In this document: positions 1 to 64,000 of the stretch, in pieces
Position numbering within the stretch: the stretch's first letter is position 1
How the letters are laid out: every line of letters begins with the position of its first letter
Assembly: GCA_951406725.2 (NCBI GenBank)
Contig: OX597819.1
Location: 97,774,001-97,838,000 of the forward strand
Origin: Octopus vulgaris
Taxonomy: Eukaryota
Direction: 5' to 3'
DNA: 64,000 nucleotides
Made by a program: the position numbers and the translations under genes
Notes under the pieces: generated by a model
The model's database searches: none
What the model saw: only the letters and a program-made list of their open reading frames with translations
Told to the model about the DNA's origin: nothing

Positions 1-1049
1 GATTTTCCAGATGTACATCACCGCATATCTCTCCCGCCTCCGCTCTAGGGAGAAGAGGTTTAATACCTTCAGTCTTTCCCAGTAGCTGATATTTTGCATT
101 GAGACGATTTTCTTTGTGTAGTTTCTCTGAATTGCTTCGAGTTCTGCTGTTAGTTTTATATTGTGTGGTGACCACAGTTGGGAGCAGTAGTCCAAGCGGC
201 TGAGGACGAATGTTTTCCATAGGACCATCAGTGTCTCCTTCTCTCTTGTTCTGAAAGTTCGGAGAATCCATCCAGCTAGCCGTCTGCATTTTATCACCAG
301 ATTAGCAATATGCACTTGGAAAGATGCATCATTGTTCATGTCAATGCCCAGGTCACGCACTGATTTTGACTCAGGGATTGCAATTCTTCCTGGGCCAGTG
401 TATCCAGTCTGCACGTCGTTTACCTTTGTGTGCCAGTAGCGCAGGGCCTGGAACTTATCTGCATTAAACTGCATGTTGTTGTCCTCAGCCCACCTGTATA
501 TTGTGTCCAACTCTTGTTGCAGATGCGCAATATTTTCAGGGTTTTGTATTGCGTGGGAGACTTTTGTGTCATCTGCATAGCTAGCAAGGGTGGTCATCGT
601 AGCAACTGAAGGCATGTCTGAAAGGGCCACTATGAACATCAGTGGCCCCAAAACAGTACCCTGTGGGACACCGCTTGTTATTTGTGTTTCCTTGGAGGTG
701 GTTCCATTGCTCACAACTGCCTGTTTTCTGTCTTTTAGGAAGTTGTGCAGCCACTCTCCAAGTTTTCCGCCTATGCCGAGACCACGCAGTTTGTGACAGA
801 TCATACCATGGTCGACCTTATCAAAGGCTTTTGCAAAGTCGAGATATATTACATCCACATTTAAGCCATTTAGTAGCTGTTTCAACACCCAGTCATAGTG
901 TTGCAGGAGCTGTGTTAGGCAGCTTCTACCAGGTCGAAATCCATGCTGGGTGTCAGACAGCAAGTCATTTTCTTCAAGGAACATGATTAGTTTCTTACGG
1001 ACTATTCGTTCCATGACTTTGCTGATGTGTGAGGTCAGAGAGATAGGCC
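1..1049 (-). mobile_element. CR1-clade LINE ORF2 reverse-transcriptase region, 5'-truncated; open frame runs off the left window edge
   Basis: Manual minus-strand translation with no stops: RPISLTSHISKVMERIV...QHGFRPGRSC...VDVIYLDFAKAFDKVDH...SGVPQGTVLGPLMF...YADDTKV...VRDLGI...RLDYCSQLWSP...SLERRRERYAVMYIWKI. Absent from the ORF track because there is no stop inside the window. Confidence 0.93.
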
Positions 1050-1172
1050 TTTCATCCTTTCGGGGTCGATAAATAAAGTACCAATTTCGCACTGGGGTCG
1101 ATGTAATCGACTTAATCCCTTTGTCTGTCCTTGTTTGTCCCCTCTATCTTTAGCCCCTTGTGGGTAGTAAAG

Positions 1173-1176
<4 letters not shown>
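1047..1176 (+). mobile_element. Meta-domain SINE, 3' half, abutting the CR1 5' truncation point
   Basis: cctttcatcctttcggggtcgataaataaagtacc...gtgggtagtaaagaaata followed by (TA)n; same family as 4781, 24163, 29005, 63158. Confidence 0.8.
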
Positions 1177-1216
<40 letters not shown>

Positions 1217-2149
1217 TGGATATGCAATATTTATTTCTCTGTATTTATTTTGTAGTGCATGTATTCTGGTGTGTCACGTAGTGTGGGAGTGTGATGGTGG
1301 TGGTGGTGTTATATATGTGTGTGTGTGTGTGTGTGTGCATGTGTATGTGCATGAGTGCGCGCGCGCGCGTGTGTGCATCGTTTTGCTACCAGTTGAAAAA
1401 TGTCTAAAAATGTCAGGTTGCTGAACCGGCGGTGAGATCGATTATTCGATCAAATGGAAACGGTGGAATACAGAGACACAATCGTCCTCAAACACGGCGT
1501 TCTCATCTGCAAACGAATATCGAATGCAAATTGTAAACAACAGCAACAACAACATTTAAAAACAAACACATTTAATGGTGTTGCTAAAAACAACAACAAA
1601 AAAAACAAAAACAACAACAACAAAAAGAAAAAAAAATCGCAATTACAACCGGTGAGTAGAAGGAAGAAGTGAAAAGTGTGTGAAGGAAGATGGCAGGACG
1701 TTGAAGCGATAATGGACTGCTTAGTGTAGAGGGCGTTAGTAACGGTTCGATGTTGGCAGACGACATCAAAGACGTGTTGACTAACTTTGACACTTTTGAA
1801 CAGTTCTTTGTGACGTCAATGTTTGTTCCATTACCCTTTCACTGTCGACTCCTCTCTCTCTCTCTCTCTCTTTCTTTTCCCCTATATTTCTCTTCCTTAC
1901 TCTCTGTGTCTTTCCCTCTCTAGTTCACTCATTTAGGTGTCTGGGAATACCGCAGTTTCGAGCCAACCTAAGAATTCCTTCGAGTAAACATCATCACGTT
2001 GGATATTGCAACAACTCAACCCCCCCCCATCCCAGTTTCACCTTTCCTTTCTCTTTTATTTTTTCTCATCACTTTCTCTTCTTCCCTTTTAATATCTACA
2101 TATTCCAGAATATGTAATTACGCGCACACATACATACACTCAGACATTC

Positions 2150-2196
<47 letters not shown>

Positions 2197-3119
2197 GTGA
2201 GGCATTTATGTGTAATAATGCCCTCTATACAATATATATAAATATATATATATATATCTGAGTGAATGTATGAATGTATTTTGTACACGTACGTACATAC
2301 ATACATACATACATACATACATACATACATACATACATACATACATACATACATACATACATACATACACACATACATACATACGTATATACATATGTGT
2401 GCGTGTGTGTGTGTATATATATATATGTGTGTGTGTATTTATCTAGTATGTATATGCGTATGTATTGTTTTTGCGAGTTTGCGCATCATTCTAAATTGAG
2501 ACACACACACACACACACACACAGATCTGTAATAAAACAGACGTTAATACACATTTATATATGTATTCACATCAACATATAGACATACATTGCATATGCA
2601 TATATAAACATATATACGCACATATATGTATATATGTATATTTATATGCATATATATGTATACCTGCATACACACACACACACACACACACACTTGTACA
2701 CATACACACATGTATCACTCAGTGTTAAACGGAAAGTTTGGGTTCAAGCACTAACTGCATCCATCTAATAGTTCATTTCAAAAATTTCATATTAAGTTGA
2801 TTAAGAACTAGGTTGGCTCGGATCTCAGGTGGATAGGAACTGCGACAAAGTTAAAAGCAGGGTGGTCAGTCCCACCAAAAATGGGATGAGAAGATATCTT
2901 TGAAATACCTGAAAGAAGTAGCAACTGCCTACATCACCCCTTTAATATATTGCCACATGACTGTTATATCACGTCATTACTCAACCACGTCTAATCTACT
3001 GAAGCGGCAGGTACATCTGTTGTCAACTCCCCGTACGCCAAGAGGTCGGGATGCGTTAGCTAATGATGCTCTTTGTTTAGATGCGTTATTTTGTTTGATA
3101 GTAATACCATAAGTTGTTT

Positions 3120-3345
3120 GATAGTAATACCATAAGTTCTCTGAGATGTGTCATTTTATGGGTTGATGGTTGTATGCAGGGTGTGACCTACATGAGGTTG
3201 TGATATTGAATTAGAAAATATTTTGCATAGGTTATGGGCCGTGCCTAGCAGGACTAATTTGGGGGGATTGTATATATAGTTGTCTAACAATGTATGGCTT
3301 TATGTGTGTGTTTATATCTTATTCATCATGTCTCTGGTTATTTTT
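3120..3345 (-). mobile_element. Decayed 3' end of an R4/Dong-type LINE
   Basis: Minus strand encodes IYNPPKLVLLGTAHNLCKIFS, similar to the C-terminus IQKIVLMGTAHILRKILS of the element at 55.0 kb. Confidence 0.55.
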
Positions 3346-3356
3346 AATATAGATTT

Positions 3357-3516
3357 AAAGGCAGAATAGTTAGTACACAGGGTAAACTGTTTAGCGGCAT
3401 TTCGTCCGTCCTTACGTTCTGAGTTCAAATTCCGCCGTGGTCGACTTTGCCTTTCATCCTTTCGGAGTCGATAAAATAAGTGCCAGTCAAGCACTGGGAT
3501 CGATGTAATCGACTAG
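3357..3516 (+). mobile_element. Meta-domain tRNA-derived SINE (diverged)
   Basis: B-box-like gagttcaaattccgcc plus gtcgactttgcctttcatcctttcggagtcgataaaataag. Confidence 0.8.
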
Positions 3517-3894
3517 TTTATCTTCATTTAGAAATAAGGATTAATAAAATGGTTCTATAAAAATTTTGCAGATTGTTGTCAAAAGTAAACATTAAGAAAA
3601 CATTTTTCTTAATACTATGCCTTTTTAACTTAGAATTTAAGAGAACATTTTGTTTTAGGAACTCGCGACATGCATCTATGTTTATTCCTTGTTTATGATG
3701 TATTTAATGATCATACCGTATACCTTTTTGTTATTTTCTGTAGAATGGTTATATGTTATTTTCTGGGTTATTAAAACCCTTTGCCTGTCCAAAGCGTTTT
3801 CATAATTTTGTCCTAATTGTCAAGTCATACATGAGACAGGCGAAAAGTTGCGCAGAATACCTCACCATACTCTAATTTATTTTCTTGTTATATA

Positions 3895-4642
3895 CAGAGT
3901 ACGGCAAAGCAAAAATGCATACACACTTCAAGAAAAGAAAAACGTGTAGAAACATTTTAATACAATATTCAGATATCACGGGATTAATACAAGTTACTTT
4001 TGACCTCTACAATTACAAGAAATGCTCTGAATGGTGGTCATTAGTTTCTAGACACTTATTATTAAGGCTAACTGCAGCTTGGGCAACTTTGGTCAAAGTG
4101 TCCATTGGGATTGCTACACATGTTTCAGTTTCTTCTCGAAGGATTGTCGTTTAGCTGGTCTTCTGTGATACACGGCATCCTTTAGGGTACCCATAAGTAA
4201 AATTTGCTAGTTAATTTAGGAGAACATGCAGAGAATTCAACTGCACTTCGTCCTATCCAGTGTCTTTGTAAATTCTCATCCAAGTAAGTTTACAGGTCTC
4301 GACAGTAGTATGGCGGTGTACTGTCTTGTTGAAAAAACAATTCATTTCCATAAAGTGCATGGATGGCAGGTAAAATGGACGACGCGCAGCATGTCTAGGT
4401 ACGCTTGACCAATAACAGTACCTTCAGAGAAAAATAGTCCCATTAAACCTTTTAATGACACTCCACACGAAACATTGACCTCTGGTAAATTGATAGCGTT
4501 GTCCACATGCCTAAAAAGGTGGGGCAAAATGGTTAAAGGTAACTTGTATTAATCCCATGATGTCTGAATAAATTTCCTATTCAAATATTTCTACACGATT
4601 TTCTTTCCCCAAAGTGTATATACATATTTTTGGCAGACTCTG
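3895..4642 (-). mobile_element. Internally deleted Tc1/mariner-superfamily element with ~65-bp imperfect TIRs
   Basis: Left cagagt...aaaaatgcatacacactt...aaaacgtgtagaaa matches the reverse complement of the right end; minus strand gives VNVSCGVS..GLFFSEGTV..AYLDML, FFQQDSTPPYY, WIGR and SPKLT..FYLW transposase motifs with frameshifts. Confidence 0.8.
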
Positions 4643-4780
4643 TTTTCTATGTCGGGAGCTTTTGTCTTTGTAACGGTACCTTGTTTATATAATCCTGCAT
4701 ATTTAATTGTCCTATGTAAGCGTATAGGAATTTTGCTTAACTGAGTAATAAAACTGTATATCATTATATTGTAATTCGTT

Positions 4781-4999
4781 AAGGCAGCGAGCGAGCAGAA
4801 TCGTTAGCACGCTGGGCAAAATGCTTAGCAGCTTTTCGTCCGTCTTTACGTTCAAAGTTAAAATTCCACTGAGGTCACCTTTGCCTTTCATCCTTTCGGG
4901 GTCAATAAAATAAGTATTATTGAAACACTGGGGTCGATGTCATTGACTAGACACTTCCTCCCAAATTTTAGGCCTTGTACCTTTAGTAGAAAGGATTAT
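4781..4999 (+). mobile_element. Meta-domain SINE, full length, tail variant B (ggccttgt...agtagaaaggatta)
   Basis: tRNA-like head (gcagaatcgttagc ... gttaaaattcc), Meta-like core gcctttcatcctttcggggtc. Confidence 0.8.
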
Positions 5000-6483
5000 A
5001 TTGTGATTTGCTATCTTTTATATTACTGATAACGTATTTTAGTTTAAGTCGGTCTTTCTGGGAAGGGTCTCTTAAACGTAAGCCCACAGTTCATGAAATT
5101 GTGCTCAACATGTCTTCTCTGAATTTACTTCCAAGTTAAGATCAAGTCTTTCAAGGTTTGTTCTCAAATTTATTTGTCACTGTTCTCAAGACACTAATAA
5201 TCACTAACAGGATCATGATCTCCTTAGCTTCTTTATTCCACCTTTTTTGTTTTTGTTGTCATTATTTTAAGTTGTCCCATCAATTTAATAATGTTTATCT
5301 TCTCAAATTCATTCAAAGCTCTGGTAGTTATGGGTTTAACTATACTCTATAGAGTGGGTCTAATAAGGTTAGAACATGTCTGTTGTTATCTCTGTAGCGA
5401 CCAAAGATCAGACTCACTAACTAATGTATGATTCATCTACTTTTTAATCAATTTTAATTTAGGAATTACCTCCCATGTCCCTCTTTACCCAATTGTCATT
5501 AATGCTAATGGTTTTCTTTTCAGCTAAATATCTTTGCGACTTTCTATATTAATTATGACCGTTCACACTTAACTACCACTTATTTAATAGAATTTATTTG
5601 TGGGAAATTTTCTTATATCCTTAAAAAAATTAGTACTATATAAAGTGTATTGCTGTGGCATTGCACTTTATTACGATGTATTTTAATACACCGTTACCGC
5701 TCTGTGGCGTGTTCCTCCTTAACAACCAGACGAGGAGTACCACACAATCATGCAATGTCGGGAAATCTCTGTGTGATGGTGTAAGTGTGGTTAGGAGATA
5801 GTAGAGAGAAAGGGAGAAAAGGAGAAAGAGACAGAAAGAGAAAGAGAAAGAGGAGAGAGGTTGGGAGGGTGAGAGCAAGATGTTAACAGCTGAAGACGTG
5901 TCTTCAAACACATCCAAGGCATTGGCTTTGAGTCAAAGAACAAAGATTGTAGAATGTAAATAACGGAAATAGCAGAAACTCTTAAATAGAAACGAAAGAG
6001 AAAGGAATGAAAGAGACACAACAAGGCAGAAAAAAAAAAAGAGAATGGAGAGAAAAAAATGAAAGAAATAAATAAGACAAAATTTAAAACGAAGACGAAA
6101 TTTGTCCATTAAGGTCTTATTGACTCCCACTTTTCATGTTATCCCTCTTTCAATAACAACACCCACTTCTCCCGGCTTGCGGCCTCACCTTTCAACCAAA
6201 CAATATGGCGTCGATTGAAAGGATTAATAATAAATATAAGCAAGTAGCAGCAGAAGACGACGAAGGAAGAGGAGGAGGAGGAGAAAAAGAAGAAGAAGGA
6301 GAAGAAGAAAAGAAACAGAAGCCGATGACGAACATCAACTACAATAGCAATAACAATATTCTTAAAACGCCTGTGTAAAGAGAAGTAAATGAAGGTGAGA
6401 GTTTATTTTAATGGAAGACACCGCCCTTCCCACTACACCTTCACACATGCATACATACGCCGACAAATAGACAAACATACACA

Positions 6484-6530
<47 letters not shown>

Positions 6531-6902
6531 ACACCATACTACTAATATAATATAAGCCACCATTAAAAAGAAACTTAAGAACAAACAAAACAAAATCCCT
6601 CCTCCAAACACCCATCCCAGACACTTTGCGGTAAGATTCCGATCTTTCCAAGCAGCTATGGTATAAGAAATTCATCTGTTAATGATATTTTCTACGACAA
6701 TTCAATGAACCAGTCTTAATATCTCGACGTGGATGCGTTGGAAGCTTGAATAAACACCGTAGCAAGTTGTTACATTCGTATTAATTTCCAATATCGTTGT
6801 ACACAGAATCGGTTTTCTTTCTCGCATCGGAAATTGAAACTTAAATAGAAACTGATACTCTACTCTCTCTTTGACTCTGCGTGTGAGCGTGCGTATGTGT
6901 GT

Positions 6903-6964
<62 letters not shown>

Positions 6965-7033
6965 TGTATGTGTGTGTGTGTGTGTATTCATTTCAGCCAT
7001 GCGGCTCTGGTCATGCTAGAGCATCACCATGTA

Positions 7034-7066
<33 letters not shown>

Positions 7067-7075
7067 TAAAATTAC

Positions 7076-7167
<92 letters not shown>

Positions 7168-7225
7168 TTCGCATTGAGATAAAAAACCAACGCTGAGTAT
7201 ATTTTAGAACATTTATAGATAGAAG

Positions 7226-7273
7226 GTCTTACAGCTGTTTCCAGGATATTTATTATATCCCTTCATCGGAGAC
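7226..7273 (-). ncRNA. Type I hammerhead-ribozyme motif (CCGAUGA core variant) in a Penelope-like terminal fragment
   Basis: GUCU-CCGAUGA-AGGGAUAU aauaa AUAUCCU-G-GAAA-CAGCUG-UA-AGAC: stem I GUCU/AGAC, stem II hairpin, palindromic stem III ACAGCUGU, GUA site. Confidence 0.7.
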
Positions 7274-7460
7274 GGTGTAAGAGGATGGTTAAGTAATAGT
7301 TAATTTAGATATGATACAAAATAGAGAGTAAGGTGGAGGAAAGAAAATAGATGTGAGATATGTAGGGATATTGAATTTGTACATCCATTTTTTAGGCAAA
7401 ATGGTATACATGTAAGATTCCAATACTTTATGAGTAGAATCCAACTGTACTTAAAAGTGT

Positions 7461-7544
<84 letters not shown>

Positions 7545-7597
7545 CATTACCTGCCACCTTGGGTCTTCTGGACACCAGTACCTCTCATATATATATA

Positions 7598-8885
7598 TTG
7601 GGTTGTCCGGAAAGTTCGTGCCGATTTATAGTAGCTTACTTTTCGACTTATTTTAGAACATGGTTGAGCCCATAAAATAGGATTTGACTACACCTTCATT
7701 TAGAGCACAGTTTAAGCTATCTTTTCGTGGAAGAAGGTTTATATTCCTAAAACCTGTGTTAATTCTGTAACCCTTAAAATGGAAGATAAGAAACTTCATT
7801 TTCAGCACTTGATGCTTTTCTTTTTCCGTAAAGAGAAAAAAATGCCTCACAAGCAACCAAAGAAATATGCGCAGGTTATGGTGATGTTTCTTTATCCGAA
7901 AGAACTGTATGGAAGTGGTTCGCAATGTTACGAGTTGGAGATTGTAGCTTTATTGATAAAGAGCGATCAGGCAGACCATCCACTACAGATGATGACCAAA
8001 TCAAGTCATTAATTGAGATTAACCCACCTTGCACAACCCGAGAATTAGCAGAAAGCCTCAGCTTATCAAAAGCGGTTGTTGATGAGCACCTGGTAAAGCT
8101 TGGGTACACAAACCATTACGATGTTTGGGTACCACAAGTGTTGAGTGAGAAGAACTTTTTGGATCGCATTTCCATCTGTGATTCGCTTTATAAACGGAAT
8201 GAAAAGGCGCCTTTTTTTTTAAAGCAAATTGTGACAGGTGATGAGAAATGGATTATCTACCGAAATGTTCAGAGAAAGCGATCCTGGAGTAAGCGACATG
8301 AGCCACCCTTAGTCACTCCAAAAGCGGGCCTTCACCCTAAAAAAGTCTTGCTTTGTGTCTGGTAGGATTGGAAAGGAATTCTGTACTATGAGCTTCTCCC
8401 AAGTAACCAGACAGTTAATTCTGAGAAATACTGCACACAACTGGAAGAGTTAAAAGCAGCAATTCAAGTGAAACGTCCAGAATTGGCCAACAGGAAGGGT
8501 GTTGTTTTCCAACATGATATTGCAAGACCGCATGTTTCTTTGGGAACCAGACAAAAATTGCTGCAGCTCGGCAGGGTTGTGTTACCCCACCCTCCATATT
8601 CACCAGATATTGCTCCTTCGGATTTCGTCTTATTCAGGTCTCTGCAGAATAGTCTTAATGGTAAAAATTTCAATTCCTTGGATGACGTAAAAAGATACTA
8701 TGATGAATTCTTGGACATGAAACCACCTCAATTCTAGGAAGAGGGTATTTTCAAGTTAAAAGGAAAGATAGAGACGCATTGTGAAACAAAATGGTTCATA
8801 TTTGGTTGATTAAAAATGTAATGGCAAATATTTATTGACCTTTTTCTTTCCTTTAAAAATTGGCACGAACTTTCCGGACAACCTA

Positions 8886-8886
<1 letters not shown>
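7598..8886 (+). mobile_element. Full-length (1289 bp) mariner DD34D transposon, transposase pseudogenised
   Basis: TIRs ttgggttgtccggaaagttcgtgccgattt / aaattggcacgaactttccggacaacctaa, flanked by TA; motifs WVPQVL, IVTGDEKW, HDIARPH, YSPDIAPSD; frameshift near 7840, stops at 8363 and 8735. Confidence 0.97.
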
Positions 8887-8918
<32 letters not shown>

Positions 8919-10371
8919 TGTATGTATGTATGTATGTATGTATGTATGTATTTATGTATGTATGTATGTATGTATGTATATTTTCTGTTACTTGCTTCTG
9001 TCATTGGACTACGGCCGTGCTGGGGAATTATCTTGAAGAAATTTAGTCGAACGAATCGACCTCCGTATTTGTTATTTTTAAGTGTGGTATTTATCTATCG
9101 ATCTCTTAGGCCAAACCGCTACATTCGAGGACGTAATCAAACCAAAACTGGTTGTGAAGCGATGGTGGGGGACAAACACAAAGATATACGCATATACATA
9201 CGTTCGTTATATATATCTATCTATATATATATAAATATAACTTTGATAGGTTTCGGCCAGCAAATGAGGCCGGTTACTGACGAGAATTCGCCTGGCAGAT
9301 AATCTTGTTTGCTAAATTACCTATTAAAGGGTGGCAGATAAATCTTATTTGCTAAAGAAATTTGAAACCATGGTATAACCGCAAATAAAAGTAACAAGGT
9401 AAAAGTTTTTATTTTTCATTTCCTTCGAAAATTGCTATTAAATCGTGGTTTTGGCCGTGTTGGCTGCTTCTTAAAGCATGTAAAAATTACCTGTTAAAGG
9501 GTAGTTTTCTTTTGTGTTTAATTGTACACTATTTTAAAATAAGTATATATATATATATATATATCTTGTATTGTGAGGTAACTTTCTTCATCAGTAGTCG
9601 ACTGGAAATCACAACGATTTCGGCACCTGTTAAGTTTTTCAATATAAAAAACAATTTGAGAGATATAAATTATTGATAAGATTCGGACCACATATACACC
9701 CATTGTTTGTTAAATGTGTTACCGATTGCTCAATTCATCAGAATATCTCCTGGTCACTCCGTTTCGAATATAATGTCTTCCTTGCTATTATGCTGTTCTA
9801 TTTTAAATTGGGTAACTTTTATGTTTAATTTTACTTTAATTAAGTAGAAAAATTACAATAATTCTAAGTCTCCCGCACGATAAAATTCATTATAGAAAAT
9901 CCCATTACAGTAAAGTGCCGAAACTTTCATTTGCATCCGGTGTGAGCATAAAGTAATTTCTGATTCCCGCATTGTTGTCAAATGAATGTACAAGCTAACC
10001 AGAGCTAGCTGGAGCATCAACATCTGCCTCATCTGATGATATACGTAGTAATAAAAAGCTTCTTCCACGCTATATAAATCTTCCATTTGCGACTGGATTA
10101 CTCCTATCGATAAGGACTTAAAACAAAAAAAATTAGATTCGAGGTTGTAATTGTCAATTTTGCTTCAGTTGCTATTATGTGATTTTTTTTTTTTGACCAT
10201 ACAAATTCGTAATATCAAATTTTCGATGTGTAAACTTGCAAGCAATTAGTCTTTTCAATAAAACTGAAGGTAGCTTCTTTAGTATTTTTTATTTAAACCT
10301 ATAAGTAAAAACGAAAACATAAATGAATTTTCCAGTTCTATATTTAAGAGATGAGGAATTATGTGCATATG

Positions 10372-10440
10372 GCGTAGTGGTTAAGAGCGTGGGCTACTAA
10401 CACCAAGATTCCGAATTCAATTCCAAGCAGTGACCTGAAC

Positions 10441-10471
<31 letters not shown>
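10372..10471 (+). mobile_element. Short tRNA-derived SINE/tRNA retro-copy with (AAT)n tail
   Basis: A-box ggcgtagtggttaagagcg, degenerate B-box gaattcaattcc, then tgacctgaac(aat)n. Confidence 0.6.
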
Positions 10472-10961
10472 TCAAAGAAGGCTGGAGAGTATATCAGCCG
10501 AAACGTTGTGTTAACAACAAACAAGATGAGGACAAATATCCGTCGAATATAAATAATGTAAATGAATTTTTATTACTATTTTATTTTTCATATTCTAAAT
10601 TTTATTCTTGTTCTCTTGTAGTTTGTTTTTTAGGCTTAATTACTGCTTGTTCTGTACTTTTCTAGGTTCAATACTTTAGAATATTCTAGGATTCTGCTCT
10701 CTCATTTTTCATTCTTTATCCACACGAGCGGCTTCTTTCAGTGTCCATCAAATCCGCTCACAAGGCATTGATCAACCCAAGGCTGCTGTAGAAAACACTT
10801 AGCCAAAGTGCTGTGCAGTGGGACTGGACCCACAGTCACATGGTTTGGAAGCAAACCTCTTAACCATATAGCCACGCATGCGCTCACATGTACATATGTA
10901 CGAATAAATATGTATGTTTGTATGTATGTATGTATGTATGTATGCATGCATATATGTATGC

Positions 10962-10997
<36 letters not shown>

Positions 10998-11404
10998 TAT
11001 TTACTAGACACAATACATGTTTATATGTGCTACTAATTGTTCCATATGTTAAGAAATACCTCAAACATATTCATCAGGCATATATATATATATATATATA
11101 TATACCCATTTTACAATAATTGTATCAGAATACAATTATTATAGCACAGTACCCGAGACATATTTACATAATTCATTAAGATGATTATATATTTAACCTG
11201 AAATTTTGAGTGACCAGTCATATAAAAAGATGGAAACTTAACTAAAATATATACCGAAACCGCACTCGCACGCAGATGCACTCAGGCAAAACTTTATATG
11301 TATTTACGGATGTATGTTATGTAAATATGTGTATATTTATGTGTGCATCTGTGATTTGTATGTGTATGCTTTTTGTATGTATGTATATTGGTATATATAT
11401 ACAT

Positions 11405-11438
<34 letters not shown>

Positions 11439-11616
11439 ATATATATATGTAAGCTTTTACACGCACACACATATATCCATAAATACATATTAATACATAT
11501 GTATGTACTTACGCACACACATACATACACACACATATATTTATACATGCATGCATACATATATGTATATTTATGGTTACAATATATAAATATACATGTC
11601 TATTGATATTATGAAA

Positions 11617-11918
11617 GACTCCGCCGGTTACGACGACGAGGGTCCCAGCTGATACGATCAACGGAACAGCTTGCTCGTGAAATTAACGTGCAAATGGATG
11701 AGCATTCCACGGACACGTGTACCCTTAACGTAGTTCTCGGGGATAATCAGCGTGACACAGAGAGTGACAAGGCTGACCCTTTGAAATACAAGTACAACTC
11801 ATTTTTGCCAGCTGAGTGGACTGGAGCAACGTGAAATAAAGTGTCTTGCTCAAGGACACAACGCGTCGCCGGGAATCGAACTCACAACCTTACGATCATG
11901 AGCCGAATGCCCTAACCA
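11617..11918 (-). mobile_element. tRNA-head CORE-like SINE (family B)
   Basis: Minus: tggttagggcattcggctcatgatcgtaaggttgtgagttcgattcccggcg + gtgtccttgagcaagacactttatttcacgttgctccagtccactcagctggcaaaaatgagt + unique tail; head also at 19595-19755(-), 26338-26427(+), 50660(+). Confidence 0.8.
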
Positions 11919-11938
11919 TACACACACACATGTATATA

Positions 11939-11998
<60 letters not shown>

Positions 11999-12085
11999 CA
12001 TGTATATATAGAGAAAGATAGATAGATTGATAGAGAGCGATATGTATATATATTGATATATACCTGGGCAGACAGTTAGATGTAC

Positions 12086-12118
<33 letters not shown>

Positions 12119-12216
12119 GATAGATAGATATAGATACATACATACATACATACATAAATATATACATATATACATATTTATATATATATATACACATATA
12201 CATACACACACACAAA

Positions 12217-12274
<58 letters not shown>

Positions 12275-12623
12275 GGCTTCTTTCAGTTTGCGTCTACCAA
12301 ATCCACTCACAAGGCTTTGGTCGGCCCAAGGCTATAGTAGAATACACTTGCTCAAGGTGCCGCGCATTGGGACTGAACCCAGACCCATGCGGTTGGGTAG
12401 CAAGCTTCATACCACACAGCAACTCCTGCGCTTAGCACAGTCACTCCTGTGCCTACCACAATCACTCTTGCGTTTACACACACATATATATATATATATA
12501 TTAGAATAAAAAAACATAATTTTTCCGCTTTAATTATAAAAGATAACGATTGAAAATTTGTGTATATATAAAATATCACAAAATGTTTTGAACCGTATAC
12601 GTTTATGCATGTAAGTATACATT

Positions 12624-12854
12624 TAGGGTGGCCCAAAATTAGATTTACAGTTATCACGTAAGCACATTAAATTTCTTTTAAAACATTTTATTACATCTAA
12701 ATTTCTATCTTACAAACTGAAATGGGAGCTTGACAAAATTAACTAAATTAGCATAGAATAATGGTTTCATATTTTTTATTATTAAGATCTAAACTGTTAT
12801 ATGAGTGCGAAAGAGATAATTGAATAACTGTAAACCTACTTTTGGGTCTCCCTG
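12624..12854. mobile_element. Tc1/mariner-type MITE (~230 bp)
   Basis: TIRs tagggtggcccaaaattagatttacagttat / ataactgtaaacctacttttgggtctccctg, TA at the right end. Confidence 0.75.
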
Positions 12855-12862
12855 TATAATAA

Positions 12863-13014
<152 letters not shown>

Positions 13015-13602
13015 AATAATGGTGGCTATCCCGCAATCTACACCCGAAAGGCAGAACTATAGAGGTGGTGGCTATGCCCCTGATATTGTAAGGAGCTTGG
13101 TAAGTCATAAGGTAAGTGCTTTCTCGTGAGTAAGAGTTGTTTTGACTCTTATTTCTAGCAATGCTGGTACTAACTAGTACCCTTAGTCACTTTAGTGACG
13201 TCTGTATTTCTACCGAGAGTGAGTGCATTTGAGTATGGTATAGTAGGCCCTGAATATGAATACTGCTGGAAAAATGGAGTTGATAAAGATGGACTCATCA
13301 CTGAAGGGCATACCTACCCCACCTAAAGACACATATATTAAGGATTTTAGTAAATAAATAAATTGACATAATATAATGTCTAAAAGTTGATGAACCACCT
13401 ATTGATCCCCTTCCATTTTTTTATTGCTCTATAAATTAATGGTAAAATATCTCTTTACCCTCACCCATTTAGAGCACTCGGTAATGTAATTGCAATGCAA
13501 TAAAAAAGCACTTGTGTATTAATAATTGGGTATTCTACCAGCAGTATATTGGATAGATATTATCCTTTAGTTGGTTGGATTAACAACCTCTAACTTACTT
13601 GG

Positions 13603-13712
<110 letters not shown>

Positions 13713-13984
13713 ATATGTATATATAACAATATAAAGTATTCTGGAGAGAATCGGGTACTTATATGGTATGCACAAGGTTGGGTTGATTTAACTTGTAAGC
13801 ACTACTTTTAGTCGGATCCAAATACTGGGTACTGAAGTAATCCATTGAGATATTAAGGGTGTGCACGCAGAGAAAATCAGCCACTACAAGTATTTAACGT
13901 ATAGGGGCTGGTCCAAATCGCGCACTGTGTAGATCACACGGCGTTTGGTATACTCTAGGAAGACTGACGGGTCGCAAATCACTA

Positions 13985-14612
13985 TAGTGTATTATTAGTT
14001 TCATAAATATAATTCCAATTTTTTCTAGTCTCTTCATTTCTTTATTGACTTGCTTTATCACTGTGAAGGGTGCCATTCGCTTAGGCTTAAATACTGGTAT
14101 GACGTTTTCTTTTATTTGAAAACACGCCTTTGTCTTGGTACACTGACATAATTTTTCGGACAGAACTTCAGAAAAAATAGTTTTTTACTTTTTCTCTCAA
14201 TTCGTCTGACGGCTTGTTTTTACTGGAGGAAAAACCATTTATATTTTTACGGAACAGAATTTATGGGGAGGTCCCACAAATTAAACAATTCCATCCAGTT
14301 AGTACCGAACAGTTTGTTGCATTATTTAAAACAAAAACTTTTGCTTTCAAGGTTTTATCCCAAAATGTAACCTCAGTTATCGTTTCGCCCCAAAAATGTA
14401 ATTTTCTTCCAGAGACACTTTTCGCGACTTTTAAAATTTCCATTAATGTAGGCTTTCTTATTTTTTTCATGTGTCAGTGTTAATAATTGTAATATCACTG
14501 TCTGTATTTAGCGGTAACTCCACGTTCGAAATATAAATTTTTATGTACACAAACTTTCTTTTGTGAGCCACGCCTAGATTTTCCGTTGAGAAAACCTTTC
14601 CACAATTTTTTC
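13985..14612 (-). mobile_element. Gypsy/Ty3 LTR-retrotransposon pol fragment (aspartic protease and start of RT), decayed
   Basis: Minus: ELPLNTDSDITIIN (decayed LDTGSDIT motif), KKIRKPTL...KAKVFVL, FQIKENVIPVFKPKRMAPF...KEMKRLEKIGII; stops and frameshifts. Confidence 0.8.
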
Positions 14613-15355
14613 CGTCCAGTTGAATTCGATGAAGAGCGATTAAACCAACTTTTGCACGAAAATTCTCGTCAAATGACAAGGGAACTGGCAGAGAAAATGG
14701 TATGCTCCCATATTGCTATAGAGAAGCATCTTCACTTGATGGGAAAGTTTCAGAAGTATGGAGCATGGGTTCCGCATGCTTTAAGTGACAACAAAAGTGA
14801 ACGAGCCAAAATCTCCGTTGGTCTGCTTACTCTTCACCGCTCAACTCATGGACACAAGCAACGATTTCTTTACCGAATCGTTACTGGCGACGAAAAATGG
14901 TGCCTGTACAGCAATATGAAGCAGCATAAGGAATGGCTTAGCCCCAGTAAACAAGCGACACCGCGCGTGAAACAAGATCTTCATCCGCGTAAAACGATGT
15001 TGTGCGTATGGTGGGACTGGGAAGGGATTATCCATTACGAATTGCTTGAACGGAACCAAACAGTCAACGCGGAACTCTATGTTCAACAGATGGAACGACT
15101 CAACACGGCTATTCAAGAGAAAAGACCTAATCGGCAGCATGGAGTTCTTCTGCTGCACGACAACGCCCGCCCTCATATAGCCAATATGACTGGGAAGTGC
15201 TGCCACACCCACCGTACTCTCCTGATTTAGCACCAACGGATTTCCACCTCTTTCGATCTCTTTCAAATGCTATGCGCGGAGTTTCGTTGTTATTTTTTAT
15301 TACACTTTTAAAAAATTACATTTTAAAAACGGCGGGAACTTAGTTGCCAACCCAA
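14613..15355 (+). mobile_element. Mariner transposon, left-truncated, with internal deletions and intact right TIR
   Basis: RPVEFDEERL, WVPHAL, IVTGDEKW, LCVWWDWEG, HDNARPH, then PHPPYSPDLAPTDF in a shifted frame; right TIR ggcgggaacttagttgccaacccaa + TA. Confidence 0.92.
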
Positions 15356-15357
15356 TA

Positions 15358-17600
15358 GCTGAAAATCATTTATATCCTCGAATATTGACCACTGCATCAT
15401 GAAGAAATTCAATTATTTAGTCTCAAAACATTATAACTCCTTCACTTCTAATGAAAGGGACTATATTACCAATTTTGATTCAAAATCCAGAAATTTCTAT
15501 GGCTTACCTAAAATACTTAAGTCGAAAGAAATACAAAACGCTATAAAGGAACAAGATAGTGTATACATAAAATTACTACAACCAAAAGACCTGAAACTAA
15601 GACCCATTGCAGCTGGTCCAGGCTGGCCTACACATCGTCTGAGTAACCTCATTAACACTATCCTAAAACCACTATGTAGCCACATACCCAGTTTCATTCG
15701 GGATGACATCGATTTCCTGCCACATTTGCCCAAAACAACAGAATCCGACTCACTGTTAATTTTGCTGTAACAAACTTATATACGAGCATTCCACATGATT
15801 TGGGAATTACTACCATAAAATACTGGGTCGAGAAACATAGAGAAGCGATTCCCGGTAGATTTACTGTAACCTTCATACTAGACACCACTTGCCTCATCCT
15901 CGAAAACAATATAATCCTTTTCAACGGAAAAAAAACTACCTCCAAATTCGAGGCAAAGCTATGGGGACGCGATTTGCTCCAGTCTTCGTGAACTCAGTAT
16001 TGAGATACTTAGAACAAAACCTATATTAAAAAATTGAAGAGAATTATGGCATGGCCTTTAGAAGACATATAGAGGACACATGGAAAAGTTATCTCGATGA
16101 TTGTTTACCAATTTGGACCAAATCCCTAGAAAATCTGGAAGAATTCAACATCCTCCTCAACAATCTATTCCCCAGTCTTAAATTCACAAGAGAAATGAGC
16201 AACACACAACTACCATTTCTTAACATAATGGTAATTAAAACAACATCACAATCACAGCTGATATTCTGATAATTATTACAAAAGCACAGATACACACCAG
16301 TACACACACAAAACCCAACATACCGTACTGTCTAGCCAGGAAAATTTATACTATAGTAGATGATCCAAATACCAGGAACATACGACCTATAGAACTCAAA
16401 AGATTTGAGTTATAGAACTCAAATTACCCTCTCCTACTTATAGAAAATAGCATATAACAAGCAAAAGAAATACCTGTAGAACAACTTAGAGCAACACGAG
16501 AACGACGTACCCATCAACGGAACACAATACCACTTCTAGTAACACACAATTCGCATCACCAAAACATTTTTAACATCATCAAAACAAATTTGTCAATCAT
16601 GAAACAAAGTGAAAAATTTAAAAGCATAATAACTAATCAAACAAAATATTAAAAAGCATAATAACTAATCAAACAGAAAGCAACCACATAACCTAAAGAA
16701 ACTATTAACAAAGGCAAAATTCAATATGAACAAACAGGATAAAACATTCACAGTTTCCAAGTGTAATGACAACAGATGTGGAACGTGTCAATACTGGTAG
16801 ATCCATTAGAACAAAAATTGAATAGATTTTCGTAAATGCACTTATGAACTGCAAAAGCAGAAATTTGATCTACTGCATTAAACGCCCGAATTGCGAGGAA
16901 CTATATATTAGCGAGACAGGGAATGCATTATCGGAACGCTCACCAGTCCACAGGCAACAAATCCAGAATTCCATTGAGCGAGCATATGGAAACATGTTGT
17001 CAGAAAGTGCTTCTAATTTTTTCTTTTCCACAAATACAAGTGAGGGTGGAAGAAAGTTAAAAGAAAAACGGTTTATTAAAATGTTCTAAACGGAAATAAC
17101 AACAATAATATACCAACCAGTTAATGATGTTGATTAAAAAATATCTTTAACATATGAATATAAACAAATTATAGAAGACTCCCATCATTTGAGATAAAAA
17201 CGATCGAAACCAACTTAGTTCACTCAGAAAACCATGACATGTAAACCGCAAGTAAATTGGTTAAAATAAAGGCGGGTTCTATGCCAGCAATATCGGTACG
17301 CCGGCAAACTGTGACGTTTAAGCTGCATGTGAAGTGGTAAAAACTGTATTCCAAAAGTTCGGCTTGTTGGAGGCTTCTAAGAGGTACAAATAGGAAGAAG
17401 TCAGTCATTTACTACAGTTATCAAGAACTCAACTGTCAGTTAAATACATTTTGAAATCTGATGATTACTACAAACGTATGAAAGCGCTAATTGAACTTTA
17501 TGGACATTACAAAATATTTTTTTAATGTTTAGCTCACTTCAACATTATAAAAAAGTATAGTTTTTTAAATATAATAAAAAACGTGGAGACCAGACCATGA
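15358..17600 (+). mobile_element. Penelope-like retroelement (RT + GIY-YIG endonuclease), 5'-truncated and decayed, with 3' UTR
   Basis: FYGLPKI, LRPIAAG, VTNLYTSIP, QIRGKAMGTRFAP, SYLDDC, LPFLNIMV; linker KCNDNRCGTC; NLIYCI...LYISETG...HRQQI (GIY-YIG); many frameshifts. Confidence 0.9.
17455..17492 (+). ncRNA. Minimal hammerhead-ribozyme motif in the Penelope 3' terminal region
   Basis: AAU-CUGAUGA-UUAC uacaaac GUAU-GAAA-GCGC-UA-AUU; palindromic stem III AGCGCU; sense orientation relative to the Penelope ORF. Confidence 0.7.
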
Positions 17601-17789
17601 TTTAACTTTATTCAACTGATATATTATTCCGTACACATTTATACAAATTCGGAATACACCCCCCCACACACATATGCATATATATATGTATGTATGTATG
17701 TATATATATATACATATATACGTACAGACATACAAACATCCATCTATCCATCCACACACACATATATATATATATATATGTATATATGT

Positions 17790-17845
<56 letters not shown>

Positions 17846-17922
17846 ATGTATGTATGTATGTATGTATGTATGTATGCATGTATGTATGTATGTTTGTTTG
17901 TATGTATGTATGTATGTATGTA

Positions 17923-17969
<47 letters not shown>

Positions 17970-19054
17970 ATGTATGTATGTATGTATGTATGTATGTATG
18001 TATGTATGTATAATCTCCCTCTTTTAATTTAATATAAAATATTTTCATTTGTTGATATTCTATGAATTTCAATAAAAGCTGCTGGAAAAAGTTTAACAAC
18101 CTTTTCACAGTGAATTTTTCAATCTTTTAAATGATTGCTCGCTCAAAATATGCAATTATGTTAAATATGAAATTATCTCAATTACTACAACTATTAGTAA
18201 TCGATATAACGAATCATTTGTAGATTTAATATCTGTGTTTAGCCAAATTTATGCTTAAAAGCATTTTGCCATCTTTTTACTCATTAAAAATAATGTACAT
18301 TTGACTGCATTTTATCCAATGTGTCTTTTGTTGGAAATGAATTCTGTGATCTCTGGTTGTTATTTCTAGCAAAAGGAGCAACTACACTGAGGTACACTCG
18401 TTGCTGTCGTAGTTCTTTACCGCTAGGTGTATTCTGGGTAGTCAATCTTATGATAGATTTTGTCTCACTTGTGACAATCTCTTTTATGTTTTTGAAGGCA
18501 GTAAAGAGTGATTTGAGGGTAGTCTGACTGTCCTAACAGGAGAGATTCGTTTGTTATATAGTTTGTATTAATCTACTTCTGCATTGTTTGTTTTTCATAC
18601 AATATTAGACAGATCTAACAGTTGAAAAGGCAAATTGTTAAAGAAGTTATTGAATACATAGACGACAACTAACGTTGGTGCGCGCGCACACACACATAAT
18701 AAGAGGGACCTGTTTCTCATGTCAGTTCGTAGCGACTACTCTTCCAGTCTCTGTGGCTGAAGAGGTGATAACCACTCCGAAATGTGTGGATCCTACAGTT
18801 TGGTTGTGTGATGCTGTGAGCACACTCGGTGTATTTACACCTATTTGTCTACAAGCAATTATAGGTCGTCAGTACAGTCTTGTGTAACATGTCTGGGTAG
18901 TCTGATGTTATATTTTCTGGCTTACAAGTTAAATTTTTTCAGTCGCAAATTTACAGCCCAAAATGATAGGTCGACTTATACACCGAAAATTTCTTGCGAA
19001 ATGCAACAGCACTTGGAAAGATAGTCATCATGTTTCAATGTTCCTTTATACATA

Positions 19055-19219
19055 AGTGCAGGTATGTCTGTGTGGTAAGAAGTTTGCTTGCCGACCACAT
19101 AGTTCCGGATTCAGTCCCACTGAGTGGCACCTTGAACAAGTGTCTTCTACTGTAGCCTCGGGCCGACCAAAGCTTTGTGAGTGAATTTGGTAGACGGAAA
19201 CTGAAAGAAGCCTGTTGTA

Positions 19220-19302
<83 letters not shown>

Positions 19303-19392
19303 CTGTCTGTGTTTGTCTCCCACCACCGCTTGACAACCAGTGTTGGTGTGTTTGCCTCTCCGTAACTTAGTGGCTCGACAAAATATACCGAT
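19055..19392 (+). mobile_element. CORE-like SINE family A (internal microsatellite), 3'-truncated
   Basis: tgtggtaagaagtttgct...ggattcagtcccac...accttgaacaagtgtcttctact...agacggaaactgaaagaagcc(TA)n(TG)n... Confidence 0.8.
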
Positions 19393-20027
19393 GGAGTACT
19401 ATAGGGTGATGTATGGGTATATTATAGGTATTTTTATGCTATACTCCTAGCTATACTAGAGGTGAAGCTACACCATTGGTGTTACTATACTAGAGATATA
19501 CCTATGTTATAGTTGTAGGTATGAAGTAGAGGTGGTTATATTATTGGTATGGATATAGTATTGCTTCAGTTCTACTATACTGATTGTTTTACTATGGCCC
19601 TTTGAGTTACAGGGACAACTCATTTTTGGCAGCTGGGTTGACTTGAGCAACGTGAAATGAAATATCTTGCTTATGGACGTAACGCACCACCGGGAATTGA
19701 ACCCACAACTTTACGATTGTGGGCCGAATATCCTGAACACTAAGCCATGTGCCTTTGTAGTACTATTGCAGATATATTAAAGAAATGCTTTGAGAACTTT
19801 ATCGTGGAAACCAGAAAATATTTACATTTTAAACTCTATAAACAGCTACCAGTTTTTATCGTTTTAAAAAGATCTAGTCATGTTGAACTAGAAAGGAAAA
19901 TAAACTGAAATAAATTAAATGAAATCAAATTAAACTTCCATAGTATCAGTCCTAGAAACTCAGATGTTTTTCTTATGTAGGTCTCATGGTGCTGTATTCC
20001 GTTTCCTTCTGATTGTTGCTGGGAAGT

Positions 20028-20328
20028 GTGGAGGCGCAATGGCCCAGTGGTTAGGGCAGCGGACTAGCGGTCGGAGGATCGCGGTTTCGATTCCCAGACC
20101 GGATGTTGTGTGTATTTATTGAGCGAAGACACCTAAAAGTTCCACGAAGCTCCGGCAGTGGGGTGGCGACCCCTGTTGTACTCTTTCACCACAACTTTCT
20201 CTCACTCTCTCTTCCTGTTTCTTGAGTAACGCTGCGATGGACTAGCGTCCCGTCCAGCTGGGGGGAACGCATATGCCACAGAAACAGGGAAACGGGGCCC
20301 ATGAGCCTGGCTAAGCTTAAAAAGGGCG
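20028..20328 (+). mobile_element. tRNA-head SINE with V-domain-like tail (family C)
   Basis: A-box tggcccagtggttagggc, B-box ggtttcgattccc, V-SINE-like gctgcgatggactagcgtcccgtccagc; related tail at 59175-59325(-). Confidence 0.75.
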
Positions 20329-20478
20329 ACGTTTTTTTTTTATCGTTACTGGGAAGTAGTTAACAGCTGTAGTAGCCGGCTGTTTGTAAATGTATGTATG
20401 TATGTATGTATGTATGTATGTATGTATGTATGTATGTATGTATGTATGTATGTATGTATGTATGTGTGTGTGTGTGTA

Positions 20479-20535
<57 letters not shown>

Positions 20536-20631
20536 ATGTATGTATGTATGTGTACACCACACACACACAAACACACACACACAAATTATTAGCGATGGAA
20601 GCAGTATCAATACCAAAAGATAATTTTTATA

Positions 20632-21119
20632 TCCAACTTAACGTGGATGTCTTGTTAGAGCACCGAATACTACGTTATTAGCCTTGAGTAATACTCTCAT
20701 ATAGGCGCTTGGGTCATGAAAGCACAAACATAGAACGTTGCAGACGAGAATCGTTTGTCATGGGTGCTGGAATGACCATATCACGAGATTCCATTCTACT
20801 GGAAATCGTCCTACGGAGGTGTCCGGTCATCGCACGCCAGTCACATCTCGCTGCTATTACATATAGAATATCAGCTTCTTTTCAGATATTGGTGTCGCAA
20901 ATAGCCAACAGAATCTTAAAAAATTGTAAGCAAAGGAATGAAAGTTAATACCATAAAGTAATCTTTATATTCAACTTAACAAGGGTGTCTTAGTTGAACA
21001 CCGAATACTGCGACGATCCGTGTGTGTGCTTTTATACATGAAACGCCTATATGAGGGGATCTCTCAAGGCTAATAGCGCAGTATTTGGTGTTCTAACAAA
21101 GAGTCCACGTGAAGTTGGA
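20632..21119. repeat. MITE-like fold-back with ~95-bp imperfect inverted arms
   Basis: 20632-20726 is the imperfect reverse complement of 21025-21119; partial direct copy of the left arm at ~20955-21012. Confidence 0.7.
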
Positions 21120-21211
21120 CACACACACACACACACACACACACGTATGTATGTATGTATGTATGTATGTATGTATGTATGTATGTATGTATCTATCTAT
21201 CTATCTATCTG

Positions 21212-21306
<95 letters not shown>

Positions 21307-21405
21307 CCAAAACATGGAACAAAAACGCAACAGACAACAATAAAACATCCGGACAGATAGACGATTTAAAGACGGATGGGGGAAAAAATGAACAGGAAAA
21401 AACAA

Positions 21406-21750
21406 CAAAATAAGCAACAAGGATATCCAAGGTAGTGTAGTACAATCGTTCTATGCTACTTCATTGTATTAAACACTGTAAGTCGCTTGATCATCAGTTT
21501 TAACATCAGTTTTAAAATGTCGAGCAATCTTCAGCCACATATAGAATTTTTTTTAATTAAACGGACAATGCACCTTTTTATACTTATTTCATTTCAATGG
21601 GGATTGTCCGTTAAATTATAAAAAATTCTATATGTGGCTGAAGATTGCTCGACATTTTAAAACTGATGTAATACTTACAGTATTTAATAAAATGAAGTAG
21701 CATGAAACGATCGTACTACACTACCTTGGATATCCTTGCTGCTTATTTTG
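21406..21750. repeat. Long inverted repeat (~150-160-bp arms, 33-nt spacer) containing a hammerhead motif; Penelope pLTR-like inversion
   Basis: Arms 21406-21569 and 21603-21750; right arm 21634-21720 = GUGG-CUGAAGA-...-GAAA-CGAUCG-UA-CUAC. Confidence 0.85.
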
Positions 21751-21832
<82 letters not shown>

Positions 21833-22157
21833 TTTCGTTTTGGGATTTGGTTTGCAAGATTCTTTATGTGAGTTCGTGTGTTGAAGCATATTCTGTTGTG
21901 TCTGGGGAGAGTCATTTTCTTTTTGTGCCTTATATGCAGAATACATACATACAGATGCACACACATACATATATACATTTGCATACACACACATGCATAC
22001 ATACATACATACATACATACATACATACATACATACATACATACATACATACATACATACATAATACGTATGTGCATGCATGCGTAGGTACACACACACA
22101 AACTGATCCACACACATGCGCACAAACAAACAAAAGGGAGCGCAATGTAAATAACGG

Positions 22158-22301
22158 ACTGAGTCAAAACTATTGAAGAGGTTGCAAGACGCAACGAAAA
22201 TTTTAGGAAAATAAAAATAAGAAATAAGTGGAAATGTTACCTGTGAGTGTGTTAAATTATAAGGCACAAAAAAAATGACTCTCCCCAGGCACAACAGAAT
22301 A

Positions 22302-22302
<1 letters not shown>
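22158..22302 (+). mobile_element. Penelope-like terminal fragment with hammerhead variant (UUGAAGA core); inverted partial copy at 21832-21932, second copy at 46113-46330
   Basis: CUA-UUGAAGA-G-GUUGC aagac GCAAC-GAAA-AUUU-UAG at 22170-22206; 22255-22302 is the reverse complement of ~21885-21932. Confidence 0.6.
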
Positions 22303-22347
<45 letters not shown>

Positions 22348-22348
22348 G

Positions 22349-22419
<71 letters not shown>

Positions 22420-22543
22420 GCATACACACATATGAAGACGCATATGCAATGCGCATACAACTGCTTAGAGGTTTTAACATTCATATAAGTACACACACAC
22501 ACATACTAAGAAACATATACACACATAAGTACATAGATACATA

Positions 22544-22581
<38 letters not shown>

Positions 22582-23233
22582 TATGTATTCATATACATAC
22601 ATATAAATATATACAATTCGTGATAACCTGAAGTTACACTGCTATTATATTTAGATGTATATTTAGTACATATAGTATACAATATATTATTACAGTCATT
22701 TCGTGGATCTATGACAGCTATTTAATATATTTACTATAGTAATTTACTAAATTTACTTCAGCAGTGTAATAAGCTTACTTTGGTAATTTAGTTAAGTTCC
22801 TGAATTGAGATAAGCTTGGACGGTACATAATTTTGGTCGACACAGACTACAATCAGTTTCCCCTATATTTGTTTTTGCATGTTACTCAGTACAGTATTTT
22901 AGTAGAGTATTAGTTTAAATTTCAGGACAATTTTGATATGTTGTTATTTTTTTACAATCCTCTTTTAGTCCGTAAGGAATGGTGTGTTCATAATCCATTA
23001 TAGGGTTTCCGTCACTGGTTAGAGGACGGGAGGAAGTTTAGTCTTAAACTGGAGGTATGGCTTGAACAAACTGTAACAGAAAGGACTCCGATAAAGGCAC
23101 TCCAAGCTGCCAAGTAGTGGTGACTGATTTAGTGTACAAAGCAAGACGGCCATGATGAAAAGTGAACTCAGGACGCTTACAGTTGGAATAAATATTTTAA
23201 GGCATTTTATCCAGAGTTCTAACGACTCTACTA

Positions 23234-23303
<70 letters not shown>

Positions 23304-24162
23304 GTATGGTGTGTATCTGTGTTTATTCCCCCCCTACATCCTTTGACAACCTATGCTGGTGTGTTTAAGTCCCCGTAACTTAGCGGTTCGGCAAAAGAGA
23401 CCGATAGAATAAGTACTAGGCTTACAAAGGATAAGTCCTGTGGTCGATTTGATTCGACTAAAGACGGTGCTCCAGCATGGCCGCAATGAAAAGACTGAAA
23501 CAAGTAAAAGAATAAAAGGATAAAAGAATATTTACGTCTTCCCTATATATGTCTGTATATGTATTTAGCCATGTACATAGTCTGTATGTTTTAGTGTATA
23601 TATATATATGTATATCATAGATGGTTTCGTATATGCATATACTGCTAAATGTATATATATAATCCAACGTGAAAAAAGAATGTTAAACGGGTATAACTTT
23701 TAATGTATTAATTGATTAATATTTTACAAATAATTATTTACCCAGGGTATTTAGACTCTGTCTTTCTTTATAAGCTATTTTTGATTGAAGGTTTTCTTCG
23801 ATTTTATAATAAGATGTTTTTATACCGAATTTTGTTAATTGCATGCAACCGGTTATAGTAAAGACCGTTAGTTGAAAGGAACGACGAAACAAAACCATTT
23901 TCAAATGTGTATCCATTAAACTAATTGCATATGTTTGCTTATAACCTAATTTTTGTTCCATTTTAAACAAAACTGTTCGGCGAACGAGAACGTTGAACTC
24001 CGAGTAACAGGTTTTGTGATATTTTTGCTGCTTTTTAATAAAGCATATTACATATGTATATATATGCTAATTCATGATGAAGAAATAGGGAAAACAAGTC
24101 AACTGGGCGTACATAGTGAATATATTAGATTGACGATCAGTAACATACACACACGAAATGGT

Positions 24163-24537
24163 CAGCGGTATTTCGTCTGCGGTTTCGTTCTGAGTTCAAA
24201 TTCCGCCGAGGTCGACCTTGCCTTTCATCATTTCGGGGTCGATTAAATAAGTACCAGTTACCCACTGGGGTCGATGTAATCGACTTAATCCCTTTGTCTG
24301 TCCTTGTTTGTCCTCTCTGTGTTTAGCCCCTTGTGGGTAGTAAAGAAATGGGTATTTCGTCTGCCGCTACGTTCTGACTTCAAATTCCGCCGAGGTCGAC
24401 TTTGCCTTTCATCCTTTCGGAGTCGATTAAATAAGTACCAGTTACGCACTGGGATCGAAATAATCGACTTAATTCGTTTGTCTGTTCTTGTTTGTTCCCT
24501 CTATGTTTAGCCCCTTGTGGGCAATGAAGAAATAAGT
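24163..24537 (+). mobile_element. Head-to-tail dimer of the Meta-domain SINE body (~185-bp unit)
   Basis: ggtatttcgtctgc...gtgggtagtaaagaaat then immediately ggtatttcgtctgccgctacg... again. Confidence 0.85.
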
Positions 24538-24613
24538 AACACTCACACACACACACACACACATAGGTATAGCCGACGGGGTAGAAATATTAGCGAAGAG
24601 GAATACCTTCGTC

Positions 24614-24675
<62 letters not shown>

Positions 24676-25308
24676 TGAGTGTGTGTGTGTGTATGTGTGT
24701 ATGTATGTATGTATGTATGTATGTATGTATGTATGTATGTATGTATGTAGTTTTATGTCGTGTTGGTACAGTGTGTTAGAGCCAAAGTGTTCAAATATTT
24801 ACCTAATTACAAAAACGATATAGCATTTGTAAAGAAGTTATAACTGATTTACCTCCCTTAGACCCATCGGGAAAAGTGACTTACTAATAAGTTTGAAGTT
24901 TGTAACGGTTTCTCGGTCTGTGACAGGAATGGATTGGAATATTTCGACGCAAAATTGAGAAAATGGTCACTCAAAGTTACGGGTCAATTTAGAGTAGCTA
25001 TATGTTCACTCGTAGAATTACACCTTTGATAATGTACATCTATTTACCTAATGGACGCAGGTGGAATGGCTATCATGCCTGCTAGATGAAGAGTGACTTG
25101 TTGCTAACCCCCTACTACTACTACTACTACTACTACTATGAATATTTGACGTGCAACTATTTCCATTCCAATCTGGATAGCTCGCGAGATAAAACCTACT
25201 CCTGGATAGGATTCCAGCCTCTCACATGTAGCTTGTTTAGATGAATTGATATTACTGCTTTGTTTTCGTTTTATGCACGAAATTATGTCTAATTTTACCT
25301 CAGAGAGA

Positions 25309-25419
<111 letters not shown>

Positions 25420-25566
25420 AATGGAAGCAAGCAATACTTGAACACATAACGAAGGAATGTTGATTAATTACATTGTTCCTTGCTTCCTCACGCTTCAGAG
25501 GTTATACATACATACATACATACATACATACATACATACATACATACATACATACATGCATACATA

Positions 25567-25950
25567 CTGTGTGGTAAGTAGCTTGCTAACCAGCCACATG
25601 GTTCCGGGTTCAGTCCCACTGCGTGGCATCTTGGGCAAGTGTCTTCTGCTAAAGCCCCGGGCCGACCAATGCCTTGTGAGTGGATTTGGTAGACGGAAAC
25701 TGAAAGAAGCCTGTCGTATATTTGTTTATATATGTGTGTGTGTGTGTGTCTGTGTTTGTCCCCCTAGCATTGCTTGACAACCGATGCTGGTGTGTTTACG
25801 TCCCCGTCACTTAGCGGTTCGGCAAAGGAGACTGATAGAATAAGTACTGGGCTTACAAAGAATAAGTCCTGGGATCGATTTGCTCGACTAAAGGCGGTGC
25901 TCCAGCATGGCCGCAGTCAAATGACTGAAACAAATAAAAGAGTAAAAGAA
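25567..25950 (+). mobile_element. CORE-like SINE family A, near full length, young
   Basis: tRNA-like head (ggttcagtcccac), catcttgggcaagtgtc core, internal (TG)n, tail ggcggtgctccagcatggccgcagtcaaatgactgaaac + (taaaaga)n. Confidence 0.9.
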
Positions 25951-26430
25951 AGAGTATACATACATACATACATACATACATACATACATACATACATACA
26001 TGTATACATACACGCATGTATGTATATATATATGTATACACTTTGTCATTTCCCCACTAAATGGCACATACTAAACCTGTCCTCTGACCTTTTGTGTAAA
26101 CCGAGCGAAAGATAAATCTTCCGGCAGATACAAAGCTAGACAAAACGAATAAACATCACTACATCAACTGTTTCTCAGTTACATTTTTACGAAAGGTTGT
26201 TGTTGTTGTTACTGTTGTTGGTGTATGCATTAAAAGAAGAAATATTTTTGTAAGATTTTATATATACATACATATATAAATAATTGACTAGTTGTGGTGC
26301 ACCTGAGCACTGTATACAATAATTTCATTATTATTATTTAGGATGTTGGACTCATGGTCGTAAGATTGTGGTTTCGATTACTGGACCGGGCGATGCGTTG
26401 TGTTCTTGAGCAAAGCACTTCATTTCAGAT

Positions 26431-26823
26431 AGCTGTTTACTAATATATCACCGGAAAGAAAAACTGCAAGTGTCATTAAATATGACAGTATGTTTAAGAA
26501 CACCTACAATGCTAGAAATAAGAGCTAAAGTGCTCTGTTGCTGCAGTCAACGCACACAATTGTATACATACATACTTACAGCGAACATAAACGGCCGAAA
26601 ATAGCAGTCATGTTATCCCTAGACCATCGACAGTTTCGGCTTTAAGACCGAAGCACTCAGCAGGATCGGCACAACAAGATCGCTAGCAGTATATATGTCT
26701 ACTCTACAGAAATCTATGAATGATTTAGCAAATCACTAATGTGTATACAAATTATTAAATTAGGCAGCTGTTTAGCAATATATCACCAAAAAGAAAAACC
26801 ATAATTGTCATTAAATATCACAG
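26431..26823 (-). repeat. ~335-bp unit bounded by ~58-bp direct repeats, with an internal hammerhead motif
   Basis: agctgttta..aatatatcacc..aaagaaaaac....tgtcattaaatat.acag at 26431 and 26766; minus 26624-26669 = AUC-CUGCUGA-G..GCUU..AAGC-C-GAAAC-U-GUC-GAU. Confidence 0.6.
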
Positions 26824-27084
26824 ACGGTATATATATATATATATATATATATATCTAGGAGCATTGCTGTCTGGGATATATCTTATGGTAATGGAATAGT
26901 ATTTAACTGCTATTTCTAAATTTCGGTATGTGGTGAAGCAATTTTGCTGAACCCTAATTATAATCATGCTTATAATTATAGAATTTTTGTTTAAGGTTAC
27001 CGATAATGGTTCTTTTAACATAACGAACTAGTTGGTAAAATTATTAATTATTAATTGATTAATAAATTTTACCCTTTATTATTG

Positions 27085-27145
<61 letters not shown>

Positions 27146-27804
27146 CATACATACATATATATACTCACACATACATACATAAACAGACGCACGTTCACAT
27201 ACAGATACTTAGAGGAAAGTAAAAAAAAGCCTAAGGTAAAAGAGATTAGAATATATAAAATAGAGTACAAATAATGTATAAACAGTATGTCGGATTAAAT
27301 TACTTCCGAGCATATGTTTCGGCTGTCTACATACTGGGTTCGAATAACACGGAGACCAACTTGGTGTTTCCTTCTTTCGGGAGACAGTAAATCTCAGGTG
27401 GGAATTGACAGAAATTTTTAAAGCGACGGATGCGACGCCTGTGGGTCTTGAGTTCAAATCCATATCTGACCCACCATTACAGCGAAGTAACTCCTTCTAG
27501 GGGCTCTAAGGTACTGAACTCAATCGACTTTACATCCTGGTGTTTGTATTTTGTTAAAGTACTGAAATACACAGCGCTCTCTCTTTCTCTCTTTCTCTCT
27601 CTGTCTCTCCTTCTCTGTCTCTCTATCTCTCCCTCTCTGTCTCTCTATCCCATTCTCTCTCTCTTTCTCTCTTTCTCTCCTCCTCTCCCTCACTCTCGTC
27701 ATACGGGCACTACTCTAAACACAAGCGCTAGAATATTCACTTAAATAAAAAAAGTAGCTTGAATATCGATCATAATTGTATAGGATTAACGTTGTTGTTG
27801 TTGT

Positions 27805-27853
<49 letters not shown>

Positions 27854-28448
27854 AAAAAGGAGGTGAAAGAGTGGGTGCTGAAGGAAAAATAGGAAGAATA
27901 GAAGAAAGTGAAGAGAAGGACCGAGATGTGATAGTGTTTCGAAAATAAGGGTTTAAAATTATGGTACAAGACCAGCAGTTTTTGGAGGGGATTACACTGA
28001 CACCAGGGCTCAACTGGAAGTTTTTTTTTATCGATCCAAATAAGATGAAAAGCGAAGTCAACCTTGAATAATAAAAAAAAAAGGGCAGGAGGAAGAAATA
28101 AATACTGCTAACATTTTGCGTGCCATGCTAACGATTATGCCAACTTGTCAAGGGAGATAATAAGAATTAACTTTTCATCGAGAGTTATACACCTTTAGTT
28201 ATATCGCGTTTTCCTGCTAGTAGTAATTCCACTCACATTTTTTGGATGGCTTATAGGAAGATAACTAACTTTTTAACGTCTATTTTTTTACGTTGGGCTG
28301 CGTCCATACTGGGGCACCGCCTTGGTGGGTTTAATCAACCTCAGTACTTATTTTTTTAAAGCCTGGTACTTATTCTGTCGTTATCTTTTGCTGACTACCT
28401 AAATGTCGTTAGACAAGCAAATATCGCGTGTAAAGCGATTGTGGAAGA

Positions 28449-28486
<38 letters not shown>

Positions 28487-28543
28487 GACACACACGCGCA
28501 CGCACGCACACACATTCATACATACACACACTCACGCACACAC

Positions 28544-28608
<65 letters not shown>

Positions 28609-29004
28609 AATTCCATAAAACCGAGGAAAGGTTCAAGGAAAAGAATACCTCAACTCCATGTCCCATTTTATTCAGTAAGCTCTTAGGCCAGAGAAATGAC
28701 CTAACAAGTGTAACTCGAAATATATGCTCCATTTGCCCTTCCTCCCACTCAGGCGCTCGAAGACTGTAGTTGCCCTGTCTGTCTTTCTGAGAAGCAGCAT
28801 ATATTGCAATACCGCTGTATCCCTCCTTCCCTCTCTTCCTCCTTCTCTTCCTCCCTCTCTCCTTCCCTCCATCCATCCATACGTACACACACATATACAT
28901 ACATACATACGTACATACACACATACATACATACATACATACATACATACATACATACATACATACATACATACATACATACATACATACACACATGCAT
29001 GCAG

Positions 29005-29249
29005 GACGTAACGGCAGACGAAATACCTATTTCTTTACTACCCACAAGAGAGGACAAACAAGGACAGACAAACGGATTAAGTCGATTATATCGACTCCAG
29101 TGCGTAACTGGTACTTATTTAATCGACCACGAAAGGATGAAAGGCAAGGTCGACCTTGGCGGAATTTGAACTCAGAACGTAGCGGCAGACGAAATGCCGC
29201 TAAGCATTTCGGCCGGCGCGCTAACGATTCTGCCAGTTCGTCGCCTTAA
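29005..29249 (-). mobile_element. Meta-domain SINE, full length, with terminal redundancy
   Basis: Minus: aaggcgacgaactggcagaatcgttagc...gagttcaaattcc...gcctttcatcctttc...gtagtaaagaaataggtatttcgtctgccgttacg. Confidence 0.85.
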
Positions 29250-29464
29250 AGTCTACTAACAATGAATTTCCGTTGAAGGCCAATCGCTCCTTGTCTCTTA
29301 TCGGTAAGAGTTCCAACTAAGCAAAAATTGTATTCGGTCCACCACATCAGTTATGACAGACTGCACTTAACTATGTTTGCCTTTATGTATCTACATACAC
29401 ACATATAGATACATACATACATACATACATACATACATACATACATACATACATACATACATGC

Positions 29465-29860
29465 ATGATGATGGCTGCCCCATCGTTATCGAGTATGGCC
29501 ACTGCACGAAGCTTAACTATATTTGGTGCTGTGATCGAATGTGACTTTTATTTGCTTTTTAAGGCTACAGCCAGCCATTCAGTTGAGACTCACAGCCCCA
29601 TCAACAATCATGAACAATGTTGTTATCGTGCAATGCCTGTGCAAGAAGATTTTTTAAAAGTGAGGAAAGGCTGTGCAATGAGTCAATCCCACTCACTAAG
29701 CAACAGCAGCCATAATCCGAAAAGAAGAACAAGTCAACATCATCGGTAACCACTGAGCCGCAGGTTTTATGTCGGAGTTATCCCAGTTACCTGAGTTACC
29801 TTCTCCTAGAAGGATGCCCTAACAAAGGCTAGAAGTCCTTCACTCCCAATGGTTTAACCG
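29465..29860 (-). mobile_element. RTE-derived non-autonomous element (related to the 47.0 and 51.3 kb units)
   Basis: Shares caatgcctgtgc...ttttaa..gtgaggaaagg...caa.cccactc.ctaa.caac...aaaagaagaac with 47244-47341 and 51567-51665; ends in a microsatellite. Confidence 0.5.
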
Positions 29861-30491
29861 TGCGATCGGGTATTCAGTCCGATTATTTCTATGTCCCCGC
29901 GCATGATACAGCCTTTGACGGGTCTTGTTTTTCATCCTGCAGGGTATCCAATAAACACCCTCTTCACCAATCAAGCTTGGTGGGGTTGCAGGTTGTACTG
30001 GGTTACATGTTACCAGTAGCACTCGAAAGTGACCTGACATACATACATACATACATACATACATACATACATACATACATACATACACACATACATACTC
30101 ACACTACATACATACATACATACATACATACATGTAGCGCAAGGCACATTGTTTGTTACTTTATTGTAAGAAAAAATATGCCTTGAATATTCTTGGGTCA
30201 CTCTTAACCCTATCTCCTCTCTTACTCTATATTTTTCTCCACTCTTTCTCCCTCTGTCTTCCTTTCTTTTTCGTTCTCTCTCCCTCTCTCCCTTTCTCCC
30301 ACTTTCCCTCTTACTCTATCTTTTCCCACCCTTAATCTTACTCTATTTATCCATTCTTACCCTCTCTTTCTGCCCTCGCTTGTCTCCCTTGCACCTTCCC
30401 CTCCCCCCTCTCTCTCTCGATCTTAGTCTGCTCCTTCGTTCTCTCTCCCCTCTTCTCTTTTATTTTCTCACTCTTTCTACCTCTGCTCCTC

Positions 30492-30544
<53 letters not shown>

Positions 30545-31115
30545 GCCCCCTCTTTCCTTCTCTCAACACCTCTTCCATACCGGTGCCCGATAAAAGCGGT
30601 GTCGTGCTTTTCCACCATACTTTTGACCAGACTGGTCACGCTGGCCTCGGCTCCTGCTGCGTCCGTTCTCTCCTCCAGGAATTACTCTGTTTCCTCTTTG
30701 CGTAACCCCACTCAGTTCATTCGACAGCTGCAAAGCTCTTACTGTTGCCTTTGTGGTATATGTATAATAATTTTTTATTCGTTTCTATTTAGCTGTAATG
30801 CTTCATGCCGTTATATATGCATAGTTCGTTGTCTGTTGTATTTATATAATGTCTTGTTTGTTTTTGTCTTACCAGACATTCGCTAGCGTTTTCCCAGTAA
30901 CTTAATAAAAGCGCTGGCGCCTGCAAAACTGAGCAGCATCAAAGGTAATTGGCGTGAAACTACTATGATATTTTGCGTTTTTGACTGGAGAAAAAAACTC
31001 AGCTGAGAATTTTCGTGTATCGTAGCCTTGTCTAATTTCCTGTCCGTTTAGTTTTCGTCTACTCTGCTTTCGTCTAAACTTTTCTCCTTGTTGTATTCAT
31101 TATCTTCAACCCTTA

Positions 31116-31183
<68 letters not shown>

Positions 31184-31321
31184 GTATATACAAATATATG
31201 CGTGTATGTATATACATGTGTGTATGTGTGTGTGTGTAGATAAATAAATACATACATGCATACATACATACGTACATACATATATAAGTATATGTACGTG
31301 AGTGTTGCGTGTGTGTGTGTG

Positions 31322-31364
<43 letters not shown>

Positions 31365-31441
31365 TCTTATCATCCACCAACACTTGACAAGCATGCTTCT
31401 TTACAGTTCGATAAAAGAAACCGATAGAAAAAGAACCAGGC

Positions 31442-31791
31442 TGGATCTTTTCTCTTCGGCTGCCAATTTTCAATCTCTTCAATTCCAGTTCGAATTGATT
31501 TCATATTCGGTGTATCGATATGGTTTTATAAGCTAATAACTTCTTTGAAATTCGTTTTCGCAACAAATCAAGAAATAAAGGGTTATTAGCTTTTAATGTT
31601 TGTTTATTTTGGGTAATTTTAGTCAATTGTAAGCCACAGACGCATTCATGCCTGCTTCCATAGTAACAAACCAAACATGAGAACTCTTTTGCCTGCAGCA
31701 GCGAGGAATATATTCTATACACATGCGTTGACAAATATATTTCAATAAACTTTGGATTTTTTAAATTTGGCAGCCAAAATGAAAAGATCCA
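31442..31791. mobile_element. MITE (~350 bp); a second right-TIR-like end lies at 32415-32442
   Basis: tggatcttttctcttcggctgccaatttt / aaatttggcagccaaaatgaaaagatcca. Confidence 0.65.
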
Positions 31792-31868
31792 ATGTTACAG
31801 TTAAATGTTCGCGTGTTTGTTTCAGTGTAGTCACGCACAAAATGACAGCTTCCAATTCCTGTTTTCTG

Positions 31869-32268
31869 ACTCTTTACTTGTTTCAGTTATTTGACTGCGG
31901 CCATGCTGGAGCACCGCCTTTAGTCGAGTAACTCGACCCCGGGACTTATTCTTTTTGTAAGCCCAGTACTTATTCTATCGGTCTCTTTTTGCCGAACCGC
32001 TAAGTGACAGGGACGTAAACACACCAGCATCGGTTGTCAAGCAATGCTAGGGGAACAAACACAGACACACAAAAACACACACATACATATATATATACAT
32101 ATATACGACAGGCTTCTTTCAGTTTCCGTCTACCAAATCCACTCACAAGGCATTGGTCGGCCCGGGGCTATAGCAGAAGACACTTGCCCAAGATGCCACG
32201 CAGTGGGACTGAACCCGGAACCATGTGGTTGGTTAGCAAGCTACTTACCACACAGCCACTCCTGCGCC
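31869..32268 (-). mobile_element. CORE-like SINE family A, full length, young
   Basis: Near-identical reverse complement of 25567-25950 and 48041-48454. Confidence 0.9.
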
Positions 32269-32529
32269 TGACTGGGTGAAAATTTTCAAATTTTAAACCT
32301 CTATAACTTTTTTTTTTTAATTTCTGGAAAAAGTAAAATACCTCCTGAGATTCAGCTTGGAAAACTACATTAATGTACCAAATTTAAAAAAATTCACTGA
32401 AGTTTGAATTTTCGAAAATTGGCAGCCACACTGAAGGATCCCAGGCTTCATAAAAAAAAAGCACAGGGCCGATTTGTTAGACTAAAAATGCCAAGGCGGT
32501 GCCCCAACATATACATACAGTTGAAATTT

Positions 32530-32700
32530 ATAGGAAAACAAATGACGAAGACAGGTGTATGAACAACAAGCAAATGAATTAGTTTGACGCTCGATAAAAT
32601 GAAAAAGTATTTTATGTTTCGAGCCTACGCTCTTCAGCAGAAAGGAATGTGAAAAAATAAACAGAGAGAATGAAAAAACTTATAGATTTCAGCGGTTCAG
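32530..32700 (-). mobile_element. Penelope-like terminal fragment with hammerhead motif; same family at 62440-62630(+)
   Basis: Minus 32609-32643 UUU-CUGCUGA-A-GAGC guag GCUC-GAAACAUA-AAA; plus 62496-62529 UUU-CUGUCGA-A-GAGC guag GCUC-GAAACGUA-AAA. Confidence 0.65.
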
Positions 32701-32887
32701 TATTTTATATATATATAAATTCATTCTTCATTCGTTTATTACTGTTCTTATTCTAACTCATGTCCGTTGTCCGGAAAACTTTCGTCACACATCTGTAACA
32801 CTTTCCGATACTTTCCGTCTTCGTGTGTGCTCTTACTCTGCTTATTCCATTCTGTTCTTCTATGACGTGTATCCTTATATGAGCATG

Positions 32888-32957
<70 letters not shown>

Positions 32958-33253
32958 ATTGCTTTTAGTAGCTCTATGACTCTCCCCTCAGCCCCGTCCC
33001 TTAGCCCGTTGCTGCTGCTGCTGCTGCTGTTCTTGAACCCAACCTTTTGTATCGTTTCTGTAACTCACTGTGTTTGTGTGTTCGCTCAGGCTGCAGCCAT
33101 CGCGGTAGTTGTCGTTGTTGTTGTCGTTGCTGCCATTGTTGTTAGTCGTGTTGTTGATATTGTTGCGGCCGTCTGTGAAGATATCGTATGTGTGTATATA
33201 TGGGTTCGCTTCCTATATTGTTTGCATCCGTGTCCTTTATACAGTTTTTTTTA

Positions 33254-33550
33254 TTCTTTTACTTGTTTCAGTCATTTGACTGCGGCCATGCTGGAGCACT
33301 GCCTTTAGTCGAGCAACTCGACCCCGGGACTTACTCTTTTGTAAGCCAAGTACTTATTCTATCGGTCTATTTTGCCGAACCGCTAAGTAACGGGGACATA
33401 AGCACACCAGCATCGGTTGTCAAGCAATGCTAGGGGACAAACACAGACACACAAATACACACTCGCATACATATATATACATATATACGACGGGCTTCTT
33501 TCAGTTTCCGTCTACCAAATCCACTCACAAGGCTTTGGTCGGCCCGAGGC
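33254..33550 (-). mobile_element. CORE-like SINE family A, 5'-truncated
   Basis: Same tail and middle as 31869-32268. Confidence 0.85.
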
Positions 33551-34125
33551 TTAATTTTTTTAATATTTATCATAGGTATGTTCATATATGTTTATTGTAT
33601 GTGTATAAAGCTGTTTGTATTTGTTTTTTTTTTGTTTGTTTCTCTTCTGTCTTTAGTAGTCATGTTGTGTGGTGGGGTGGTGGGTGTTATTGTTCCATTC
33701 ATGTTTTCTGTTGAGGCTCGGTCTGTCTAATGTTATGTATGTAGCTTCTGTAATCTAAGCGTCGTCTCAGTTCTATGCGTTGATAATACTTTGACCTCTA
33801 TGCTATTGACTGAGTCTCTATGTTCTGCTTTAGCATGTTAGTAGAGCACTGACGAATCTTTCTCTTTTTTGAGCTTTCACCAGTGTTCACCTATACACTC
33901 TCCTATGCTGTGTACTGTCTCTTCAATGTAAGTAGTTGTCATGCATGCACCGTCCCTCAGTACATCGTAAGCTATGCACTATTTCCTGACCTTACAGTTA
34001 ACCTGTGGGTTCATTCTACATACAATTCTTTCAGTTTGGTTGGCCCTAGGTGTCACGTTGTGGGACTGAACCAGGAACCATGTGGTTGAGAAGCATCTCA
34101 CCACACAGCCAAACCTGCGCCTATG

Positions 34126-34210
<85 letters not shown>

Positions 34211-34228
34211 ATATATATATATGCATAT

Positions 34229-34265
<37 letters not shown>

Positions 34266-34312
34266 ACATATATGTATATTATATATATATGTATATAATA
34301 TGTATGTATATA

Positions 34313-34372
<60 letters not shown>

Positions 34373-34944
34373 GGGAGGTAGGTAGGTATTATGTATGTAT
34401 GCATACATGCATGTATGTATGTATGTATGTATGTATGTATGTATGTATGTATGTATGCATGTATGTATGTATGTATGTATGTATGTATGTATGTATGTAT
34501 GTATGTATGTGTGAGTGAATGAATGTATATATATGTTCTGGTATATATGTATGCATGAATTGATAGATGATTGATGCAGACATGGCCTATTGGTTAACAC
34601 GTTTGTTTCACAATTATAAGGTTCCGGTTTCCACCCCACTGCATGGGAATTTGAGCATATGACTAATAACAAGGAGTTTTATGTTGTAGGTGAAGTTTGG
34701 TGGGCAGAAACAGTGAAGGCATGTCAGATGGACAGTGTTATTCAAAGGTATAGTCCTGCCTTACTATGTGTCATACTGATGGTACCTGGAGATCATATTA
34801 AAAGTACACGTATCTGAGGAATACTTCAAGATTATCAATCTACAGATGACTTGCAGCCAGTGGACAGACAGATTGATCGATCGATAGGGAAATAAGATGA
34901 GAGATTCCCACACACACACACACATCTGTGTGTGTACATGTGTG

Positions 34945-34988
<44 letters not shown>

Positions 34989-35175
34989 AAATGAGAAAAT
35001 GGAGAAATATATCTAAATCATTCATCAACTATCAGATAATACCGAATCCTATACTTTATTAAAACACTACCCAAGAGCATTAAGCTTAGACATTAATACA
35101 GCACAACAATTACAATCAATATAATGAGATATAACTAAATAAATATAACAAGATATAAAAATACATATACATTAT

Positions 35176-35289
35176 AACTGACAGCTGTTTCGGCCATGCA
35201 GATAAGTATGTCTCATTTAACCTATTAGCCACATATTGCAGGTATAAATGAGACATTAACAAAAATATCTTACGGCCTCTTCAGAGATT
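35176..35289 (-). ncRNA. Hammerhead-ribozyme motif with long stem II
   Basis: CUGAAGA-GGCC...AUGUCUCAUUUA...UAAAUGAGACAU...GGCC-GAAA-CAGCUG-UC; canonical core, G10.1-C11.1 pair, GUC site, palindromic stem III; stem I imperfect. Confidence 0.75.
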
Positions 35290-35975
35290 CTAATGTAAGT
35301 ATGAGTACATACCCAAAAATCATTTACATATAAAAATATAAATATGAGAGCATATATACTCATATCCTTATATATATACACATATACATATACATAATAA
35401 TATAAATAATATAAATCAATATATATCAATAAACATAATAATGTTCTATATTGAATGTTACAGTTCCTCAACTAATATTAAGAAATTACAACAGATATAT
35501 TCATACTTAATGCAGACATATATAGTAAACAGCTCATTATATTAATTTGTGTTACTTTACAAAAAGTCAATAATGTTAATACCAATACCGTTATCAATAA
35601 CAATAATGTTATCAATATCAATATTCTTACTACTAACAACATCATTATTAATAAAACAATACATAATCACACAATTAACAATATAGTAGCAACACTGAAG
35701 ACCAATAAATACCACCATAGTATTATTCAAGGCAAATAGATATCTGCATATATATGCAATCAGTCAAATTCTTCTGTTTGCATGGTATTAATTTCCACAG
35801 ATGCATTCGATTGGCCTATACTTTTAAATTTGAATTACAATAGATATTTTACGGTTAGTTAGCTAAGAAACATACACACGCGCACGCACATCCACAAACA
35901 TGCGCTCATACAGACATAGTCACATGTTTACACACACACACACATACACACACATGTATATCAATATGTATATTT

Positions 35976-36224
35976 GTGGAGGCGCGTGGTTTAGTGGTTA
36001 GGGTGTCAGCATCATGATCGTAAGATTGTGGTTTCGATTCCTGGACCAGGCGGCGCGTTGTGTTCTTGAGCAAAATACTTCATTTCACGTTGCTCCAGTC
36101 CACTCAGCTAGCAAAAATGAGTAACGCTGCGATGGACTGGCGTCCCATCCAGCTGGGGAACACATACGCCATGGAAGCCGGGAAACCGGGCTCATGGGCC
36201 TGGCTAGGCTTTAAAAGGCCGCAT
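35976..36224 (+). mobile_element. Chimeric tRNA SINE: family-B head and CORE plus family-C V-like tail
   Basis: Head and core match 11790-11918(-); tail gagtaacgctgcgatggactggcgtcccatccagctggggaac...ggctttaaaagg matches 20222-20328. Confidence 0.75.
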
Positions 36225-36304
36225 GTATATATATATGGCGTGCGTGAATCCTCTAAGAGACTAAGTCAGGGAAAAGATGTACTCGTATATCTGTCAAGAG
36301 TGGG

Positions 36305-36438
36305 TATATTCATCCGAAAAGTATAGTATTAAATATCTATCACGGTTAATCTTACCTAACGCTCCATTGTATTCTTCAGGCGAAACCGAACGGTAAGATC
36401 AGCCGTGATGGATATTTAATACTTTTCGGATAAATATA
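36305..36438. repeat. Fold-back repeat, ~50-bp arms, ~35-nt loop
   Basis: tatattcatccgaaaagta(tagta)ttaaatatctatcacggttaatcttacc / ggtaagatcagccgtgatggatatttaatacttttcggataaatata. Confidence 0.75.
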
Positions 36439-36479
36439 TATATGTATACGTATGTATGAATGTATATACACACATACAC

Positions 36480-36541
<62 letters not shown>

Positions 36542-36744
36542 TAAAAGACAAAGATCTTAATACCCATAAGGATGTTTGTGCGCATGTGCTCTCGTACACA
36601 AACAAACATGTAGAGCATACATTTACATAGGGATGCATATGTATGTGTGTGTATACATGTATATCAAAGAATGTGTTCTCTTCGTGGTAATGACGATTTG
36701 ACGTCTATGTTTAGCATATAGGGTGCTGCTATTCTTCTTAATTT

Positions 36745-36811
<67 letters not shown>

Positions 36812-36908
36812 GCATATACATGTATATATATATACAAGCACATACACTCACACATATATATGTATGTATATATTATATGTATATATATACACATATACAT
36901 TTTATATA

Positions 36909-36957
<49 letters not shown>

Positions 36958-37216
36958 TATAATATATATACACACACACACATATATATATATACACATA
37001 TATATATTGTGTGGTGGGTAGGTGAATTTGCACATACAGAATAAATCACATGAGGATAAATGGTCTATCTAATATTTGTAAATTGAATTATAATAAAAAT
37101 ATGCATGCGCGCACATGCGTATGTGTCTGTGCATGTGTGTGTGAGTGCATGTGAGTGTGAATATCTATGTCTCTATCTATGTATCTATCTTCTCTCTATC
37201 TATGTCTCTATCTATG

Positions 37217-37352
<136 letters not shown>

Positions 37353-37353
37353 A

Positions 37354-37420
<67 letters not shown>

Positions 37421-38105
37421 CTTCATTATAGGTTCAACGTGACAGCAAGTCACCTACAAAACGGTAAATTTTGTGAAACAATTCATAGCACTGGCTGGCG
37501 CCCCTGTTTCCTTTCTTTTGCTAGCAATGTCTATACGGTTTCGGAGCCAGTTCTCTCCAGCAACAGAAGCTTTGGTCTGCGTGAAGTAAGACAAAGTGGC
37601 GCGAGACTATGTTATTCTGCGTGAGGTAAGACAAGCGGCGCGAAGCTCTGTGTACGGTGTCTGTGAGAGGCTGCGGTGCTGGCTTCATGCTACACTAAAT
37701 CAGTCTAGTCTGTTCTTTCCCTCTGTTGTTTGTTTTCATCTAAAAAAAAGTTACTGATTATGTTGATATGACTTTATTAAACTAGGGCTCCTCCTGGCAG
37801 ACACGCGCGCGAGTGCGCGTGAACACATGTATGCACGCACACACGCACATACATACACACTTCTAGCAGACGACAGGCGTACACTACACGCACGAATACA
37901 ACTATAACAGCCAAACCATAGATATTCATACATGCATACATACATACACGCATGCATGCATACATACATACATACATACATACACACACGCGCGCACACA
38001 TATGCACATATATATGTGTATATATATTCATATGTATATATGTGTGTATTTCCATATGTATATATTATGTATTTACGTATTTATATATATTTGTATATTC
38101 ATAAT

Positions 38106-38140
<35 letters not shown>

Positions 38141-38157
38141 ACACACTCACACACACA

Positions 38158-38290
<133 letters not shown>

Positions 38291-38550
38291 CAGGATCTCT
38301 GAGTGGCCTGCTGATTTGGAGATATCATGAAACCTCCGAAAATCCTGCAAATTACGAAAACTAACATTCGGTTGGCCAAATCAGAATTAACTCTGTACCA
38401 CGTGATAATATTTGTATCAGAAAGCCGTTGTCAAACACAAGCATGTACACACTACATGCACATAACTCTATATACATACATCCAGAAATGTACATATATA
38501 ACTATATATATATGTACATATATAACTATATATATATATACATATATAGT

Positions 38551-38620
<70 letters not shown>

Positions 38621-38652
38621 CACATATATATATACACATATATATATACATA

Positions 38653-38690
<38 letters not shown>

Positions 38691-38823
38691 CATATATGCG
38701 CATACATATATATCTGTATCTCTCTATATATGTATATGTATATGCAGGCATACACACACATATTATATATCTATATATATCTATCTATATAAATATATAT
38801 ACATATGTATGTATGTATGTATG

Positions 38824-38873
<50 letters not shown>

Positions 38874-39368
38874 CAACAATACATGTATACGTACATATAC
38901 GCATACGCACACATACATATATACATATATAACCAAATATAAAATCAAAGCAAAATCGGTGGCGCCTAAACTACAGTTGCGTGATTATTAGTTTCCATGT
39001 CTATAACTTTGATGAAGCACCCATATATATATATAGCCGAGGTGGTTGTAGTGGTGGTGGTGGTGGTGATGTTGGTAAGGGGAGTGATGGTGCTGGTGGT
39101 TGTTACCGTTGGGATAGTCATAGTGGTTCTAGTGATTGTATTCTTCCAATACACTAGTTCCTGAAGCTTAAATAGGTGTATAGTAAATAATTAGTATATA
39201 TATATATAAAATTAGCAGAGCTATATATAGCCGCAGGCGTGGCTGTGTTGCAAGAAGCTTGCTTCCCAACTACATGGTTCCACGTTTAGTCCCATTGTGT
39301 GGCATTTTAGGCAAGTGTCTTCTACTATAGCCTCGTGAATGTATTTGGTTGACAGAAAGAATCCCACC

Positions 39369-39416
<48 letters not shown>

Positions 39417-39449
39417 CAATTTCTTTCTTTTGTTATCTTACCGTTTTAT

Positions 39450-39530
<81 letters not shown>

Positions 39531-39534
39531 TAGA

Positions 39535-39570
<36 letters not shown>

Positions 39571-41570
39571 TATACATGTATATATACATATATATACATA
39601 CATGCGACGGGGACGTAAGCACACCAAGATCAGTTGTCAAGAGAATACAGACACAAATATATATATGTTTGTGTGTCTGTGTTCCTTTGACAATCGATTT
39701 TGTTGTGTTTACGCCCCCTTAACCTAGCGGCTCGGCAAACGCCCCGATAAAATAAGCTGTTTTACCTGCAAGTGAAACCTCTTGCAATAAGTATTTGAAG
39801 AAATGTACAAAAATTGTGACCAACTTCTTCTTTCTTATTAGTACATACGCGTATATCTAGAACTACAAGATCCAATATGTTTCTCTATTTTTTGTGACAG
39901 ATATGACTTGGGATAGAAATGACTGCCATTTCTCTCGGTTCAAGTGATATTGTACTGTGTACGGCCAAGGGTTCCAAATCTGAGGGAATCACACGAAAAT
40001 GAGAGCTGGCAAATCAGGGGACCCAAAAATGCGATTTTATTATAATCGCTCTTCAGAATAAAAACATCGATTAACCATTGAAAATAAATGTGTTTCTATT
40101 AAACACTCCAAAAATGTTATAATTCTACACATGAAAAGGCATGGGGAACCTTTATCGAGAAGCGGGGCTGCACGAGACAAGGCTATTTAAGAAAACTGAA
40201 GGTAAGTTTTTATTCGGTATATTATTCAGAAATTGCCGCGGACCGCGAGTTGCCTATGACTGCTTTTGAGATTATGACCAACAGTTGTGGCCTCATTCCA
40301 TTTGCAACAATATAACTAGAATCAGTTCTTTTTTGTTGATGAATAAAATATTTTGCCATCACCTGAGTTCTCACAGGCAGACCGGCAGATCGCAATCAGC
40401 AAAGAAGTTCCATATTTAAGTAAAGTCATGAATGAAAAGCAGGAACAAAGAAGCCACTGATTTATATGTTCAAAATTGAGGTCGATTTCGCTATTTGCAG
40501 TTAACAATGTTTCTTTTTCCATTGTTCAGTTTACATCTATATTTCATACTGAATCAAAAATTGGTTGTTTAGTTAATTTTTTTCACTGATAGTTAAGCAT
40601 GTGGTTCAATTGAAAATAATTACTTACATGAAAAATGACTTCACGTTGTAAAAATTTATCAAACACTTCCTTAGCATGTAAGTCATTGAAAATGTGGGGA
40701 ATCCAATTATACAATTCAAAACTAATAAAACGAAGTGTTAACTGTTACACACACAGTTTGTTTTAAGCATAAACATACGGAGTGTCTTAACCACACACAC
40801 ACAGACACACACACACAAACACACATAAACACACACATTGTTGAAACATTGGTTGTCACTTAGAGATTGTCTAAACTCTCTCATACACACACACGCACAC
40901 ACACTCACACACGCACATACGCGTGTTGCAACAAACAGGAGTGTTGAATCATACACATGTTGTTAAAATACACGGGTTATTAGACACGAAGATTGACAGT
41001 AGGGCACAATTGAACAATATTATAAACTTCTCACGATCAACAAAACAACAGCAATGCTAAACTCTTACTCTCTCTCTCTCTCTCTCACACCCACACCCAC
41101 ACCCACACGCTTACACGCACGCACGCACACACACACATGCACACATACACTCATACATACATGGGGTTTGTTACACACAATCAGGGTATGTTGTCTATAG
41201 AATACACACATAGGGCTTGCTAAAGAGATAAACTGTTCATAACAATATCACAAACAATATTCACACATCAATAACATGTAATCAGAAATTAAATATATTT
41301 CACATAATTCTTTTGAATAATGTTAGACAACGTGTGAACTGGAAATTCTTCCTGTCCACTGACAGATTAAAAACGATAATCCATATATTAAAGCAGAAGA
41401 ATAGAACATTATATGAGAATCTGTGACACTCATGCCTTTCGGAATTAGGAATGGAAATTATAAGTGCCTCTATGTGGTTGCTTGATCTACTAGAAACCGA
41501 GGCCAAATTCTCTTAACTCATAGCCTAGCGCCTTCGCAAAGGAAGGATAGCTTGAACAATATCCAGGGCG

Positions 41571-42558
41571 CGAAATCTTTTTTTCACGAGAGTTCCGGAT
41601 CCCAGTAGTGAACTCATTTGCATATAACCGATCAGAGCAGAGCCACCTTTATCCTTTCTTCCTTTCTAGTCAGCACCGTGCATTCTTTATTCTTTCCCTC
41701 TCTACTGGCAGACAGCAACTTCTCCATCTAAGTTAATGCTTGTTTCTTTTTGTCATTGAGCATTGAGATGACTGAGATGTACTAAAAATAACAGCTAAAT
41801 AAAATTTTTTTCATATATCTTTTGAATTAAAATTTATTTGCCAACATCTCGCTCAGAGATTTAAAACTGTTTTACTCTTTTAAATGAACAAACATTTATT
41901 TAGATGAAAGAAAATTACCCGATAACTTTCATGTAACTCTTCTAAATCTTTCTCTTAAAAATTGTAATGTGTTTATCGCATGCAACGTGTTGATTATCGC
42001 ATTTGCATTAAACACTGATGGTTGTAAGGTGTGCTAAAAATTACAGCTAAATAAAATTTATTTACATGAAATAAAATTACCAGAGATATAACATGTTGTT
42101 TACAAATATTCTTTTCTACTCAAGGCACAAGGACAGAAAAATTTTGGGGTGTAGGGGGACCAGTCAATTAGATCAAGCCCAGTACGCAGCTGATACTTAA
42201 ATTTATCGATCCCGAAAGGATGAAAGGCAAAGTCGACCTCGGCGGAGTGCAATTTTCAGAATATTGACAACAGTATATTTATAAAAGCTTCAAGCAGTTT
42301 CCGCACTTTCATTTTTGTCCAAAACATTATCTTTAATTGGTATAGTAATTCAAACCTACCGCTACCAAGCGTATGTGTTCAGTATCCATGATATTGGCAT
42401 CTGAATGAGAGCACATTACAAAATTCGCATCGAATCGGAGGTCGCCATTTTGAATGCCAACGTTTGTTAACTTAACAAGGCGAAGGTGTGAGCTCTGATT
42501 GGCTGTACGCAAATGAGTACTTTATTGGAGTCCAGAACTCTCGTGGGAAAAAATTTCG
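41571..42558. mobile_element. ~1-kb non-autonomous DNA transposon with ~78-bp imperfect inverted ends; Meta-SINE fragment nested at 42108-42246(-)
   Basis: cgaaatctttttttcacgagagttccggatcccagtagtgaactcatttgcatataaccgatcagagc..cacctt vs reverse complement of 42483-42558. Confidence 0.7.
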
Positions 42559-43059
42559 TTGATTAAAGACGACCATGCAGTTTCACATATAAATGCAGAC
42601 CTCGGCAAGACTGTTTGTGGAAGTTTAACAGTTGTTTATACATGCATGTCTTGCATCTTCACAACACTGTTGCATATCCAAGAGAAAAGCCCCAACTTTG
42701 ATTAATATAGACTGCCACCAGTGTTCACATCGGTATTACAGTCAGTGTACAAAGACCCACAACAGATACCACACGTTCTCAGAGTTCCATCCATCGACTG
42801 TCCTGGATCTGATCGACTTCGAAAGGAAGAAAAGTAGAGTTGACTTCAGCAGGATTTGAACACAGGGTTAGAATAACCCTGAGGGTTAGAATAAATGCTG
42901 TCAGACATTTTATGCAACACTTTAATGGCTCTACCATTTCTCCTCCACAGGCTTGGCTGTGTGGTTGAGAAGATGGCTTCTCAACCATATGGTCTTGGGT
43001 TCAGTCCCACTGCGAGACATCATGGGCAGACGTCTTCTATTATATATAGCCTCGGGTCA

Positions 43060-43131
<72 letters not shown>

Positions 43132-44966
43132 CACACACACACACACAACACGTATATCTTGTGTGGACAGTTAGATGTAGGACTGCTACTGTATGAGTTA
43201 GAGATCCACGTAGATTATCATTATCCAGTCTGCTTCCACTATAACAGTTACTCGATCACTGCACTTAGCAGTGTTACTAGTTATGATATACAGACCTTAT
43301 ACAGTGGAAATTGAGATTAAAACCAGTATAAAAGTATTCCCCTGATGATCCGATGCAGTTAGGCATCTCGTAAATGCACATGTAACATCCAATGCTGAAT
43401 TTCAAATAACTGCAATGGTGAAACGTACGTAGGAACTAAATATCTATATTAGTGTTTATCTTTACTTCCACTATATGTACATATAGTATAAATCTGTGTG
43501 TGTGTGTGTTTATGTTCTGTTTGTCGTCCATCACCATCACCATCACCATCACCGCTTCATAACCGGCGTTGATTTGTTTACGTCCTCGCAAATTCGCAGT
43601 CCGGCAGAAGAGACCGATAGAATAAGCACGAGATATAGAAAATAAGTATTGTGGTCGATGTGTACGAGTGAAACACTCGAGGCAGTGACTCACGATGGCC
43701 ACACTCCAGTGTCTGAAACAAGAAAATGCAAAAAAATATACAGCTACATCACAAAAATAAATGGGCTAGTCACGGCTGGAATGCTTTTGACCATAGGTTT
43801 GCTCAATCACAGCGGCAGAACTGGAATTAACAACAATAAGCCTCAAGTGGTTGTTTAACTCCTGGGCAGTCCTGATTGAACAGTTCTGTTGCAAAAGATA
43901 TTCCAGCCGAGACAATCACATCTTTTTCTCGGACAACGTATCATGAAATACACTACTCAACGTGTCCTTGGATTCTTAAGATGATAGGTATTATTCTAGG
44001 GGGTTTTGCTCACTATTTCTAGCAGGTCACACACATACGCACACACATTGATACTGACACGAACATGACTCAAAACCAGACAAAATGTAGACGTGAGTAT
44101 CAAGCGACGCATTACCTCACCCACCACCATCATCATCACCACTACCAGCAGTGAAAAGGACCGGAAATTCAGTGGACTTATGGAGAGGAAAATATGATAT
44201 ATGAGGATTAGCTTTGCAAACATACAGGATGAAGGAGAAGAAGGAGTGGAGGGTGAGAGAGTAGGGAGGGGAGTAGGAGAAGAAAGAAAACGGAGAAGGG
44301 AGATAATCCATAAAGCCAATCCGGAAAGACTTATTGATAAAGGTGAAGAGCATATGTCAACTGTGTCCCTGCTCTCCCACCCATCATCACTACTTGAAGG
44401 GTGTTGTTAGTTCGCTCCCACTTATCGGCGATGTTGTAGTCGACAGGGAGGGCCGAGAGGGATAGTGTTGTATGCTTGCTACAAATGATGTGGTTGATGA
44501 TGACGACAACAAAAACGACGACGACAACGGTGATGATGATGGCCATGATGATAACGATGATGCTGATAACGATGATGATGATAACGATGATGAGGATAAC
44601 GATGATAATGATGATGGTGATGATGATGACTGTGATTATGATGAGAATGATGATAATGGATCATCGACGTGGTCGTTATCATCATCATTAGCAGCAGCAG
44701 CATGGGGTCATTGTCATTGTCTTCTTGGGGAGGAGGGGTCATCGTTGTCATCATCATCATCGTCATCATTCTACATCCATTCATACACAACACAACAATT
44801 CTATACACAATATGCATAATTTAGGCACGTATACGCACGCGCGCGCAACACACGCATACACCACCATATACATCATTAATATACAGGCACAACAGATGCA
44901 TACACATACACACATATACACAAAGTTTGTCCACCCCCTACGCACAAAACCACACATATGTATGTA

Positions 44967-44998
<32 letters not shown>

Positions 44999-45686
44999 AA
45001 AGTCACATCATTGTTCAATATTATCCCATTTTCCAGTTGGCTGCAGTTATCAAGCCGTCAGCCAGGCGTGACGTCACAGTCATGTGATACCCTGTCATGC
45101 ACACTAAACCGAAAACTGTACTCAACACACTCACACACACGCACACACAAGCACCCACACCTCGAACCTAAGTCACCCACCTAAAAATCTTTTCAACAAA
45201 CTTAATAACTGGTTACAGACATGCGCATATGCTATGTCTTTGTTTCTCTTTGGTTACAAACATGTTCATATGCAAATCATCGTTAATGTTTATTTTGGAA
45301 AAGTGAAACACGTGGGAATATTCGTGATAATACGTATTTCACACATGCATGCACGCGCATGCACACGTATACGTTCGATATATAAACATGAAGCCAATGA
45401 ACAAAGTAACTTCGAAGTCACTGGCATTCGTTTCCTTGCGAAATTAAATGCTATACTCTTAAATATTGAATAATTCCTCATTTAATGTTGAATGATTTTA
45501 TGTGTAACTAAACGTAAAATTAAACACGTACACACCATACACCTATATATAAGTATTTTCTATATGCATAAAGATATGAATATCTCTCCCTCTCCTTCTC
45601 TCTCTCTCTCTCTCTGCATATATGTGTATGTGTGTGTATATGTATATACATGTATTTATATTTGCATGCATGTATATATGTATATA

Positions 45687-45731
<45 letters not shown>

Positions 45732-45734
45732 GTA

Positions 45735-45768
<34 letters not shown>

Positions 45769-45798
45769 CATATACATACACACATACACACATACATA

Positions 45799-45845
<47 letters not shown>

Positions 45846-45961
45846 TATGTATATATTTTTTTTTATTTTATATTTCAAACAAGCACCATTTTCCTATATT
45901 ACTTTATATTTAACAAAAAACAAACTACCATTCGATAAATTACACAAATTTCACATTTTAT

Positions 45962-46051
45962 ATCTGTGAAGAGCAGAAGAGTTGTCTATAAATGCTTATC
46001 AATATAGGATTCCACTATAAGAACAACACTTCTGCGAAACGATCGTAAGAT
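45962..46051 (+). ncRNA. Hammerhead-ribozyme motif with a C3G core substitution (probably inactive)
   Basis: AUCU-GUGAAGA-GCAGAAG...CUUCUGC-GAAA-CGAUCG-UA-AGAU; perfect stem I and base of stem II, palindromic stem III. Confidence 0.65.
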
Positions 46052-46579
46052 GCTTTAAAAACTTAATTCGAAACTTTTAAAATGTCATTATTATATATTT
46101 ATACATATACAGAGAGTCAGAACTATTGAAAAGGCTGCAAGACGCAACGAAAATTTTAGGAAAATAAAAACAAGAAATAAGTGGACATTTTACCAGTGAG
46201 TGTGTTAAATTATAAGACACAAAAAGAAAATGACTCTCCCCAGACACAACAGACGAACTCATATAAAGAATCTTACAACACATGAACTCTTATAAAGAAT
46301 CTTGCAAACCAAATCCCAAAACGAAATATACATATACATATTTACATATATTTATATTTTTAATACGACAATTATTTTACACACGTATATATCTATCTGA
46401 AGAATTTTCTAATATTGATTTTTTGATATTAATAATAATATATTATATAAAATATATATAATCGGCCGTATTAAATACATAAATATTTTAATAGTATTAA
46501 TATTTTAATACAATAGAGCACTCAATATAAATTCAGTATATAATATTCTCATTGAATATATTTAACTAAAGATATATAT

Positions 46580-46617
<38 letters not shown>

Positions 46618-46620
<3 letters not shown>

Positions 46621-47955
46621 GGTGTTACAAAAAAATCAATATCATTTGAGATGTAAATACCACAGAAGCTACATAGTCAAAGCAAATGAAACTAAACAAG
46701 CTTAATGCTGAGCAACATAAGATTTATTCCTCCAAATTTGAGTGAGAATTCAAAGATATGTGGATACCATGAACGATTTCTTGGAGATGACGCAGAACAC
46801 ATTCACTATTGGTGAGTCCTTCTCATGCTCAACTGTGGCATAGGGATTTTCTTTCCTCGAAATGCGAACATTATGCTTATTGACTTTGCCATTCGTATGA
46901 AATGTGGCCTCATCACTGAAAACAATGTGTTCCTTGCACTCGGCTTCTTCAGGTTTCTCTTGCCTCTCAACACAGAATTGTTTGCGCTTTCGCTTGTCAT
47001 CTGCTTTAGCGTTCTCTTAAACATGATCAGAATATTTGTGACTTTTCAGTCCTGCTAGAGACCTACATTCTTTTGTATAGAAAACGCAAAACAGATGATT
47101 CTTGCAGAAGGTGTACAGAGATCTTACCATCTACGTTGCCACATTTCTTATACTGTCACGGAATTTTTCATTTAGTGTTTTGCGGTTTTTAGCTACAGTT
47201 AACCATTGTATGCGACCCATAATAGAGATGTTAAAAAATGAAACAATGCCTGTGCCGGAAGCTTTTTAATGTGAGGAAAGGTCTTGCACAAAGCCAACCC
47301 CACTCTCTAAACAACGTATGTATTTGTTCAAAAAGAAGAACTAAACTACATCATTGGATGCAAGCGAAGTCGCAGGGCTTTTCCTCTCGTGGAGAGATGT
47401 CATCAGAGCTTTTCCTCTCGTAGGGAAGTGTCAAAACAAAGATGAGGAGTCCCTCACTCCCAGCTGTTGGATGACCGTTAACGAGTTCATCTGTGAGACA
47501 TATATGTATGCGTGTGTCCGTGTGTCCTTGATATGACTTTAAACTGCATACGGTAGTAGGATCCTAGCGTTTCTTGAGGTCGCACCAATCTATCATTGGA
47601 GGAATCTGGGTTTCTAAACTTGTACTTCTTATGGACTTCTTGGGGATTCGCGAGATTTTTCGGCGAACCCGCTCGAACGTCTCTTACGATGTTATGGTCG
47701 TCCAGATCCTTTTGCCCTGCACAGACAGATTCCTCTTTGAATTTTTTGTGCCATGTCCAAATCTGCATTACCATTGGTGACTTTTTAGAGAATTCTCTCA
47801 CAAATGCACGCTGCACAGTTTTGTTCGACTATGTTCGAGCATACTCCAAAACACAAAACATATTTTCTCTTCCAATAAATGCCATTTATATACCTGAAAA
47901 GATAAACATATCAAACCTTAAATATAAAATTTTGATCTGTTTCTACACATGCTGT
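46618..47955 (-). mobile_element. Decayed Tc1/mariner-superfamily element (HTH N-terminus plus first catalytic Asp) interrupted by a captured 560-bp segment
   Basis: Minus: VLEYART.SNKTVQRAFVREFSKKSP..QIWTWHKKFKEE and WCDLKKR (47570-47850); LKADDKRKRKQFC...IVFSDEATFHTNGKVNKHNVRI (46850-47005); degenerate TIR cagggtgttacaaaaaaatcaa after TA. Confidence 0.75.
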
Positions 47956-48040
47956 TAAAATTTGAAGTTATATGAACTAGAAGTGGCAAAGTTATAAGAT
48001 TGTGTGTGTGTTTATATACATACATAAATATGTATGTATT

Positions 48041-48454
48041 GGAGTGGCTGTGTGGTAAGTAGCTTGCTAACCAACCACATGGTTCCGGGTTCAGTCCCAC
48101 TGCGTGGCATCTTGGGCAAGTGTCTTCTGCTATAGCCCCGGGCCGACCAATGCCTTGTGAGTGGATTTGGTAGACGGAAACTGAAAGAAGCCTGTCGTAT
48201 ATATGTATGTATATATATATGTGTGTGTGTATGTGTGTGTGTGTTTGTCCCCCTAGCATTGCTTGACAACCGATGCTGGTGTGTTTACGTCCCCGTTACT
48301 TAGCGGTTCGGCAAAAAAGAGACCGATAGAATAAGTACTGGGCTTACAAAGAATAAGTCCCGGGGTCGATTTGCTCGACTAAAGGCGGTGCTCCAGCATG
48401 GCCGCAGTCAAATGACTGAAACAAGTAAAAGAGTAAAGAGTAAAGAGTAAGAGT
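48041..48454 (+). mobile_element. CORE-like SINE family A, full length, young
   Basis: Same sequence as 25567 copy; (gagtaaa)n tail. Confidence 0.9.
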
Positions 48455-48898
48455 ATAAACAATATTGAACATACATACTCAAGGTAAGTTTTGCTACTTC
48501 GTGGATAGGCTGCGCTTATAGGCGTAAGAGAATATATTCTCATCAATGCCCCTGGTGTTAAAACACCTGGAAATCACAGACAAACGAGATAACTACTATC
48601 AGGTCCCATTCAGGAGCGAAAGACATCGATGTTTCGTCATTTTCATGATTTGTCAATACCGTGTACCCGAACGTGGCCAGATGCAAGCTAAATCCCTGTC
48701 TGTGACTATATGCAAAATGGTGTAAGAACCATCTAGTAATATGTCCTAACGTTTCATACTACAGAAAAAATTCAAATATAAATTAGATGCAGCTCGACGG
48801 ATATAAGCAATATCGAACACGCATACATAAGGTATGTGTTTTCCTAGTTCGTGGGTAGGCTGCGCTTATAGGCGTAAGAGATTATATTCTCGTCAATG
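48454..48898. repeat. ~348-bp unit bounded by ~95-bp direct repeats
   Basis: ...ttcgtgg(a/g)taggctgcgcttataggcgtaagag.(a/t)tatattctc.tcaatg at 48454-48548 and 48802-48898. Confidence 0.75.
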
Positions 48899-49265
48899 TC
48901 ACTGTCTATGCTGTATCTAATTTTCAAACTTCTTTTTACCCTTAAATTCAGTCCTGCATTCTCAGAACTTCAAGCCCCTGGAATTCCGTTCCTGCACACA
49001 CGTTTTCCCTGCAGCTGACACAGTCTGTCATGGTGGTGGTGGTGGTGATGGCGGTGTTACCAAAGTCATTGCCACTGCTCCGCCCTCTAGAACAATGTAA
49101 TAAAGGAAATATAATCATATGTGTATGTGTGTATATGTGTATGTGTATTTGTGTATATGTTATCGTTTGACCTTCAGTGAGGCAATGAAGCGTATTTGTG
49201 CGCGTGTATATGTGTGTGCATATTTATGCGTCAATGTATCTGTGTGTGAGTGCGTGTGTGTGTTT

Positions 49266-49314
<49 letters not shown>

Positions 49315-49689
49315 GTGGAGTATCACAGATGACTGCACCCAGCGTCTCATATATTCACAAGTGCAACTATGTGTGTATAACGATTTAAAATGTCAGTTGA
49401 CACATATACCCTCGGGTATCACGTGTTGTGGTGCGGTGGGTGCACGACCATATGGGTGTTCAGGTGGTTGTAGTGGTGATGATGCTGCTGTATGCTCTAT
49501 GTGTGGTGTGTGTGTGTATGGCATGTATTTCCTGCGTGTGTGTATGTAGCGATGTTGGGTGTGTACTCTGTGCGCGTGTATTTCGTGGTGTGTAAAGTGT
49601 GATGTGTTATGTTGGTGGGTTGTGTATTTGTTGTGTTAGCATGTATGTATGTATGTATATATGTACATATATATATGTATTTCTATATG

Positions 49690-49771
<82 letters not shown>

Positions 49772-49844
49772 TGTGTGTGCATGTGTCCAAGCATATGTCT
49801 GTTGTCCTTGTTTGCAATATGTGCACATATGTGTACATAGGCTA

Positions 49845-50228
49845 GTAGTGGTTGTGTGATAAGTAGCTTGCTTACCAACCACAAGGTTTCGGGTTCATTC
49901 CCACTGTGTGGTACCTTAGGCAAGTGTCTTCTACTATAGCCCCAGGCCGACCAAAGGCTTGTGAGTGGATTTGGTTGACGGAAACTGAAAGATGCCCGTT
50001 GTATATATGTATATATACATATGTATGCTCCTGTGTCTGTGTTTGTCCTCCCAACATCGCTTGACAACAGATGGTGGTGTGTTTACGTCCCCGTAACTTA
50101 GCGGTTCGGCAAAAGAGACCGATATAGTAAGTACTAGGCTGGCTTCCAAAGAATAAGTCCTGGGGTCGAATTGCTCGACTAAAGGCGGTGCTCCAGCATG
50201 GCCGCAGTCAAATGACTGAAAAGAGTAA
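49845..50228 (+). mobile_element. CORE-like SINE family A, full length (older subfamily)
   Basis: Head, accttaggcaagt core, internal microsatellite, ccagcatggccgcagtcaaatgactgaa tail. Confidence 0.85.
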
Positions 50229-50591
50229 TATGTATTTGTGTACTTGCGATATAAACGCTTTCGATTCCCGGTTAGATTCGCATTTCCTTACTTCTAAACT
50301 GTTTCTATGCCTTGATGTAGCCAGCACCTTAAAGTGAAATGATTACTTCAAAATATCTCGATCTATATAGACAAGACATCCTGGTTCATATACACAAGAG
50401 ATGTATATACATTTGATGGAGACAATGATTTTGCTAAATGTCCACCGATACAACAGTGAATATATAATATTTGGGTTACATCTGGTACATCTGGTATATC
50501 TGTTATATCTGTTATATACTTTTTATAGATACATAGATATATCTCACGTTTACATCCATTACACATACACACACATACCTTTATGCGTGTG

Positions 50592-50661
<70 letters not shown>

Positions 50662-50955
50662 GGCCCATGGCTTTGTGGTTACGGTGTTGCACTCACGATT
50701 GCGAGATCGTGGGTTCGATTCCCAGGCCGGGTGTTGCGTTGAGTTCTTGAGGAAAGCACTTCATTTAACGTTGCTCTTTGATCATTTTGATATCTGACAT
50801 GTGGCACTCGTTGCACCTGTACAGGTAATGTCGATCTGATGGAAGGAGTGGGTTTATGTTTACACAAACATTTGATCACTATGAACAAATCATCGTTCTA
50901 TAAGAAATTGTTCACCGCTCAAACGTCGTCTAACGACGAGAGAGTCCATCAGATG

Positions 50956-51023
<68 letters not shown>

Positions 51024-51262
51024 GCTGCGAGGGATATATAATCCTAGCGTGTACCGTACTCGCTCTTATCAGTTAACAATGCTGTGAATGTAGAACTCCA
51101 TTTAGTTAAATTTACTCTAGCCGGTTGATACTCACTTCAGTAAATCCAAATATATAAAAATTTGCATACATGCATACATGTAAACGCATATGTAGATAGA
51201 AACACACACACAGACACACACACATACACACACATACATACATACATACATACATACATACA

Positions 51263-51296
<34 letters not shown>

Positions 51297-51299
<3 letters not shown>

Positions 51300-51825
51300 A
51301 CAGCTCGACCTCGAGCAATGCCATCGCTTTAGCGTTCTCTTAAACATGATCAGAATATTTGTGACGTTTCAGTCCTGCTAGAGACCTACATTCTTTTGTA
51401 TAGAAAACGCAAAACAGATGATTCTTGCAGAAGTTGTGCAGAGATCTTACCATCTACGTTGCCACATTTCTTATACTGTCACGGAATTTTTCAGTTAGTG
51501 TTTTGCGTTTTTTAGCTACAGTTAGCCATGGTATACGACCCATAATAGAGATGTTAAAAAATGAAACAATGCCTGTGCCGGAAGCTTTTTAATGAGAGGA
51601 AAGGTCTTGCACAAAGCCAACCCCACTCCCTAAACAACGTATGTATTTGTTCAAAAAGAAGAACTACACTACATCATTGGATGCAAGCGAAGTCGCAGGG
51701 CTTTTCCTCTCGTGGAGAGATGTCATCAGAGCTTTTCCTCTCGCAGGGAAATGTCAAAACAAGGTGAGGGGTCTCTCACTCTCAGCTGTTGGATGACCGT
51801 TGACGAGTTCATCTGTGAGACATAT
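51297..51825 (-). mobile_element. Bipartite RTE-derived non-autonomous retroelement (5' UTR and ORF start fused to C-terminal zinc finger and 3' end)
   Basis: Minus: MGR...KKRKTL, NVAT*MVRSL (decayed ATWNVRSL endonuclease start) joined within ~30 bp to CVFYTKECRSLAGLKRHKYSDH (RTE-type C2H2 finger); microsatellite tail. Confidence 0.6.
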
Positions 51826-51826
51826 A

Positions 51827-51936
<110 letters not shown>

Positions 51937-52314
51937 TATGTGTCCTGGATATGACTTTAAACTGCATGCGGTTGTGGGATCCTGGCTCAGGTGTTCCAGA
52001 GTTTTGAGGAGTGTGAAACCATCACTTAGCCACTATTGTTTCCAGGTCAGATGTACTCTGACCTGGAGAAGTAGAACCTGTAAGGGGCCCAGGTACAGGT
52101 TAATTAGTGTGTCACGTTATTGACCCCAGAAGAAGGTTACTCACAGATACCCAACGGACTTAGAGTAGATAAAGCCCTTCAACTTTTTAGCTGCTCATCT
52201 AATAGAAGGTAACTCCTTACAAATCTTGCATCGCCAATCATTTTGCATCACCAAGCATTTTTCCCGGCATGTTAACGATCCTGCCAGCTGATAAAAATAT
52301 TAATAATAATAATG

Positions 52315-52384
<70 letters not shown>

Positions 52385-52411
52385 CAACAATAATAATAAT
52401 AATGATAATAA

Positions 52412-52578
52412 TCCTTTCTACTGGAGTCACAAGGCCTGAAATTTGTGAGGTGGGGACTAGTCGATTATATCGACCCCAGTATTTCACCGGTACTTAATTT
52501 ATCAACCCTGAAAGGATGAAAAGCAAAGTCGACCTTGGCAGAATTTGAACTCAGAACGCAGCGACAGGTGAAATACTG
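52412..52578 (-). mobile_element. Meta-domain SINE, tail variant B, ending in a long (ATT)n tract (52300-52411)
   Basis: Minus: gagttcaaattctgcc...cttttcatcctttcagggttgataaattaagtacc...aggccttgtgactccagtagaaagg(att)n. Confidence 0.8.
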
Positions 52579-52581
52579 CTT

Positions 52582-53096
52582 CTGATCTCAACTGATTGTA
52601 AGTGTTATCATTTACATTGTTTTGTCTTGGTATAAAAGATGGGCTACAGCAAATATTCTGCTCAATACCACAGATTTGCTTGTCAGTTGTTTGACCTTAA
52701 CCAGTTGAGCATGTCCTTAGGTGGTTGACGAACCTTGCATCTCTTTAGAATGTAGATATGTGCATCTCGAGTAGAAGTACTGGGGGAGCATCATAGCCAT
52801 TTGTTGAGAGGAATTCTTTGGAGTTGAATAATTCACCTCTGGTAACATGGGTGTTTCGTTCAACATCCTTAAACAATCCTTATTCAAGTACCATTTGAGC
52901 GGGATGGGCTTCTCGACTTGAAGAAAATTCTAAGAGGACCCTCCACCTGTAAGGTCATGCGCTGTTTATCTTCATATGAAATCACCATGTCATGTGCCTG
53001 ATGTACTTTTATCAGACGGGTCGTCATGATGGGTATACTGGGCTTCGTATATTTTACCCCCGTGTCACTTTGATGGCATGCGCTGCTCTCTCACTC
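52582..53096 (+). mobile_element. Non-coding retroelement 3' region ending in (AAT)n; family not assigned
   Basis: Complex non-ORF sequence ending ...gctgctctctcactc directly into (AAT)n; single copy in this window. Confidence 0.4.
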
Positions 53097-53112
53097 AATA
53101 ATAATAATAATG

Positions 53113-53172
<60 letters not shown>

Positions 53173-55241
53173 GGCTGTAAAGACCAACTACTCATCAATA
53201 AGATGATCTTAGAAGATTGTTCAGGAAATGCCTGAAAATGTATAAGATAGCACCTACTCTGCGAAACTTCTTGATTGTAAGTATGAGATCATGGAGACCC
53301 ACACTAACTCTGAACAGTGACAATGAATCCCTAAATGCTGGTGATGTAAAAATTTCGTGTGGCATTTTCCAGGGTGACTCACTGTCACCACTCCTCTTTT
53401 GTTTATCCTTAATACCTCTCTCAAAGCTGCTCGATGACGCGCAGTACGGGTATAAAATGTTTGATAAAAATATAAATCATCTTATTTACATGGATGATTT
53501 AAAGCTTTTTGCAAAAAATGACCAACAACTCAAAGGCTTACTAGCGATAGTCAAACAATTCAGTGACGACATCAGAATGCAATTCGGCCTCGATAAATGT
53601 GCAAAAGCTACCTTTATCAAAGGAAAAATGACAGAAACATCTAACGTTAACCTTGACCAGCAGAATGTCATAAAAGAACTAGACCCAGCGGAGAGCTACA
53701 AGTATCTAGGGGTAATTGAAGGGAACGGAATAAGGCATTCAGAGATGAAGGAAAGGTTCAGGAGAGAATGCTATCGAAGAGTGAGAGCAATACTCAAGAC
53801 AGAGCTGAATGCAAGAAACAGGATCGAAGCGATCAATGCATTAGCCATACCAGTCGTGACTTACAGTTTCAATATTGTTAACTGGTCAATTACTGAAATA
53901 TGTCAGCTCGACAGAAAAATAAGGAAACTGTTGACTATGCATAGAATGCACCACCCTAAGGCAGATACAGAACGACTCTATCTGCCAAGAAAAGAAGGAG
54001 GCCGTGGTCTTTTGCAACTGGCAATAACAATGAAGATTACTACAATTGGCCTAGACACCTACCTGAAAAACTCTGAGGACTGGATGTTAAAACTTGTCTC
54101 AAAACATGAAAACAAGAAAGCATCATACTCAGTCACAAAACAGGCAAAGGAATATCTAAGTGAATTCCGAATACAACCAATTTCGGAATTAGAGATAGAC
54201 ATACAAGAAACAAGCACAGAAAAAGCTAGGCGCATGAAAACCCGTGCCAAAACTGCGGCCTTAGATATTCTGAATAATAAATGGCAAGAAAAACCTCTCT
54301 ATGGCAAATACCCAAAGAGAGCGAATAATTCAGATATTGACAAAGCCCTGACCCATCAATGGCTAATGGCCTCTGGCTTAAAATCTGAAACAGAGGGGTT
54401 TATCATAGCAGATCAAGATCAATGCCTACCAACAAGAAACTACCAGGCCAACATATTAAAGAACGGCAGTAGCCCAACATGTCGTGTATGCCGACAACAA
54501 AATGAAACTATTGATCATGTTGTCTCCAAATGCAGTCTTCTAGCGCCTACAGAGTACCTCAACAGGCATGATAGAGCTGCACAATATATTCACTGGGTAA
54601 TTTGCAAAAACCTGGATTTGCCCCATGAAAAAAACTGGTGGGAACACAATCCACCTCCAGTGCTTGAAAATGACCACATCTCACTCCTCTGTCACTTCAC
54701 CATTCAAACTGACAGGAAGATAGATGCAAATAGGCCAGACATCACATTGAAAGACTTCAGACAAAGAACATGCCTCCTCAATTGATATGACTGTCCCAAT
54801 CGATATAAACGTATCTGTCAAGACCTACCAAAAACTGAGCAAATATAAAGATCTTGAAATAGAAATCAGCAAAATGTGGAAGCTGAAGACTAAAACAATA
54901 CCTGTTGTCATAGGTGCCCTGGGAATGATAGTGAAAGGGACTGATTGCTACCTAACTCAGATACCAGGAAACCCCAAAATGGCAGAAATTCAAAAGATAG
55001 TGCTCATGGGAACTGCTCATATCCTACGCAAAATACTCTCTATGTAATCCCAAGGTTTAAAACAAACTTTTTTTTATTTATTTATTTATTTTATTTTATT
55101 TTTATGTATTAGACATTCACTAGTACAACACCAAAAAAAAAAACCCTAAATATATGGCACAGAACTTCCAACCTGTTGTCTCTTGAGGTCTCTGGGTGAG
55201 ACTTGGAACCAACTTTTACAGACATAAAGCAAAAGTCAAAC

Positions 55242-55243
<2 letters not shown>
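53173..55243 (+). mobile_element. R4/Dong-clade non-LTR retrotransposon (RT + CCHC finger + restriction-like endonuclease), 5'-truncated, inside (AAT)n
   Basis: GIFQGDSLSPLLF, YMDDLKL, YKYLG, CRVC..ETIDHVVSKC, RHD, RPDI, KYKDL, LMGTAHILRKIL; +1 frameshift at ~54780; (AAT)n at 53097-53172 and 55244-55314. Confidence 0.93.
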
Positions 55244-55315
<72 letters not shown>

Positions 55316-56141
55316 TTGGGTAATTTATTGTGAGTTTAAAAAGGGCTAACGGAGTAAACATCTTATAGAAATTTTGGATCGATGGACCCTAAGGTAGATA
55401 TGTACAGTTATGCTTAATCGATATCTGACATCCCCTGAGGCGCCATGGATGCTGCGAAAGTGTTGATTTGTCTTTCTTTCATGGAAATCCATGAGTGAAG
55501 TGGTAGTAAGTTTAAGGTAGGGCTAGGCAATTGTTTCTGGAAACCAGGTACTGCAGAATTGGTTAAGTTACTGTCTTTGCAACACTGTTGATCAACGATG
55601 ACATACTCCTGTTTTCGCTAAATTCTATATGATATTGTCAATTATATATAGTTTAATGAATATAGGAATTTTACGTGAATTACTCTTTTCGCTGGGTTGA
55701 GTACTTTTATCATTTTTTTCTTTGGTTATTCTATGTGAAAGCGAACAGTTCACTGTATCTGTGTGTGTGTGTGTGTGTGAGTGTGCGTGTATGTGTGTGC
55801 GTGTCCCCTCACCACTTCACAATAGGTGTTGGTTTGTTTGCATTCCCGTAACATATCGGTTCGGCATGAAAAAAACCGATAAAATATTGTCAGACTTAAA
55901 AAAAGTTAGCGCCAAAATAAGTAAATAAGATTAAAAAAGAAAATACTCTCACACAAACAATCACATACACACAGACGCACACACAACCACCCATACACAC
56001 AAATACACACACACATAGATGTACAGACACACACACAAACATACACATGCTCACACACACGAACGTACACGCACACGCACACGCACACAAACGTACACAC
56101 ACATACTCACGCACACGCACACCACGTACACACACACCACT

Positions 56142-56180
<39 letters not shown>

Positions 56181-57744
56181 GCGCACACTCAAAACCGTGC
56201 GTGTTTTTTCCAAATCGAACTTGCAAGCCATTGTCCACTCCATTGGCCAATCAATCCGGAGATTACAATGGAAAAGTCTTGCCCAAGGTACCATAGAGCA
56301 GGATCGAACGTAGAGCCAGATGCGTGGAGAGAGAATTTGTTAGGACAAAGCCGGTCTCATTGGAATGGCGGAAGTGTAATTGTAAAGAATGAACGGTGAT
56401 CACATTCCACGGTGTACATTCCTATAGTACGGAAATGTCTGAAATAGTTCCTTGTGAAATGTTCTGGTCGACTCTTAGATCGATGTATTGCGGTTTAACC
56501 AAGCGACTGGTGACAACATGTACTGGATGGAGAGGTGAATGGATGTATATACCCTGATGACATCGGGTGGCAAACGGGTGCAGTTGGTCCGGAAACTATG
56601 TCGATTGTGATGAAATATTTGTTGTACGTAGATTGTACAGGTGTACGTGTGCGTGTAATTACGCACACATACAAAGTGACAGCACATACACGCACATATA
56701 TACATACCTATATACACAAACACACACACACACACACACAAACACACACAAACATACACATAGACGCACACAGACATGTAATATATAGTATTCCGGCAGC
56801 TATTTAGCTATACGATTATATGTTTGTATACAAGTATATGTGTGAGTGTGTGTGCATGCTAAGTGAATGTGAGTTTGTAAGTAAATAAATAAATAAATAT
56901 ATGTATATGTGTGTATGTATGTATGTATATATTTATGCATATATATATATATATACATGGTGCCCCAGCATGGGCACAGCTCGTGAGCTGAAACTAGATA
57001 AAATAAAATAAAAATTTTTTTAAATATATATATACACGTATATACATATATACACATAAGCACACGCATACATATAAGTATATATACACATATATGCTTA
57101 AGCATGTATATATATATATATATATATTTGTGTGCGTGTATGTATATATACACATATATATATATCCATCTTTGTATATGACACTATATTCACACAAAGA
57201 TGTATCTATAAACCCATCACACATACACATACAGGCATACCCACACGACATAAATACACACATACAAAGGCAAGTACACTCCACCAAGTGATATCCACAC
57301 ACACACACACACGCACACACACACATACACGCACGCATACATTTCTACATGTATTGCACATTATTACATATAATGAACTCAATATGGAAAATGGTCACTG
57401 ACTCGAAAATAATCCCATATGCAGTCACGCATGACACACACACACACTCTCTCTCTCTCACAACACACACACACACATTCTTATTTGATTTGTGACACTC
57501 TGATGAAATGTATAATCGGTTTATAATTTATTTCCCTGTGTGTGTGTGCGCGCGTGCACGTGTGTCTGTGTGTCACGGGTGATGGTATTCTATTCTGTTT
57601 ATATCTCACAAAGATGTATAAATGTTTAGGAATTATATAGCTGTGCGACTAGTATGTGGCTGCATATCTGATCAGTATATCTATTGTTGGAGAACAACTT
57701 ATGCTGCTTGGAACTCCCTCTCTCTCCCACCTCTCTTTCTCTCA

Positions 57745-57781
<37 letters not shown>

Positions 57782-57957
57782 CCTTTCTCTCGACGTATAT
57801 AAATATATATTCTCTTACTTGTTGCGTAGGACGTAAACACACCAACACCGGTAGTCAAGCGGTGGTGTGGGACAAACACAGACACAACGACACACACTCA
57901 GGCACTCATGTGTGGGAATGGGTGTGTGTGAGTGCATGCAAGTGCGTGTATATATAA

Positions 57958-58033
<76 letters not shown>

Positions 58034-58105
58034 CGGGCTTCTTGCTGTTTCCATCTACCAAATCCACTAAAAAGTCTTTTAGTAAACACAAGTCTATGCA
58101 TAAAT

Positions 58106-58176
<71 letters not shown>

Positions 58177-58180
<4 letters not shown>

Positions 58181-58394
58181 AATGTAATATGTGACAATTA
58201 TTCGGTAGCCATGATAAAACTCCGAGTTTCGGATGCCGAGGTGGAAATCCATGCCGCCATCTCTTCAGTTATCCGGCCATGAAAAATCCGATGGCCGGAT
58301 AACTGAAGAGATGGCGGCATGGATTTCCACCTCGGCATCCGAAACTCGGAGTTTTATCATGGCTACCGAATAATTGTCACATATTACATTTACA
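58177..58394. repeat. Perfect inverted repeat (104-bp arms, 10-nt loop) with a hammerhead motif in each arm
   Basis: 58177-58280 is the exact reverse complement of 58291-58394; + strand 58298-58358 GAUAA-CUGAAGA-GAUG...CAUC-C-GAAACU cgg AGU-U-UUAUC. Confidence 0.92.
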
Positions 58395-58499
58395 AATAAA
58401 TTCCTCTATTTACATAATATCGAGGTCTCTTTCTTTCTTTTGTTGTCTTACCATTTTTATCAATATACATACATACATATATATCTCTCTTTCTCTCTT

Positions 58500-58897
58500 T
58501 TCTCTTTTACTTGTTTCAGTCATTTGACTGCGGCCATGCTGGAGCACCGCCTTTAATCGAGCAACTCGACCCCGGGACTTATTCTTTGTAAGCCCAGTAC
58601 TTATTCTATCGGTCTCTTTTTTGCCGAACCGCTAAGTGACGGGGACGTAAACACACCAGCATCGGTTGTCAAGCAATGCTAGGGAAACAAACACAGACAC
58701 ACAAACAAACACATATATATATATACATATATACGACAGGCTTCTTTGAGTTTCCGTCTACCAAATCCACTCACAAGGCATTGGTCGGCCCGGGGCTATA
58801 GCAGAAGACACTTGCCCAAGATGCCACGCAGTGGGACTGAACCCGGAACCATGTGGTTGGTTAGCAAGCTACTTACCACACAGCCACTCCTGCGCCT
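58500..58897 (-). mobile_element. CORE-like SINE family A, full length, young
   Basis: Near identical to 31869-32268. Confidence 0.9.
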
Positions 58898-60140
58898 ATA
58901 TATGTATATATATGTGCATATTTCGCTTAGGTATTGCGAGATTAATAATCCGGTGTAGAACTCAATAAACGTATGTTTCAGAACAAAGTTCTGGCTGCGT
59001 AAAGAGCGGTAGGTAATAAGAAAGAGAAATGACAAAGGAATGATTATTTTACGAACTTCATTAGCCTACAGCTGTTTCTGCCATGGGGTGCAGTAGACTC
59101 ATAGATAAGTGCCTGAGTAACATTCTACAGACTCAAATACACATATAAACACTATATATATTGTTGTTATTTGATCCTTCTCGGGTCACGCCTGGCTCAT
59201 TAGGGCCAGTTTCCCGGTTTCCTTGGCGTATAGGTTCCCCACCTGGACGGGACGCCGATCTGTCGCAAGTGAGCTGCACGATGCAGGAGGAAAGAGTGAG
59301 AGAAAGTTGTGGCGAAAGAGTCAGAAGTGAAAGCTTATGTTAAGTTTGCTTTAAACTGGTGCACTTGCTTTTCTTTCTCTCCGTTGCTTTTGTTCCATGG
59401 CCAGAAACTCATGGTAGAGCAATATTTTTGCAAAGGGGTCATATTGGTATAGTGTGGGGAAGGCTGTAAACGTTGTGTCCTTTGCTCCGCATACTTATTG
59501 TGTTGCAGCTGTTAGTCATTTTCCAAGTAGACAGCAAGATTATGAATGCTTAAGACGAAAAAGTGACTGAGAACTTCATTGTCCCTGATGATATTGGGTA
59601 GCTTCATCGTGACTGTTTCGCTGCGTCAGATCAAACATTGCAGTTTAACACCCCCTTATTGACATATTTCATGGACAAAACTGCAGAACTCAAAACTTAT
59701 GAGGACATAACATCTTGGTCAGGTGTGGGTAGTAATTATTTTGAGTAGCCAATTACATGCTGTCTACCAAATTTTGGAAGCCTCCATCCTCTGATGATGT
59801 TCTGCCCTCTTAACCCGTTTGGGTTTTCTTCACAAATTGTCTCGGAAATTCTTTAGGTACTTTTGTTTTATTTTATACAAGAAGAATTCCTATTGAGAGC
59901 ATTGTAGGTGTCCCGTTTCATTTAGATTTTGATAATACTGAAGAGCATTTTATTGTTGCCAGAGTCCGGAATTTCTCCTGATATGATTGAATCAATTTGA
60001 TTTAAGTGAGTTTTATTTGTGAAAAATATCAAAATACTTTTACGTCGCCAACACTCTTTTTGTCATTCTATAGTTTACTTATGACACTTCATTGATCTGT
60101 ATATAGGACATTTAGTGATAAAATACCACTTTTTCCTCAG

Positions 60141-60245
60141 TTTCAAGTTGAGAAACCTGGTTATAAGATCACACCTGTGGCCGAAAAAGATCTCTCGAGA
60201 TCCTTTCCAGTTGAAGCTGCAGATGAAAATAATGAAGAGCTCTGG
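60141..60245 (+). other. Candidate 105-nt exon (unidentified)
   Basis: Acceptor ctttttcctcag, donor G|gtaagt, open frame FQVEKPGYKITPVAEKDLSRSFPVEAADENNEELW; no recognised homology. Confidence 0.3.
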
Positions 60246-60616
60246 GTAAGTTCATGGTATTACACATTGTATTCATATGTGCATGTACTGAAATCTGCCA
60301 ACTAAATTTGAGAGAAGAATGCGAAGCTGACCAAGCTTTCTTCCAGCTACATCGTTATTAAATACATCTTGCAAATGCATGAAAAAAATTTTTTTTTTTT
60401 TATGAGCTATAATGTAGCACAACGTCTCGGGTTTCATTTTAGCAAACATGACGAAGAAAGTCTGACTTCGATACAGGTACCTGGATCTATTCTTTGGAAC
60501 TATGAAGTTGTAGACATAGAAATCCACACACGAGATAGATTTTTATGAATTTGAGTCAGCCTGTGGAAGCCATTTTGACCTACCTACTTACCTACATATC
60601 TACATACCAACCTACA

Positions 60617-60705
<89 letters not shown>

Positions 60706-60792
60706 GCATATATCTAAATATGTATACATATCTATATCTATGTGTGTGTATATGTGTGTGTATGTGTGTATGTGTGTATATATGTATATGTA

Positions 60793-60835
<43 letters not shown>

Positions 60836-61004
60836 GTATATGTATATGTATTATATATATACACAGATAGATAGATGTACATGCATACATATACACACAT
60901 ACACATACACATACATAGACATACATATACACACATGCACATACATAGACATACATCTATACACGCACACGTGTAAAAATAGATAGGCAGCTAGATATGG
61001 CTAT

Positions 61005-61168
61005 GTAGATGAAAATAATGTCGATGATGATGATGATGATCACGATGATGATAATGATGATGATGTTGATGATGATGATGATGACGATGATGATGTTGTT
61101 GACGGCGATTGCAATCGTTGACATTGCTATCGTCGTTGAGATTACTCCATCCCATCCTCATCCTTCTC

Positions 61169-61246
<78 letters not shown>

Positions 61247-61293
61247 GTCGTCGTCGTCGTCGCCGCCGTCGTCGTCGTCGCCGCCGTCGTCGT

Positions 61294-61334
<41 letters not shown>

Positions 61335-61425
61335 TCGTGGTCATCGTCATCATCATCGCCACCACCAACAACAACACCACTACCGGTGTCACATCACTAT
61401 AATGATCCTTATCGTCATCGTTTAG
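61005..61425. repeat. Compound trinucleotide microsatellite (GAT)n-(CAT)n-(CGT/CGC)n
   Basis: Read directly; source of the poly-M/H/R/V/S ORFs in the track. Confidence 0.9.
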
Positions 61426-61736
61426 GTCGCCATGGTGACGTGTAAGTGACAACATACTGTTTAAGTACATTCAAAGCGTTCGAGCTGAAGCGATTTTCAT
61501 TGAAAACGCACAACTAGGGTACCTTATCTGCTTCATTAAATATGTCAGGTGTTGTGGAGGTCATTTAGTACAACACTTCTTCCTAGAATTTACTCGATAT
61601 ATGTGCGTATACGTGTTACACACACACACACACATACACACACATACACACACGCACGCACATGCACACACATATATGTATAAACATATATTGCATGCAC
61701 AGGTACATAAATCTCCTTCTCTATTTACCTATCTAT

Positions 61737-61785
<49 letters not shown>

Positions 61786-61851
61786 ACATATATCTACCTA
61801 TCTATTACATATATATATATATATGTATATATATATATGTATACATATATG

Positions 61852-61938
<87 letters not shown>

Positions 61939-62000
61939 CATACATATATGTATACATATATATATATACATATGTATATATATATATATACATATATATA

Positions 62001-62430
62001 TTTATTCTTTTACTCTTTTATATGTTTCAAACATGAGGCTGCGGCCATGCTGGGGTACCGCCATTGTAATCACCTTTTAATTGGCTAATTCTATGGGATT
62101 TTTGGTGAAGGAGCGAGTTCGATACCACTGCCTTCTTTTGAGTTTCCTGCCTCGATATTGGTTCATCTGGGATCTTGGGTAACAAAAGCTCAAGTTCTTT
62201 CTTGGAAATATCTACTACCTCTCCATGGAGATCCCTCAGATGTTTTGGCAAAGAGTTAAATAGCTGTGGGCCCTTGAATCCCAGGTTGTTGCAGTACATG
62301 GTCCTAGCCTTAGATGAGACAGCTGAGACTCTTGGAATAGTGCAGTGACGTCCATTTCGAGTTCTGGTATAACCTTCAATTCCAAAGTTTGGTGCCAACC
62401 CCTCCAGTGTCTTCCACATATATATTGCTG
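62001..62430 (-). mobile_element. CR1-clade LINE 3' end (ORF2 C-terminus and 3' UTR with short-repeat tail)
   Basis: AIYMWKTLEGLAPNFGI...RNGRHC...GFKGPQLFNSLPKHLRDL...IPDEP; overlaps the YIWKI end of the 1-1049 fragment; tail ggcggtaccccagcatggccgcagc...gaaacatataaaagagtaaaagaataaa. Confidence 0.85.
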
Positions 62431-63106
62431 GCGTTAGCTCCTACACGCATTTTTTTCTCTCCTTGTTTCTCTCCTTGTTTTTTTTTTTGTGCATCTTTCT
62501 GTCGAAGAGCGTAGGCTCGAAACGTAAAAAACTTTTTCTATTTCTATTCCTGAGCGCTATACTAATACTTTTGTTTGTTTGTACTCCACCTGCCTTCGTA
62601 TTTTGTTTATTTTCGTAAACTTTCCCGTTATATATATATAAATGCTATCGTTTCCTTGTTCAGTCTTGAGGCTGCGGCTATGCTGGGCACCGCCTTGAAG
62701 TGTATAGAGTAGAAAAATCGATCGCAGTACCTATTTGTTAAGCCTGGTGCTTAGTCTATCGGTCACATTTTCCCGAACCGTTGTCTTACGAGGACTTAAA
62801 CAAACCAACACCGGTTTTCAAAGACACGCACATATACCTACAATTATGCATATACATATACATACATATAAACATATATACATACATATATACATACATA
62901 TATGCATACATACATGCATACATATAAACATACATACATACATACATACACAAATACATACATACATACATACATACAGATGAGCACATATGTGAAGAAA
63001 CAAGGTGGAAAAAATAATACTCGAATACTAAAGGTAAAGTAACATACTTTTTATTAAAGCTGCAAAATTATCCCAGAACTGTTACAGCTCCGTTGTAGGT
63101 TTGCAG

Positions 63107-63157
<51 letters not shown>

Positions 63158-63161
<4 letters not shown>

Positions 63162-63381
63162 CTTTCTTTACTACCCTCAAGGGGCTACACACAGGGGGGA
63201 CAAATAAGGACAGACAAACGGATTACGTCGACCCCAGTGCGTAACTGGTACTTAATTTATCGACCCCCAAAGGATGAAAGGCAAAGTCGACCTCGGCGGA
63301 ATTTGAACTCAGAACGTAACGGCAGACGAAATACAGCCACGCATTTCGCCCAACGTGCTAACGTTTCTGCCAGCTCGCCGC
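63158..63381 (-). mobile_element. Meta-domain SINE, full length, tail variant A
   Basis: Minus: cggcgagctggcagaaacgttagc...gagttcaaattccgccgaggtcgactttgcctttcatcctttgggggtcgataaattaagtacc...ggtagtaaagaaagaaa(TA)n. Confidence 0.85.
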
Positions 63382-63778
63382 TGGTTGGGAAGAAATACGC
63401 TTGGTTGCGAAGAAAACATTTTAGTACACGGCTACACCTGCACAAACCTGAACATATTTGTATGTAATGGGGATGTTTATTGGTAGATGATTGGACAAAA
63501 TGTAACTTTAAATTAATCAGTAAAGCTGGACAGAAAAACGAAAAACATAATTACTGTATTAAAAAGACACCATCCTGGACATTTGTTGACATTGAATAAA
63601 TATATTTAGTAAGACTACAGGGACATAGGGAACTTCTGCAAAGAGAGATCCGTTATAAAATATCGTCTATAAGATTACCGATTGTACCTGTTTCCAATAG
63701 GAAAGAAAGAAAAGCGACCACAAGCACAATGTATTTCCCTATGCCGAACCAGGAATCTCCGTCCGTTATTGGTTTTTA

Positions 63779-63970
63779 CAAAGAAGTGCTGAAAAGTTCC
63801 TGGCTTTAAAGATGTCGCGAAAGGCCTAGTTGGTGGCCCAAACTTTCGAGTTCTTTTAAGGGGATTAGAAGAACTGAAGGACCGCTGCAATAAGTGTGTG
63901 AATCTGAGAGGGCAATATGTTGAATAAAATAATAATTAATCCAAAGACAGAATCTTTTCAGACTCCCTTG
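63779..63970 (+). mobile_element. Mariner-derived MITE retaining the transposase C-terminus
   Basis: TA-caaagaagtgctgaaaagttcctggct ... agacagaatcttttcagactcccttg-TA; KGLEELKDRCNKCVNLRGQYVE*. Confidence 0.7.
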
Positions 63971-64000
63971 TAGGTCCTCGGTTTCATACTGTGGTTTCAT

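What the first reader, a model, noticed from the sequence alone, without database searches (positions are those of the whole stretch)
58177..58465. Perfect 104-bp-arm palindrome encoding divergent hammerhead ribozymes
Seen: zero mismatches between arms, 10-nt loop, (TA)n on the left and a ~70-bp unique tail on the right. Each strand encodes GAUAA-CUGAAGA-stem II-GAAACU(cgg)AGU-U-UUAUC, so a transcript from either direction contains a ribozyme preceded by its exact antisense. Inference: a very young Penelope-type inverted terminus with no ORF (non-autonomous). The full hairpin would sequester the ribozyme and be a Dicer/ADAR substrate, giving a possible cleavage-versus-silencing switch; the DNA could extrude a cruciform.
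Basis: partly seen in the sequence, partly recalled or inferred. Interest (0 to 1): 0.7.

Follow-up and report, generated by a model that had tools for sequence, protein, structure and literature searches.

The report
Back-to-back Penelope stub with hammerheads
The perfect palindrome is real, but it is one of many short back-to-back stubs of a Penelope-type jumping gene in what is likely an octopus genome, each arm carrying a predicted self-cutting RNA motif; it is likely an ordinary insertion by-product and likely not a regulatory switch.

Summary
Observation confirmed: exact 104-bp arms, 10-nt loop, (TA)n flank, 71-bp tail, a type I hammerhead motif on each strand. The unit is the terminal repeat (pLTR) plus tail of an abundant Hydra-clade Penelope-like family ('A'): 444 arms lie within 3 mismatches of an 85-nt probe, and 39 other loci repeat the whole two-arm layout. 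56 of 58 head-to-head pairs have one tailed and one untailed arm, fitting two reverse-transcription starts. Family A looks old (arms differ about 6%; no intact coding copy among six examined); a sister family B (pLTR 85% identical) has intact RT/GIY-YIG frames. 'Very young' is not required: about 0.26 perfect pairs are expected by chance among roughly 180. A cleavage-versus-silencing switch is unsupported: in the full hairpin the ribozyme helices have predicted probability 0, and the two ribozymes lie on opposite strands. Inverted pLTR plus tail is published Penelope anatomy, and this scan already reported the same system on other DNA (e1-8669363, e1-9536500, e1-9957499). Reads did not settle artefact or polymorphism. 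Verdict: new member of a known kind, low interest.

The parts
58130..58176 (.). (TA)n microsatellite, left part of the likely target site
   Evidence: sequence; TA-type runs flank 46 of 58 untailed and 43 of 49 tailed ends in the family pairs
58177..58280 (-). Untailed pLTR copy (unit positions 1-104); its outer end at position 104 is one of the family's recurrent untailed ends
   Evidence: ends called at 104 in 22 arms, at 108 in 36, at 175 in 38
58206..58279 (-). Type I hammerhead motif, minus strand; predicted cut after 58218
   Evidence: motif anatomy; cleavage untested
58281..58290 (.). Head-to-head junction (loop) made of pLTR sequence from both orientations; L005 has nearly the same junction
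58291..58394 (+). pLTR copy (unit positions 1-104), tailed arm
58292..58365 (+). Type I hammerhead motif: stem I, core CUGAAGA 58303-58309, long imperfect stem II, extra C 58340, GAAA 58341-58344, palindromic stem III 58344-58352, GUU triplet, predicted cut after 58353
58395..58465 (+). 71-nt Penelope 'tail', family sequence that continues into the element's 5' region and ORF in tandem copies
58466..58485 (.). TA-rich right flank

Best explanation
The element is two short head-to-head copies of the hammerhead-bearing terminal repeat of a Hydra-clade Penelope-like retrotransposon inside a (TA)n run, likely made in one insertion when reverse transcription was primed from both cut target strands, once at the tail end and once about 70 nt further in. 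Shown: family membership, copy architecture, the one-tail rule, shared template variants between arms, and the sister family's intact RT/GIY-YIG frame. Inferred: the GIY-YIG domain nicked both strands of (TA)n; one cDNA began at unit position 175 and the other at 104/108; both stopped just upstream of the ribozyme (possibly the RNA's 5' end) and were joined there. The perfect symmetry is most likely the low tail of a Poisson distribution among about 180 sibling pairs, perhaps helped by late insertion. The ribozymes are likely passengers, inactive in any read-through RNA.
For: Family: 812 candidates, 40 scored, the 39 other loci 95-98% identical over the arm plus tail. 444 arms within 3 mismatches of an 85-nt probe, control 0. 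39 of 39 other scored loci align across both arms at 88-95%. 32 of 47 probe-selected loci have a head-to-head partner. One tailed plus one untailed arm in 56 of 58 pairs, in 20 of 22 in the probe-selected set (p=5e-5 against independent choice) and in 15 of 17 family B pairs. Untailed ends also occur in solo copies (L092, L106, L109, L110). Arms of one locus share derived bases 50 times against 10.4 +/- 3.0 in permutations. The ratio of shared bases to arm-arm mismatches is 1.0 in young family B and about 0.1 in family A, so sharing was likely set at insertion. Family B has 717-codon open frames in 9 of 20 fetched loci with the Hydra motifs. Frangieh et al. 2024 (PMC11167929, parts 1-2 of 4 read): a PLE protein cuts and extends both strands and starts at two internal sites that bound the tail.
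Against: No read evidence for this locus. No intact family A parent among six coding copies examined, so the link to a protein is by sister family and broken copies. Chance perfection is only about a 1-in-4 event (0.26 expected; none of 47 full-overlap sibling pairs had fewer than 2 mismatches), and the pair count is a rough estimate from biased samples. The fold shows no two-sided compensatory change and does not beat shuffles. Arkhipova et al. 2013 (PMC3846280, passages) explain such palindromes by self-priming instead.
Confidence: 0.8

Rival explanations
1. Same origin, but a truly recent insertion: an old family A repeat was mobilised in trans by the young family B protein, so the arms have had no time to diverge.
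For: Family B arms differ by 0.19% (49 of 25,894 bp), so zero mismatches in 104 bp would be normal at that age. The tail and its end site are nearly the same in A and B. The window copy differs from the A majority at only 2 of 175 positions.
Against: A recent copy should have a near-identical source, yet only two other arms carry the exact 85-nt haplotype and neither continues into the same tail. Partners of near-consensus arms average 3.7% divergence, so no young class of A copies shows.
Confidence: 0.3
2. An old insertion whose arms were recently made identical by hairpin or cruciform-mediated gene conversion.
For: Both arms carry the same derived CpG-type change at position 29; siblings share derived bases in excess; the loop is short and the predicted DNA hairpin is -136 kcal/mol.
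Against: Siblings with equally short spacers keep several mismatches (L005 has 10). Sharing relative to mismatches is about tenfold lower in the older family. A converted old copy would be expected to hold 3-4 shared changes, not 1.
Confidence: 0.15
3. The second arm arose by fold-back (self-priming) of one cDNA rather than by a second priming on RNA.
For: Arms usually share template variants; proposed in print for PLE palindromes (PMC3846280, passages).
Against: The untailed end is the same fixed site seen in solo copies. In L094 one arm alone carries three recurrent variants (33T, 42C, 45A), which suggests two templates; this is one clear locus.
Confidence: 0.15
4. Assembly fold-back artefact.
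For: Zero mismatches; no second haplotype in G000 to compare.
Against: The mirror stops at the family's untailed end and does not run into the tail or flank; the loop is family sequence; 57 sibling pairs with unequal arms sit in the same assembly.
Confidence: 0.04
5. A functional cleavage-versus-silencing RNA switch.
For: A read-through RNA would form a 104-bp duplex of about -203 kcal/mol.
Against: All ribozyme helices have probability 0.0 in the full RNA. The antisense arm is transcribed first in either direction. The two ribozymes cannot share one RNA, and stem III has probability 0.03 as a monomer. None of 82 open frames scanned from the window matched a host-gene Pfam family; the five with hits were transposon domains, though short exons would be missed.
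Confidence: 0.03

Closest known systems
Hydra-clade Penelope-like elements, in particular Hydra-1_Obim of Octopus bimaculoides (Craig et al. 2021, PMC8557442; passages, section 11, supplement part 2 and search hits seen)
   Same: Element under 3 kb with one ORF of 708 aa (709 in Hydra-1_Obim); RWK, DKT, CxCx5C, CxxC and CxH motifs; (TA)n target; hammerhead with a 4-bp palindromic stem III and 1-nt loop (same ACTC-G-GAGT as Hydra-2_aMil and Penelope-16_HM); inverted 5'-truncated copy plus tail.
   Different: A different family: by eye the proteins are clearly homologous but not identical (not aligned with a tool) and the ribozyme sequence differs. The tail is about 70 nt against 30-40 nt in the paper. 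Stem II is long and imperfect with a 1-nt bulge next to GAAA. The young sister family reads CCGAAGA in the core.
Inverted-pLTR insertions with optional tail in Adineta vaga Penelope elements (Arkhipova et al. 2013, PMC3846280; passages)
   Same: Head-to-head pLTRs, tail on one arm, palindromic junctions, AT-rich targets.
   Different: No ORF between the repeats here; no target-site duplication can be read inside (TA)n.
PAc (Poseidon) of Anolis, in vitro mechanism (Frangieh et al. 2024, PMC11167929; parts 1-2 of 4)
   Same: Two reverse-transcription start sites that bound the tail; both strands cut and extended; AT-rich target.
   Different: Different clade; here the tail lies upstream of the ATG and the ribozyme does not overlap the start codon.
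[quoted passage not shown]
   Same: Type I topology, long helix II, small palindromic helix III, pairs of motifs on opposite strands 100-700 bp apart already reported.
   Different: The extra nucleotide is on the 3' side of helix II, not between positions 9 and 10.1.
Non-LTR retrozymes (bioRxiv 10.64898/2026.07.22.740005; part 1 of 5)
   Same: Non-coding, type I hammerhead, derived from PLE pLTRs.
   Different: Retrozymes are head-to-tail tandem arrays; this is a single head-to-head pair.

Membership tests
EN+ Penelope-like element (pLTR stub) | Unit is the repeat flanking an RT + GIY-YIG ORF | tested here: met
   Unit 84.5% identical to both flanking repeats of 717-codon frames; 91-95% copies adjoin broken homologous coding sequence. 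Pfam gave no hit on the B protein itself; GIY-YIG hit 2 of 57 aligned members weakly; Atlas neighbours carry GIY-YIG and RVT_1.
EN+ Penelope-like element (pLTR stub) | Inverted 5'-truncated copy with tail on one end | tested here: met
   56 of 58 pairs
EN+ Penelope-like element (pLTR stub) | Target-site duplication | tested here: inconclusive
   Both ends lie in TA-rich simple sequence
Hydra clade | RWK, DKT, CxCx5C linker, CxxC and CxH, no CCHH, C-terminal endonuclease, element under 3 kb | tested here: met
   In the sister family B protein: KRMRWK 34, FSDKT 112, CSCRNKELC 557, CGLC 660, CPH 691; no cysteines between the two halves of the GIY-YIG-like motif, read by eye (definition); monomer 2.59 kb
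Hydra clade | (TA)n insertion preference | tested here: met
Hydra clade | Placement in an RT phylogeny with reference Hydra proteins | not tested
   The reference proteins were seen only as paper text
Type I hammerhead ribozyme | Core CUGANGA / GAAA / NUH with three stems | tested here: met
   one extra nucleotide before GAAA
Type I hammerhead ribozyme | Covariation support for the fold | tested here: inconclusive
   93% of 248 cells paired against 35-53% when slid; 7 pairs vary on one side only, 0 on both; shuffles not exceeded; 10 close relatives only
Type I hammerhead ribozyme | Match to an Rfam hammerhead model | tested here: not met
Type I hammerhead ribozyme | Self-cleavage | not testable with these tools
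   Needs an in vitro assay
Non-LTR retrozyme | Head-to-tail tandem units each with a ribozyme | tested here: not met
   Single head-to-head pair
MITE or self-propagating hairpin element | Copies share one fixed internal junction and length | tested here: not met
   Spacers and junctions differ among the 58 pairs

The most novel reading that the evidence does not exclude
Penelope integration normally uses two coupled cDNAs: each cut target strand is primed at a different one of two fixed RNA start sites (one tailed, one untailed), mostly on RNA from one source but sometimes from two, and the ribozyme's cleavage is dispensable, since the youngest sister family carries a changed core. These octopus palindromes would be a genome-scale record of that step.
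Probability: 0.45. Interest if true: 0.45.

Novelty: new member of a known kind. Interest (0 to 1): 0.18.

Why it matters
This locus matters little by itself. The family statistics bear on an open question, how Penelope-like elements make their inverted ends: the near-strict one-tail rule and the template variants shared between arms fit the two start sites found in vitro. The intact young sister family offers a Hydra-clade protein to test this. The case also warns that a perfect palindrome picked out of hundreds of siblings is weak evidence of youth or function.

Tried and rejected
Reads: one search listed 24 runs; no RNA holder listed. Four runs were laid as contigs; no listed contig bridged the loop in any of the four, which says nothing firm, since hairpins and repeats drop out of such contigs. 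No second haplotype of the flank in G000. A tail-only DNA search returned nothing, likely because its words are too common. Rfam: no hammerhead model matched. Pfam and PDB sequence searches on the B protein were blank or irrelevant. A structure prediction of alignment A1 was still queued and was not collected, so no fold search was run. The first helix table had stem I one base out of register; one search replaces it. A spliced-leader origin (lead from e1-9957499) was checked on the 5' junctions of the short arms: no shared foreign exon is seen. I first read A29 as a subfamily marker; one search showed G29 is the majority, and one search was enriched for A29. Lunse et al. on dimeric PLE hammerheads is not held; it is known to me only through a review's passages (PMC6765202) and may describe the extra-nucleotide variant. 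One search for 'Penelope-like', 'twin priming', 'inverted' gave 2 papers, neither on this by title (listing only). Supplements of the bioRxiv preprint were not seen.

Full report
Observation. The arms 58177-58280 and 58291-58394 are exact reverse complements over 104 nt around a 10-nt loop, the only such perfect non-microsatellite repeat in the window. (TA)n precedes the left arm, and a 71-nt tail follows the right arm and ends in TA-rich sequence. Below, 'unit position' counts from 58291. Each arm, read outward, holds a type I hammerhead motif: stem I (positions 2-12 with 64-75, one bulge), core CUGAAGA, a long imperfect stem II, one extra C, GAAA, stem III ACUCGGAGU and a GUU triplet with the predicted cut after 58353 (+) or 58218 (-). 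Rfam matched nothing in the window at its thresholds and no hammerhead family up to E=10 at the locus.

The family. The window is G000:C6:97,774,001-97,838,000 of a 2.8 Gb genome. Arm plus tail found 812 candidates; the 39 other scored loci are 95-98% identical. An 85-nt probe matched exactly only 2 arms outside this locus and 444 arms within 3 mismatches, control 0. The whole 289-nt element found 1605 candidates, and all 39 other scored loci align across both arms at 88-95%. Of 47 loci picked by the probe alone, 32 have a head-to-head partner within 500 bp, and 34 have their 5' end between positions -29 and +17. So this short palindrome is a common product of the family. In tandem copies the tail runs on into coding sequence (L013, L105).

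The parent. A coding fragment beside one copy (L019) led to 12,257 candidates. Nine of 20 fetched loci hold a 717-codon open frame (708 aa from the first Met) next to or flanked by repeats about 84.5% identical to the window's unit, often with inverted arms 99.4-99.9% alike. I call this family B and the window's family A. The B protein has KRMRWK, FSDKT, YKDD, CxCx5C, CxxC and CxH, the features that define the Hydra clade in Craig et al. 2021 (section 11). It resembles, by eye, their Hydra-1_Obim from an octopus, which is my basis for inferring an octopus host. Their table of Hydra ribozymes shows the same stem III pattern. Pfam and PDB sequence searches on the protein were blank; 1014 homologues were found, and Atlas neighbours carry GIY-YIG and RVT_1. 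Six coding copies with A-like repeats (90% or more to the A majority) were broken or only partly captured, with the longest open frame 146-220 aa. No intact A parent was found.

How it likely formed. Among 100 distinct family A loci, 58 have head-to-head arms overlapping by 50 nt or more; 56 have exactly one tailed arm, 2 have none, none has two. Two of the three samples favour tailed copies, but the probe-selected set does not, and gives 20 of 22 (p=5e-5); family B gives 15 of 17. Arm ends pile up at positions 104, 108 and 175, mostly against TA runs, and solo copies end at the same untailed site. Frangieh et al. 2024 showed in vitro that a PLE protein cuts and extends both strands of AT-rich DNA and starts at two internal RNA sites that bound the tail. 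I infer that one target strand was primed at 175 and the other at 104, both cDNAs ended just upstream of the ribozyme, and they were joined there. The two arms of a locus share derived bases far above chance (50 against 10.4 +/- 3.0; non-CpG 24 against 2.2; window and position 29 left out), so they mostly come from one source. L094 has three recurrent variants on one arm only, a hint of two templates. Self-priming, proposed by Arkhipova et al. 2013, is not excluded.

Is it very young? The family majority has G at position 29, part of a CpG; both window arms have A. The copy differs from the majority at 2 of 175 positions. In 47 sibling pairs with near-full overlap, arm-to-arm mismatches average 6.6 per 104 nt, variance 6.9, minimum 2; P(0) is about 0.0015. 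One shorter pair has 0 in 60 (L116). Partners of near-consensus arms still average 3.7% divergence, so no young class shows. With roughly 1000 arms and 180 full pairs (a rough estimate from the probe counts), about 0.26 perfect pairs are expected by chance, and this locus was flagged because it is perfect. Family B arms differ by 0.19%. At the rate quoted for another octopus (0.0036 per million years; PMC13282606, passages), A would be of the order of 10 million years old, inflated by CpG decay, and B under 1 million. My odds for the symmetry are about 50% luck or late burst, 30% recent mobilisation by B, 15% conversion and 5% artefact. Conversion is weakened because sharing relative to mismatch is 1.0 in B and about 0.1 in A. 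Reads did not decide (see Tried and rejected).

The ribozyme and the switch idea. Across 10 related repeats the fold is kept in 93% of cells, with seven one-sided changes and no two-sided change, and does not beat shuffles. It is therefore a motif-level call, backed by the clade. Alone, positions 2-76 form stems I and II (0.64-0.99) but hardly stem III (0.03); with the tail attached stem I is lost in the prediction; in the whole palindrome all helices are 0.0 against a hairpin of -203 kcal/mol. PLE hammerheads of this type were reported to need dimers and to cleave weakly (PMC4209133), and in PAc cleavage was not needed for insertion in vitro. The two motifs here lie on opposite strands, and the antisense arm comes first in either direction. 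Family B reads CCGAAGA in the core. A read-through RNA would be a fixed duplex; nothing points to a regulated alternative. Of 82 open frames scanned (out of 259 that passed my filter), five hit Pfam, all transposon domains.

What is known. Inverted 5'-truncated copies with a tail on one end are textbook PLE anatomy (PMC8557442; PMC3846280), and opposite-strand ribozyme pairs were noted in 2014. Earlier notes of this scan describe the same system in this and other genomes; they are unchecked AI notes and are not counted as support. The finding is a new member of a known kind. What is added is quantitative: the one-tail rule, the shared template variants, and the result that perfect symmetry does not need youth.

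Noticed in passing
L061-L080 (G000, several contigs): Young family B: intact 708-aa frames, kilobase inverted arms 99.4-99.9% alike, median 0.25% from its majority; its hammerhead core reads CCGAAGA or CCGAUGA instead of CUGANGA.
   Followed up: partly
window 39414-39454: Short family B-type tail fragment between two (TA)n runs.
   Followed up: partly
family A, unit positions -29 to +17: 34 of 47 probe-selected copies end here at their 5' side; a TCATTT initiator-like word (consensus recalled) lies at about -22, a possible transcription start.
   Followed up: partly
L013:1480-2022 (oriented), L023, L103, L108: pLTR plus tail joined to the first part of the ORF and then to a second pLTR; short internally truncated tandems.
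   Followed up: no
L036, L039, L040, L046: Family B variant with a 3-nt shorter stem II that still pairs by eye in a shifted register.
   Followed up: no
L143:496-718 and L154:1194-1418: Family B repeats inserted within about 0.8 kb and 60 bp of family A palindromes.
   Followed up: no
window 58500-58880 and 57820-58080: Very high-copy SINE-like repeats on both sides of the palindrome (depth).
   Followed up: no
window 1-1143, 53202-54782, 7832-8734, 14493-15227: LINE reverse-transcriptase frames (RVT_1) and mariner-type transposase fragments.
   Followed up: no
window 15363-15767: 135-aa frame that looks by eye like a fragment of another Penelope-type reverse transcriptase; no Pfam hit.
   Followed up: no
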